Shown here one piece after another: positions 1 through 64,000 of a stretch of 64,000 nt of DNA (its first letter is position 1; every line of letters starts with the position of its first letter). Under the pieces are notes generated by a model. The model had not been told where the DNA came from. It did not search any database and saw nothing but the letters and a program-made list of their open reading frames with translations. The position numbers and the translations under genes were made by a program. The DNA is from a virus (lineage: Duplodnaviria; Caudoviricetes), in the IMG/VR virus record IMGVR_UViG_3300032050_000002; one strand, given 5' to 3'.

Positions 1-1
1 C

Positions 2-1069
2 ACAACACATAATAGGTTAAATTATCTGGGTTATCCTGATTTAACAACAAATGAAAATCTATATCCAAATAATGGTGGTTCGGATTCTTTTAGTTTAATG
101 ATATATGATAATTCAGGAAGTTACAATGGTATTGGAACTTCCGTTAGTTATTGTGATATATTATACATGTTAAGTGGGGATACAAACATTCAAACATTCA
201 CTTTTCAAAATAGCGGAGTCCAAGATAAAACAATTAGAACATATGTTTCATTAAATGATAATATTTTTGTTCCTTGCGACAATGGTGATGGAAAAGTTTC
301 AATATTAAGTATTACAAGTTCAGGTATAAACTATCATGACACAAATCTTTTAATGTCTAGTAATCCTCAAGTTAGTGATATGGTTGAATGTGGAAATGGT
401 TTTGTTGGTTCATTTTTTGATGATACTAATTATACTCAAATGAGTTTAATACATATAACAGAAACCGGAACTTTAGGAGATGTTATTAACGGTATTAATT
501 TGACAGGGGTGTATCAAAGAAATGTAGAATATTACGGTAATTTATATCATTTTAGACCTTACACAGGTGATACTTATTATATAATTCCAAACTCATCTTC
601 TTTTCAAATAGGTAATTTTACAGGTAGTACGGTTAATCCTTATAATCCACAAACTTCATTTAAAGAAGATTTTTTAAGAAGAGGTAATTTATTATATATT
701 GATTATACCAATTCTCAGTGTTGTTTATTAACTGAAAGCGGTCTTACCTCAACTTTTAATTTACCTATTGGTTCGGCTGGGTATTCTGTAAGTGTTGGAG
801 AAACCACATTTATGTATGTTTATAATGATAGTATCACTAATTTTATAACAATAAATCTGTACGATTTCAATTTCAATCTATTAAATAGTCAAATAACCAC
901 TTTTACAAATATATGGACTACTGATTCTTGTAATGATAATCACGTATTAATAATTAATGAAAATAATAAATATTATATTTATTTGGTTTCTGAAAATGAA
1001 ATAACTTATAAAGAATTGTCGGATAATGATTCGTATAGAACGTTCAATGATTATGTTTGGTGGGATTAA
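2..1069 (+). CDS. Virion-associated hypothetical protein, 5'-truncated by the window edge
   Basis: The frame is open from position 2 (TTHNRLNYLGY...) to TAA at 1069, so the track start at 98 is an internal Met. N/S/T/Y/G-rich beta-type composition like neighbouring fibre genes. Confidence 0.6.
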   Translation, partial: TTHNRLNYLGYPDLTTNENLYPNNGGSDSFSLMIYDNSGSYNGIGTSVSYCDILYMLSGDTNIQTFTFQNSGVQDKTIRTYVSLNDNIFVPCDNGDGKVSILSITSSGINYHDTNLLMSSNPQVSDMVECGNGFVGSFFDDTNYTQMSLIHITETGTLGDVINGINLTGVYQRNVEYYGNLYHFRPYTGDTYYIIPNSSSFQIGNFTGSTVNPYNPQTSFKEDFLRRGNLLYIDYTNSQCCLLTESGLTSTFNLPIGSAGYSVSVGETTFMYVYNDSITNFITINLYDFNFNLLNSQITTFTNIWTTDSCNDNHVLIINENNKYYIYLVSENEITYKELSDNDSYRTFNDYVWWD

Positions 1070-1085
1070 AAAAAAATAAAAAAAT

Positions 1086-1331
1086 ATGATAACAACAGTA
1101 AGAATTAATGTAGAAAAATTAAAAAACTCCTTGTTGAACTACTCAACAACAGTTCACCTCAATGAAGGTTCGACTTATTTAGATTTAAAAGAAAAATTAT
1201 ATTCGATGGTAAATCTTGATAAATCTTTTGAGGTTGATAAATCGTCAATTTATGTTAAAAACAAAGAAGTAAAATATGATGAAGTAGTATCAACCGAAAA
1301 TAAAATCTTATATAATGTAACGGTTAAATAA
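1086..1331 (+). CDS. Small hypothetical protein with ubiquitin-like (beta-grasp) pattern
   Basis: 81 aa. Strand-strand-helix (STYLDLKEKL)-strand (SIYVKNKEV)-strand pattern resembles Ub/MoaD/ThiS folds. No C-terminal Gly. Confidence 0.5.
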   Translation: MITTVRINVEKLKNSLLNYSTTVHLNEGSTYLDLKEKLYSMVNLDKSFEVDKSSIYVKNKEVKYDEVVSTENKILYNVTVK

Positions 1332-1363
1332 AATTTAATAAAAATTAATAAAATGTCTTAATA

Positions 1364-1399
1364 ATAAACCCCAATTTTTGTTGGGGTTTTATTTTTTTA
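1364..1399 (+). terminator. Intrinsic terminator
   Basis: AAACCCCAA-tttttg-TTGGGGTTT stem followed by TATTTTTTT. Confidence 0.8.
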
Positions 1400-1422
1400 T
1401 ATAAACAAATATAATCCAATGA

Positions 1423-1430
1423 TATTTATA
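1423..1430 (+). promoter_or_regulatory. TATTTATA motif (candidate phage late promoter)
   Basis: Lies just after a terminator and 15 nt before the ATG at 1446. The same motif recurs before most transcription units. Confidence 0.55.
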
Positions 1431-1445
1431 TCATAAAAAGACTTC

Positions 1446-4013
1446 ATGGCAAATATAAAGATATCGGCGTTACCAAGTGTCCAACCAAGTGGTTATACGA
1501 ATGACGATTTATTGGTAATAGTAAATTATGACGTTTCAAGTGGGACAACAAAGAATACACCTTTAAGTGGATTAACTTCTTATATATTAAGTGGAGTAAC
1601 ATTTCCAACAGATTATCTTCCGTTAAGTGGTGGGACAGTTACAGGTGATACAATATTTAATCAAGGTTTAACCGCAACAACAATATCCGCATCAACATAC
1701 TTAGGACTACCTTTAGATGTTTATGTTACGGGGGGAACTTATTCTGGAGGAACAATAACGTTTACAAATAATAGTGGTGGAACATTTCCTGTATCAGGAA
1801 TAACTTCAAATGAGGGAAATCAATGGTTAATACCAACTGGAGATACCGTTACCGTTAATTCAAATTATCAATATTTCATATATGGTGATATAATAGTTCA
1901 GGGTACTTTAATACTCGAAACTAATAGTCAGTTAGTAGTTGTTAATGGAGATGTTATAAATAGTGGAGGAACAATCACAAATAACGGAACAATATCCGAT
2001 ATTGAAATTCCTTTATTTGATACGAAAGTTACTGGTGGAACGTATTCTGCCGGAACAATAACATTTACAAATAATAGTGGGGGAACTTTCACGGTTACAG
2101 GAATTACCGCAACTGGCGGAGGAACATTTACTGGAGGAACGGTTAGTGGAGATACAATTTTTAGTAGTGGATTAACCGCAACTACGATATCCGCATCAAC
2201 ATACTTAGGTTTGCCTTTAGATATATATGTGACCGGAGGTACATATAGTGCTAGTTCATCTACAATTATATTTACAAATAATTCCGGTGGTACTTTTGAT
2301 GTCACGGGAGTGACTGCTTCGGGTGGAGGAACATTTACAGGAGGAACTGTAACTGGGGAAACAATATTTCAAAGTGGGATAACCGCAACAACAATTTCAG
2401 CAACATCTTTAACAGTTGATTATATTGATTTTAATATAACCGCAAATACCACTCATCAGGAAGGAAGAATTCATTGGAATGATGCTCTAAAAACTTTAGA
2501 GGTTGATACAGAAAATGCCGGTGTGCAACTAAAAGTGGGACATGAATTAGTTGTGAGAGTTAACAATCAGACTGGTTCACCAATTCCAAAAGGAAGTGCG
2601 GTTTATATAAACGGAGAACAAGGACAAAGACCCACAATAACTTTGGCAAGTTTTACGGCAGATAGTACATCCGCAGCAGTTGTTGGTCTAACAATGACTC
2701 AAATAAATAACAATAATAATGGTTATGTAATTGTTGGGGGTGTATTAGAAGGTCTTGACACCTCTTCTTATACCGCAGGAACGCCATTGTATCTTTATAC
2801 AGGAGGAACCTTAACTTCAACAAAGCCACAAGCCCCTGACCATGATGTTAGAATTGGTAAGGTAGTTGTTTCAAACGCAACAACAGGTTCTATATATGTT
2901 TCCATTCAAAATGGTTATGAATTAGATGAATTACATGATGCTAGAATTACAAATAAATCTGTTGGAGATTTATTAACAGTTAGTGGGTATAACGGATATG
3001 ATTTATGGGTTAATTCAAAAACATTAAACGGTTCATATACAATAACCGGAGATACTACGATAGGTCAAGGATTAACCGCGACAACAATATCGGGAGGAAC
3101 AATATATGGTAGTGGTTTGGGTTTAATAAATATTCCTATTTCTGGTGTTACCAATCTACAAACATCATTAAATAATAAATTTGATATAACAGGTGGAACT
3201 ATTAATGGAAATTTAACTGTAACCGGAAATACAAATTTACAAACATTTACTGCGGGAACAGGAACTATTAACGGTAATTTAACTGTAACAGGAAATACTA
3301 TTTTAACATCCGTTACAGGAAATAGTTTAAATATAACCGGAAATACAATAATATCTTCTTTTACAGGAGGTTCGGGAACAATTAACGGTAATTTAAATGT
3401 AACTGGAAATACCTCAATGACAGGAACATTAAATGTTACGGGTAATACAAACGTGAGAGCGTTTACAGGTACTACGGGATATTTTTCTGGAACAGGTCAG
3501 AACGTGTTAACAGTTATTGGTTCAGGTAATAGCACATCGTCACCAATATTTTCGGTTATAGGAAATGGAACTAGCGCGGAATTATTTAGTGTTACAGATT
3601 CTTTTTCAGGTTCGTTATTTTCGGTTAACGATATTTCAGGATTATCGATATTAGATGTTAACTCTGATAGTACAATTTTGATGGGTAATTATTTAGCTCC
3701 GTCATTAAACACAACAACAAGAACAAGTCTAACCGCAGGAACTACCACGGTTTATTCAATACCGACAAGTGCCTATACAGGAGCGTTTTTTGATTATACT
3801 TTAATTAGTACGGGAAGCACAGGTGCTAGAGCGGGAACGATAATGTCAATATGGAGTGGGTCAAGCTCTCAGTTTACTGAGGTTTCAACTAACGATATTG
3901 GTGTTACAACTGGAGTTACTTTCACAGTTGCGGTTTCAGGAAATAATGCGGTGTTAAGTAGTTCGGCAACAACAACGGGTTGGACATTAAAAACAATAGT
4001 TAGAAGTATATGA
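1446..4013 (+). CDS. Tail fibre / virion fibre protein with Gly-Thr repeats
   Basis: 855 aa. Repeated TATTISASTYLGLPLD.YVTGGTYS.GTITFTNNSGGTF modules, a central beta-clip-like segment (KGSAVYING...AVVGL...GTPLYL...RIGKVV) and GTINGNLTVTGNT repeats. Confidence 0.7.
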   Translation: MANIKISALPSVQPSGYTNDDLLVIVNYDVSSGTTKNTPLSGLTSYILSGVTFPTDYLPLSGGTVTGDTIFNQGLTATTISASTYLGLPLDVYVTGGTYSGGTITFTNNSGGTFPVSGITSNEGNQWLIPTGDTVTVNSNYQYFIYGDIIVQGTLILETNSQLVVVNGDVINSGGTITNNGTISDIEIPLFDTKVTGGTYSAGTITFTNNSGGTFTVTGITATGGGTFTGGTVSGDTIFSSGLTATTISASTYLGLPLDIYVTGGTYSASSSTIIFTNNSGGTFDVTGVTASGGGTFTGGTVTGETIFQSGITATTISATSLTVDYIDFNITANTTHQEGRIHWNDALKTLEVDTENAGVQLKVGHELVVRVNNQTGSPIPKGSAVYINGEQGQRPTITLASFTADSTSAAVVGLTMTQINNNNNGYVIVGGVLEGLDTSSYTAGTPLYLYTGGTLTSTKPQAPDHDVRIGKVVVSNATTGSIYVSIQNGYELDELHDARITNKSVGDLLTVSGYNGYDLWVNSKTLNGSYTITGDTTIGQGLTATTISGGTIYGSGLGLINIPISGVTNLQTSLNNKFDITGGTINGNLTVTGNTNLQTFTAGTGTINGNLTVTGNTILTSVTGNSLNITGNTIISSFTGGSGTINGNLNVTGNTSMTGTLNVTGNTNVRAFTGTTGYFSGTGQNVLTVIGSGNSTSSPIFSVIGNGTSAELFSVTDSFSGSLFSVNDISGLSILDVNSDSTILMGNYLAPSLNTTTRTSLTAGTTTVYSIPTSAYTGAFFDYTLISTGSTGARAGTIMSIWSGSSSQFTEVSTNDIGVTTGVTFTVAVSGNNAVLSSSATTTGWTLKTIVRSI

Positions 4014-4696
4014 GTTTTAGTTACGGACAAAAAATAGTAACAAATGGATTGGTTTTATATCTAGATGCCGCAAATATTAGGTCATACCCAAAAACCGGAA
4101 ATACTTGGTATGATTTAAGTATTGGTACTAATACTGGTACTTTAAATAGTGGTTCAACATTTAATACCTCAAATGGTGGTAGTATTGTTTTTGATGGTAC
4201 AGATGATAATGTAAATTGTGGAAACAATTCAATATTAGATGTTGGAAATAACATTACGGTAAACGCTTGGATTTTTTTACCGAGTACTGGTGCGACAACA
4301 GGTTATAGACCGATAGTATCTAAAGTTGTTAGTGGAGCCACTGTTGGTTGGGAAATGGGTGTTAGTATTGGAAAATTAAGATGTGTCTTCAGGCCGACCT
4401 CAAATATTATAGACCTTACTGGACCTGATTTATCTATAGGTGTTTGGCAAATGTGTACATTTAGTTATGATAACTTAACCACTAAGTTATATCTAAATGG
4501 GGTTTTAAGAACCTCAACATCAAGTGGTGGTCCTGTTATATTAGATTCATCACAACCATTTCAAATAGCGACAAGAGGAATCGGAGGAAATACGTTTTTA
4601 GGTAGGATATCACAAGTCTCGATGTATAATCGAGCCTTATCTTCATCAGAAATTTTACAAAACTATAATTCGACAAAAGCGAGATTTCAATTATGA
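4010..4696 (+). CDS. LamG / concanavalin A-like lectin-domain virion protein (paralogue 1)
   Basis: KIVTNGLVLYLDA start, FDGTDD, W....YD...KLYLNG, GRISQVSMYNRALS..EILQNY. ATGA overlap with the upstream gene. Confidence 0.8.
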   Translation: MSFSYGQKIVTNGLVLYLDAANIRSYPKTGNTWYDLSIGTNTGTLNSGSTFNTSNGGSIVFDGTDDNVNCGNNSILDVGNNITVNAWIFLPSTGATTGYRPIVSKVVSGATVGWEMGVSIGKLRCVFRPTSNIIDLTGPDLSIGVWQMCTFSYDNLTTKLYLNGVLRTSTSSGGPVILDSSQPFQIATRGIGGNTFLGRISQVSMYNRALSSSEILQNYNSTKARFQL

Positions 4697-5451
4697 GCGG
4701 AAGTATTGTAAGTTCAAAAATAGTTACAAATGGATTAGTATTATACTTAGACGCGGTTAATACTCTTTCGTATCCAAAAACCGGAAATACTTGGTATGAT
4801 TTAACAACCAATGGGTTTATTGGTCAACTAAACAACACCCCCTTATTTGTAACAACAGGTGGAACTTCTTTTTCTTTTGACGGTACCAATGAAAATGTTA
4901 ATTTAGGTAATCTGTCATCACTTTCTTTTACTAGTGGGACATTTTCCGTTGAGATTTGGGTTAATGTTCCAAGTAGTTGGTCTGGACCTGCAAACATAAA
5001 TCAATATCCTAATTTAATTAGTAAAGGAGCTAACGCTGGATGGGACACAAATGGGTGGTCATTACATTGTTTTAGAGGGGTGTTAAGTTCTGACCCCAAA
5101 GTTATTGGGTTAGGGATTAAAAATGGGTCTAATCTTGTTACATCATCCACACAAATAACATTAGAAAATACAGATTTAGATAGATTCATATGTGTATCAG
5201 TAACTATGGATTTAACCTCTATTAAAATTTTTAAAAACGGAATACTTAATAAAACGGTAACATCTTTAACTTCGCCATTAGGAAACCCTTTAGTAGGTCC
5301 TGCGGAAAATTCATCAAATGTTGTTATCGCAAGCGGTCCATCGTCACAATATTTTCCTGGTAAGATATCTAACATTAAATTATATGATAGAAAATTAAGT
5401 GATTCTGAAGTTTTACAAAATTATAACTCAACTAAAGTAAGATATATTTAA
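4693..5451 (+). CDS. LamG / concanavalin A-like lectin-domain virion protein (paralogue 2)
   Basis: Same N-terminal KIVTNGLVLYLDA and C-terminal GKISNIKLYDRKLSDSEVLQNY motifs. Confidence 0.8.
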   Translation: MSGSIVSSKIVTNGLVLYLDAVNTLSYPKTGNTWYDLTTNGFIGQLNNTPLFVTTGGTSFSFDGTNENVNLGNLSSLSFTSGTFSVEIWVNVPSSWSGPANINQYPNLISKGANAGWDTNGWSLHCFRGVLSSDPKVIGLGIKNGSNLVTSSTQITLENTDLDRFICVSVTMDLTSIKIFKNGILNKTVTSLTSPLGNPLVGPAENSSNVVIASGPSSQYFPGKISNIKLYDRKLSDSEVLQNYNSTKVRYI

Positions 5452-5456
5452 TTAAT

Positions 5457-5720
5457 ATGGAAACACAATTATACGAGAATAGAAAATTTATGATATTTAA
5501 TGTATCTGAATTAGAATTAATAGATTTTACACAAGTATGTGAAACTTCAATTGACACGGTTAGAAAAAGTGTTGATGGTGATAAAACATTTGTTAAATGG
5601 GACACCGAAGGAATTCCTTCATCAGTGGATAGTTTAACAACTAAAGAAGGTCCTTATACTTATGAAGAAATTTTAAACATACTATCAACTTCAGAATGGA
5701 CTGATGTAACAATAATATGA
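5457..5720 (+). CDS. Small acidic hypothetical protein, possible fibre assembly chaperone
   Basis: 87 aa embedded in the lectin cluster, ending YTYEEILNILSTSEWT. Function inferred from context only. Confidence 0.45.
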   Translation: METQLYENRKFMIFNVSELELIDFTQVCETSIDTVRKSVDGDKTFVKWDTEGIPSSVDSLTTKEGPYTYEEILNILSTSEWTDVTII

Positions 5721-6460
5721 GTACAGTAGGAAATTGGCAAGGTCCAAAAATAGTTAAAGAGGAGTTAGTTTTATATTTAGATGCGGGTTCTCCCAATTCT
5801 TATTTTGATAAAACAAGCACAACTTGGAGAGATATTAGTGGATATGGTAACAACGCCACATTACTAAATGGGGTAACGTATAGTTCAAATAATGGCGGTG
5901 TTTTTATTTTTGACGGTACTGATGATGCGGCCAGAGTCTCACCAAACGCAATCTATAGAAATTTTACAAATGCAACTTTTAGTATATGGTGTACATTCTC
6001 AACACTATCTACTAATAGTATCTATACTTTAATAAATAATGGAATCCAATCAACTGATAGTCATTTTTGGTTATATTATGATAATAGGACTTCATTACCA
6101 TCTAATGTTAATAGAATAGGTTTTGAGTGGGGTAATGGCACTAATAGAACTGGTTTACTATCAACATCAACTTTAATTCCTGTTTTAAATAATTGGTATA
6201 ATATTGTGGCAACTTTTGATAACGGAACTTCAATAATTTATGTTAATGGAGTTGTGTTTGGTAGTGGTACAACATTAGTAACAACAATAGCCGGAGTTGC
6301 CGCGGCTCAAATATATACAGGAGGTTATTTTTCCGCCGGTCCTTCGGGAATACAATTATCTTGGCCGGGAAATTTAAATCAACATTTAATATATAGAAAA
6401 ACATTATCTCAATCAGAAGTTTTACAAAACTACAACGTAACAAAATATAGATATTTATAA
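5717..6460 (+). CDS. LamG / concanavalin A-like lectin-domain virion protein (paralogue 3)
   Basis: KIVKEELVLYLDAG, FDGTDD, WYNIVATFDNG..IYVNG, LSQSEVLQNY. Confidence 0.8.
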   Translation: MSTVGNWQGPKIVKEELVLYLDAGSPNSYFDKTSTTWRDISGYGNNATLLNGVTYSSNNGGVFIFDGTDDAARVSPNAIYRNFTNATFSIWCTFSTLSTNSIYTLINNGIQSTDSHFWLYYDNRTSLPSNVNRIGFEWGNGTNRTGLLSTSTLIPVLNNWYNIVATFDNGTSIIYVNGVVFGSGTTLVTTIAGVAAAQIYTGGYFSAGPSGIQLSWPGNLNQHLIYRKTLSQSEVLQNYNVTKYRYL

Positions 6461-6510
6461 CTTTAATATATTTATAATAAAATAAACATTACTGGACAGG
6501 GGAAGTAATT

Positions 6511-7329
6511 ATGCCAAACGAATTAATAGTAAGAAACGGTTTTACAAGTCAAGGAAACTCATTTATAAACGGTACTTTGTCCGTAACAGGAAATACAACT
6601 TTACAGACAATTAATGTTACGACATTAGGTATTACAGGAACAACTACCACAAGAAGTATTATACCTGAATCAAATAATACTTATAATTTAGGAGCAACAA
6701 ATAGAAGATGGAGTGGTGTTTATACAAGAGAAATAAGATTTTACGATGCTGACGGAACATCGGTAAATGACTACATAACTGTTAGCGCTCCAACAGATTT
6801 AGCTAGCTCTCCAAAACCAGCTTGGGCGTTAACTTTACCTCTATTAAGTGGTTCAACAAATAGTTTTTTAGGAGTATATAGTGGAGCATCAAACACGTCA
6901 AATACAACTTGGTTCTCATTATCAGGAGGAACAGGAATTTCCATATCTCAAACATCAAATGCTAGTGGAGGAACGATGACACTATCTTCTTCCCCAACCA
7001 GTTTTTATTCCGAACCATCATCAACTGCGGTTACGTGGAATGTAAGTGGTAATAGTACAAACTATAAACTAACCTTAACCGCAAACACAACATTAAATTT
7101 AAGTAATGTTAGAAATGGTGATTACGGAACAATTATTTTAACTCAAGATTCGGGAGGAAATAGAACGGTAACTTTAGGAACGGTTAACGGTGGCTCAGCA
7201 ACACATAAAGTTGTTAATGGTGGCGCTGGTTTAGTTAGTTTAACCGCAACGGCAAACGCAATTGATATTCTATCTTTTACATACGATGGAACAAATATGT
7301 ATTGGAATAAAGGTTTAAATTATACATAA
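6511..7329 (+). CDS. Tail fibre-like virion protein
   Basis: 272 aa, S/T/G-rich. Fibre-like YNLGATNRRWS motif and C-terminal LTLTANTTL...IILTQDSGGNRTV...AIDILSF.YDG domain. Confidence 0.6.
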   Translation: MPNELIVRNGFTSQGNSFINGTLSVTGNTTLQTINVTTLGITGTTTTRSIIPESNNTYNLGATNRRWSGVYTREIRFYDADGTSVNDYITVSAPTDLASSPKPAWALTLPLLSGSTNSFLGVYSGASNTSNTTWFSLSGGTGISISQTSNASGGTMTLSSSPTSFYSEPSSTAVTWNVSGNSTNYKLTLTANTTLNLSNVRNGDYGTIILTQDSGGNRTVTLGTVNGGSATHKVVNGGAGLVSLTATANAIDILSFTYDGTNMYWNKGLNYT

Positions 7330-7331
7330 TA

Positions 7332-8219
7332 ATGTCTAGACTATTTTTTAGTTCATTAAGTGGTGTTGATTACGGAGGAAGTATTGACCCGATAACTTTA
7401 AACCCAACGGTTTATTTTCAGGTGTTTGATACAAGTTATTTAACCCCGTCATCACCTTCTTCAGGAACTTCAATTACTGAAATTAGACAATACACGGCGG
7501 AAACTTATTCAGCAATTACCGCTGCGACCGATTGTGCCCCAACTTGGGATGTTTTGGGGGGTCAAAATTTACTTTATTTTCCCGCAATATATGGTTCTTG
7601 CTGGCCACCTCCTTGTGTTGCGACTTGTGATGGTAGTTATTATACAACGAATCAAAATATTAGTTTTATGTCTACAAGTGGGTATTCATTTACTCTTTAT
7701 CTTGTAGTAAAACCGTTATCGGGAAGAACTGCTGATATTTCAAGTAATCTAAATTTTATATTAAACGATGACCCATTATATTTACCTTTACCAAGAACTT
7801 CAAATGTAGAATATATTGCGGTAGTCGATAATAAAGACATTTATTTAAAAACAGAAACAGATAATTATAACACAATACTAAATGTACCAATTGAGATTAA
7901 CTCTGATGAAACCGAACTTCAGTCAAAAAATTTAAGAATCTTTTCAATTAGGGCTCAAGACACTAGAGATTTAATAAACAATTCCGTTTTTACGTATGTT
8001 AATGGAATACAGACAACCGCGATGACTCAGTCAACCGTTACAACAGGAACTACAATAGGAATTGATTTTTCTTTAGGAGGAGTAAATCCAACCAATAGTA
8101 TTGTAGAGGAATTATATCAAGGTTATTTTGGGGAATTAATAATTTTTAATACAATACACTCAATTGATACTCACAGTAAAATAATAACCTTCTTAAAAAA
8201 TAGGTGGGGAATATCATAA
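7332..8219 (+). CDS. Divergent concanavalin A-like virion protein
   Basis: FTLYLVVK, FTYVNG and C-terminal YFGELIIFN...FLKNRWGI match the LamG-like end motif. Confidence 0.55.
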   Translation: MSRLFFSSLSGVDYGGSIDPITLNPTVYFQVFDTSYLTPSSPSSGTSITEIRQYTAETYSAITAATDCAPTWDVLGGQNLLYFPAIYGSCWPPPCVATCDGSYYTTNQNISFMSTSGYSFTLYLVVKPLSGRTADISSNLNFILNDDPLYLPLPRTSNVEYIAVVDNKDIYLKTETDNYNTILNVPIEINSDETELQSKNLRIFSIRAQDTRDLINNSVFTYVNGIQTTAMTQSTVTTGTTIGIDFSLGGVNPTNSIVEELYQGYFGELIIFNTIHSIDTHSKIITFLKNRWGIS

Positions 8220-8223
8220 GTTA

Positions 8224-8255
8224 TTTGACAATTCATTAGATTAATTTTATATTTA
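8224..8255 (+). promoter_or_regulatory. Host-sigma-type promoter of the DNA polymerase gene
   Basis: TTGACA (8225-8230), 17 nt, TATATT (8248-8253). Also reads as TTTG-20 nt-TAnnTTTA. Confidence 0.65.
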
Positions 8256-8314
8256 TTTAGGTAAGGTAAATCTCAAATAGTTTGAGAGCGAATAAACCAC
8301 TTTAAATTTTTATT

Positions 8315-11089
8315 ATGATTAGTCAAGAAGAAATCAAATCCTTCTTAGAGGGTAATGACCCCGAAGAACACATTGTTGCGATAGAATTCGATTACGCAAC
8401 CGATTCCATTTATAAAATAAAAGAACCACCAGGACAAGGAAAGATTATCAAGAAAGATAATTTTACCGCATTTGCTTGGGTCGGAGACCTTAAAGGGATA
8501 AATTTTTATCAATCATCAAAAGCACTACAAAAAGAGGCTATGTCCAAATACGGAATTATGATTGAGAAACTTGAGACCAAAGGAAATAAAAGATTGGAAG
8601 ATGGTCTTAAATTTATGGTTAAATCTTTAAAAGGTTACCGTTCACTCATACAATTCTTCAGAGATGGTGGGGCAGACCCTTGGGGAGAAAGAACAAAAGA
8701 TTTAATAATGGTTCTACCTCCAGTAGAACAATATCTAATCCAAAAAGAAAAACGTTTATTTAAAGGATATGAAGAATACAACGACATCACAAGGTTTGTA
8801 TTTGACTTGGAGACGACCTCATTAGAACCAAAAGACGGTCGTATTTTTATGATTGGATTAAAAACAAATAAAGGATTTCAAAAAGTTATTGAATGTTCCG
8901 ATGAAGAGCAAGAAAGAGCGGGACTTGTTGAGTTCTTTAGAATTATAGATGAGATAAAACCAACAATCATTGGTGGTTATAACTCCGCAAATTTCGACTG
9001 GTATTGGATATTTGAAAGATGTAAGGCGTTACATTTGGATATTAAAAAGATATGTAGAACATTAAATCCGAACTACAATATTAAACAAAGTGAGAATTTA
9101 CTTAAACTCGCCAATGAGGTTGAGAAATATAATCAGGTTGGAATGTGGGGTTATAATGTTATTGATATTTTACATTCGGTTAGAAGAGCTCAAGCTATTA
9201 ACTCAAGTATTAAGTCAGCGGGTCTTAAATATATTACACAATATATTGAGGCAGAAGCACCTGACCGTGTTTATATTCCCCATGAAGATATTGGTGCAAT
9301 GTATCGTGATAAGAATGAGTATTGGTTAAACATTACAAACGGAAAATATAAAAGAGCGGATAAACCTGAGTTCGATAATTTAGATACAAGATTTCCTGGA
9401 ACATATATAAAAGTAACGGGGGATAATATTGTTGAGAGATATCTTGATGACGATTTGGAGGAAACCCTATTAGTCGATGATGAATTTAATCAAGGGACAT
9501 TCTTACTTGCGTCAATGGTACCAACAACTTACGAGAGAGTTTCTACTATGGGAACTGCGACTTTATGGAAGATGTTGATGTTAGCTTGGTCTTATAAATT
9601 CAAATTAGCAATTCCTAAAAAACAAGAAAAAGCGGACTTTGTAGGAGGATTATCAAGATTACTAAAAGTAGGATATTCAAAGTCAGTATTAAAACTAGAT
9701 TATTCTTCACTATACCCATCTATTCAATTAGTTCATGACGTGTTCCCTGATTGTGATGTTACAGGAGCAATGAAAGGAATGTTATCTTATTTCAGAAATA
9801 CTCGTATTATGTATAAGAACTTAGCGGGGGAATGGTATGAGAAAGATAAGAAAAAATCATTATCTTATGACCGTAAACAGTTACCTATTAAGATTTTCAT
9901 TAACTCAATGTTCGGGGCTTTATCAGCACCACAAGTATTTGCTTGGGGAGATATGTTTATGGGAGAACAGATTACTTGTACGGGAAGACAATATCTTAGA
10001 ATGATGATTAAGTTCTTTATGAAAAAAGGTTATACTCCGCTAGTAATGGACACCGATGGGGTCAATTTTTCAAAACCTGATGGAGTGGAGAATAGAGTTT
10101 ATATTGGTAAAGGTAATAATTGGAAAGTTAAAAAGGGTAAAGAGTATAAGGGTGATGATGCTGATGTTGCAGAATTTAACGATATGTTTATGAGAGGTGA
10201 GATGGCATTAGATACCGATGGAACTTGGCCTTCTTGTATTAATCTTGCTCGTAAAAACTACGCGGTTATGGACGCAAAAGGTAAAATCAAATTAACAGGT
10301 AATACAATTAAATCAAAAAAACTTCCACTATATATTGAAGACTTTTTAGATAAAGGAGTTAAATACTTGCTTGAGGGTAAAGGTCAGGAGTTTGTTGAGT
10401 GGTATTACGAATACCTATCCAAGATATACAATAAAGAAATCCCACTAATGAAAATCGCCCAAAGAGCGAAAGTAAAACTTAGTATGGATGATTATATCAA
10501 AAGGTCAAAACAAAAAACAAAGGCGGGTGGTGATATGTCGATGATGGCACATATGGAATTAGCAAGACAACATAAGTTAAATGTTAATTTGGGTGACGTT
10601 ATCTATTATGTAAATAACGGGACAAAGGCTTCAGAGGGGGATGTTCAGAAGATAACAAAAAAATTAACTAAGAAACAAATAACTGAACTTGAGGCAGCAG
10701 GTAAAAAAGTTCCTGAACCAACAAAAGAAATTCAAATTAATTGTTATATGTTAGATGCCAAAACATTAGAAAATAATCCAGGTATGACAGGTGATTATAA
10801 TGTTGCAAGAGCGGTAACAACATTTAATAAAAGGATTGAGCCATTACTTGTGGTATTTAAAGATGAAGTTAGAGATAGTTTACTTGTTGACAAACCTGAA
10901 GATAGAGGGTTATTTACAAAAGACCAATGTGAATTAATTAATGGACACCCATTTGAACCTGAAGACCAAGATTCTTTAGAAGAAGTTTTAAAATTATCTG
11001 AAGGGGAAGTTAAGTATTGGGAGAAAAGAGGTATTGACCCTAACTATATGTATGAATTGGCTGATGAAGGGTGGGAAGAATACATTTAA
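8315..11089 (+). CDS. polB: Family B DNA polymerase with 3'-5' exonuclease
   Basis: ExoI FDLETT, ExoII YNSANFD, ExoIII YLDDD, motif A DYSSLYPS, motif B KIFINSMFG, motif C MDTDG. Confidence 0.95.
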   Translation: MISQEEIKSFLEGNDPEEHIVAIEFDYATDSIYKIKEPPGQGKIIKKDNFTAFAWVGDLKGINFYQSSKALQKEAMSKYGIMIEKLETKGNKRLEDGLKFMVKSLKGYRSLIQFFRDGGADPWGERTKDLIMVLPPVEQYLIQKEKRLFKGYEEYNDITRFVFDLETTSLEPKDGRIFMIGLKTNKGFQKVIECSDEEQERAGLVEFFRIIDEIKPTIIGGYNSANFDWYWIFERCKALHLDIKKICRTLNPNYNIKQSENLLKLANEVEKYNQVGMWGYNVIDILHSVRRAQAINSSIKSAGLKYITQYIEAEAPDRVYIPHEDIGAMYRDKNEYWLNITNGKYKRADKPEFDNLDTRFPGTYIKVTGDNIVERYLDDDLEETLLVDDEFNQGTFLLASMVPTTYERVSTMGTATLWKMLMLAWSYKFKLAIPKKQEKADFVGGLSRLLKVGYSKSVLKLDYSSLYPSIQLVHDVFPDCDVTGAMKGMLSYFRNTRIMYKNLAGEWYEKDKKKSLSYDRKQLPIKIFINSMFGALSAPQVFAWGDMFMGEQITCTGRQYLRMMIKFFMKKGYTPLVMDTDGVNFSKPDGVENRVYIGKGNNWKVKKGKEYKGDDADVAEFNDMFMRGEMALDTDGTWPSCINLARKNYAVMDAKGKIKLTGNTIKSKKLPLYIEDFLDKGVKYLLEGKGQEFVEWYYEYLSKIYNKEIPLMKIAQRAKVKLSMDDYIKRSKQKTKAGGDMSMMAHMELARQHKLNVNLGDVIYYVNNGTKASEGDVQKITKKLTKKQITELEAAGKKVPEPTKEIQINCYMLDAKTLENNPGMTGDYNVARAVTTFNKRIEPLLVVFKDEVRDSLLVDKPEDRGLFTKDQCELINGHPFEPEDQDSLEEVLKLSEGEVKYWEKRGIDPNYMYELADEGWEEYI

Positions 11090-11469
11090 TCCAACTTAAT
11101 ACCATCGGACGAAATTATATACCAGTTGTTTTCAATTAAAACCATCTCAACACAAGCACCCTTACTTATATTAAGTTCATCATAGTACTCATCTATCTTT
11201 CCGATAGATGGGGTTATGGTAACGTTTGTTAATACTTTAATAATAAGGTGGTCGGATTTAGAATTGTCTAAAACTAAATTACAATGTTCGGCATTTTTGA
11301 TTAAAATTAAATCTTCACCATTTGTTTTATACGAAGATTCGGTTACGACTTTTTTTAAAAACTCAGGCACTAACGGAATAAGTTTCTCAAAATATTCAAT
11401 CTCTTTATGTTGTTTAATATTATAGGTTTTATCACCAATTTTTTTCCTAACCAATGTCGATTTTATCAT
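11086..11469 (-). CDS. Hypothetical protein, small beta-rich domain
   Basis: 127 aa, ATGA-coupled to the neck gene. VTITP..GKID...VEMVL..NNWYII resembles fibre-associated beta-sandwich repeats. Confidence 0.5.
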   Translation of the reverse strand: MIKSTLVRKKIGDKTYNIKQHKEIEYFEKLIPLVPEFLKKVVTESSYKTNGEDLILIKNAEHCNLVLDNSKSDHLIIKVLTNVTITPSIGKIDEYYDELNISKGACVEMVLIENNWYIISSDGIKLD

Positions 11470-12587
11470 ATTACATAAATTTGTCTTGGCATTGCGGTAA
11501 ATTTCTTTTGTTTGTTTAAGTTTTCCGCAAGTAACGCCTCACGCTCCATTACTTTTTCAGGTCTTAATCTTGTTAATCTACCCTCAGCACCTGTTAATTC
11601 CTCAATTAATTTAGTTTTTTCGTCTTTTGACTCAGTCGCTAAAGATTGGTAATCCATTGTTAATTCAGAATCAGGAGTTTTTAAATTACCGCTATATTTT
11701 CCTCTTACCTTTGATAAGGTTTCTTTACAATATGCAATAAACCATCTTCTAACCCATTGTTGTGCTGGGTTATTAAGGTCTGCCCAACTAATCTTTTCAA
11801 ACGGAACATCAGAAGGTAATCTAATAATATCAGGATTGTCCTTCAAACATTTATCTCTATCAGGACCATCAACCTCATAATACCAATACCAAACCTTACC
11901 TCTCATTAATGTAGAATTTCCAAAATCAAATTTACCACCTGGTACATTCATAAGGTGAATTGCCTTCTTTCCTTCAGGAAGTGCGGTAACTCTATATGTT
12001 AATTCTCCCGCAATAATTCTTCTTTGTATATTAATCTCTTGCATTCTTAATAACATATCAAAGGCAGGCATCATAAAATATGAGCCCGAATAACCAAACT
12101 GAGAATAACCAGCGGGTCCTCCCAAACCAACACCACCTAATGCTCCAAATGTCCAAGGGTCAAATAATAAATTATTTAACTCAGCCGGAGTAAACCATAA
12201 TAATTCATTTAATTCTCTACCGGCAGGAATTTCGTACATTTGTTGTCCTTTAACTAATTGTATGTAATCTTTTTTAAGAACAGAATCTCCTCCCGCTTGC
12301 AATCCAACAATTTTCGAATACGCGTAAGTATATCTTTGTTCGTAATCTAAACTTTTTGTGGTAAATGCTTTAGATAAAGATTGAGTATCTAAATTTAAAT
12401 TATAAAGTGATGTCCATTGAGATTCAATTAACCAATCTTGGACATATTGCGAATAATCGTCTATTGAGAATTCTAATAGAGTGTCCATTTGTTCATCCTC
12501 TAATTCAATAGACCTTAAAGGAGCACCTAATAAGTGTCTAACTTTACGATATAAATCGCTTCTTTCTGGTTCTGCAATGATTGACAT
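11466..12587 (-). CDS. Neck protein (T4 gp13-like head-tail adaptor)
   Basis: N-terminal RHLLGAPLRSIELEDEQMD and C-terminal WVRRWFIAYCKETLSKVRGKY pattern typical of gp13-like proteins. Confidence 0.7.
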   Translation of the reverse strand: MSIIAEPERSDLYRKVRHLLGAPLRSIELEDEQMDTLLEFSIDDYSQYVQDWLIESQWTSLYNLNLDTQSLSKAFTTKSLDYEQRYTYAYSKIVGLQAGGDSVLKKDYIQLVKGQQMYEIPAGRELNELLWFTPAELNNLLFDPWTFGALGGVGLGGPAGYSQFGYSGSYFMMPAFDMLLRMQEINIQRRIIAGELTYRVTALPEGKKAIHLMNVPGGKFDFGNSTLMRGKVWYWYYEVDGPDRDKCLKDNPDIIRLPSDVPFEKISWADLNNPAQQWVRRWFIAYCKETLSKVRGKYSGNLKTPDSELTMDYQSLATESKDEKTKLIEELTGAEGRLTRLRPEKVMEREALLAENLNKQKKFTAMPRQIYVI

Positions 12588-12611
12588 AATTGTGTTCTTT
12601 ATATATAAATA

Positions 12612-14132
12612 TCAATCTATCTTAAAAACTAAATCACTCTTATTTAAGACAAAATTTCCTTCAACAATTTCGGTATTTGAATTATCAAACACATATATTT
12701 TTTTTCTATTTGTGAATATTAACCAATCTGTTTCATATTCCTTAACTCCACCAGTTTCGATAAAATTAACTTTATCCCCGTCAAGTTTAATATCTTTAAA
12801 AGGTTTAACTTGAGCGGTCTTTTTACTTCCATTATAAATAATTTCACAATCAACTCCTTGTAATGTATCACTAAGATTACCAATACTAGCAATCTTTTTA
12901 ACATTATCGTTACCAAGTCTTTCTTTTAATTTTTTAACAACATAGTCTTCGTTAGTATCACCAAAACCACCTGTCTTTTTAACGGTATCCATTAACGATT
13001 TAAATGTTGATGATTCGGGATTAAAGATTCTATTTTTAAAATAAGTTATTGCGTTTAATAATCTTGTAAGTTGTTCATCATTGTTTTCAACATTAAAGGT
13101 TATTGGTCTTTTCTTCATTGTGAAAAGAACTTTATTTATGTCGTTAACTAAGATACAAAAACAGGTATAATTTGTATTAACTCTATTAAATATTGAACGA
13201 CCGGGTTCTCCCATAAAATCGTATAAACCTCTTAATGTCCCTGGAGCATATTCATTTCTTTTATAATAGTTGTCAGGAAACACCTCAGACAAAGTTTTCT
13301 CAATCCATTCGTTAAAATCTTTCTTAATATTTGGGTACTTGTTAAATAACTCTCTATAAAAAGAGTTTTCTCTTGTACTACATTTTTCATCCACCGATTC
13401 CGACAAAATAATTCTTCTAAAATAATTTTCGTTTAATGTTGTTTTGGTTTTCATTTCATACATTTTGTTAACAAATTCCCAATTAACAAAATCCCAAAAA
13501 CCTTTTATATATTCATCCCTTTTATTTTGGTATTTTAAATAATAAGCATGTTCCCATAAATCTAAACCTAGTAAAGGATAACCACCTCTTTTAATAACAT
13601 TCATTAGTGGGTTGTCTTGATTAGGAGTTGACATAATTTTTAATCTTCCCTTTTTGGTTAAAACAAGCCACACCCATCCTGAACCAAATCTTTTTTGTGC
13701 AACATCTTCAAACCTTGTTTTAAAGTTTTTAAACGATTCAAAATGTTTATTTATTTTATCAAGTAGTTTATCGGAAGGGTTTTGTTTTTTTGGGGATAAC
13801 ATCTTCCAAAATAAAGCGTGGTTAAAAGCTCCTCCCGCATTATTTCTAATAACTTTTGGAAATCTACTTATTGATTTTACAATTTGTTCAAGTTCTAAAT
13901 CACCATAGTCTTTTTTGGATAAAGCGTCATTCAATTTCTTAACATATCCTTTATAATGTTTGTTATAATGAATATCCATTGTTTCAGAATCAATGAATTG
14001 TTTTAAAGAAGAATAAGAATAAGGTAATTTTTCAATACCGATTTTTTTCATTTCGGTTAATAAGAAATTCTTACTTTCTGACTTTTGAATTTGTTCTAAT
14101 AAAACTGATGTCTTTTCTAATATACTTTTCAC
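12612..14132 (-). CDS. sodA: Mn/Fe superoxide dismutase fused to a C-terminal PD-(D/E)xK-like domain
   Basis: HYNKHYKGY, NNAGGAFNH, FGSGWVWL, PNQDNP, DLWEHAYY. All four metal ligands present (H55, H105, D191, H195). About 270 extra C-terminal residues. GTG start at 14132; alternative ATG at 14051. Confidence 0.9.
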   Translation of the reverse strand: MKSILEKTSVLLEQIQKSESKNFLLTEMKKIGIEKLPYSYSSLKQFIDSETMDIHYNKHYKGYVKKLNDALSKKDYGDLELEQIVKSISRFPKVIRNNAGGAFNHALFWKMLSPKKQNPSDKLLDKINKHFESFKNFKTRFEDVAQKRFGSGWVWLVLTKKGRLKIMSTPNQDNPLMNVIKRGGYPLLGLDLWEHAYYLKYQNKRDEYIKGFWDFVNWEFVNKMYEMKTKTTLNENYFRRIILSESVDEKCSTRENSFYRELFNKYPNIKKDFNEWIEKTLSEVFPDNYYKRNEYAPGTLRGLYDFMGEPGRSIFNRVNTNYTCFCILVNDINKVLFTMKKRPITFNVENNDEQLTRLLNAITYFKNRIFNPESSTFKSLMDTVKKTGGFGDTNEDYVVKKLKERLGNDNVKKIASIGNLSDTLQGVDCEIIYNGSKKTAQVKPFKDIKLDGDKVNFIETGGVKEYETDWLIFTNRKKIYVFDNSNTEIVEGNFVLNKSDLVFKID

Positions 14133-14155
14133 AAATATTTATTTTATAATAAATA

Positions 14156-15919
14156 TTATGTTATTGAATTAATTTTATTCATAATCTGTTCTACGATATC
14201 ACCTTTATCTAAATTGTCACCCATTACAGTTTCAATTACAGATTTCTTTGAGTTTACAATATCATATATTGACCCCTCAATAGTATTTTCAAATATTGGG
14301 TAATAAACAAGGACATTATTTTTTTGACCATATCTATACGCTCTATCTTCGGCTTGAGATAAATCACCAGGAACAAATGATAGGTCATTAATGATTACCG
14401 ATTCCGCCGCGGTTAATGTTAACCCAACTCCTGCCGCCTTAACGTTACCAACAAATACTTTTATTTTATCGTTTTCTTGGAATTGGTCAACCGCATATTG
14501 TCTTTGTGGTTTAGAAGAACTTCCGTCTAATCTTACCGCTTGTTTACCAAAGTGGTCGGCAATACGATTTAAAGTATCTGTAAAGTTTGTGAATATGATA
14601 ACTTTCTTTTCTTGGTCAATTATGTTTTGAGCAAGTTCAATAGTATGTTCTATTTTTTCTTCAGCAATTACTTGTCTTACTTTCATAAGTTTTGTAAACT
14701 GAATTGTTAGCGATTTTGATTCCTCACCCTTTGTTCTATACCAATCAAAGTATTCTCCCATTAACCCTTCATATAATTTAGACCTCAACCTTAAATAAAC
14801 GGGGGTAATAATCTTTTCAGGTAAATCCAATACTTCCGTTTTCAATCTTCTTAATACTTGTTTTGAAGTTCTATCTCTTAGTTCTTCTAAGTTAGACGCT
14901 CCTGATACATTCCAAATCTTTCTGTTACCGGCTTTAAATTGATACCCTTGACAATATCTGATAGCGTAAGCCATCCAATTCTGAGCAACAGGACTTTCAA
15001 TTAGTTGAAGTAAATTGAAATAATTCATTGGTCTGTTTGTCATTGGTGTTCCTGTTAATAACCAAAGAGTATCGGCTTTTTTAGAAAAATGATTTACGAG
15101 TTTTGTTCTTTGAGCTTGGCCATTTTGAATGTAATGAGCCTCATCAATTATAATAAGTTCAGGTTTAAACTTACCAATAAATGAATTATCTTTATCTTTT
15201 AAATCATAAAAGTTTTTAAGGATATCGTAATTAGTAATTACAAAATCGTGTTCTAATGAAAAGTTTTTACCCTCACAAATAAAAATACTTCTGTCCGTAT
15301 AGTTTCTAATCTCCCTTTCCCAATTAATCTTTAAAGATGCGGGACAGATAATTAAGACTTTTTTAGCATTTGTTTCTAAAGCGGCGATAGTCGCTGAGGT
15401 AGTTTTACCAACACCCATATCATCCGCCAATATAAATCTTTTAGAACCAACCAATTTTTCTATCGCCTCTTTTTGATGATTTAAGGGTGGTCTATGAGAA
15501 TATTTAAAGTAGTCAATTTCGACCACTTTAGTTGTGTGAGTTTTTAGTAAGGCTCCTTTGGGTAACCAAAAATCGTGTATTGTTTCACCCGAAAAAACTT
15601 TACCCCAAATATGATAGGATTTTTCTTTTTCTGATAATAACTTCTCAACCCAAACTTCAGTTGGTATTTCAGTATATAATTTCTCATCGGCAATTTTCTT
15701 TGCGAAGTATGGGTCTAAATCGACCCACTTCTTAGCAACCCTTGGTGTTTTGTTGTGATTGTTAATTATATATTCTGATTGTGAACGAGTGGGATAAAAC
15801 TTTTTGTTAGTATCTTTTTGGTGTTTTAATTTTAATATAAAATTATTTGCACCATCATATGAATCCAATAAAGATAATGCGGTGTGTTCGATAAGATTAT
15901 TTGTCAGACCTGAAGTCAC
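14156..15919 (-). CDS. SNF2/SWI2-family helicase/translocase
   Basis: LADDMGVGKT, IIDEAH, LLTGTP, GVGLTLTAA, QAEDRAYRYGQ. Confidence 0.9.
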   Translation of the reverse strand: MTSGLTNNLIEHTALSLLDSYDGANNFILKLKHQKDTNKKFYPTRSQSEYIINNHNKTPRVAKKWVDLDPYFAKKIADEKLYTEIPTEVWVEKLLSEKEKSYHIWGKVFSGETIHDFWLPKGALLKTHTTKVVEIDYFKYSHRPPLNHQKEAIEKLVGSKRFILADDMGVGKTTSATIAALETNAKKVLIICPASLKINWEREIRNYTDRSIFICEGKNFSLEHDFVITNYDILKNFYDLKDKDNSFIGKFKPELIIIDEAHYIQNGQAQRTKLVNHFSKKADTLWLLTGTPMTNRPMNYFNLLQLIESPVAQNWMAYAIRYCQGYQFKAGNRKIWNVSGASNLEELRDRTSKQVLRRLKTEVLDLPEKIITPVYLRLRSKLYEGLMGEYFDWYRTKGEESKSLTIQFTKLMKVRQVIAEEKIEHTIELAQNIIDQEKKVIIFTNFTDTLNRIADHFGKQAVRLDGSSSKPQRQYAVDQFQENDKIKVFVGNVKAAGVGLTLTAAESVIINDLSFVPGDLSQAEDRAYRYGQKNNVLVYYPIFENTIEGSIYDIVNSKKSVIETVMGDNLDKGDIVEQIMNKINSIT

Positions 15920-15957
15920 AATATTTTAATAAACTTAATTAAAACAATAATAAGAAG

Positions 15958-15969
15958 TATTTATAAATA
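15958..15969. promoter_or_regulatory. Palindromic TATTTATAAATA between divergent genes
   Basis: Perfect 12-nt palindrome giving TATTTATA on both strands between the SNF2 start (15919, minus) and the neck gene start (15969, plus). Confidence 0.5.
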
Positions 15970-16484
15970 TGTCAAATAATAAAATTCCAATAACGAGATT
16001 GGGCAAATTTTTTGGTCGAGAAGATTTCGATTTAGACTTATCAATGGGGGAAGAGTGGTTACACGGGGATATGAATTTTACTTTGGTATTATACAGAGTA
16101 GATAGAATGAAGACAAAAACCGATGATGTGTATGGTGAGACCGTAGAAGATGGTATTAAGTTTTTACCACCTGTTGAGTTTAAAGGTTATGTTCAAATTA
16201 TGTCACCCGAAAACAAAAATCTTGGTAATAGCAAAATAAATCAATTTGAACCAGGTAATTTAAAAGTTTCTGTTTATCAAAAACATTTGGATGAATTGGG
16301 TATCGACATTAATTTTGGAGATTATATTGGATATTATGAAACTGAGAGTAGGGTTAGATATTATACCGTAAATAACGATGGTAGAGTTGTGTCTGACAAT
16401 AAACATAATTACGCGGGAACAAGACCTTATTATAGAACAATAATGGCTTCTGCGGTTGTTAATAACGAATTTAGAGGATTATAA
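15969..16484 (+). CDS. Head closure / neck protein (T4 gp14-like)
   Basis: 171 aa with VLYRVD...DDVYGE...PPVEFKGYV...GDYIGY pattern. Sits directly before the tail terminator gene. Confidence 0.55.
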   Translation: MSNNKIPITRLGKFFGREDFDLDLSMGEEWLHGDMNFTLVLYRVDRMKTKTDDVYGETVEDGIKFLPPVEFKGYVQIMSPENKNLGNSKINQFEPGNLKVSVYQKHLDELGIDINFGDYIGYYETESRVRYYTVNNDGRVVSDNKHNYAGTRPYYRTIMASAVVNNEFRGL

Positions 16485-16488
16485 AATA

Positions 16489-17532
16489 ATGCCGTTACCT
16501 AAAAAAATAAAAAAAAATATACCTTTAACCGAATCTAAAATTCTTTTAGAAAGAAGACAGGAATTGGTTGATATGATTAATAAAGATGGTACTTATTTAC
16601 CTAAGAGTTTATTACATGCTGATTTGGATGGTGGGTTTTTAGATTTTGTTAAAAATGATTTAAAATTAGTTGTTACAGGTAAACTTGTACCAACCGTTGA
16701 TGTTATTATAACAACCCAAAATTGGGCTCAATTTACGGAGACTTGGAATTTTCAAAATTTAGATAAAAATACTGAACCTCCTTTTGTCACAATAGTTAGA
16801 AATCCTGAAGTAAAATACGGAAGTAATCCTTTAATTTACACAATACCAAATAGAAGACAATATTTTTATGCTCAAGTTCCGACTTGGGATGGTCAAAGAG
16901 CGGGAATGGATATATATAAAATACCTCAACCAGTCCCAATAGATATAACATATTCTGTCAAAATAGTTTGTAACAGAATGAGAGAATTAAATAAATTTAA
17001 CCAAATTGTTTTAGAAAAATTTTCATCTAGACAAGCATATGCGAATATAAAGGGTCATTATATACCTATTTTAATGAACAACATTTCAGATGAATCTGTA
17101 ATGGATGTCGAAAAAAGAAAATATTATATTCAAAGTTATGAGTTCACTATGTTAGGGTTTTTAATAGATGAAGATGAGTTTGAAGTTTCGCCAGCGGTAA
17201 CAAGAATATTACAGATTTATGAATTTGATAAAAAATCTTTAAAACGAAGTAAACGAAATGAAAATGAAGAAAAACCAACAACTATTAATTTTCTTTTTGT
17301 TGTCGGTAATAATATTTTAACGGAAAAATTTAACTATACATCAAATATAAAAGTGGGTAACACTACTAATTTAAATTTATTAAATGGGTATTCTGTTTAT
17401 ATAAATAACAATTATTATGGTGACGATGTTACTGAAATACAAATAAACACTAATGATGTTCTAAAAATAGAAGTTAATAAACAAGATATTAATTTAGAGT
17501 CTAATATAGAATTATTTATAGAATATATTTAA
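16489..17532 (+). CDS. Tail terminator / sheath stabiliser (T4 gp15-like)
   Basis: PQPVPIDITYSVKI...ELNKFNQIVLEKF resembles gp15. Start moved from 16456 to the ATG at 16489, just after the upstream stop. Confidence 0.65.
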   Translation: MPLPKKIKKNIPLTESKILLERRQELVDMINKDGTYLPKSLLHADLDGGFLDFVKNDLKLVVTGKLVPTVDVIITTQNWAQFTETWNFQNLDKNTEPPFVTIVRNPEVKYGSNPLIYTIPNRRQYFYAQVPTWDGQRAGMDIYKIPQPVPIDITYSVKIVCNRMRELNKFNQIVLEKFSSRQAYANIKGHYIPILMNNISDESVMDVEKRKYYIQSYEFTMLGFLIDEDEFEVSPAVTRILQIYEFDKKSLKRSKRNENEEKPTTINFLFVVGNNILTEKFNYTSNIKVGNTTNLNLLNGYSVYINNNYYGDDVTEIQINTNDVLKIEVNKQDINLESNIELFIEYI

Positions 17533-17693
17533 CTTTCACCATAAATATCTTTTTTTTCTTTACACTTTTCAACTATAAGTTTTTCTAAAAACCTATACAT
17601 TTTAATACCGTTTTTATCACAATACTTTTTTAGTAAGTCATGAACCTCAATGGATATCTTTAAATTCTTTATTTTTTTATTACTGGTCGACAT
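17529..17693 (-). CDS. Ribbon-helix-helix DNA-binding protein (not in ORF track)
   Basis: Hand translation, 54 aa: MSTSNKKIKNLKISIEVHDLLKKYCDKNGIKMYRFLEKLIVEKCKEKKDIYGES. Minus-strand TATTTATA at 17728-17735 lies upstream. Confidence 0.7.
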   Translation of the reverse strand: MSTSNKKIKNLKISIEVHDLLKKYCDKNGIKMYRFLEKLIVEKCKEKKDIYGES

Positions 17694-17816
17694 AAGATAA
17701 TAAAGGCAGAATTTATTCTACCTAATTTATAAATACTATGAATAAAGTAAAGAACTTTGTTATTTTTTGTAATATTTATCTATAATAAATAAAAAAAATA
17801 AAATTAAAAAAGAATA

Positions 17817-28700: not shown

Positions 28701-30789
28701 ATTTTCTGGAGTTGAAGTTAATTGTAATAAAAATATAACAGGAAGTACAGGAGGAAGTGTTGCAGGCAAAGTAACAAACAATGGTTCTCAATGGTACTCA
28801 ACAAACGCAATGGCTTGTAGAAGAGTTGCAATTAAAAATATTAGTATAGAACCAATTATTTCAGTTGATGTTACTGTAGGAGAAACTGACCCGGTTCAGA
28901 AAAAAACAATAACCACTGAAACAATTATACCAAAAAAACCAAAGGTTGAAAAAACAATAACCCAACAAGAAAAAGAAGGAATTTCAAAAATAGTTTTAAG
29001 AAATTTGTTAACTGAATGTGATTATTTTTCATTAATACAAGAAAAAGACCCAATGGTTTATGATTCAATTAAACAAAAAATAAAATATTTCACACCCGCA
29101 TTTCATTCTATGACTCCAGAGGGACTTAATTCGAGAATAACTTTTTTGAATCAATGCGTCAGACCTGGAGAAACAATACCTGTAATTGGAACTGACGGAA
29201 AACCAAAATATAATGATTCTTTAAATACTTCATTTGGTGCTCCACCGGTTTTGGTTTTAAGAATAGGTGATTTTTATCACACTAAAGTTGTTCCAGACAG
29301 CATGGCATTCACTTACGAACCTTTTATATATGATATGAATCCCGAAGGTATTGGAATTCAACCAATGATTGTCAACGTAACTATGAGTGTTAAATTTATA
29401 GGTGGTCACGGATTATCTAAACCAGTTGAACAATTACAAAATGCTTTATCTTTTAATTATTATGCGAACACAGAGATATATGACGAGAGAGCGGTTTGGA
29501 CGGAAAATACCTCAGCTTTAGATAAAGAAGTACTTCAATCAATCGTTGAAAAAGAAGCAGCTGCGTCACCTCCTGTTCCACAAAACCAACCACAAAATAA
29601 CGGAGGCACAACAATTGGGGAGGTAATAACTAATATTCCGGTAACTGATGGACAAACAGGAGAAACATCATATCAAAAAATAATGGATAGTTTAGTAGAT
29701 AACACCAAAACATATATGGAAAATGTTTTTAACACTATGGAAAAAATAATGTTACAAACTAATTTTGGTATTATGCAACTTGTTAGTCAAAAAAGAAAAT
29801 ATTTTAAGGGCAAAATTAAGGCAGACGCATCTAATGATGTTATTTTATATGGTAAACCTGAAGGTGAAGGAGGTAGAATAGATAAGTTATTTGAAAATGT
29901 AATAATTGGTATTAAAGATAGAACAAACCCTATAATGGATTATTTGTTTAATGGTGTTAATAATAATGGGTTTAGTGATAAAGATATTGAATTAGTAACC
30001 ACTAACATGATTAATTATGTTAACGAATTAAAATCTCCATTATCAACTTCAGTAGCGACATTATTACAAGAATTAATTTTGTTTGAACAAGATTATATTC
30101 AAATAATAAGAAAATGTAATTTAGTTTATGATAAGACTGATGGAAAAATATTAGAATCTGGTGACCCAAGAATCTATACAATTTCAGGAACCGATAATGT
30201 AAGTAATCTTAGTACTAATAACCCTCAAGATACTTATATAGAATTTTTTGATGATTTTGAAACTTTATCTTCTTGTTTACAGCAATATAATCAAAATATA
30301 TTAACATATATTGAAGTTTTTGATGACGGAACATCTTCTTCTTATGAAGACGGAGACTTCCAAATGGCAAACGAACAAAATTTTACAGGTAATAATAATG
30401 AACTTTTCTTTAGTGTAATGGCTAGAATTCTTGCAGATAATAATAAAAAAGAAGAATTTAAAACCAAAATAATATCAGGTGACCTTTTAAAGGTACCAAA
30501 TTTAAAGAAAAAATTTAATAAAATTGTTGATAATTTATCAAAATCTTACTCTAATGAATTAAAAGATGAAGAAAAACTTTTCACAAAAATTAAAAAATCT
30601 AAAGAATATAAAGACTTAATAGACGGTATCACTGAAAAAATGTACCCAAAAGGAAAACTTAGAAAGTTTAATTACACAACAGTTCCTGGAGGAAATCTAA
30701 ACCAACAAACTCAAGATGTTAAAAATCTATACAAAACACAAAATATAGATAATGACGATACATGGACTAATAAATACATACTTTTATAA
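25744..30789 (+). CDS. Large baseplate/tube-initiator-like protein with internal OmpA-like domain
   Basis: 1681 aa. Tube-like segments (FMGRPEPIYTYKSTQRTGSISWKI; PPVLVLRIGDF) flank GSAS..SDVGYNQKLSERR...CRRVAI. Confidence 0.55.
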   Translation: MSSPLSFASTTSFRTLLMGKNLPPYSVPGFYRPQVGDVNYETQITVSNVIDSPGELINTDPYAQQLYPLNQYGPNGGYQVGITYNNLASPVTSNQGEYDPNDTKLDLLNEFYIDTAAIENKYLPQGGYDNMVIVDDVEVNNKIYQPYWEPPSFRPSSYTPYQILLSDNPSGTNGTLSNDSYIARLGAQKLRESLQARVDTEIFQNTTGLLNTQGLSDPFQASLIAAGQQPLVYRNWVITRPENPLVAAADFLTRLGGAYWPVSPIPGDYFDENQINGGVYQQASQALNTVNQLTGGFLGPILNKFRNPSEIFLANTGNAQRSVLFNTLDLNRYQPGYNKNYGGILGIAQGVVNLAVSLINAANDTLVSSYYVGSRNAEPGTITSPPNQVPVNPVGQQVMAPVYGPSELAILYEGNQNQLNFGLAGKTLNDGGTIDGQFVWVSPKYKGAAGYNATPGGGKGSLDEEYNLISSAYESNESTNITFKENSILDQTQRLINSADNVAGITRLKHVGNAINQVSKVFNDGYKEMTKGSQVVSYKDFTTGDEKGIEYCRVFTKDTPYYTYADLQKTDGITKSGRRFTNSVFDNTFNLNIAPLKNPNSTNIVANNPLGRGGYAKKYMFSIENLAWRTSSRPGFTYDELPVCEKGPNGGRVMWFPPYDLKFNDTSSAGWTPNEFMGRPEPIYTYKSTQRTGSISWKIIVDSPSVLNLIVEEQLKGANKERVNSILDSFFAGCVKFDIYELAKKFNRIPSKDLYLIQEKLSNPRLTDVEASKLVRSIETDLPIDGETNPAENTKGIATTVTPDFSTFKTEYEGLSFYFENDIPKPSNTNANYEPLYKSYNTETMQKKYVENAKTYFDPDSPFCKKNETYCTENREVEPFFKSVIENNYKKFTEGEKNFITDTYKLFNEKQALSMTITVLGSASALSDVGYNQKLSERRIKAMENFLKTKEVGGVKLEEFFKNGQIKIIPEASGETTKVTPKGEGKFSGVEVNCNKNITGSTGGSVAGKVTNNGSQWYSTNAMACRRVAIKNISIEPIISVDVTVGETDPVQKKTITTETIIPKKPKVEKTITQQEKEGISKIVLRNLLTECDYFSLIQEKDPMVYDSIKQKIKYFTPAFHSMTPEGLNSRITFLNQCVRPGETIPVIGTDGKPKYNDSLNTSFGAPPVLVLRIGDFYHTKVVPDSMAFTYEPFIYDMNPEGIGIQPMIVNVTMSVKFIGGHGLSKPVEQLQNALSFNYYANTEIYDERAVWTENTSALDKEVLQSIVEKEAAASPPVPQNQPQNNGGTTIGEVITNIPVTDGQTGETSYQKIMDSLVDNTKTYMENVFNTMEKIMLQTNFGIMQLVSQKRKYFKGKIKADASNDVILYGKPEGEGGRIDKLFENVIIGIKDRTNPIMDYLFNGVNNNGFSDKDIELVTTNMINYVNELKSPLSTSVATLLQELILFEQDYIQIIRKCNLVYDKTDGKILESGDPRIYTISGTDNVSNLSTNNPQDTYIEFFDDFETLSSCLQQYNQNILTYIEVFDDGTSSSYEDGDFQMANEQNFTGNNNELFFSVMARILADNNKKEEFKTKIISGDLLKVPNLKKKFNKIVDNLSKSYSNELKDEEKLFTKIKKSKEYKDLIDGITEKMYPKGKLRKFNYTTVPGGNLNQQTQDVKNLYKTQNIDNDDTWTNKYILL

Positions 30790-30791
30790 AA

Positions 30792-31115
30792 ATGGGAAAA
30801 CAATACTATAATAGATATAATAATTTTATTATTAATGGGGAACAAACTGTAGTTCCTTATATTAATCTACCAAGTAAAACCACAGATAAAAGGTATATTT
30901 ATAAAGTCGGACAAAGTAGATTAGATAAAATTTCACAACAATATTATGATTCCCCAACATTTGGATGGTTAATAATGTTAGCGAATCCGATTTATGGTGG
31001 ACAAGAATGGCAAATACCTGACGGTTCTATATTGACAATTCCATTTCCTTTAGTAGCTTCTTTACAAGATTACAATAACGAATTAAATAACCATTTCTTC
31101 TATTATGGTAGATAA
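30792..31115 (+). CDS. LysM-like baseplate wedge protein (gp53 / P2 gpX-like)
   Basis: RLDKISQQYYDSPTFGWLIMLANP...IPDG..L.IP. Confidence 0.75.
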   Translation: MGKQYYNRYNNFIINGEQTVVPYINLPSKTTDKRYIYKVGQSRLDKISQQYYDSPTFGWLIMLANPIYGGQEWQIPDGSILTIPFPLVASLQDYNNELNNHFFYYGR

Positions 31116-34100
31116 AACAGAAAATATATTAGTAGAATTTGACTACAACAACATTACGGTAATAGACCCAAACAAGGTTATTGATGAAAACGGAAAGGCA
31201 AAAGAAAGATTTGTAAATCAAGAAGATTTAGTTATGTATGCCAATTTAGAGTGTAATGTTTTACCAAGAACGAAATTGGCCTTAGGGGTTGCGAGTAACG
31301 ACCAAATACAAACTGTATCAATTGCTAGTATTAATTTTTTAAAACCAGGGGGAAAAGAATTTTTAGATAATTCTTGGACTGACGAATTAACTGGAAAAGA
31401 TACAATACAAGGTAAAGGGGTTAATCAACCAAATTTAGAATCGATTAAAAACCCAAAAAAAGACAATGATTATTACATAAGACAAACAATATCATCTAAT
31501 GGAAAGGCCGGTGCGACTGATAATGGATTATTAGGAATTACTTCTATTGACATTAGACAGAATACTTCCTTTATGCCTGTTATTACAATAAAATTAATAG
31601 ACGTAAAAGGTAGAGCATTGTTTGAGTCAGGAGATAATTCACCATATGCCGCATTTTTTAATCTACCGTATCCAATGTTTAATTTAACAATAAAGGGATA
31701 CTACGGTAGAGCGGTTAAATTACCTTTAATGTTACAAAATTTCACATCTTCATTTAATTATAATACAACCAATTTTGATATTACATTAACTTTTTACACT
31801 TACAAATATACTATGTTGGCTGAAATTATGATGGGGGCGTTAATAGCGACTCCAAATATGTATAAAAATAATTTAACAATTGAAACAAAAAAAGGAACTC
31901 CATCTCAATATGTTAATGTTAAAGATTCGGTAATTGAAAAAGGGTATCAGAAAGTTAAAGAAGTTTATAGTGAATATAAAACAAAAGGATTAGTACCTGA
32001 AGATTTTCCGGAATTAACCTTAGTTCAAATGAAATATAACATTTCAAATTTTATTAAAAATATTTTTGATTCTTTTACCAAACAGAATATGGAACCTTTA
32101 AATTATTTAAAGACATATCAAGACACGTTGTCAGAGTATAAGAAAGATGTTTTTACCGCAATAAATGGTTCTTGGTTTTCTAAAAATATGGACAATCAAA
32201 ATTATATCGTATTAAAAGATAAAACAAAAATTTATACATTTAAAAAAGATATAACGGATTATAAAGGTGCTAAAAGTGAATTAGAAAAAAGTATAATAGA
32301 TAAATATAATACTAAATTAAATGGTAATAAAACCGTTGGGCAAAATGGTTCGTATCAGATTGGTGGTAAAGGTGATAAATCAACGGCAATTAAATGTGAC
32401 ATATCTTTAAATGATTTTATAGTTAAAAACGTGAGTTTTGATAACGATATTGATTGGGTTGAAACATATATTGTTTGGAAAAAAGATAAAAAGAAATTAA
32501 ATGAACAAAGTGAAGAAATAAAACTTTTTATAGATGAAGTTAAAAAATCAAATTTATTCAATACCGTAGAGACAACAGATAATAATGGTAATAAAAAAAC
32601 CGTTAAAGATTGGTTTGTTTTTGAAAAATCAATAGAAATTAAAGACCCCGTAACTAATATAAAATTACCTACTAAAACATTTAATGATAAATTAAATGAC
32701 ATATCAAAAACTTTAAAAGAATATAAAGAAAAAATAGAAACTGATTTAACAAACGCTTTATCTGATTTATTACAAGATAAAAATTCAGGTATCGGTTTTG
32801 TACCGAACATAAGAAATGTTTTGGCGGTTATTTTTGCAAACTGTGAGGCATTTATTAGGTTATTAGATGATGTTCATAAACAAGCTTGGGATATAAACAG
32901 CGATGAGGATTTATTGAGACATAGAAAAAATGCAATATTCAATAATCAAGTTGCGGGAGCTTCACCCGATAATTTGGGAGACGATAAAACACCAATTTAT
33001 CCGTGGCCACAATTAATTGTTGCAACCGCTGGTGAAAATGGTCAAGAAACTTATGAGATTAGATATCCAGGTGATGATGATTTAAAAACATTAACTAAAA
33101 GTAATATTGATGGAACTTGGCCTGAAGTAGAATTTGTCGAAGAATTTATTAGAGGATTAGTTGAAAAACAAACTATCACATCAAAAACAATTCCGGTTGA
33201 AAATAATGTTTTAGACATTAAAAGAATTAGTTTTGACGCTATTGAATTTCCAATAGGAAACGATGTTTATAGTAATAAAGAAGAAGTTAAATTCTTTTAT
33301 GAGATTTACGAGAGAATACTTTTAATTTCTAATATGTCTAAATTATCTAGAGCATCCTTGTCAACAACTGATACTGATGAAATTACTAATTTAATTGCTG
33401 AATGCGAAAGTATTAATTTAAATAACAGTTTATCTAGTAATGACCCATTTTTGATTAAAAAATTAACCGATTATGGAATAAATGCGTCTAATTATTTGCT
33501 GATTCTAAGGCATTTTTCAAACCAAGGATTAGGTCAAAGTTGGCAAAATTATATTAGAGGAATATATAACACTTCTTATATTAATAATAGAATCATTAAT
33601 GGACAATTCGATTTTATTAATAGTAATATATTAAACAGTGTAAAAACACAACCACAAGTATCAGTTGAAAACGAAGACAAAATTTCAAAATATATAACAG
33701 GGTCAACAACATCCAACGAGTTTGATTTTTCAGACACATACCCATTTATAAATGAAAAATGGTCAAAAGAAAATTTATCAAACTCATCATCATTTTCTAA
33801 AGTAAAAGATTCATTTAACACAACAAAAGTTTTAAAATACAATCAACAAAGAAAAATAATTACTAATTTTGTTGAAGGAGAAACAACTGAAAAGATAAGA
33901 CCGATAACTAATTTTAATTACATATCTTTAAGTTATCCTTATGTCAGTAGTCCTGGAGACTTAAACGCCCAAACATTAAAAGCGTTTTATCAGAATAGAA
34001 GAATTAAAGACCAATTACCCACAGAAGGTAATATTGTATATAATGATTATACAAATCAAGTTAGACCAGAACAAACAACATCTATTTTTAATACCCCTTA

Positions 34101-37100
34101 TTTTATTAATTCTATACAAGAAGGTATTCAAAATTTTAGAAATTTTTCAGAATATCCTTTTGTTTCTTCCGCATATTATTTTATTAATAGTTTACCTATT
34201 GCGACATTAAAAGAAAAATATAAAAGTTATGAAAACAACTCAATTACTGAGTTAGATTACATTTTTGCAACAATCAAAAAATTTGGAGCAATTCATAAAG
34301 TACCATACGCTTGGGCATTAAAGATAGGTTCGGTGTGGCATAGGTATAAAAAATACGTAGAAACAGGTGTTGATATTTTAGATAGAAGTTGGTCAGGATT
34401 TAGTTACACATATAACTATGACCCAACAACTCAAAATAAAGAAAAAGTGTATAGTTTATCTTTTAACAATTCTCAAATTGACATTGTATTACAAAAAGAT
34501 ACTACCATAGGAGCTGAATTATCCACGGTTATTAATACTGGATTTTATCCAAAATTAATAAATGATTTTAATGTATTTTATCAAGGGTATGAAATTTATT
34601 CTTCGTATTCCGAAAGTGATATACAATCAGGGTTTAGCTCAGGAGTTACTTTAAATTATGTTGATGATGCTATAATCAATTTGTATGAAGGTTTTGATGA
34701 ATCTATACCAAATAGAGATTTAAGAATTGTACCTTGGTCTGTTACAGTGGATAGTTTTTTAGAACCCGATTCTTTATTTGTAATGCCATCACAAGGTTCT
34801 TTATTTAATCAAACGTTATCGGAGTGTTTTAATTTAAATACCGCACCAACATATAGACTAACAAATGAGGTTTTTGATAACTCCTCAATGTATAATGGCT
34901 CTGTGAGACTTTTTTGGGCGGCACCTAATTATGGGTATTTTGACGATGGTTTGGTATCAAAACCTTCACCCGAAGAATATCTAAAAACGGTATTAACAGG
35001 AGAAAGTATTCAAGAAAACTTTTCAATTAAATCAAGTGGTTCATATACAAAAATAAGTGAAATTTTTTCGGTTTTTGAAAAAGAAATTTTAGATAAATTT
35101 GAGACTATGTTTTTGAATTTTTCAAAATCTATCTACGACTCTGATTTAGGTAATTTAACTACGGACCCTGAAATATTCACAGAATCAGGAGGTAATAGCG
35201 AATTACCCTCAAACATTATGTTTAAAAATTTTCAATCAATTATGGTTGAAATGATGAAAATTAAAAAACAACCTTATACCGGAGGAACCGAATTTGTAAC
35301 TACAATACAAAATAACCAATTACAAAAAATAGGAAGTGTGTTAAAATCTTTCTTAACATACGATGTAGTATTTAAACACGGCAATCCATCATCCTATGAT
35401 ATAAGATTATTTAAAACGTTTTCACAATTAGATTTAACCGACCCATATACTTGGGAAGATTATAGTGTTGAAACACCAAATTCATTACCAACAAGTAGTA
35501 ATTCGGTCACATTATCACAATCGGTCTCAAATTTTCCAGAAGAGTGGAAGACGTTAAAATCATATGTTGGATTTTCAGAAATACCCGAATTAAAATACGA
35601 TAACAACGGTTCTTATATAACTGATTTTTTTATTGATTTTAATGTGGCCTTTAAAAAAGATAATATAATTAGATTCGCTCCGATAATCAAAATATATGTG
35701 ACACAAAAATTAATTAATAATAATATAAAAGTAGGGGATTTTTATAATTTAATGACGAGTTATTTAGGTTCTAATTTAAGCTTCCAAAACAAAATTTTGG
35801 ATAATTTAATGATTAAAATTGCGACAAAATTACCTAAAACAACAATTACTGTTGATGTTAAAAAACCTTCAGAAGTTAATGGAGGAACTCAGTCAAAATC
35901 AGAATTGTATGAATCTTTTAAATCATTAAATGATAAATGGATTGCCGGAAACGATGTTAAAAATAAAACATTATTTGAAGATGTTCTATTATTGGATAGG
36001 GCTAGTAGAAATATTGGAGAAAAAATACTAGTCGATATTTTTAAATTACAAAATAGATTAGAAAATTTAGATTCTCAAATTGATGTGTTAGGGTTTGTTC
36101 AAACAATATTAGTAGAGAATCATTTTGTTGTTATGAATTTACCAACTTATGTTAATTTTTATAATGTGCAAGATGTTGTAAAAAACGCAATCCCAAAACC
36201 TGAAGGTACTTTAGAATTTGCAAATACTTTATTTGGAACATTTTTAAATGTTGATTATAGAAATTCTTCCTCTAAATTAGTTTGTTTTTACGGCGGAAAA
36301 CCTAGTGAACAATTAGATTTAAAAAATAACGTTGATTATAGATTTAGAAATGACGCCTTTGAATTGAGAAGAGCGAGTGATAATCCGTTAGTGGAAAACC
36401 AAATTAATAAAAAAGATTGGGCTTTATCTAATAAAGTAGTTGGATTTAATGTAGACATAGGACCTCAAAATCAACAGATTTTTATGGGGTTTGATGTTAG
36501 CCAAACTGCCGGTAAAGCGACTGCCGAAAGTATTGAAGTTACTACTCAAATGGGTAATCAAAATCGTAATAGAAAAGGAGCGACTCAAAGCGTATCTTTA
36601 TATAATTTATATAAAAATAGAAGTTATAGATGTCAAGTTACAATGATGGGTAACGCGTTAATACAACCAACAATGTATTTTAATTTAAGAAATGTTCCTA
36701 TGTTTAGTGGACCTTATATGATATTGGAAGTAAGTCATAGGATTTCGCCAGGTTCTTTTACAACTTATTTTACAGGAGTTAGACAACCAACCGCTTCATT
36801 ACCAATTCTTGATGATTATATACAATCACTAAGAAAAAATTTACTTCAATCCATAATTGAAAAATTAGAACAAGATAAGATTGAACAAGAAAGACAAGCA
36901 AATGCGAATAATCCAAAAAATAATACTGCAAGTAACACTTCTTTAATTACTGATTGTATAAAAAATGCTTATAAAGATTATCAAAAATTCTCGGCAATTA
37001 CACCAACACAAACAACAATAAATGTTAGTGATATGTATAAAAAAATTGTAGATACAACACCAAATGTTATGTTACAAAAATTAATATTCTGCAGAATATA

Positions 37101-37485
37101 CTTTAGCTCATTGGATAATTCAAACACTAACAGATTCACATCTGTTAACAATAATTACGCAGGAATTTTTTTAGACTCGAACAATAATTGGGGGGCAAAC
37201 GGAGAAGAAAATCTGTCAAAGAAATTTTATTGTGCTCTTGGAAACACCGTAAATGCGGTTTTTGAAAATGAAGTGAAAGTTATTTCCTTATTGAAAAATA
37301 AATGGGAATCTAGAGTCGTTTCCGTTAAAGATAATATAACGGATATTACTAAATTCATAGTTAATAATTATGACGCCAAAACTAACAATAACGCTTACAA
37401 TTCGCTTAATTCTGTTGATAGAGATAATTACACGAATATAATTAATAATGCGGTTAATTTATTTAACACATTAAAAAATAGATAA
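31105..37485 (+). CDS. Giant baseplate hub protein (gp27/VgrG/late-control-D-like)
   Basis: 2126 aa following the LysM gene. CQVTMMGNALIQP.MYF.L..VPMFSGPYMILEVSHRI..G.FTT.F.GVR matches the hub C-terminal fold pattern. Confidence 0.6.
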   Translation: MVDKTENILVEFDYNNITVIDPNKVIDENGKAKERFVNQEDLVMYANLECNVLPRTKLALGVASNDQIQTVSIASINFLKPGGKEFLDNSWTDELTGKDTIQGKGVNQPNLESIKNPKKDNDYYIRQTISSNGKAGATDNGLLGITSIDIRQNTSFMPVITIKLIDVKGRALFESGDNSPYAAFFNLPYPMFNLTIKGYYGRAVKLPLMLQNFTSSFNYNTTNFDITLTFYTYKYTMLAEIMMGALIATPNMYKNNLTIETKKGTPSQYVNVKDSVIEKGYQKVKEVYSEYKTKGLVPEDFPELTLVQMKYNISNFIKNIFDSFTKQNMEPLNYLKTYQDTLSEYKKDVFTAINGSWFSKNMDNQNYIVLKDKTKIYTFKKDITDYKGAKSELEKSIIDKYNTKLNGNKTVGQNGSYQIGGKGDKSTAIKCDISLNDFIVKNVSFDNDIDWVETYIVWKKDKKKLNEQSEEIKLFIDEVKKSNLFNTVETTDNNGNKKTVKDWFVFEKSIEIKDPVTNIKLPTKTFNDKLNDISKTLKEYKEKIETDLTNALSDLLQDKNSGIGFVPNIRNVLAVIFANCEAFIRLLDDVHKQAWDINSDEDLLRHRKNAIFNNQVAGASPDNLGDDKTPIYPWPQLIVATAGENGQETYEIRYPGDDDLKTLTKSNIDGTWPEVEFVEEFIRGLVEKQTITSKTIPVENNVLDIKRISFDAIEFPIGNDVYSNKEEVKFFYEIYERILLISNMSKLSRASLSTTDTDEITNLIAECESINLNNSLSSNDPFLIKKLTDYGINASNYLLILRHFSNQGLGQSWQNYIRGIYNTSYINNRIINGQFDFINSNILNSVKTQPQVSVENEDKISKYITGSTTSNEFDFSDTYPFINEKWSKENLSNSSSFSKVKDSFNTTKVLKYNQQRKIITNFVEGETTEKIRPITNFNYISLSYPYVSSPGDLNAQTLKAFYQNRRIKDQLPTEGNIVYNDYTNQVRPEQTTSIFNTPYFINSIQEGIQNFRNFSEYPFVSSAYYFINSLPIATLKEKYKSYENNSITELDYIFATIKKFGAIHKVPYAWALKIGSVWHRYKKYVETGVDILDRSWSGFSYTYNYDPTTQNKEKVYSLSFNNSQIDIVLQKDTTIGAELSTVINTGFYPKLINDFNVFYQGYEIYSSYSESDIQSGFSSGVTLNYVDDAIINLYEGFDESIPNRDLRIVPWSVTVDSFLEPDSLFVMPSQGSLFNQTLSECFNLNTAPTYRLTNEVFDNSSMYNGSVRLFWAAPNYGYFDDGLVSKPSPEEYLKTVLTGESIQENFSIKSSGSYTKISEIFSVFEKEILDKFETMFLNFSKSIYDSDLGNLTTDPEIFTESGGNSELPSNIMFKNFQSIMVEMMKIKKQPYTGGTEFVTTIQNNQLQKIGSVLKSFLTYDVVFKHGNPSSYDIRLFKTFSQLDLTDPYTWEDYSVETPNSLPTSSNSVTLSQSVSNFPEEWKTLKSYVGFSEIPELKYDNNGSYITDFFIDFNVAFKKDNIIRFAPIIKIYVTQKLINNNIKVGDFYNLMTSYLGSNLSFQNKILDNLMIKIATKLPKTTITVDVKKPSEVNGGTQSKSELYESFKSLNDKWIAGNDVKNKTLFEDVLLLDRASRNIGEKILVDIFKLQNRLENLDSQIDVLGFVQTILVENHFVVMNLPTYVNFYNVQDVVKNAIPKPEGTLEFANTLFGTFLNVDYRNSSSKLVCFYGGKPSEQLDLKNNVDYRFRNDAFELRRASDNPLVENQINKKDWALSNKVVGFNVDIGPQNQQIFMGFDVSQTAGKATAESIEVTTQMGNQNRNRKGATQSVSLYNLYKNRSYRCQVTMMGNALIQPTMYFNLRNVPMFSGPYMILEVSHRISPGSFTTYFTGVRQPTASLPILDDYIQSLRKNLLQSIIEKLEQDKIEQERQANANNPKNNTASNTSLITDCIKNAYKDYQKFSAITPTQTTINVSDMYKKIVDTTPNVMLQKLIFCRIYFSSLDNSNTNRFTSVNNNYAGIFLDSNNNWGANGEENLSKKFYCALGNTVNAVFENEVKVISLLKNKWESRVVSVKDNITDITKFIVNNYDAKTNNNAYNSLNSVDRDNYTNIINNAVNLFNTLKNR

Positions 37486-37529
37486 AAATAATTTTTTATT
37501 ATTATTAGATATTTATAAATAAAAAGATT

Positions 37530-37754
37530 ATGAATACAAAATTAATATTAGATAGTTATCTTGGTAAAAACACAAGAACATCTGAAAAAGACTTAGGAAA
37601 TGGTTCTAAACAAGTTTGTGATTTAGACACTGGAGAGTGTTATACGGTTAGAATGAAAGACGGTCTTATTGAAAGGGTAGATAACACTATGAAGACTAAT
37701 AAAAGAATCCAAGTTGAAACCACTACAGGTATAAAACAATTATTAAATGGATAA
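37530..37754 (+). CDS. Hypothetical protein
   Basis: 74 aa ORF with TATTTATA 12 nt upstream (37510-37517). Confidence 0.6.
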   Translation: MNTKLILDSYLGKNTRTSEKDLGNGSKQVCDLDTGECYTVRMKDGLIERVDNTMKTNKRIQVETTTGIKQLLNG

Positions 37755-37759
37755 TTAAA

Positions 37760-38446
37760 ATGAGTATAGATAAAAAAATATTAGAAGAAATTAATAGGTA
37801 CAAACGTATTAATAACTATATTAACGAGCAAGAAATGGCGGAATTACCTCCACCTCCGGCAGATGCCGCAGCGGCAGCACCAACTGACGCACCACCAACC
37901 GACGCGGTGACACCACCTCCAGTAGACGCGGCAGCGGGGGCTCCTCCTGCCGAATCAACACCTCCACCAGCACCTGTAGACACCACAACCGACCCTGATG
38001 TTGAAAAAATAGGTGACGAAAAAGAGGATAAGAAAGAATTAGATATTACTGATTTAGTCAACTCTCAAAAAAATGTTGAGGATAAACAAGAAGAATATTT
38101 TAATAATTTATTTAAATCTTTAAGTGATTTAGAGGAAAAATTATCCAATATGGATATGATTGTTAACAAACTAAATGATATTGAAGCGAAAGTTGAAAAA
38201 TATAGAACAAAAACACCTGAAGAAAAATTAGAATTAAGAAGTTTGGATTCAGGACCTTTTAATCAGAAATTATCGCAATATTTTGAAGATAAACAAGACG
38301 ATTTTGAAAAACAAGGTAGAGAAGAATATATCTTAACAAAAGATGAAGTTGAAGATTTTTCTCCATCAGAGGTTAAAAAAAGTTTTAGAAACTTTGAAGA
38401 AGGTAGAGACGATGAACCAAACGCATTTAACCAATTTAAATATTAA
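37760..38446 (+). CDS. Pro/Ala-rich acidic coiled-coil protein (candidate head core/scaffold)
   Basis: Leader KKILEEINRY..INNYINEQE, P/A/D/T linker, then heptad-like EEYFNNLFKSLSDLEEKL. Confidence 0.55.
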   Translation: MSIDKKILEEINRYKRINNYINEQEMAELPPPPADAAAAAPTDAPPTDAVTPPPVDAAAGAPPAESTPPPAPVDTTTDPDVEKIGDEKEDKKELDITDLVNSQKNVEDKQEEYFNNLFKSLSDLEEKLSNMDMIVNKLNDIEAKVEKYRTKTPEEKLELRSLDSGPFNQKLSQYFEDKQDDFEKQGREEYILTKDEVEDFSPSEVKKSFRNFEEGRDDEPNAFNQFKY

Positions 38447-38450
38447 GTAA

Positions 38451-38468
38451 TGGGGATGAAATTCCCCA
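38451..38468. terminator. Weak hairpin, possible terminator
   Basis: TGGGGA-tgaaat-TCCCCA just after the stop at 38446, without a clear U-tract. Confidence 0.35.
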
Positions 38469-38473
38469 ACTAA

Positions 38474-38505
38474 TTTGACATTACAAAGGCTGACACTTAT
38501 ATTTT
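38474..38505 (+). promoter_or_regulatory. Host-sigma-type promoter of the SSB/replication operon
   Basis: TTGACA (38475-38480), 17 nt, TATATT (38498-38503). Identical boxes and spacing to the polymerase promoter. Confidence 0.7.
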
Positions 38506-38533
38506 ATCATAAACAATTAAATAACACGAAAAA

Positions 38534-39382
38534 ATGGCGACAAACAATTCACTCGACGCGGTACTGGCGCAGTACGAAAATTCAAAACAGGGGTCATCAT
38601 CCACCTCTAAAATGTCTCAAGACGAAAGGATGAAAAAATACTTCGCGGCAATCCTTAAAGACAACGAAAAACAAGGACAAAAACGATTAAGAATTCTACC
38701 AACAAAAGACGGCTCTTCACCATTCAAAGAAGTTTGGTTTCACGAAGTTCAGGTAGATGGTAAATGGCAAAAATTCTACGACCCAGGTAAAAATGACAAC
38801 GAACGTTCTCCTTTAACTGAGGTTTATGAAGAATTAATGGCAACAGGAAAAGAGTCTGATAAGAAGTTGGCAACACAATACAAACCACGTAAGTTTTATA
38901 TTGTTAAAGTTGTTGATAGAGATAACGAATCTGATGGAGTTAAATTCTGGAGATTCAAACACAACTATAAAAATGAAGGAATCTTAGATAAAATTATTCC
39001 AATTTGGAGAGCAAAAGGAGACATCACAGACCCTGAAAAAGGTAGAGATATTATTCTTGAGTTAACCAAAGCAAAAACACCAAACGGAGCGGTATATACA
39101 GTAATTCAAACAATTATGTATGATGACCCGGCACCGATTCACGAAAAGAAAGAAACAGGCGATTCTTGGGTTAATGACGAATTAACTTGGGAAGATGTAT
39201 ACTCTAAAAAACCTGAAGAATATCTTGAGGCAATTGCAAGAGGAGAGACTCCACGTTGGGATTCAGATGCGGGTAAATACGTTTATGGAAATTCTGACGA
39301 ACAAACAATTGATATGGGTAGTAAAAAATCTACAAAAGACCCACAGGCTGACGCAGAACCTGATGAAGATATGCCATTTTAA
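38534..39382 (+). CDS. Single-stranded DNA-binding protein (T4 gp32-like)
   Basis: RLRILP....SPFKEVWFH, RKFYIVKVVDRD, DPEKGRDI and an acidic tail ending DEDMPF. Confidence 0.8.
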   Translation: MATNNSLDAVLAQYENSKQGSSSTSKMSQDERMKKYFAAILKDNEKQGQKRLRILPTKDGSSPFKEVWFHEVQVDGKWQKFYDPGKNDNERSPLTEVYEELMATGKESDKKLATQYKPRKFYIVKVVDRDNESDGVKFWRFKHNYKNEGILDKIIPIWRAKGDITDPEKGRDIILELTKAKTPNGAVYTVIQTIMYDDPAPIHEKKETGDSWVNDELTWEDVYSKKPEEYLEAIARGETPRWDSDAGKYVYGNSDEQTIDMGSKKSTKDPQADAEPDEDMPF

Positions 39383-39397
39383 AATTTATTAATCATT

Positions 39398-39424
39398 GCG
39401 TGGACAAATCGTCCACGCTTTATT
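39398..39424 (+). terminator. GC-rich hairpin after SSB gene
   Basis: GCGTGGAC-aaatc-GTCCACGC followed by TTTATT. Confidence 0.6.
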
Positions 39425-39435
39425 ACATTTAACTT

Positions 39436-39669
39436 ATGAAAGCGACGAATAACGAAAACAAAATTACAGAAAAAATGTATAAGGCTTTATGTGCCAAATA
39501 CGAATCACAAGCTTTAGAGGCTGAGGCATCACTACTTGTTTATTTTACTTCACCTGTTGGAATTGGAGAACATCCACAACATATTGAAGAAATGGATAAA
39601 CTTGTTGAAAAGATTGCAAACGCAAAAGACAAATTAGAAACAATTAAAGAATTCTATAAATACGAATAA
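39436..39669 (+). CDS. Small helical hypothetical protein (VGIGEHP motif)
   Basis: 77 aa, two amphipathic helices around PVGIGEHP. Confidence 0.6.
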   Translation: MKATNNENKITEKMYKALCAKYESQALEAEASLLVYFTSPVGIGEHPQHIEEMDKLVEKIANAKDKLETIKEFYKYE

Positions 39670-39671
39670 TT

Positions 39672-40661
39672 ATGGCGATTAAGAAAAAAGAAATAACTTT
39701 AGATTCCATAAAATCTAAGTTCTCCACAAAAACTAAATATAAACCAGAGAGTTATTATAGTTGTGGAGATGCTTTTATGGGAGCTTGTGGGTTACCAGGT
39801 CCTATTATGGGAGGTATTAATATGTTCTTAGGGCACTCTAATAGTAGTAAAACAACCGCCATGATTTTGGCAGGAGTTGACGCTCAAAAGAAAGGACATC
39901 TACCCGTATTCATAATTACTGAAAAGAAATGGAGTTGGTCTCATGCGGTTGAACTTGGATTAAAAGCAGAACAAAATGAACAAGGGGAGTGGGACGGTGA
40001 TTTTATTTTTAATGATAGTTTTGATTATATTGAACAAGCAACTGATTTTATAAATGAAGTTTTAGATGCTCAAGAAAAAGGAGAATTACCATATAGTTTA
40101 TTATTCTTATGGGATTCTGTTGGGTCAATCCCATGTAAAATGACCTTTGAAGGTAAAGGTGGAAAAATGCACAACGCATCTGCTTTAGCGGATAGAATAG
40201 GAATGGGAGTACATTCAAGAATATCTAAATCAAAAAAAGAAGATTATCCTTATTATAATACTATGGTAGTAGTTAATCAACCTTGGGTTGATTTACCTGA
40301 CAATCCATTTGGACAACCTGAGATTAAGGCGAAAGGTGGAGAGGCATTGTGGTTGGCATCTTCTTTAGTTTTTCTATTTGGAAATCAAAAGAAAGCAGGT
40401 ATTAATCATATTACCGCAACTAAAAATGGTAGAACTGTTAGATATGCTATTAGAACCAAAATATCGATTATTAAAAATCACGTAAATGGTTTGGGTTATA
40501 ATGATGGTAAAATTATTGCCGTACCACAAGGTTATATTTCCGATACAAAAGAGGCTTTGGAAGAATATAAAAAACAATATTCTAGTTATTGGAATGCTGT
40601 TCTTTCAGGTACAGGGGAAATTTTATTAGATGAAGAAGTTGTAGATAGTTTGGAAGACTAA
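39672..40661 (+). CDS. uvsX: RecA/UvsX-like recombinase
   Basis: Walker A GHSNSSKTT, Walker B LFLWDSVGS, VVVNQPW, KGGEALW. Confidence 0.85.
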   Translation: MAIKKKEITLDSIKSKFSTKTKYKPESYYSCGDAFMGACGLPGPIMGGINMFLGHSNSSKTTAMILAGVDAQKKGHLPVFIITEKKWSWSHAVELGLKAEQNEQGEWDGDFIFNDSFDYIEQATDFINEVLDAQEKGELPYSLLFLWDSVGSIPCKMTFEGKGGKMHNASALADRIGMGVHSRISKSKKEDYPYYNTMVVVNQPWVDLPDNPFGQPEIKAKGGEALWLASSLVFLFGNQKKAGINHITATKNGRTVRYAIRTKISIIKNHVNGLGYNDGKIIAVPQGYISDTKEALEEYKKQYSSYWNAVLSGTGEILLDEEVVDSLED

Positions 40662-40671
40662 AAAACAAAAA

Positions 40672-41679
40672 GTGATTAAAACATTATTGGTTGACGGAAA
40701 CAACCTATTTAAAATAGGACTTCACGGAGTTAAGGATTATTACCATAATGCTAGACATATTGGGGCAATCTGGCACTTCGTGAATACTTTAAGAAAATTT
40801 ATTGAAGAAAGTAATTTCGACAAAGTAGTTGTATTTTGGGATGGAAATGAGAATTCAGTTGCTAGAAAAACAATTTACCCTCAGTATAAAGAAAATAGAA
40901 GAGAATTAGACAACCCATTCAAAGAAGAATCTTCTAATTATCAGAAAGAAAGAATCAAACAATACTTAGAAGAAACATTTGTAAGACAAATCAATGTTGA
41001 AAAGAATGAGGCGGATGATTTGATATCATACTATTGTCAAATTTCAACTAACGAACACAAAACAATATTCTCATCCGACAAAGATTTAACCCAATTAATT
41101 TCAGAAAACGTAACAATATATTCACCTTCAACAAGACAATATTATAAGCATGGTGATAAGATTAGAATATACGATTATGAGTTCCCACACTATAATATAA
41201 AGACTTATAAGATATTATCGGGAGATAAATCAGATAATATTGACGGAATCTACTATTTGGGGGAAAAAACTTTAGTAAAATTATTTCCTGAGATACTTGA
41301 AAAACCAATTTCTTTTACCGATATTTTAAATAGAGCTGAAGAACTCTTAAAAGAGGACAAAGAGAACAAGGTATTAAAGAATTTACTAACAGGAAAAACA
41401 AAAACGGGAATATATGGAGAGGAATTCTTCGAAATCAATCAAAAGATTGTTGACTTATCAAACCCAATTATCACAGAAGAAGGAAAAGAAATCGTTGAAC
41501 TTTATTATAATGAAACATTAGACCCTGAAGGAAGAGGTTATCGAAACTTAATTAAACTTATGATGGAAGATGGTTTTTTTAAGTTCCTACCAAAAGGAGA
41601 TGACGCATGGGTTAATTTTATAAAACCATTTTTAAAGTTAACAAGAAAAGAAAAGAAAAAATACCAAACAAATAAATAA
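40672..41679 (+). CDS. 5'-3' exonuclease / flap endonuclease (T4 RNase H-like)
   Basis: LLVDGNN, EADDLI, SSDKDLTQL, GDKSDNIDGIYYLGEKT (H3TH). GTG start. Confidence 0.9.
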   Translation: MIKTLLVDGNNLFKIGLHGVKDYYHNARHIGAIWHFVNTLRKFIEESNFDKVVVFWDGNENSVARKTIYPQYKENRRELDNPFKEESSNYQKERIKQYLEETFVRQINVEKNEADDLISYYCQISTNEHKTIFSSDKDLTQLISENVTIYSPSTRQYYKHGDKIRIYDYEFPHYNIKTYKILSGDKSDNIDGIYYLGEKTLVKLFPEILEKPISFTDILNRAEELLKEDKENKVLKNLLTGKTKTGIYGEEFFEINQKIVDLSNPIITEEGKEIVELYYNETLDPEGRGYRNLIKLMMEDGFFKFLPKGDDAWVNFIKPFLKLTRKEKKKYQTNK

Positions 41680-41680
41680 T

Positions 41681-42133
41681 ATGAAAGAGCAACAAGAAAG
41701 CACAAAGTTAGAGTTTGTAATGATGGTTAACAATAACATCATCGTACAAAGATTCTTCAATGTTAGAGATTATAATCCTAACGCAAAAAGTTCACTTGAA
41801 CTGTATGAGTATCTAAAAGATTTAAAGGATGAATTATCCTATGAATTAAAGATGAAGACCGCAGTTTATATGTTGGATAACAGGTATGAGATTGAGAACA
41901 ATCCTGAAGTTTTAAACACGTCTTATACTGACGGACCTGAATCATTTAATATCTTTCTTAAAGAAGGAGATAAGACAATTTGTCATAGAAGATTCGACGC
42001 AAAAATCTATCCACCTAAAATAAGATACACCGTAGACATACGTCCGCACATAAAAAGTATTCTTTCGGGTTTAACTGACATTTTTTCATCTGAAAATTTA
42101 ACTTACAAATACCTTGAAGTTAATACAATTTAA
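41681..42133 (+). CDS. Hypothetical protein in replication operon
   Basis: 150 aa ORF tightly packed between exonuclease and helicase. Confidence 0.65.
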   Translation: MKEQQESTKLEFVMMVNNNIIVQRFFNVRDYNPNAKSSLELYEYLKDLKDELSYELKMKTAVYMLDNRYEIENNPEVLNTSYTDGPESFNIFLKEGDKTICHRRFDAKIYPPKIRYTVDIRPHIKSILSGLTDIFSSENLTYKYLEVNTI

Positions 42134-42162
42134 GAATATTTATCAATACAATTATATAACTT

Positions 42163-43542
42163 ATGGCGTCAAACAAAAATTTCGAGTATCTAGGTAGTAC
42201 TTTCCAACTTCAACTTCTAAACCAAATTATCGTAGATAAAGATTTTTCAAGGTCAATTATTGATGTCATGGATTCTCAATACTTTGAGAATAAGTATTTC
42301 AAATTAATATTCCAAATGATTAAGGAATATTACGGGAAATACGAACACACCCCTAATTTCGATACTTTAGAACAAATTACTAAGTCTGAATTACAACAAG
42401 AATTAGCGTCTAAAATAGTTTTAGATACGTTAGTTAAAGTTAAGGACGCACCTCACGAAGGAAGTACCTTCGTTCAAGACAAAGCAATGAAATTCTGTAA
42501 ACAACAAGAATTACAGAAAGCAATTACTAAGGCTCAAAAAGTAATCGATGGCGGTGAATTTGAGAACTATGAACAATTAGAAACCTTGGTTAGAGAGGCT
42601 TTACAAGTTGGAGAGAGAGAAGACGGAATGTCTGACGTTTTCTTTAACCTAGATGATGTATTAAATGAAGATTACAGACACCCTATCCCTATGGGAATAC
42701 CGGGTATTGATAGATTATTAAAGGGAGGTTTGGCAAAAGGAGAAATTGGCGTTATCTTAGCACCAACTGGCGTAGGTAAATCAACATTCTTGACTAAAAT
42801 ATCAAATCACGCGTATAATCTTGGATATAACGTCCTTCAAATCTTTTTTGAGGACAATCCAAAGATTATTCAAAGAAAACATATTACTTTATGGACAAAG
42901 GTTCATCCTGATGAATTATCCATTAAGAAAGATGAAGTAATGGCAAAGGTTCAAGAAGTTAGAGACTCTATGCCAAACAGATTAATCTTAAAGAAATTAC
43001 CATCGGACACTATGACAATGTTACAAATCAAGAATCAGATTAGAAAAATGATTGCCGATGGTATTAAAATCGATATGGTTTTATTAGATTATATTGATTG
43101 TGTTGTTCCTGATAAGAACTTAGGTGACGAATGGAAATCAGAAGGTTCGGTTATGAGAGCATTTGAAGCGATGTGTCACGAACTATCAATAGTTGGATGG
43201 ACGGCAACACAAGGTAATAGAAGTTCAATTTCATCTGAGGTTGTAACAACAGACCAAATGGGTGGGTCAATTAAAAAGGCTCAAGTTGGTCACGTTATCA
43301 TATCTGTTGCAAAAACATTACAACAAAAAGAAATGAAACTTGCAACCATTGCAATTACAAAATCACGTATCGGAGATGATGGTGTGGTTTTTGAGAACTG
43401 TAAATTTGACAACGGGATGTTAGAGATTGATACTGAAAGTTCGGTAACATTCTTAGGATTAGAAGAACAAAAAGAAGAACAAAATAGACAAAGAGTAAAA
43501 GATTTACTTGAGAAGAGAAAACAAAGACAGCAAAATAATTAA
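42163..43542 (+). CDS. Replicative DNA helicase (DnaB / T4 gp41-like)
   Basis: [32 protein letters not shown]. Confidence 0.9.
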
Positions 43543-43544
43543 TT

Positions 43545-44492
43545 ATGGAAAAAATATTAAAAGAGAATCCAAACAGGTTTGTTATATTTCCAATCGAATA
43601 TAATGATATTTGGGAATACTATAAACAACACCAAGCCGCTTTTTGGACGGCAGAAGAAATTGATTTAACGGGAGATATTCGAGATTGGGAAAACCTTTCA
43701 GATAATGAAAGATATTTCATCAAAAATATTTTATCGTTTTTCGCCGCGTCAGACGGTATTGTAAATGAAAATCTGGCAGAAAATTTCTACAGAGAAGTTC
43801 AATATCCTGAGGCTAAATTCTTCTATGGATTTCAGTTGATGATGGAGAACATACACTCATTAATGTATTCTTTATTAATTGATACTTATGTCTCTAACCC
43901 CAAAGAAAAAGATGATTGCTTTAACGCAATCGACAAGTTACCTGCGGTTCAAAAAAAGGCTACGTGGGCTCTTGAATGGATTAAAAACGCATCTTTCCAA
44001 GAAAGATTGGTGGCATTTGCCGCGGTAGAAGGAATATTCTTCTCAGGTTCTTTCTGTTCTGTATTTTGGTTAAAATCAAGAGGAATTATGCAAGGTTTGT
44101 GTAACGCAAACGCATTAATATTTAAAGATGAAAACTTACATTGTGATTTCGCAATTCATTTGTTAAACAATCACGTTGAAGATAAACCAAGCGAGAAACG
44201 AATTAAAGAAATTTTATTGTCCGCATTAGAAATTGAAAAGGAATTTATCACCGAATCATTACCGGTATCATTAATAGGTATGAATTCAAATCTAATGAAA
44301 CAATATTTGGAATTTGTGGTAGACGGTCTACTTGTTAAATTGGGTTGTAAAAAACAATTTAATGTAGAACAACCATTCAAGTTTATGGAACAAATTGCCG
44401 TTGAAACCAAAGGAAACTTCTTTGAATCAAGAACCGTTGAGTACCAAAAGGCTAAATTAAATGAAACAATTAATTTTACAGAAGATTTTTAA
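43545..44492 (+). CDS. nrdB: Ribonucleotide reductase class Ia beta subunit
   Basis: [29 protein letters not shown] (radical Tyr), VEGIFF, DENLH. Confidence 0.95.
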
Positions 44493-44493
44493 C

Positions 44494-46917
44494 ATGATGT
44501 CACTAAAGATTAAAAAAAGAAGTGGAGAGGAAGTATCTTTTAACCCACAAAAGATTTATAATAGAATTAAAAAGGCCGCAAAAGGATTAAATGTTAATTC
44601 TGATGAGATTTTTATTAAAGTTATAACATCAGTTCCTGTTGAGGGGCATATCACAACAAAAGAATTAGACAAATTAGTGTATGAGATTGCCGCCGCTTAT
44701 ACTGGTAGTCATCACGACTATTCCCGTTTAGCGTCTTCAGTTGCGATATCATCTTATCATAAAGAAACTAATCCAAGTTTTTACGAGACTATGGAAGAAC
44801 TTTATGAAGCCGGTATTGTTAACAAAGATTTCATTATTTTAATGCAAATGTTTGGTAAAGAAAAAATTGATTCCATAATAAATCACGACAATGATTATAA
44901 TTTTGATTATTTTGCTTGGAGGTCGCTGCAAGAAATGTATCTTTTAAAGTTACCTAACGGTAAAACTATTGAAAGACCACAACATATGTATATGAGAGTT
45001 GCGTTATGGGTAACAAATAGCTTTGATGATGCTATTGAGTACTATAAGTCATTATCAAATCAGTTAATTTCTCCGGCAACACCAATTATGATTAACGCAG
45101 GAACAAAAGTACCTCAGTTAGCATCGTGTGTATTACACTACAACAACTCAGATTCAAGAGAAGGACTCCTTCAAACAATGAATGACATCTCAACTTACTC
45201 ATCTGACGCTGCCGGTATCGGTTTATCTATGAGTAACATTAGAAGTAAAGAAAGTAGAATATCAACTTCAGGGGGATTTGCGGGAGGGTTATTAAAATAC
45301 CTTAAAATTGTTAACGAGTCATTAAGATTTTTTAATCAACAAGGCAGAAGACCCGGTAGTGCCGCAATTTACCTTGAACCTTGGCATAAAGATATTTTTG
45401 ACCTATTAGAAATTAAAAAGAATACGGGAGCGGAAGAATTAAGAGCGAGAGATTTATTTACTGCACTTTGGATTCCTGACAATTTTATGAGAGCGGTTAA
45501 GAACAATGAAGACTGGTATTTATTCTGTCCTAACGACATTAAAAAGGCGGGTATTAAACCACTACAAGAATGTTATGGTGATGAATACGAATCCAATTAC
45601 GCTCTTGCCGTTTCAATGGGACTTGGAAAAAAAGTTAAAGCTCAAGATGTTTGGACTAAAGTTATTGAATCTCAAGTTGAAACAGGAGTTCCTTATTTAT
45701 GTTCAAAAGATAATGCTAATAAAAAGACTAATCATCAAAACATTGGAGTTATTAAACAATCGAATTTATGTAATGAGATTTATCAATATACTGATGAGAA
45801 AACGACCGCTATCTGCACACTATCTTCAATGGTATTAAAAAACTTTATTGTTGACGGTAAATTTGATTTTAAGTTACTATATGATGAAACAAGAAAAGTT
45901 GTAAAAGCACTAAACAAAGTGGTTGACGTAAATAATTATTCAACCGAAAAAGGTAAAAAAGGTGGGTTAGAACAGAGAGCAATTGCAATAGGAACACAAG
46001 GACTTGCGGATGTTTTCTACTTAATGGATTATGGATTTACATCGCCTGAAGCGAAAAAACTAAATAAGTTTATTTTTGAAACTATATATTTTGCCGCAAT
46101 TACAGAAAGTAATGATTTATGTAAAAACGGAAAAAGAAAACCATATGAGTTCTTTGACGGTTCACCAATGTCAAAAGGTGTATTTCAGTTTGATATGTGG
46201 GGATTAAAAGATATTGATTTATCAGGAATGTGGGATTGGACTCAATTAAAAGAAGATGTTAAAAATTATGGTGTGTGTAACTCATTATTCACAGCACAAA
46301 TGCCTGTAGCGTCATCAGCAAAAATTACTGGTTCGTATGAAATGACAGAACCCGCTCATTCGGCAATTTTTAATAGAAGAGTTGTTGGAGGTGAGATTAT
46401 GATTGTTAACAAATACTTAATTAACGATTTTGAAAAACTTGGTATTTGGTGTGAAGACCTAAAAAATGAAATCATTTTAAATGAGGGGTCAATACAAGGA
46501 ATTAATTTTAATAATTACTTAGATGTTGAAGATAAAAATTATCATAAAAAAGTTAAACGTATTGAAAATTTAATACCAAAATACAAAACAATTTGGGAAA
46601 TTTCACAAAGAGAATTAATTGATATGGCGGCAGATAGAGCACCATTCATTGACCAATCACAATCAATGAATATATACATGAGTAACCCTACTCTATCAAA
46701 AATAACATCATCACACTTCCATTCTTGGGAGAAAGGTTTAAAAACTTTATGTTATTATGTTAGAACTAAAGCAATCTCAACGGGAGCAAAACATTTAGCG
46801 GTTGATATCTCAAAAATAGAAAAACCTAAAACAACTCCTGAAGCACCAAAGGTAGATTTTAAATTACCTGAAAAACCTAAAAACAGTGAATTTGAATGTT
46901 TTGGATGTTCTTCTTAA
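44494..46917 (+). CDS. nrdA: Ribonucleotide reductase class I alpha subunit with ATP cone
   Basis: KIKKRSG ATP cone, SPATP, LASC, QQGRRPG, SNLCNE, YYVRT, C-terminal CFGC. Start moved to 44494 (or 44497), after the nrdB stop. Confidence 0.95.
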   Translation: MMSLKIKKRSGEEVSFNPQKIYNRIKKAAKGLNVNSDEIFIKVITSVPVEGHITTKELDKLVYEIAAAYTGSHHDYSRLASSVAISSYHKETNPSFYETMEELYEAGIVNKDFIILMQMFGKEKIDSIINHDNDYNFDYFAWRSLQEMYLLKLPNGKTIERPQHMYMRVALWVTNSFDDAIEYYKSLSNQLISPATPIMINAGTKVPQLASCVLHYNNSDSREGLLQTMNDISTYSSDAAGIGLSMSNIRSKESRISTSGGFAGGLLKYLKIVNESLRFFNQQGRRPGSAAIYLEPWHKDIFDLLEIKKNTGAEELRARDLFTALWIPDNFMRAVKNNEDWYLFCPNDIKKAGIKPLQECYGDEYESNYALAVSMGLGKKVKAQDVWTKVIESQVETGVPYLCSKDNANKKTNHQNIGVIKQSNLCNEIYQYTDEKTTAICTLSSMVLKNFIVDGKFDFKLLYDETRKVVKALNKVVDVNNYSTEKGKKGGLEQRAIAIGTQGLADVFYLMDYGFTSPEAKKLNKFIFETIYFAAITESNDLCKNGKRKPYEFFDGSPMSKGVFQFDMWGLKDIDLSGMWDWTQLKEDVKNYGVCNSLFTAQMPVASSAKITGSYEMTEPAHSAIFNRRVVGGEIMIVNKYLINDFEKLGIWCEDLKNEIILNEGSIQGINFNNYLDVEDKNYHKKVKRIENLIPKYKTIWEISQRELIDMAADRAPFIDQSQSMNIYMSNPTLSKITSSHFHSWEKGLKTLCYYVRTKAISTGAKHLAVDISKIEKPKTTPEAPKVDFKLPEKPKNSEFECFGCSS

Positions 46918-46921
46918 TATT

Positions 46922-46947
46922 AATCCCGACATAGTTCGGGATTTTTT
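46922..46947 (+). terminator. Intrinsic terminator after nrdA
   Basis: AATCCCGA-catagt-TCGGGATTTTTT. Confidence 0.85.
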
Positions 46948-46990
46948 ATTTATATCTATTTATAGAAAATAAACAGAACATATATTTATA
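46947..46990 (+). promoter_or_regulatory. Three TATTTATA copies before the baseplate operon
   Basis: Copies at 46947-46954, 46957-46964 and 46983-46990; ATG at 46994. Confidence 0.55.
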
Positions 46991-46993
46991 TGT

Positions 46994-47452
46994 ATGGCAG
47001 AATACCCAACATATGGAATAAATTTTCCATTTAGAGATTCTTATGAAGGAACTTATTTTGATTTATCTGTTAATTCTGAGGAAGAAGTTAGGTCAAACTT
47101 AATCCATTTGCTATTAACAAGAAAAGGAACGAGATATTTTTTACCTGATTTTGGAACTAGATTATACGAATTTATTTTTGACCCAATGGATGGACCTACT
47201 TTTTCAGAAATTGAAGGAGAAATAAGAGAATCGGTTTCTCAATATATTCCGGGAATAACAATAACTAATATTGAAGTAAAACCGGCCTCTGAAGATGAAG
47301 AAGGTAGAGGGACTTATATTAATTCTGACGGTAAAAGAGAATTTGTTGTACCGGGTATTAGTCAAAAAGAACATACCGCAAAAATAAAGATTGATTACAT
47401 ATTAACTGAAACTGCTTTTAATACAAGTGATTTTGTAATTATTAATATTTAA
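46994..47452 (+). CDS. Baseplate wedge subunit (gp25-like)
   Basis: VRSNLIHLLLTRKGTRYFLPDFGTRLYEFIFDP. Confidence 0.9.
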   Translation: MAEYPTYGINFPFRDSYEGTYFDLSVNSEEEVRSNLIHLLLTRKGTRYFLPDFGTRLYEFIFDPMDGPTFSEIEGEIRESVSQYIPGITITNIEVKPASEDEEGRGTYINSDGKREFVVPGISQKEHTAKIKIDYILTETAFNTSDFVIINI

Positions 47453-47457
47453 AAAAT

Positions 47458-49296
47458 ATGGCAAATAAAAAAATATCTTACACAACAAGGGATTTCCAAT
47501 CAATAAGAACTGAATTAATTAATTTTACAAAAACTTATTATCCTGACTTAGTTGAGAACGTTAATGACGCCTCCATCTTTTCAGTTTTAATAGATTTAAA
47601 CGCGGCGGTAACTGATAACCTACAATATAATATTGATAGAAGTATACAGGAGACGGTATTACAATATGCACAACAAAAATCATCAATATATAATATTGCT
47701 AGAACTTACGGGTTAAAAATTCCGGGACAAAGACCTTCAGTTGCTTTAGTTGATTTCTCAATTACGGTACCGGCGGATAATGATAAAGAAGATTTAAGGT
47801 ATTGTGGGATTTTAAGAACGGGAGCACAAGTTAATGGTGCTGGCCAAATTTTTGAAACTGTTTATGATATAGATTTTAGTTCAGATGTTAATGTTGAGGG
47901 GGTTACTAATAGACTAAAAATTCCTAATTTTGATGCCAATAATAAATTGATTAATTATACCATAGTTAAAAGAGAAACTGTTGTTAATGGAGTTACTAAA
48001 GTTTTTAAAAGAGTTATAACCCCTAACGATATTAAACCATTTTTTGAATTATTTTTACCCGAAAGAAACGTGTTAGGAATTACAAGTGTATTACTTAAAG
48101 ACGGAACTCAATACGCTAACGTACCAACAACTCAAGAATTTTTATCATTGGATAATAGATGGTATGAGGTTAAAGCTTTAGTAGAAGACAGAGTCTTTGT
48201 AGAAGACCCAACTAAAGTATCAGATAACCCCGCAATAAAAGTGGGAAAATATTTAACAGTACAAAATAAATTTATCAGTGAATTCACACCTGAAGGGTTT
48301 TGTAAACTAACCTTTGGAGGAGGTTCACAATCTGCTGATGAACAACTAAAAGAATTTGCGAGAAACGGACTTAAATTAGACCTTTATAAATATTCTAATA
48401 ATTTTGCGTTAGGTAGTACTTTAAAAGCAAATACAACTTTATTTGTGCAATATCGAATTGGAGGTGGTACAGGAAGTAATTTAGGTGTAAATGTTATTAC
48501 TCAAATAGGAACGGTATCATTTTTTGTTAATGGACCTTCACAATCAATGAACACAAATGTTATAAATTCTTTAAGGTGTAATAACGTAACCGCGGCAATT
48601 GGTGGTGCTAACAATCCAACAATGGAAGAAGTTAGAAATATGGTGGCGTTTAATTTTGCTGCCCAAGATAGAGCTGTAACTATTAATGATTACGAATCAA
48701 TAATAAGAACTATGCCTTCTAAATTTGGAGCGCCGGCAAAAGTAAGTATTGTTGAGGAAAACAATAAAATAAAAATTAAGATGTTAGCGTATGATGACAC
48801 TGGAAATTTGACAGAAACTATATCAAATACGTTAAAAAGTAATGTTGCTAATTATTTATCAAACTACCGAATGATAAACGACTACATTTCAATAGAAACC
48901 GCTAATGTTATTGATTTAGGTATTAATATTAGTGTTGTTTTAGACGGTGCTCAAAACCAAGGTTCAGTTATATCACAAATAGTTAATGTTGTTTCTAATT
49001 ACTTTGCACCAGGAAATAGAGAAATGGGTCAAAATGTCAATGTGTCCGAAATAAGGAGACTAATTCAAAGTCAAAACGGAGTTATTACAATATCAGAAAT
49101 AAAGTTCTTTAATAAAGTGGGAGGTCAATACTCTTCATCACAAACATCCCAAAGATATGCGGTTCCGGCAACAAGAGAAATTGAATTAGTTGACGATACA
49201 ATATTTGCAGAACCAAGCCAAATGTATCAAGTTAGATTTCCAAGTAAAGATATTGTTGTTGCTCTTAAAAATCTAAGAAACACTAATTTCTCCTAA
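47458..49296 (+). CDS. Baseplate wedge protein (gp6 / baseplate J-like)
   Basis: YTTRDFQSIR, LTFGGG, YRIGGG..SN, AAIGGA, AQDRAVTINDY. Confidence 0.85.
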   Translation: MANKKISYTTRDFQSIRTELINFTKTYYPDLVENVNDASIFSVLIDLNAAVTDNLQYNIDRSIQETVLQYAQQKSSIYNIARTYGLKIPGQRPSVALVDFSITVPADNDKEDLRYCGILRTGAQVNGAGQIFETVYDIDFSSDVNVEGVTNRLKIPNFDANNKLINYTIVKRETVVNGVTKVFKRVITPNDIKPFFELFLPERNVLGITSVLLKDGTQYANVPTTQEFLSLDNRWYEVKALVEDRVFVEDPTKVSDNPAIKVGKYLTVQNKFISEFTPEGFCKLTFGGGSQSADEQLKEFARNGLKLDLYKYSNNFALGSTLKANTTLFVQYRIGGGTGSNLGVNVITQIGTVSFFVNGPSQSMNTNVINSLRCNNVTAAIGGANNPTMEEVRNMVAFNFAAQDRAVTINDYESIIRTMPSKFGAPAKVSIVEENNKIKIKMLAYDDTGNLTETISNTLKSNVANYLSNYRMINDYISIETANVIDLGINISVVLDGAQNQGSVISQIVNVVSNYFAPGNREMGQNVNVSEIRRLIQSQNGVITISEIKFFNKVGGQYSSSQTSQRYAVPATREIELVDDTIFAEPSQMYQVRFPSKDIVVALKNLRNTNFS

Positions 49297-49375
49297 TAAA
49301 TTTATTTTAAAAAAACTTAACTTATCTTTTTGAAAATAGACCATAAACTATTTATCTAAAAAGATTTTTTATATA

Positions 49376-52300
49376 ATGCCGAATTCAATTAGGATTAGAA
49401 CACAAGTTGGAGTTGATAAATCAATCAGAGTTTTATTAAACCAAGATTTTGAATATTTGGAGATATTATCTCTAAAAATATTACAAAGTCAAATATACAA
49501 CAGACAATGTTCTGATTACGGAGTAGTTGTTGGTAGAGTTACCTCAAATAACGGATATGGAATCCCAAATGCTAAAATTTCAATTTTTATTCCTTTAGAC
49601 CAAGAAGATGAAACTAATCCGATAATTTCTGAATTATATCCTTATAAATCATTAAGTGATGTAAATGAGGATGGTTATAGGTATAATCTATTACCTTATG
49701 TTAAATCTTATAGCGAACACGTTCCAACAGGAACTTTTTTTAATAGAAAAGACGTATTAACAGAACCATCGTTAATTGAAGTTTTCGATAAGTATTTTAG
49801 ATATACTGCGAGAACCAATGATAGTGGCGATTTTATGATTTTTGGAGTTCCTGTGGGACAACAAACAATACATGTTGATATTGATTTATCAGACATTGGT
49901 GAATTTTCATTATCGCCTCAAGATTTGATAAGAATGGGTGTTGCCACAGAATCTCAGATTTCAGGAACAAAATTTAGGTCATCTACAAATTTAGCAGAAT
50001 TACCTCAAATAATTTCTATTAATAGGGTTATACAAGTAGAGCCATTATGGGGTCAACCTGAGATTTGTAATTTAGGTATAACAAGAACAGATTTTGATTT
50101 AACTGATGAGGCTAATATAACAATAACCCCGACCGCAATTTTTATGGGTTCTATATTTTCAGATATAGATACAATGGCGTTAAAATCAAATTGTAAACCA
50201 AGATTAAAACAAGGTGAACTATGTAATTTAATTGCCGGTCCTGGAGAAATACTAACTATAAGACAAACAATATTTCAAGACACATTAGGAAGACCGTTTT
50301 TAGAATCTTTTGATTTAGAATCAGGAGGACAAGTTATTGATGAAAACGGAACATGGCTTGTTGATATACCAATGAATTTAGATTTTGTTACAACAAACGA
50401 ATTTGGTGAAAAAGTTTTATCTAACGACCCAAAAATTGGTGTACCCACTAAGGCAAAATATAGATTTAAAATAAAATGGAATCAATCTCCAACATTAAAT
50501 GAAGACACAAAGAGAGGTTATTATTTAGTACCAAATATCAGAGAATTTGGTTGGGATTCCGGAGGTAATACAGTTATTAATCAAACATTACTTCGTAAAT
50601 CATACGCATTTAGTATTAATTGGGACGATTATGTTGACCCTCAATCAGGAATTAATTGTGAAGATTCATTTTATGAAATGGCTTATAATAAAGTTTATTC
50701 TGTTTCACAATTAATCGATAAACACAGACAAGGTACATTACCAAATAGGTTTGTTAGTATAAAGAATATATTAGATGAAAGTTGCGAAAGCGAAAATAAC
50801 AGATTTCCAACAAATGATGCGGTATATAGAGGAGATATTATATTCTTAATATTTTTATTTTTTATCAGTATATTTCAAATTATAATGTTACCACTGGTTG
50901 TGGTGATTCATGTTTTATATGTTCTAATAATCATTGTAAAATACTTGGGTATTTTTTTGGCTGCTCTAAGTTTTTATTTCCTACTTAAAGAAGTATCTTC
51001 GGCAATTGCTGCTTTAAATATTGGTGTCGTTACCCCTGCCGGACCTGTCTCCCCAAATTTTAAATTATTTTTTATATCCCTTAAAAAGGCTATTGGTTGG
51101 GGATTAGCAACCGTTGCTTTTGCATTTTTATGGAAAAAATTAAAAGACGTTAAACTTAAACCATTTAGTTTACCTATAATGTTGTATGACCAATGTGAAT
51201 TTTGTGATTGTAATCAAGAAGAAAATGACATACAAGATAGTTACGAATCTGAAGTTGCGGGAGGTATGCCAAGCTTACCTGGTGCAGGAAGTCCGTCACA
51301 AAGCACTTCAGGAGTTGGAGGAGGTGCCGGTGCAATTGGAGGAAATTCTTCCGATATTTCTAATAATGTACAAGGTCAAATATCAGAATTTTACACCAAC
51401 AACTATTTTCTTAATTTAGTTAGCAGTCAACCAATATATTCATTTATAGGACAATCAGTTGCGGGTCAAGAATTTTTAAACCCACCTACAGATACTCCGG
51501 TTTGCGGTAGTTTAGTTCCTAATTTAACCCTTAGTGTCGACTCTTCAGGTAATGAAGACTATGTATTCACAAGTAGTTTAAATTTAGGTGAAAGAATTAA
51601 TTTATTTAATACGAAGGCTAAATTTTTTGACGAAATCCCAAACAACCCTGGAGGAGGTGTCAACCAAATTAAAGTAAGTTTCTTAACAGGTGGGACTATG
51701 ACTTCGGATATTGACGCTCATTATGATAATATTGTATTCTTAATGTTAACTCCTGATAGTTTACAAAGTTTTAATGATGGAGATATTATAACTTTCCAAA
51801 ATCCTAGTTTTAGTAAAGATGTTAATGTTGTTGGAGGACCAACAAATCAATACGGTAATAATTCAATAACGGGAACACCGGTTAACACCGCCGCTTATCC
51901 TGTAACAGTTAATTATGTTAAACCCGATGGAACTCCTGGCTCAGTAAATTACACAATACCAACACCAAATTCTGCCGATACCAACTATCACAAATATCCT
52001 ATTGATTTAGAATACTTCCAAGTGATAACCGCGATGACTTATTCAAATTTTGCGTCGCAACAAGGAACAACATTAACGAATTCATTAAACAAACGTTTTT
52101 TGAATAATACTATGTGGTTTTTAAAGATATATAAAGATGGTGCTCCTGATAATCAATCAGAACCAATTACCGGTATAAATCCATTAACCGCTTTTGACGA
52201 CTACCAAAATCAGGTATGTTTATTTTTAGTTAGAGGAGTTGACCCATATTCATCAAAACAACCTGTAACGTATGATTTAAGTAAAATATTTGGACATTCA

Positions 52301-54550
52301 TCTTATAATAATGTTCTTATTAAAGGTTTTTATAAATTAAATCAACCTATCGTAGGAGGGTTTAAAAACATAAGACATAATTTAACTAATAGTACAGATT
52401 TAGACTCATCATATTCCAACTCCAACTTATATTTTAAATCATTTAATTATCAACCATCAACAACACAATTTAGTGGATTTGGTTCAAATTTACCATCATA
52501 TTATTCTAACTTAGATAATAATTTAAATAGCGTCACTTTTGGTACTTGTTGTAACCTTAGTCCATTATATCTGAACACAGTTTTAAGTCAAACTACTTAT
52601 GGTGCTAGAGCAATTGGTAATATTACCTATTCCTCATCTTCCCCAACAGGGTGGTATGGTAAAAACGCCTTTGTATATGAATTTAATACCCCTGTTTTTT
52701 CATCAAGTTCACCACCACCATTACCATTAGTCCCTTATTACGCTCCAACCCCCAATAATACATTATCAAAAAACAGAGGGTATTTTGTTTCCGAAATTGT
52801 TGAAGGGGGGGGTTTAATGATTATGGATGTTACTATAAGAGATACAACCATTGGAAGTCCTGCCGTTGTAACTGCGTATCTATCAACATCATATTCTACA
52901 GCAACAACCGTAACATACCCAACAACAATCAAAACAAATAGAAAAACAGTAATGAGGTCTGATAGATTACCAACTTCAACAAATGTTTTTTCAAATTGTG
53001 AAATAGATTATTTATTACAAAATAACCCAAATTTTTCAATTTATGTTATTGGAGAAAATGGAATATTACCTTCACAAACCACTACAATACCTTTTTTAAC
53101 TCAAGGTCCTTATGATGGAAATACTTTTACATCCAATACATTAAATAATACTGTTATTAATAGTTTAAATGAATGTCAGGATTCGGTACCATTAAAATGT
53201 TATGAATTTGTTGGAGATGAATTTAGATTAAAAACGGGGGATGCTTGTAAAAGTACCGAATATGATGGAAGTCCTAAATTAATATGGAAAACAGGATGTT
53301 ATAAATTAGTTACAAGAATTTTGTTATCAATACCAACAGACTTTTTATTAATTGCGGAATGGGCTGCGAGAACTAAAATAGTGTTCGGAGCTTGTAGGAA
53401 TGTATTTTCACATGTGTTCACAAATAATTGGATTAATGGTTCTTTATACGCATTTGCGTTTAAAAATAATAGAATTTTTAATAATCAAAACCAACCAACA
53501 AGTGATATATGTGATAGAACAGTTTATTTTGACCCAACAACAAATAATTTTTATTATAGAAGTAGCCCATACTATTCAGGAACAACAGAACAATATTTTT
53601 GTGGGTCACCTGGAACTGAATCAACAGTTCAGTTAGGTAATTTAAGATACCCAACAACATTAATTGATTTAGGTCCTAGAAATTTTTATCTACAAGAAAT
53701 TATAATGTCTGATGATTATGACGGATATGTTGTTAGTCAATTAAGAACAACAACATTTGGAGACGTATCAGAAATTTTTAACATTTTTATGTTATCAAGA
53801 ATGGCTAATTCAGGATTTTGGAGTCAAGTTTTTGGTAGCGGAGGTAACAGTGTGTTAAAATACTTTGACAGTAGAGGTAGATTTCAAGTAGATGCTGACT
53901 ACGCTCAAATGATTTCTATAAATTCTGAGTTAGGAGTTAATGAATTTCAAAGTGAAAGTTATCCTGATGTACCAGGAACAGGTCCAATTTATTTTAGTAA
54001 TGGGGGCTCAGAAAATGGTATATTTGGAATTTTCTTTTCTTCGGACACTCAAGTTAGAGATTTCATATCTCCTAAAAGAACTATTATAATACCTTCAGGA
54101 GCGTCAACAAATGACTGTACTTTTAGTTATTTTAATGTTAAAACTCAAAAAGTTCCATTTTATCAATGGCAACTTAAAGATAATCCTAGTACCGCTAATA
54201 TATTTGGGGCACAATCAAATACTTGGTTTACTGAACCTTTAGATGGTCAAAAATATTTTTCCAATTATTATCAGAAAATGGATAGATTGACAGAATCATC
54301 AAGATATTTTAGAACTTTACCTGGTATAACTAATAATAGTTATAATAAAGGGTATATATATAATGTTAATAATTCAGGACAATATAGTTCGGATTTATCT
54401 TTCCAAGATTATAATAACTTAGTCAATGGTAAAGAAAAACATATAACAGTAGGTGGACCATTTCATTTTTATTTTGGACTTAAAAAAGGAAGAAGTGCTT
54501 GGGATAGATTCGCTAGAAAATGGATAGGGTTTGAAAATATAACAAATTAA
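49376..54550 (+). CDS. Large baseplate-associated protein with internal hydrophobic segment
   Basis: 1724 aa. N-terminal prealbumin/carboxypeptidase-regulatory-like pattern (GVVVGRV...IPNAKISIF; TNDSGDFMIFGVPVG) and a long hydrophobic stretch near 50830-51145. Confidence 0.55.
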   Translation: MPNSIRIRTQVGVDKSIRVLLNQDFEYLEILSLKILQSQIYNRQCSDYGVVVGRVTSNNGYGIPNAKISIFIPLDQEDETNPIISELYPYKSLSDVNEDGYRYNLLPYVKSYSEHVPTGTFFNRKDVLTEPSLIEVFDKYFRYTARTNDSGDFMIFGVPVGQQTIHVDIDLSDIGEFSLSPQDLIRMGVATESQISGTKFRSSTNLAELPQIISINRVIQVEPLWGQPEICNLGITRTDFDLTDEANITITPTAIFMGSIFSDIDTMALKSNCKPRLKQGELCNLIAGPGEILTIRQTIFQDTLGRPFLESFDLESGGQVIDENGTWLVDIPMNLDFVTTNEFGEKVLSNDPKIGVPTKAKYRFKIKWNQSPTLNEDTKRGYYLVPNIREFGWDSGGNTVINQTLLRKSYAFSINWDDYVDPQSGINCEDSFYEMAYNKVYSVSQLIDKHRQGTLPNRFVSIKNILDESCESENNRFPTNDAVYRGDIIFLIFLFFISIFQIIMLPLVVVIHVLYVLIIIVKYLGIFLAALSFYFLLKEVSSAIAALNIGVVTPAGPVSPNFKLFFISLKKAIGWGLATVAFAFLWKKLKDVKLKPFSLPIMLYDQCEFCDCNQEENDIQDSYESEVAGGMPSLPGAGSPSQSTSGVGGGAGAIGGNSSDISNNVQGQISEFYTNNYFLNLVSSQPIYSFIGQSVAGQEFLNPPTDTPVCGSLVPNLTLSVDSSGNEDYVFTSSLNLGERINLFNTKAKFFDEIPNNPGGGVNQIKVSFLTGGTMTSDIDAHYDNIVFLMLTPDSLQSFNDGDIITFQNPSFSKDVNVVGGPTNQYGNNSITGTPVNTAAYPVTVNYVKPDGTPGSVNYTIPTPNSADTNYHKYPIDLEYFQVITAMTYSNFASQQGTTLTNSLNKRFLNNTMWFLKIYKDGAPDNQSEPITGINPLTAFDDYQNQVCLFLVRGVDPYSSKQPVTYDLSKIFGHSSYNNVLIKGFYKLNQPIVGGFKNIRHNLTNSTDLDSSYSNSNLYFKSFNYQPSTTQFSGFGSNLPSYYSNLDNNLNSVTFGTCCNLSPLYLNTVLSQTTYGARAIGNITYSSSSPTGWYGKNAFVYEFNTPVFSSSSPPPLPLVPYYAPTPNNTLSKNRGYFVSEIVEGGGLMIMDVTIRDTTIGSPAVVTAYLSTSYSTATTVTYPTTIKTNRKTVMRSDRLPTSTNVFSNCEIDYLLQNNPNFSIYVIGENGILPSQTTTIPFLTQGPYDGNTFTSNTLNNTVINSLNECQDSVPLKCYEFVGDEFRLKTGDACKSTEYDGSPKLIWKTGCYKLVTRILLSIPTDFLLIAEWAARTKIVFGACRNVFSHVFTNNWINGSLYAFAFKNNRIFNNQNQPTSDICDRTVYFDPTTNNFYYRSSPYYSGTTEQYFCGSPGTESTVQLGNLRYPTTLIDLGPRNFYLQEIIMSDDYDGYVVSQLRTTTFGDVSEIFNIFMLSRMANSGFWSQVFGSGGNSVLKYFDSRGRFQVDADYAQMISINSELGVNEFQSESYPDVPGTGPIYFSNGGSENGIFGIFFSSDTQVRDFISPKRTIIIPSGASTNDCTFSYFNVKTQKVPFYQWQLKDNPSTANIFGAQSNTWFTEPLDGQKYFSNYYQKMDRLTESSRYFRTLPGITNNSYNKGYIYNVNNSGQYSSDLSFQDYNNLVNGKEKHITVGGPFHFYFGLKKGRSAWDRFARKWIGFENITN

Positions 54551-54551
54551 A

Positions 54552-56276
54552 ATGGGTAATAATAACGAAAATAGAGTTGTATTAGGGTCTCTAAGATATA
54601 AGTCAGCAACAGATACTAATTTACTTTTTAGTGTTCCGTTAATTCAAAATTCGAAACATAATGTCGAATTTGATAGGACAGTTGATATTAGTCTAGAAGA
54701 TGTTTTCCAAGGAGAAAGACAAAGTTCAGGTAACTTTAGACCGTCTTGTAAATTCACTATATTATTTAAAAACTCTTATTCAGGTAAAACAAATTATGAA
54801 CCATTTGAAAATAACCTATATTACTTAAATCCTGAAATAACCGCGGCTCAAAATTGCCCACCAAATCCAAATATATATTGGCCAGGATTACCACAGTACA
54901 ATGAATTCGATTTTATTAGAAATGATAATAATGTTACAGGTTATACCCAACCACCAAATCAACATTTAACTTTTATACCAAAAAGTGCGTCCAATTATAA
55001 TTGGATGTTCTATATGACATATGCCAAAAGTAACGACTATACAAAACCAATGAAAGTTTATGAAAGGTATAGTGGACAATACATTAATTGGGTTTCGGGA
55101 GATGGAATACCTTTTGTAATTGAAAATGTTACTGAGAATGGTTTAGGTATTGTTAAATTTATTTGTCCAATTAAACACGGATTAAATGCTGATGAGTTTG
55201 TTAAATTAAGTTTTTCATACAACGGAAAAAATTTGTTTAAAATTGATTCTTTAGGTGACGCTAATTTTGGAAGTGAAGAATATATTTTTAATATTATAAA
55301 TGTTGGATTTACAGGTACAACGTTTAATAACGGAGTTATTGGAACTTTTAAAAGAGTTATTTTAGGGGATAATCCTTCAGATTCTACTTCAGAATATTAT
55401 GTAAGAAAACATAAAGTATTAACAAAATTAGATAATGCTGTTTTAACAAAATGCGGGTTTGAACAAAATATTTTTGGTATTAGTAAGAAATATGAGTCAA
55501 TGGCTTATACTCCTAATAGAATGTCAAGAGTTTCAATAAAAGAAGGTGCTCAATCATATAGTTTATCATTTAATGAAGATATACAAATAAATGACATAAT
55601 CGACAATCAAAAAAGACCAATAAGTGAGTTATTTTTTACTGTTGTATGGAGAGGTTATTTTGGATGGACATTGGGTGCAAAAAAACAAGGATGGGATTTT
55701 AATCTACCTTTAGTTTTTAATCAACCTAGTGATTGGTGGGACTTATTAAATACAAACTCTGAAACCAACCTACCAATAGATAGTTATAATACATCTTGGT
55801 CATCTCCTTTTTTATATACAAGAAGTTTAACGACAGGAGATACTTTAGATGGGGATTATTGTGAATGGAATGACTATGAACAAAAAGAGAGAGTAATATC
55901 AACATTAAATCATAAGATAAACTTCAATTCTAATAATTTTGATACAGGAGGAGTTTTATCAAATAGTTTAGGGTATTATTACAAACCACATAATCTTATT
56001 AAGATAAGAGACTATTCTGATTATATAGAAGAGGGAGACGCTAGTCAAATAGTAGGAGTACCAAATTACGCCTATTTTTCAACCGAAAAAAATTTATTTG
56101 TTTGGAGGGATTTATATCCTTATGGGTATATTGATAGTAATGGAATTGGTGTTGATTATCCGTTTTTTAACGGAACTCACTACCCATTTTCTAATTTTAT
56201 TTTTAGAATAATTCCTGAAGGAACTAATTATAGTGAGAGTGTCATAAACGTACCAACAATAGATTTCTGTGAATAA
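54552..56276 (+). CDS. Virion structural protein (hypothetical)
   Basis: 574 aa in the coupled baseplate operon. Confidence 0.55.
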   Translation: MGNNNENRVVLGSLRYKSATDTNLLFSVPLIQNSKHNVEFDRTVDISLEDVFQGERQSSGNFRPSCKFTILFKNSYSGKTNYEPFENNLYYLNPEITAAQNCPPNPNIYWPGLPQYNEFDFIRNDNNVTGYTQPPNQHLTFIPKSASNYNWMFYMTYAKSNDYTKPMKVYERYSGQYINWVSGDGIPFVIENVTENGLGIVKFICPIKHGLNADEFVKLSFSYNGKNLFKIDSLGDANFGSEEYIFNIINVGFTGTTFNNGVIGTFKRVILGDNPSDSTSEYYVRKHKVLTKLDNAVLTKCGFEQNIFGISKKYESMAYTPNRMSRVSIKEGAQSYSLSFNEDIQINDIIDNQKRPISELFFTVVWRGYFGWTLGAKKQGWDFNLPLVFNQPSDWWDLLNTNSETNLPIDSYNTSWSSPFLYTRSLTTGDTLDGDYCEWNDYEQKERVISTLNHKINFNSNNFDTGGVLSNSLGYYYKPHNLIKIRDYSDYIEEGDASQIVGVPNYAYFSTEKNLFVWRDLYPYGYIDSNGIGVDYPFFNGTHYPFSNFIFRIIPEGTNYSESVINVPTIDFCE

Positions 56277-57075
56277 ATTTTATTTTACATTACCTGACGT
56301 AACACAAGGAATACAATTACCATTAGAAATGAAATGGGATTTTGACGGCAGAAATGACAGTATTGAAGTATACGAAGATGAGGTACTTGAAACAGTAATA
56401 GGTGTACCAACAGATTACGAAATATTAAGATTTTCACACAACGAACATCTTAATAGTCAATTAACAGACATTAATTATCAATTTAATTTTTTTAGTGGAA
56501 ATCCAATCACAGTAACATCATCAACAATTTCTAATTGGGTAAATAGTTATTTGGTTGAAGGGTTTTCATCTGATGACTTATATTACTATAGAAGACCTTT
56601 TACTAAGTCATTTTTTAAGTTAGATTTCTATGATACTCCAAATACCACAACACAGACAAATTATTTTACTATAATAATACCAACACAACAAGGTGAAACA
56701 ATGACGGCTAGTATCTCACCATTGTCACCATTTAATAATGTTAAAGTAAAAAAACCAAAATTTAAATTAGATTATGTTGGGGATAAAGAAGGGTTCTTTC
56801 TCTATTGGTTAAGAAAAAAAGATTTTTTAGATATTAGTACTTTTTATATTTCCGCTAAATTTTTTAACGCTAATTTAGGAGAATTCGTAAGAATGATGAA
56901 TAGACCACAGTCATCATTACCAAATAAATTTATTTTTAATAGTGATGAATATTTCTATTACAAAGTAGAGTTAAACTACAGTGGTAAAACCTATCAGGTT
57001 ACTGATTATAATAACTCAAGAATAGGTACTACAACACCAATTTTATGGTATGAATATATTAATCCGCCACAATAA
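56269..57075 (+). CDS. Virion structural protein (hypothetical)
   Basis: 268 aa, GTG start overlapping the upstream gene end. Confidence 0.55.
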   Translation: MNKFYFTLPDVTQGIQLPLEMKWDFDGRNDSIEVYEDEVLETVIGVPTDYEILRFSHNEHLNSQLTDINYQFNFFSGNPITVTSSTISNWVNSYLVEGFSSDDLYYYRRPFTKSFFKLDFYDTPNTTTQTNYFTIIIPTQQGETMTASISPLSPFNNVKVKKPKFKLDYVGDKEGFFLYWLRKKDFLDISTFYISAKFFNANLGEFVRMMNRPQSSLPNKFIFNSDEYFYYKVELNYSGKTYQVTDYNNSRIGTTTPILWYEYINPPQ

Positions 57076-58241
57076 TGGAAGATAGAATTTATCATATAAA
57101 AATTTCTCCGGAGGTAATAACTAATGACATATTTCCAGCAATATGGAGCGGAGGAACTATTATTCCTCAAATATTTGATGATGAATGCTGTGACATTACA
57201 ACCACAACAACAACACTTAGAATAACAGGAACGACTTATGTTTATTCATCAATGACACAAATTTTGTCAGGAGGGACAAACGGTAGTTCACTTTTAACAG
57301 GACTCACGGTACCAATTTTTTTAAGTGAGAATACAGTTGATGTTGGGTATTATTCAGCCTTTGATGGCGCGATTTCACAACAAGATACAATGTTAAATTT
57401 TGTATTCAGTGCTTTTACAGGAGCTCCTTATACGTATTATTTTTATAATACATCCGATGTAGATTTTAAAAAATATTTGAATTTTTCAACATATAGAATA
57501 GATTGGGGTGACGGAAGTCCAACACAATTAGCATCTAGTGTAGCACCCGCTTTTTATACTCACACATACTCAATAACACCTGCAACATATACAATTACTA
57601 TGTCAGGAATGAGTCCTTGGGGGTATAATTTAATTAAAAAAACGGTTTACGTTCCGTTTACAGGAGTGACAATTGATAACCCAAACGGAGAGGCGTATTT
57701 TTTTCCTTCTGGGGGCAATTGGTCTGCAACACCAATAAGTTATGAATATATTTTTAGCGGAGATTCAATTTGTGATGTTGACTTACAAACAAGCGATAAC
57801 TATACAACTGTACCGTTTATTGTTAGTGGATACACAAACTCAAGTTTAAAAGATTTAGAACAATACGGAACTCCAAAATACAAATTAGGTATTCAAGTTA
57901 CGGGAGACACTGGAACTATTGGTACGTTTTTAGGTTCTGATTCAGGAAATACATACACCGCATACACCATTAATGATGTTGATTACTACGATTTTAATGA
58001 CGGAACAACTATTTTTTTCGTTTATTCTTCAGGTTTCACATCAGATATGATAACATGCACCGCAATAACAAAAAATGAAGTACTACTTAACGTAATTGAC
58101 CAACCAGAAATTTATTCCAGTGTATTTATAGAACGAGGAAAGTATTCAGGGCTAGAAAGAGTGCAAAGATTAGGTGAGGTTGATAGTATAGGAGATTTAA
58201 CTAGTTACGGATATAAATTTTTTAATATAATTAATACATAA
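57075..58241 (+). CDS. Virion protein with PKD-like Ig motif
   Basis: YRIDWGDGS...HTY...TYTIT. TAATG coupling. Confidence 0.55.
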   Translation: MEDRIYHIKISPEVITNDIFPAIWSGGTIIPQIFDDECCDITTTTTTLRITGTTYVYSSMTQILSGGTNGSSLLTGLTVPIFLSENTVDVGYYSAFDGAISQQDTMLNFVFSAFTGAPYTYYFYNTSDVDFKKYLNFSTYRIDWGDGSPTQLASSVAPAFYTHTYSITPATYTITMSGMSPWGYNLIKKTVYVPFTGVTIDNPNGEAYFFPSGGNWSATPISYEYIFSGDSICDVDLQTSDNYTTVPFIVSGYTNSSLKDLEQYGTPKYKLGIQVTGDTGTIGTFLGSDSGNTYTAYTINDVDYYDFNDGTTIFFVYSSGFTSDMITCTAITKNEVLLNVIDQPEIYSSVFIERGKYSGLERVQRLGEVDSIGDLTSYGYKFFNIINT

Positions 58242-58242
58242 A

Positions 58243-59151
58243 ATGGCAACAGGAACGTATGGAACGATAAGACCCGCAGATGTATCACCCGAAGATGTTG
58301 ATATAATTTTAAATTATACACCATCGAGAGACGATACCAATAATTTTTTATTAACTAAATTAGACGCGTCGTCAATATTAAAACCTTATTTTAATAATTC
58401 AAATACCGGAGGTAATGCGAATGTTGAAATTTTAGGTGGGTTATATAATTTAAAATTACCGGCAGACCAATTCAATAAAATTGGTATTTACACATTATTG
58501 ATTAGACCCGCACAAATAAGAACAAAAATTTTGGATTGTGGAGTATTATCCGCGCTACCAAACGTAAGAGGATTAATTATTGATTTAAATTCAGTACCCG
58601 TAAAATTTAGAAATAAGTTTATTAATCAGGGACTTGTTGGGTTTAGAATTGAGTATTTAAATTCAGATGGTAGTAAAATTCCTAATTTTTTTAGATTAAT
58701 AACCTCATCGTTTTTTTGTGAACCAGTTGTTCAAAATTTAACAAACACTGTTCAAAAATCTATCAGATATAGATATACCGATAATAACACTAATTTACTT
58801 TTTTGTACATTATCACCATCATCCGCACCAACAAATAAACCAAACGCGGTTCCATTTATTGGACAACCAAATCAAAGTATAATAATTACAAATACCTTTT
58901 TTAACCCAATAACTTTAGATATTGAAATTGCGGAACACGACTTCTCAACAATAGCGATTGCGCTATATGGTAATCAAACCAAATCTATGGAAGATGGAAT
59001 TTATACGTTATACGATAGAAGTAATAATATTTACAAACAATATAACTTATTTGAGGTTAGAGACCAATTTAATAAATTATTATATGAGGTTAGACAAGAT
59101 AGAGGTAATAATATTGATTTTAGTAAAAACTTTACAAATATAACACAATAA
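58243..59151 (+). CDS. Virion structural protein (hypothetical)
   Basis: 302 aa in the coupled baseplate operon. Confidence 0.55.
   Translation: MATGTYGTIRPADVSPEDVDIILNYTPSRDDTNNFLLTKLDASSILKPYFNNSNTGGNANVEILGGLYNLKLPADQFNKIGIYTLLIRPAQIRTKILDCGVLSALPNVRGLIIDLNSVPVKFRNKFINQGLVGFRIEYLNSDGSKIPNFFRLITSSFFCEPVVQNLTNTVQKSIRYRYTDNNTNLLFCTLSPSSAPTNKPNAVPFIGQPNQSIIITNTFFNPITLDIEIAEHDFSTIAIALYGNQTKSMEDGIYTLYDRSNNIYKQYNLFEVRDQFNKLLYEVRQDRGNNIDFSKNFTNITQ

Positions 59152-64000: not shown

What the first reader, a model, noticed from the sequence alone, without database searches (positions are those of the whole stretch)
12612..14132. Mn-type superoxide dismutase fused to an Mrr-like nuclease domain and punctuated by candidate prohead-protease sites
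Seen: a complete SOD (residues about 28-228; ligands H55/H105/D191/H195, Tyr63; GG and NQD signatures typical of Mn or cambialistic enzymes). It is preceded by a 27-aa leader ending L-T-E exactly where bacterial SODs begin, followed by a linker with L-N-E (233-235) and L-S-E (243-245), then a 260-aa domain with a helix E395, GVD428 and Q441-V-K. Known: T4 gp21 cleaves head proteins after (I/L)-x-E; E...D...QxK is the Mrr-type variant of the PD-(D/E)xK nuclease site; superoxide inactivates the tyrosyl radical of class Ia RNR, which this phage encodes. Inference: a polyprotein packaged in the head and cut into a free SOD and a free nuclease-fold protein delivered at infection, countering oxidative stress or ROS-linked defence while attacking or binding host DNA. 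I know of no described SOD-nuclease polyprotein of this type, but could not search.
Basis: partly seen in the sequence, partly recalled or inferred. Interest (0 to 1): 0.8.

Follow-up and report, generated by a model that had tools for sequence, protein, structure and literature searches.

The report
Phage SOD-nuclease protein with cut-site junctions
An uncultured T4-like jumbo phage encodes a superoxide dismutase joined to a restriction-enzyme-like domain, with short conserved motifs at each junction that match the cutting preference of the phage's own head-maturation protease, so it may be a cargo precursor packed into the capsid, though no experiment shows this yet.

Summary
ORF 12612-14132(-) encodes 506 aa:
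- a 27-aa amphipathic leader;
- a complete Mn-type Fe/Mn SOD (28-228, all four ligands);
- a 17-aa linker;
- a helical subdomain (246-387);
- a PD-(D/E)xK nuclease-fold domain (388-506) with invariant E395, D428 and Q441-x-K443.

The three (L/I)-x-E motifs are almost invariant in 77 homologues. They lie in the only two low-confidence segments of the full-length model. The phage has an intact T4 gp21-type prohead protease and a full T4-type head module.

The gene sits between an SNF2 helicase and the gp13-like neck gene. In relatives this slot holds leader+body, leader+SOD+body, leader+SOD+helical half, or SOD joined to unrelated domains. All 168 relatives that could be scored have (L/I/V/M)-x-E directly before the SOD.

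Cleavage, packaging and ejection remain inferred. The leader is specific to this gene family, not a tag shared across the phage. "Mrr-like" is supported only for the D...QxK site variant. The fusion is common in metagenomes (annotated only as SOD), and I found no paper describing it. First-stage notes of this scan flagged the same kind of fusion in several other genomes.

Verdict: a real feature, a new variant of known kinds, with a plausible but untested mechanism.

The parts
14149..14155 (-). TATTTAT promoter-like motif, 23 nt upstream of the GTG start and directly after the stop codon of the SNF2 helicase gene
   Evidence: Sequence read. The same motif lies 13-32 nt upstream of the gp13-like, protease, core, scaffold-like and TerL genes, and within 40 nt of 56 of 215 ORFs. 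It also precedes the DnaB-like helicase, so it suggests a late or structural class but does not prove it.
12612..14132 (-). Whole gene, 506 codons plus stop (P0001)
14052..14132 (-). Leader, residues 1-27: an amphipathic helix (L/I at 4, 11, 15; I/V at 8), then a disordered stretch ending F-L-L-T-E27
   Evidence: Conservation in 77 homologues. pLDDT<50 at 20-28. A leader HMM built from fusions recovers the N-termini of about 35 standalone relatives above decoys, but no other protein of this phage.
13449..14051 (-). Fe/Mn superoxide dismutase domain, residues 28-228, Mn-type signatures
   Evidence: Pfam, NCBIfam, PDB Mn-SOD alignment, ligand residues
13398..13448 (-). Linker, residues 229-245, carrying L233-N-E235 and L243-S-E245
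   Evidence: E235 in 77/77 and E245 in 76/77. pLDDT<50 at 232-246. E245 is also kept in the standalone relatives.
12972..13397 (-). Helical subdomain, residues 246-387, with the conserved block G-R-S-x-x-N-x-x-N-T-N-Y..F-C..D-x-N; no confident structural match
   Evidence: Model (pLDDT mostly >85). Invariant columns. Only weak hits (TssK, Z about 4). It was not folded on its own.
12615..12971 (-). PD-(D/E)xK nuclease-fold domain, residues 388-506, with E395 (helix), D428 (start of beta-2) and Q441-x-K443 (beta-3)
   Evidence: VIA-align gives Z 7.9 for Hjc, 7.7 for NhoI, 7.5 for I-Ssp6803I and 7.3 for HhaI over model 160-278. Foldseek PDB, AFDB and BFVD hits are PD-(D/E)xK proteins. The tetrad is intact in 100 of 109 standalone relatives.
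11466..12587 (-). Downstream neighbour: gp13-like neck (head-completion) protein, 373 aa, with its own TATTTAT motif
   Evidence: phrog_211 head-tail adaptor. The syntenic homologue carries PF26809 Phage_T4_gp13. Motif.
14156..15919 (-). Upstream neighbour: SNF2-family helicase, 587 aa
   Evidence: Pfam SNF2-rel_dom and Helicase_C. It is the conserved left border of the variable slot.

Best explanation
The gene encodes a modular precursor. It is probably made with the phage's structural proteins, taken into the prohead, and cut by the T4 gp21-type prohead protease after E27, E235 and/or E245. Cutting would remove the 27-aa leader and separate a Mn-type SOD from a two-part protein made of a helical subdomain and a PD-(D/E)xK nuclease fold. 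Both products would then sit in the capsid and enter the host with the DNA.

Shown:
- the identity of the domains;
- near-invariance of three (L/I)-x-E motifs in the only disordered segments;
- an intact gp21-type protease and a T4-type head module in the same genome;
- (L/I)-x-E clustering in the capsid protein's propeptide;
- a variable genomic slot in which modules are swapped at exactly these junctions.

Inferred: cleavage, packaging, ejection and the roles after entry. Those roles would be SOD lowering superoxide early in infection, and the nuclease-fold protein cutting or binding DNA.
For: 1. The genome encodes Peptidase_S77 (80.9 bits, above the cut-off). It aligns to T4 gp21 (5JBL) with the His, Ser and Asp motifs present. 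It sits beside gp20 portal, gp23 capsid and TerL genes.
2. Internal control. The capsid protein has five (L/I)-x-E motifs in its first 60 residues against about 0.8 expected, the last one (I-N-E60) just before the conserved mature region. A 238-aa core-like protein has 10 sites (3.0 expected) and a 500-aa acidic scaffold-like protein has 13 (6.3 expected).
3. In 77 homologues P3 and P1 of all three sites are kept while P2 and the flanks vary. All 168 relatives that could be scored have (L/I/V/M)-x-E directly before the SOD's Met.
4. The sites lie in the only pLDDT<50 segments of a model that is otherwise confident.
5. Five architectures occupy the same SNF2-to-gp13 slot, with junction motifs retained. 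This resembles the variable T4 internal-protein loci, which share only a targeting sequence (PMC3012670).
6. The gene has its own TATTTAT motif, as do the neck, protease, core, scaffold-like and terminase genes.
7. gp21 removes short N-terminal propeptides from Alt and the internal proteins, cutting after Glu (PMC5694885). A virion-packaged SOD is documented for chlorovirus PBCV-1 (PMC7019647).
Against: - There are no proteomic or biochemical data, and no cultured relative carries the gene.
- (L/I)-x-E is a low-information motif in a K/E/I/L-rich proteome, at 0.0127 per residue.
- The leader is specific to this gene family and matches no other protein of the phage. The T4 targeting sequence, by contrast, is shared among cargo proteins.
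- The promoter-like motif also precedes a replication helicase. The neighbourhood mixes replication genes (SNF2, PolB) with structural genes.
- M28 is kept in 76/77 homologues, which could mean an internal start that yields a leaderless protein.
- An active nuclease packed next to the genome would need the phage DNA to be resistant, or the enzyme to be held inactive.
- The complex prediction of the protease with the linker gave no verdict.
Confidence: 0.5

Rival explanations
1. It is an unprocessed cytoplasmic bifunctional enzyme. The SOD is tethered to a DNA-binding or DNA-cutting module and acts in the infected cell, for example protecting replicating phage DNA or the phage's class I RNR radical from superoxide. 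The leader helix and linkers are structural or oligomerisation elements, and their Glu residues are conserved for reasons unrelated to proteolysis.
For: - The gene follows an SNF2 helicase and lies near PolB and RNR genes.
- The leader has a heptad-like hydrophobic pattern compatible with a coiled coil.
- The leader is not shared with other proteins of the phage.
- AlphaFold draws the linker as a continuation of the SOD's last helix.
- Phage SOD genes without such leaders exist, e.g. PA5oct-like and Vibrio phages.
Against: - The same three-residue pattern recurs at three independent domain boundaries, with P2 free and P3/P1 fixed. Helix capping does not predict this.
- Both segments have pLDDT<50.
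- Modules are exchanged at these junctions within one slot next to the neck gene.
- The motif equals the known specificity of the protease family this phage encodes.
Confidence: 0.3
2. The protein is processed by the prohead protease but is not an ejected effector. The leader-bearing protein is a head-completion or DNA-end-associated component working with the neighbouring gp13-like neck protein, in the way T4 gp2 binds DNA ends. The SOD is an optional passenger in some lineages.
For: - The ancestral occupant of the slot is leader plus nuclease-fold body without SOD, directly upstream of the gp13-like gene.
- The SOD is present or absent between close relatives.
- The catalytic tetrad is conserved across the wider family, which fits a DNA-directed role.
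Against: - There is no structural similarity to any known phage head or neck protein in BFVD. The hits are other uncharacterised phage proteins and small PD-(D/E)xK proteins.
- Some lineages keep SOD plus the helical half and drop the nuclease half from the slot. That would be odd for an essential structural role.
Confidence: 0.12
3. Translation starts at ATG 14051 (M28), and the 'leader' is not part of the main product.
For: - M28 is kept in 76/77 homologues, and K29 in 77/77.
- The upstream start in this phage is GTG, not ATG.
Against: - The leader is in frame, starts with Met-Lys in nearly all homologues, and shows protein-level conservation of an amphipathic pattern.
- It is homologous to the N-terminus of standalone relatives, which have no internal Met nearby.
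- The promoter-like motif lies 23 nt before the GTG, the usual spacing in this genome. It would be 104 nt from ATG 14051.
Confidence: 0.06

Closest known systems
T4 internal proteins and Alt: capsid-targeted cargo with short N-terminal propeptides removed by gp21 (PMC3012670, PMC5694885)
   Same: - A short N-terminal segment ends in (L/I)-x-E.
- A gp21-type protease is encoded in the genome.
- The locus is variable, with the cargo changing while the junction is kept.
- The cargo includes enzymes.
   Different: - The leader is 27 aa rather than about 10-20, and is not shared with other proteins of the phage.
- Here there are internal sites between two or three folded modules, i.e. a polyprotein layout.
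- Nothing has been shown experimentally.
Bacterial Mn superoxide dismutases (e.g. Deinococcus radiodurans SodA 1Y67, E. coli SodA)
   Same: - Both Pfam domains are present, with about 47% identity.
- All four metal ligands, the gateway His and Tyr, and the Mn-type Gln in N-Q-D are present.
   Different: - The protein carries a leader and about 280 extra C-terminal residues.
- It scores below the NCBIfam equivalog cut-offs (197.6 versus 363 bits).
- Metal preference is untested.
PD-(D/E)xK nucleases of the Hjc / small restriction-endonuclease type (Hjc 2WCW, NhoI 8Q5N, I-Ssp6803I 2OST, HhaI 6UKE)
   Same: - The core fold matches over about 100 residues (Z 7.3-7.9).
- An acidic residue sits in the first helix, Asp at the start of beta-2, and x-K in beta-3.
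   Different: - There is no detectable sequence similarity.
- Gln replaces the second acidic residue, giving D...QxK. From my own recollection, Mrr and TnsA are described with this variant.
- It is preceded by a conserved ~140-aa helical subdomain of unknown fold.
Chlorovirus PBCV-1 Cu/Zn SOD (A245R), late-expressed and packaged in the virion (PMC7019647)
   Same: It is a virus-encoded SOD that is carried in the particle and is thought to lower superoxide early in infection.
   Different: - It belongs to a different SOD family (Cu/Zn).
- It comes from a eukaryotic virus.
- It is not a fusion, and no protease processing is involved.

Membership tests
Fe/Mn superoxide dismutase (PF00081 + PF02777) | Both Pfam domains score above their gathering cut-offs | tested here: met
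   77.7 bits (cut-off 27) and 137 bits (cut-off 20.9)
Fe/Mn superoxide dismutase (PF00081 + PF02777) | Four metal ligands (His, His, Asp, His) plus the gateway His and Tyr | tested here: met
   H55, H105, D191, H195, H59 and Y63 are present and align to Mn-SOD 1Y67
Fe/Mn superoxide dismutase (PF00081 + PF02777) | Metal specificity (Mn versus Fe) and catalytic activity | not testable with these tools
   Mn-type signatures (Gly-Gly before N-H105; Q172 in N-Q-D) and higher scores to Mn enzymes are suggestive only
PD-(D/E)xK nuclease superfamily | Core alpha-beta-beta-beta-alpha-beta fold | tested here: met
   The model has pLDDT 86. The top ~30 VIA-align rows are nearly all PD-(D/E)xK proteins, Z up to 7.9 over 93-107 residues. 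Foldseek PDB, AFDB and BFVD hits agree. The Z values are middling, so this supports a fold-level assignment only.
PD-(D/E)xK nuclease superfamily | Acidic residue in helix 1, Asp at the start of beta-2, (D/E/Q)-x-K in beta-3 | tested here: met
   E395 lies in helix 375-406, D428 directly before strand 429-433, and Q441-V-K443 in strand 436-444. These are invariant in 74 sequences and intact in 100/109 wider relatives.
PD-(D/E)xK nuclease superfamily | Metal-dependent nuclease activity | not testable with these tools
   Needs an enzyme assay
Mrr-like restriction endonuclease (Pfam Mrr_cat) | Sequence match to the Mrr catalytic domain family | tested here: not met
   No Pfam family matches residues 229-506 even at E<=10. 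Nothing in NCBIfam. AF1548, which from my own recollection (not tested here) is Mrr-related, ranks only 27th at Z 4.4.
Mrr-like restriction endonuclease (Pfam Mrr_cat) | D...QxK variant of the active site | tested here: met
   D428-x12-Q441-x-K443 is invariant. That this variant is typical of Mrr rests on my own recollection, not on a tool result.
T4-type capsid-targeted, gp21-processed head cargo | A gp21 (Peptidase_S77) protease with catalytic residues in the same genome | tested here: met
T4-type capsid-targeted, gp21-processed head cargo | A short N-terminal propeptide ending in (L/I)-x-E before the folded body | tested here: met
   L25-T-E27 is conserved in 70-71 of 73. In 168/168 relatives the motif directly precedes the SOD.
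T4-type capsid-targeted, gp21-processed head cargo | The targeting sequence is shared among several different cargo proteins of the phage | tested here: not met
   The leader HMM finds no other protein in the 203-kb genome record. Other, different short (I/L)-x-E leaders do exist in the genome. The genome record is estimated to be 68% complete.
T4-type capsid-targeted, gp21-processed head cargo | Presence in the virion and cleavage at the motif | not testable with these tools
   No cultured member exists. The complex prediction gave no verdict.

The most novel reading that the evidence does not exclude
Uncultured T4-like jumbo phages carry a variable 'cargo slot' next to the neck gene. It encodes leader-tagged polyproteins made of SOD, a nuclease-fold protein and, in some lineages, a zincin-like or other domain. 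The prohead protease cuts these at (L/I)-x-E junctions into separate enzymes that are packed in the capsid and injected with the DNA. This would be the first phage-delivered antioxidant enzyme. It would also extend the T4 internal-protein system from single small proteins to multi-enzyme precursors.
Probability: 0.4. Interest if true: 0.8.

Novelty: new variant of a known kind. Interest (0 to 1): 0.62.

Why it matters
Phage SOD genes are usually filed as auxiliary metabolic genes that act in the cytoplasm. Here the SOD sits in a late-looking gene beside the neck gene. It is flanked by conserved motifs that match the phage's own head protease, and it is swapped in and out of a slot together with a nuclease-fold protein.

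If the protein is packaged and cut, three things would follow:
- Phages would be shown to pre-load an antioxidant enzyme and a DNA-directed enzyme for the first minutes of infection.
- A new targeting and processing signal would become available for capsid cargo in non-model phages.
- A large uncharacterised protein family would gain a function. That family has 435 representative clusters for the nuclease-fold body and about 2,550 SOD-containing proteins of fusion length (278-885 aa).

Even without packaging, the SOD plus PD-(D/E)xK fusion is a widespread enzyme architecture for which I found no description.

Tried and rejected
- Family and sequence searches on the C-terminal part. PHROGs, Pfam (down to E 10) and NCBIfam gave nothing. 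A profile search of PDB sequences also gave nothing.
- Window DNA. Megablast of the window against phage records gave no match.
- Leader HMM against the phage's own proteome. It matched only the gene itself, so I rejected the idea that this leader is a generic tag of the phage.
- N-terminal (L/I)-x-E enrichment across the genome. It is modest: 23 observed versus 10.9 expected at positions 7-10. The short leaders seen there are a different sequence family, so I did not use this as support.
- Complex prediction of the protease with residues 218-262. It gave no verdict (score 0.00), which counts neither for nor against.
- Remote relatives of the nuclease-fold body with other N-terminal parts (P0199, P0204, P0221, P0236, P0256). 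They have no consistent junction motif and no Pfam family. The leader/junction design is therefore confined to the close subfamily.
- Similarity to T4 gp2 or other known head or neck proteins. None was seen in BFVD.
- Literature searches for a phage-packaged SOD or an SOD-nuclease fusion. None was found.
'No known fold' is therefore not established.

Full report
**What is there.** The window's minus strand carries a 506-codon ORF at 12612-14132 with a GTG start.
- Pfam places Sod_Fe_N at residues 34-113 and Sod_Fe_C at 119-223.
- The domain aligns end to end with solved Mn-SODs. The best is Deinococcus SodA at 211 bits, and Fe enzymes score about 55 bits lower. The alignment covers residues 33-226.

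So the SOD is complete and Mn-like by sequence. Metal preference cannot be decided here.

**The C-terminal half.** Residues 229-506 match nothing in Pfam (even at E 10), PHROGs, NCBIfam or PDB sequences.
- An AlphaFold model built on 62 homologues is confident (pLDDT 86, pTM 0.77).
- Its last ~120 residues (P0001 388-506) match PD-(D/E)xK nucleases almost exclusively. Hjc gives Z 7.9, NhoI 7.7, I-Ssp6803I 7.5 and HhaI 7.3. Foldseek hits in PDB, AFDB and BFVD agree.
- E395 lies in the long helix, D428 at the start of beta-2 and Q441-x-K443 in beta-3. This is the canonical layout.
- The four residues are invariant in 74 aligned sequences and intact in 100 of 109 wider standalone relatives. The site is therefore under selection.
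- Residues 246-387 form a separate helical subdomain with a strongly conserved G-R-S..N..N-T-N-Y..F-C..D-x-N block and no confident structural match. I could not fold it alone.
- 'Mrr-like' holds only for the D...QxK variant of the site, not as family membership.

**The leader and the start codon.** The 27 residues before M28 are in frame and begin with Met-Lys in nearly all homologues. They show an amphipathic pattern, with L/I at positions 4, 11 and 15 and I/V at 8.
- An HMM built only from fusion leaders recovers the N-termini of about 35 standalone relatives of the C-terminal body. Only one of 966 decoys scored in that range.
- A TATTTAT motif lies 23 nt before the GTG, the usual spacing in this genome.
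- The GTG start is therefore favoured over ATG 14051. The near-invariant M28 leaves a small chance of an additional internal start.

**The junction motifs.** P0001 has nine (L/I)-x-E motifs. Only four are conserved: the catalytic D-L-W-E-H and the three candidate sites.
- In 77 fusion homologues, (L/I)25 is kept in 70/73, E27 in 71/73, E235 in 77/77 and E245 in 76/77. P2 and the flanks vary.
- In the full-length model the only segments with pLDDT below 50 are 20-28 and 232-246, exactly where the motifs lie.
- Three motifs in those 20 possible positions has a chance probability of about 0.002-0.004.
This includes proteins in which an extra ~130-aa domain and a leader-like segment precede the SOD.

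**The protease and the head module.** The window is part of a 203-kb viral record.
- The record encodes a Peptidase_S77 protein (80.9 bits) that aligns to T4 gp21 (5JBL) with the His, Ser and Asp motifs present.
- It lies beside gp20 portal, gp23 capsid and TerL genes.
- As an internal control, the capsid protein has five (L/I)-x-E motifs in its first 60 residues (about 0.8 expected). The last is I-N-E60, just before the conserved mature region.
- A 238-aa core-like protein and a 500-aa acidic scaffold-like protein are also enriched.
- gp21 is documented to remove N-terminal propeptides from Alt and the internal proteins, cutting after Glu (PMC5694885).
- T4 internal proteins are a diverse set that share only a capsid targeting sequence (PMC3012670).

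**Comparative context.** The fusion is common.
- 87 close hits were found for the C-terminal body, and 435 representative clusters in the exhaustive search.
- About 2,550 SOD-containing proteins of 278-885 aa are related to the leader-SOD part.
- UniProt already holds one, labelled only 'superoxide dismutase [uncultured Caudovirales phage]'.
- The gene always sits between an SNF2 helicase and the gp13-like neck gene, but its content varies:

| Content of the slot | Length |
|---|---|
| leader + body | 294 aa |
| leader + SOD + body | about 510 aa |
| leader + SOD + helical half | 394 aa |
| leader + SOD + unrelated C-terminal domain | 622 aa |
| extra N-domain + leader-like segment + SOD + other C-terminal part | about 700 aa |

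- Separate 124-127-aa proteins equal to the nuclease half also exist.
- More distant relatives of the body lack the leader and the junction motif.

The slot behaves like a variable cargo locus in which modules are exchanged at the motif-bearing junctions.

**Weighing.** The pattern is hard to explain by helix capping or linker composition. One three-residue motif with free P2 sits at three boundaries, in disordered segments. It is kept through module swaps, and it matches the specificity of a protease family that the phage encodes. I therefore favour processing by the prohead protease, which implies entry into the prohead (confidence 0.5). Against it:
- There is no proteomic evidence and no cultured relative. 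The closest capsid proteins are only 41-43% identical and those phages lack the gene.
- The motif carries little information.
- The leader is specific to this family, not shared.
- The promoter-like motif also precedes a DnaB-like helicase.
- A packaged active nuclease would need the phage DNA to be protected.
- The complex prediction gave no verdict.

The main rival is an uncut cytoplasmic bifunctional enzyme (0.3). A class I RNR is indeed encoded in the window, but nothing links it to the SOD beyond general biochemistry.

**Novelty.** I found no paper describing a phage-packaged SOD or an SOD-nuclease fusion. The nearest precedent for a packaged viral SOD is the Cu/Zn enzyme of chlorovirus PBCV-1 (PMC7019647). 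First-stage notes of this scan flagged the same or related fusions in several other genomes and many (I/L)-x-E leaders in this genome. I treated these as leads and tested the parts that bear on this gene. I rate the finding a new variant of known kinds. The domains and the targeting-and-cleavage logic are known, but their combination in a widespread, modular locus next to the neck gene is not described.

Noticed in passing
window 43545-46917 (+): Class I ribonucleotide reductase pair: a small chain (PF00268, 360 bits) and a large chain with an ATP-cone (PF02867, 548 bits).
   Followed up: partly
own genome G000, many sites; e.g. window 14149-14155 and upstream of window 12587: A TATTTAT motif lies within 40 nt upstream of 56 of 215 crude ORFs, mostly 11-32 nt before the start. 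It precedes the protease, core, scaffold-like, TerL and neck genes, and the sheath and tube genes at 44-48 nt. It also precedes the DnaB-like helicase. It is probably a phage promoter element.
   Followed up: partly
G000:C1 117813, 118099, 120545, 127468, 158672, 160227, 181167, 189827 (ORF starts): Several otherwise unrelated ORFs begin with a similar short leader of the type MK..(I/L)(I/T)E-x-(E/Q)-(K/L)-x-R-(I/L). This is a different sequence family from the SOD leader. (L/I)-x-E is enriched at residues 7-10 of ORFs (23 observed versus 10.9 expected).
   Followed up: partly
L005:5373-7283 (-) = G000:C1:122872-124782: The major capsid protein is 636 aa, against about 520 aa for T4 gp23 (from my own recollection). 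The Pfam Gp23 match is in two stretches, so there may be an insertion domain. The N-terminal 60 residues hold five (L/I)-x-E motifs.
   Followed up: partly
L007:2633-5491 (+): In a related phage the SNF2 helicase bordering the slot is 952 aa instead of about 590 aa. It has a faint LAGLIDADG_3 hit, which may mean an intein or a homing-endonuclease insertion.
   Followed up: no
proteins P0347, P0350, P0365, P0368, P0352 (relatives; e.g. L007:6001-8100): The ~700-aa variants carry an extra N-terminal ~130-aa domain containing E-D-E-A-N-A-F-A-G-R. Other first-stage notes of this scan read it as zincin/IrrE-like. Pfam gave only a weak DUF6055 hit for one of them.
   Followed up: partly
window 4010-6460 (+): Three tandem paralogous genes (228, 252 and 247 aa) all match phrog_24074 and phrog_8510 (virion structural protein).
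   Followed up: no
proteins P0157, P0158, P0160 and the 394-aa class (L006:4129-5313): The C-terminal body is split in some lineages. SOD plus the helical half remains in the slot, while free-standing 124-127-aa proteins equal to the nuclease half exist elsewhere. This suggests the two subdomains are separable modules.
   Followed up: partly
whole record G000: IMG/VR classes the 203-kb record as 'provirus', at 68% estimated completeness. The same protein is also seen on a 307,689-bp contig, so the true genome may be larger than the record held.
   Followed up: no
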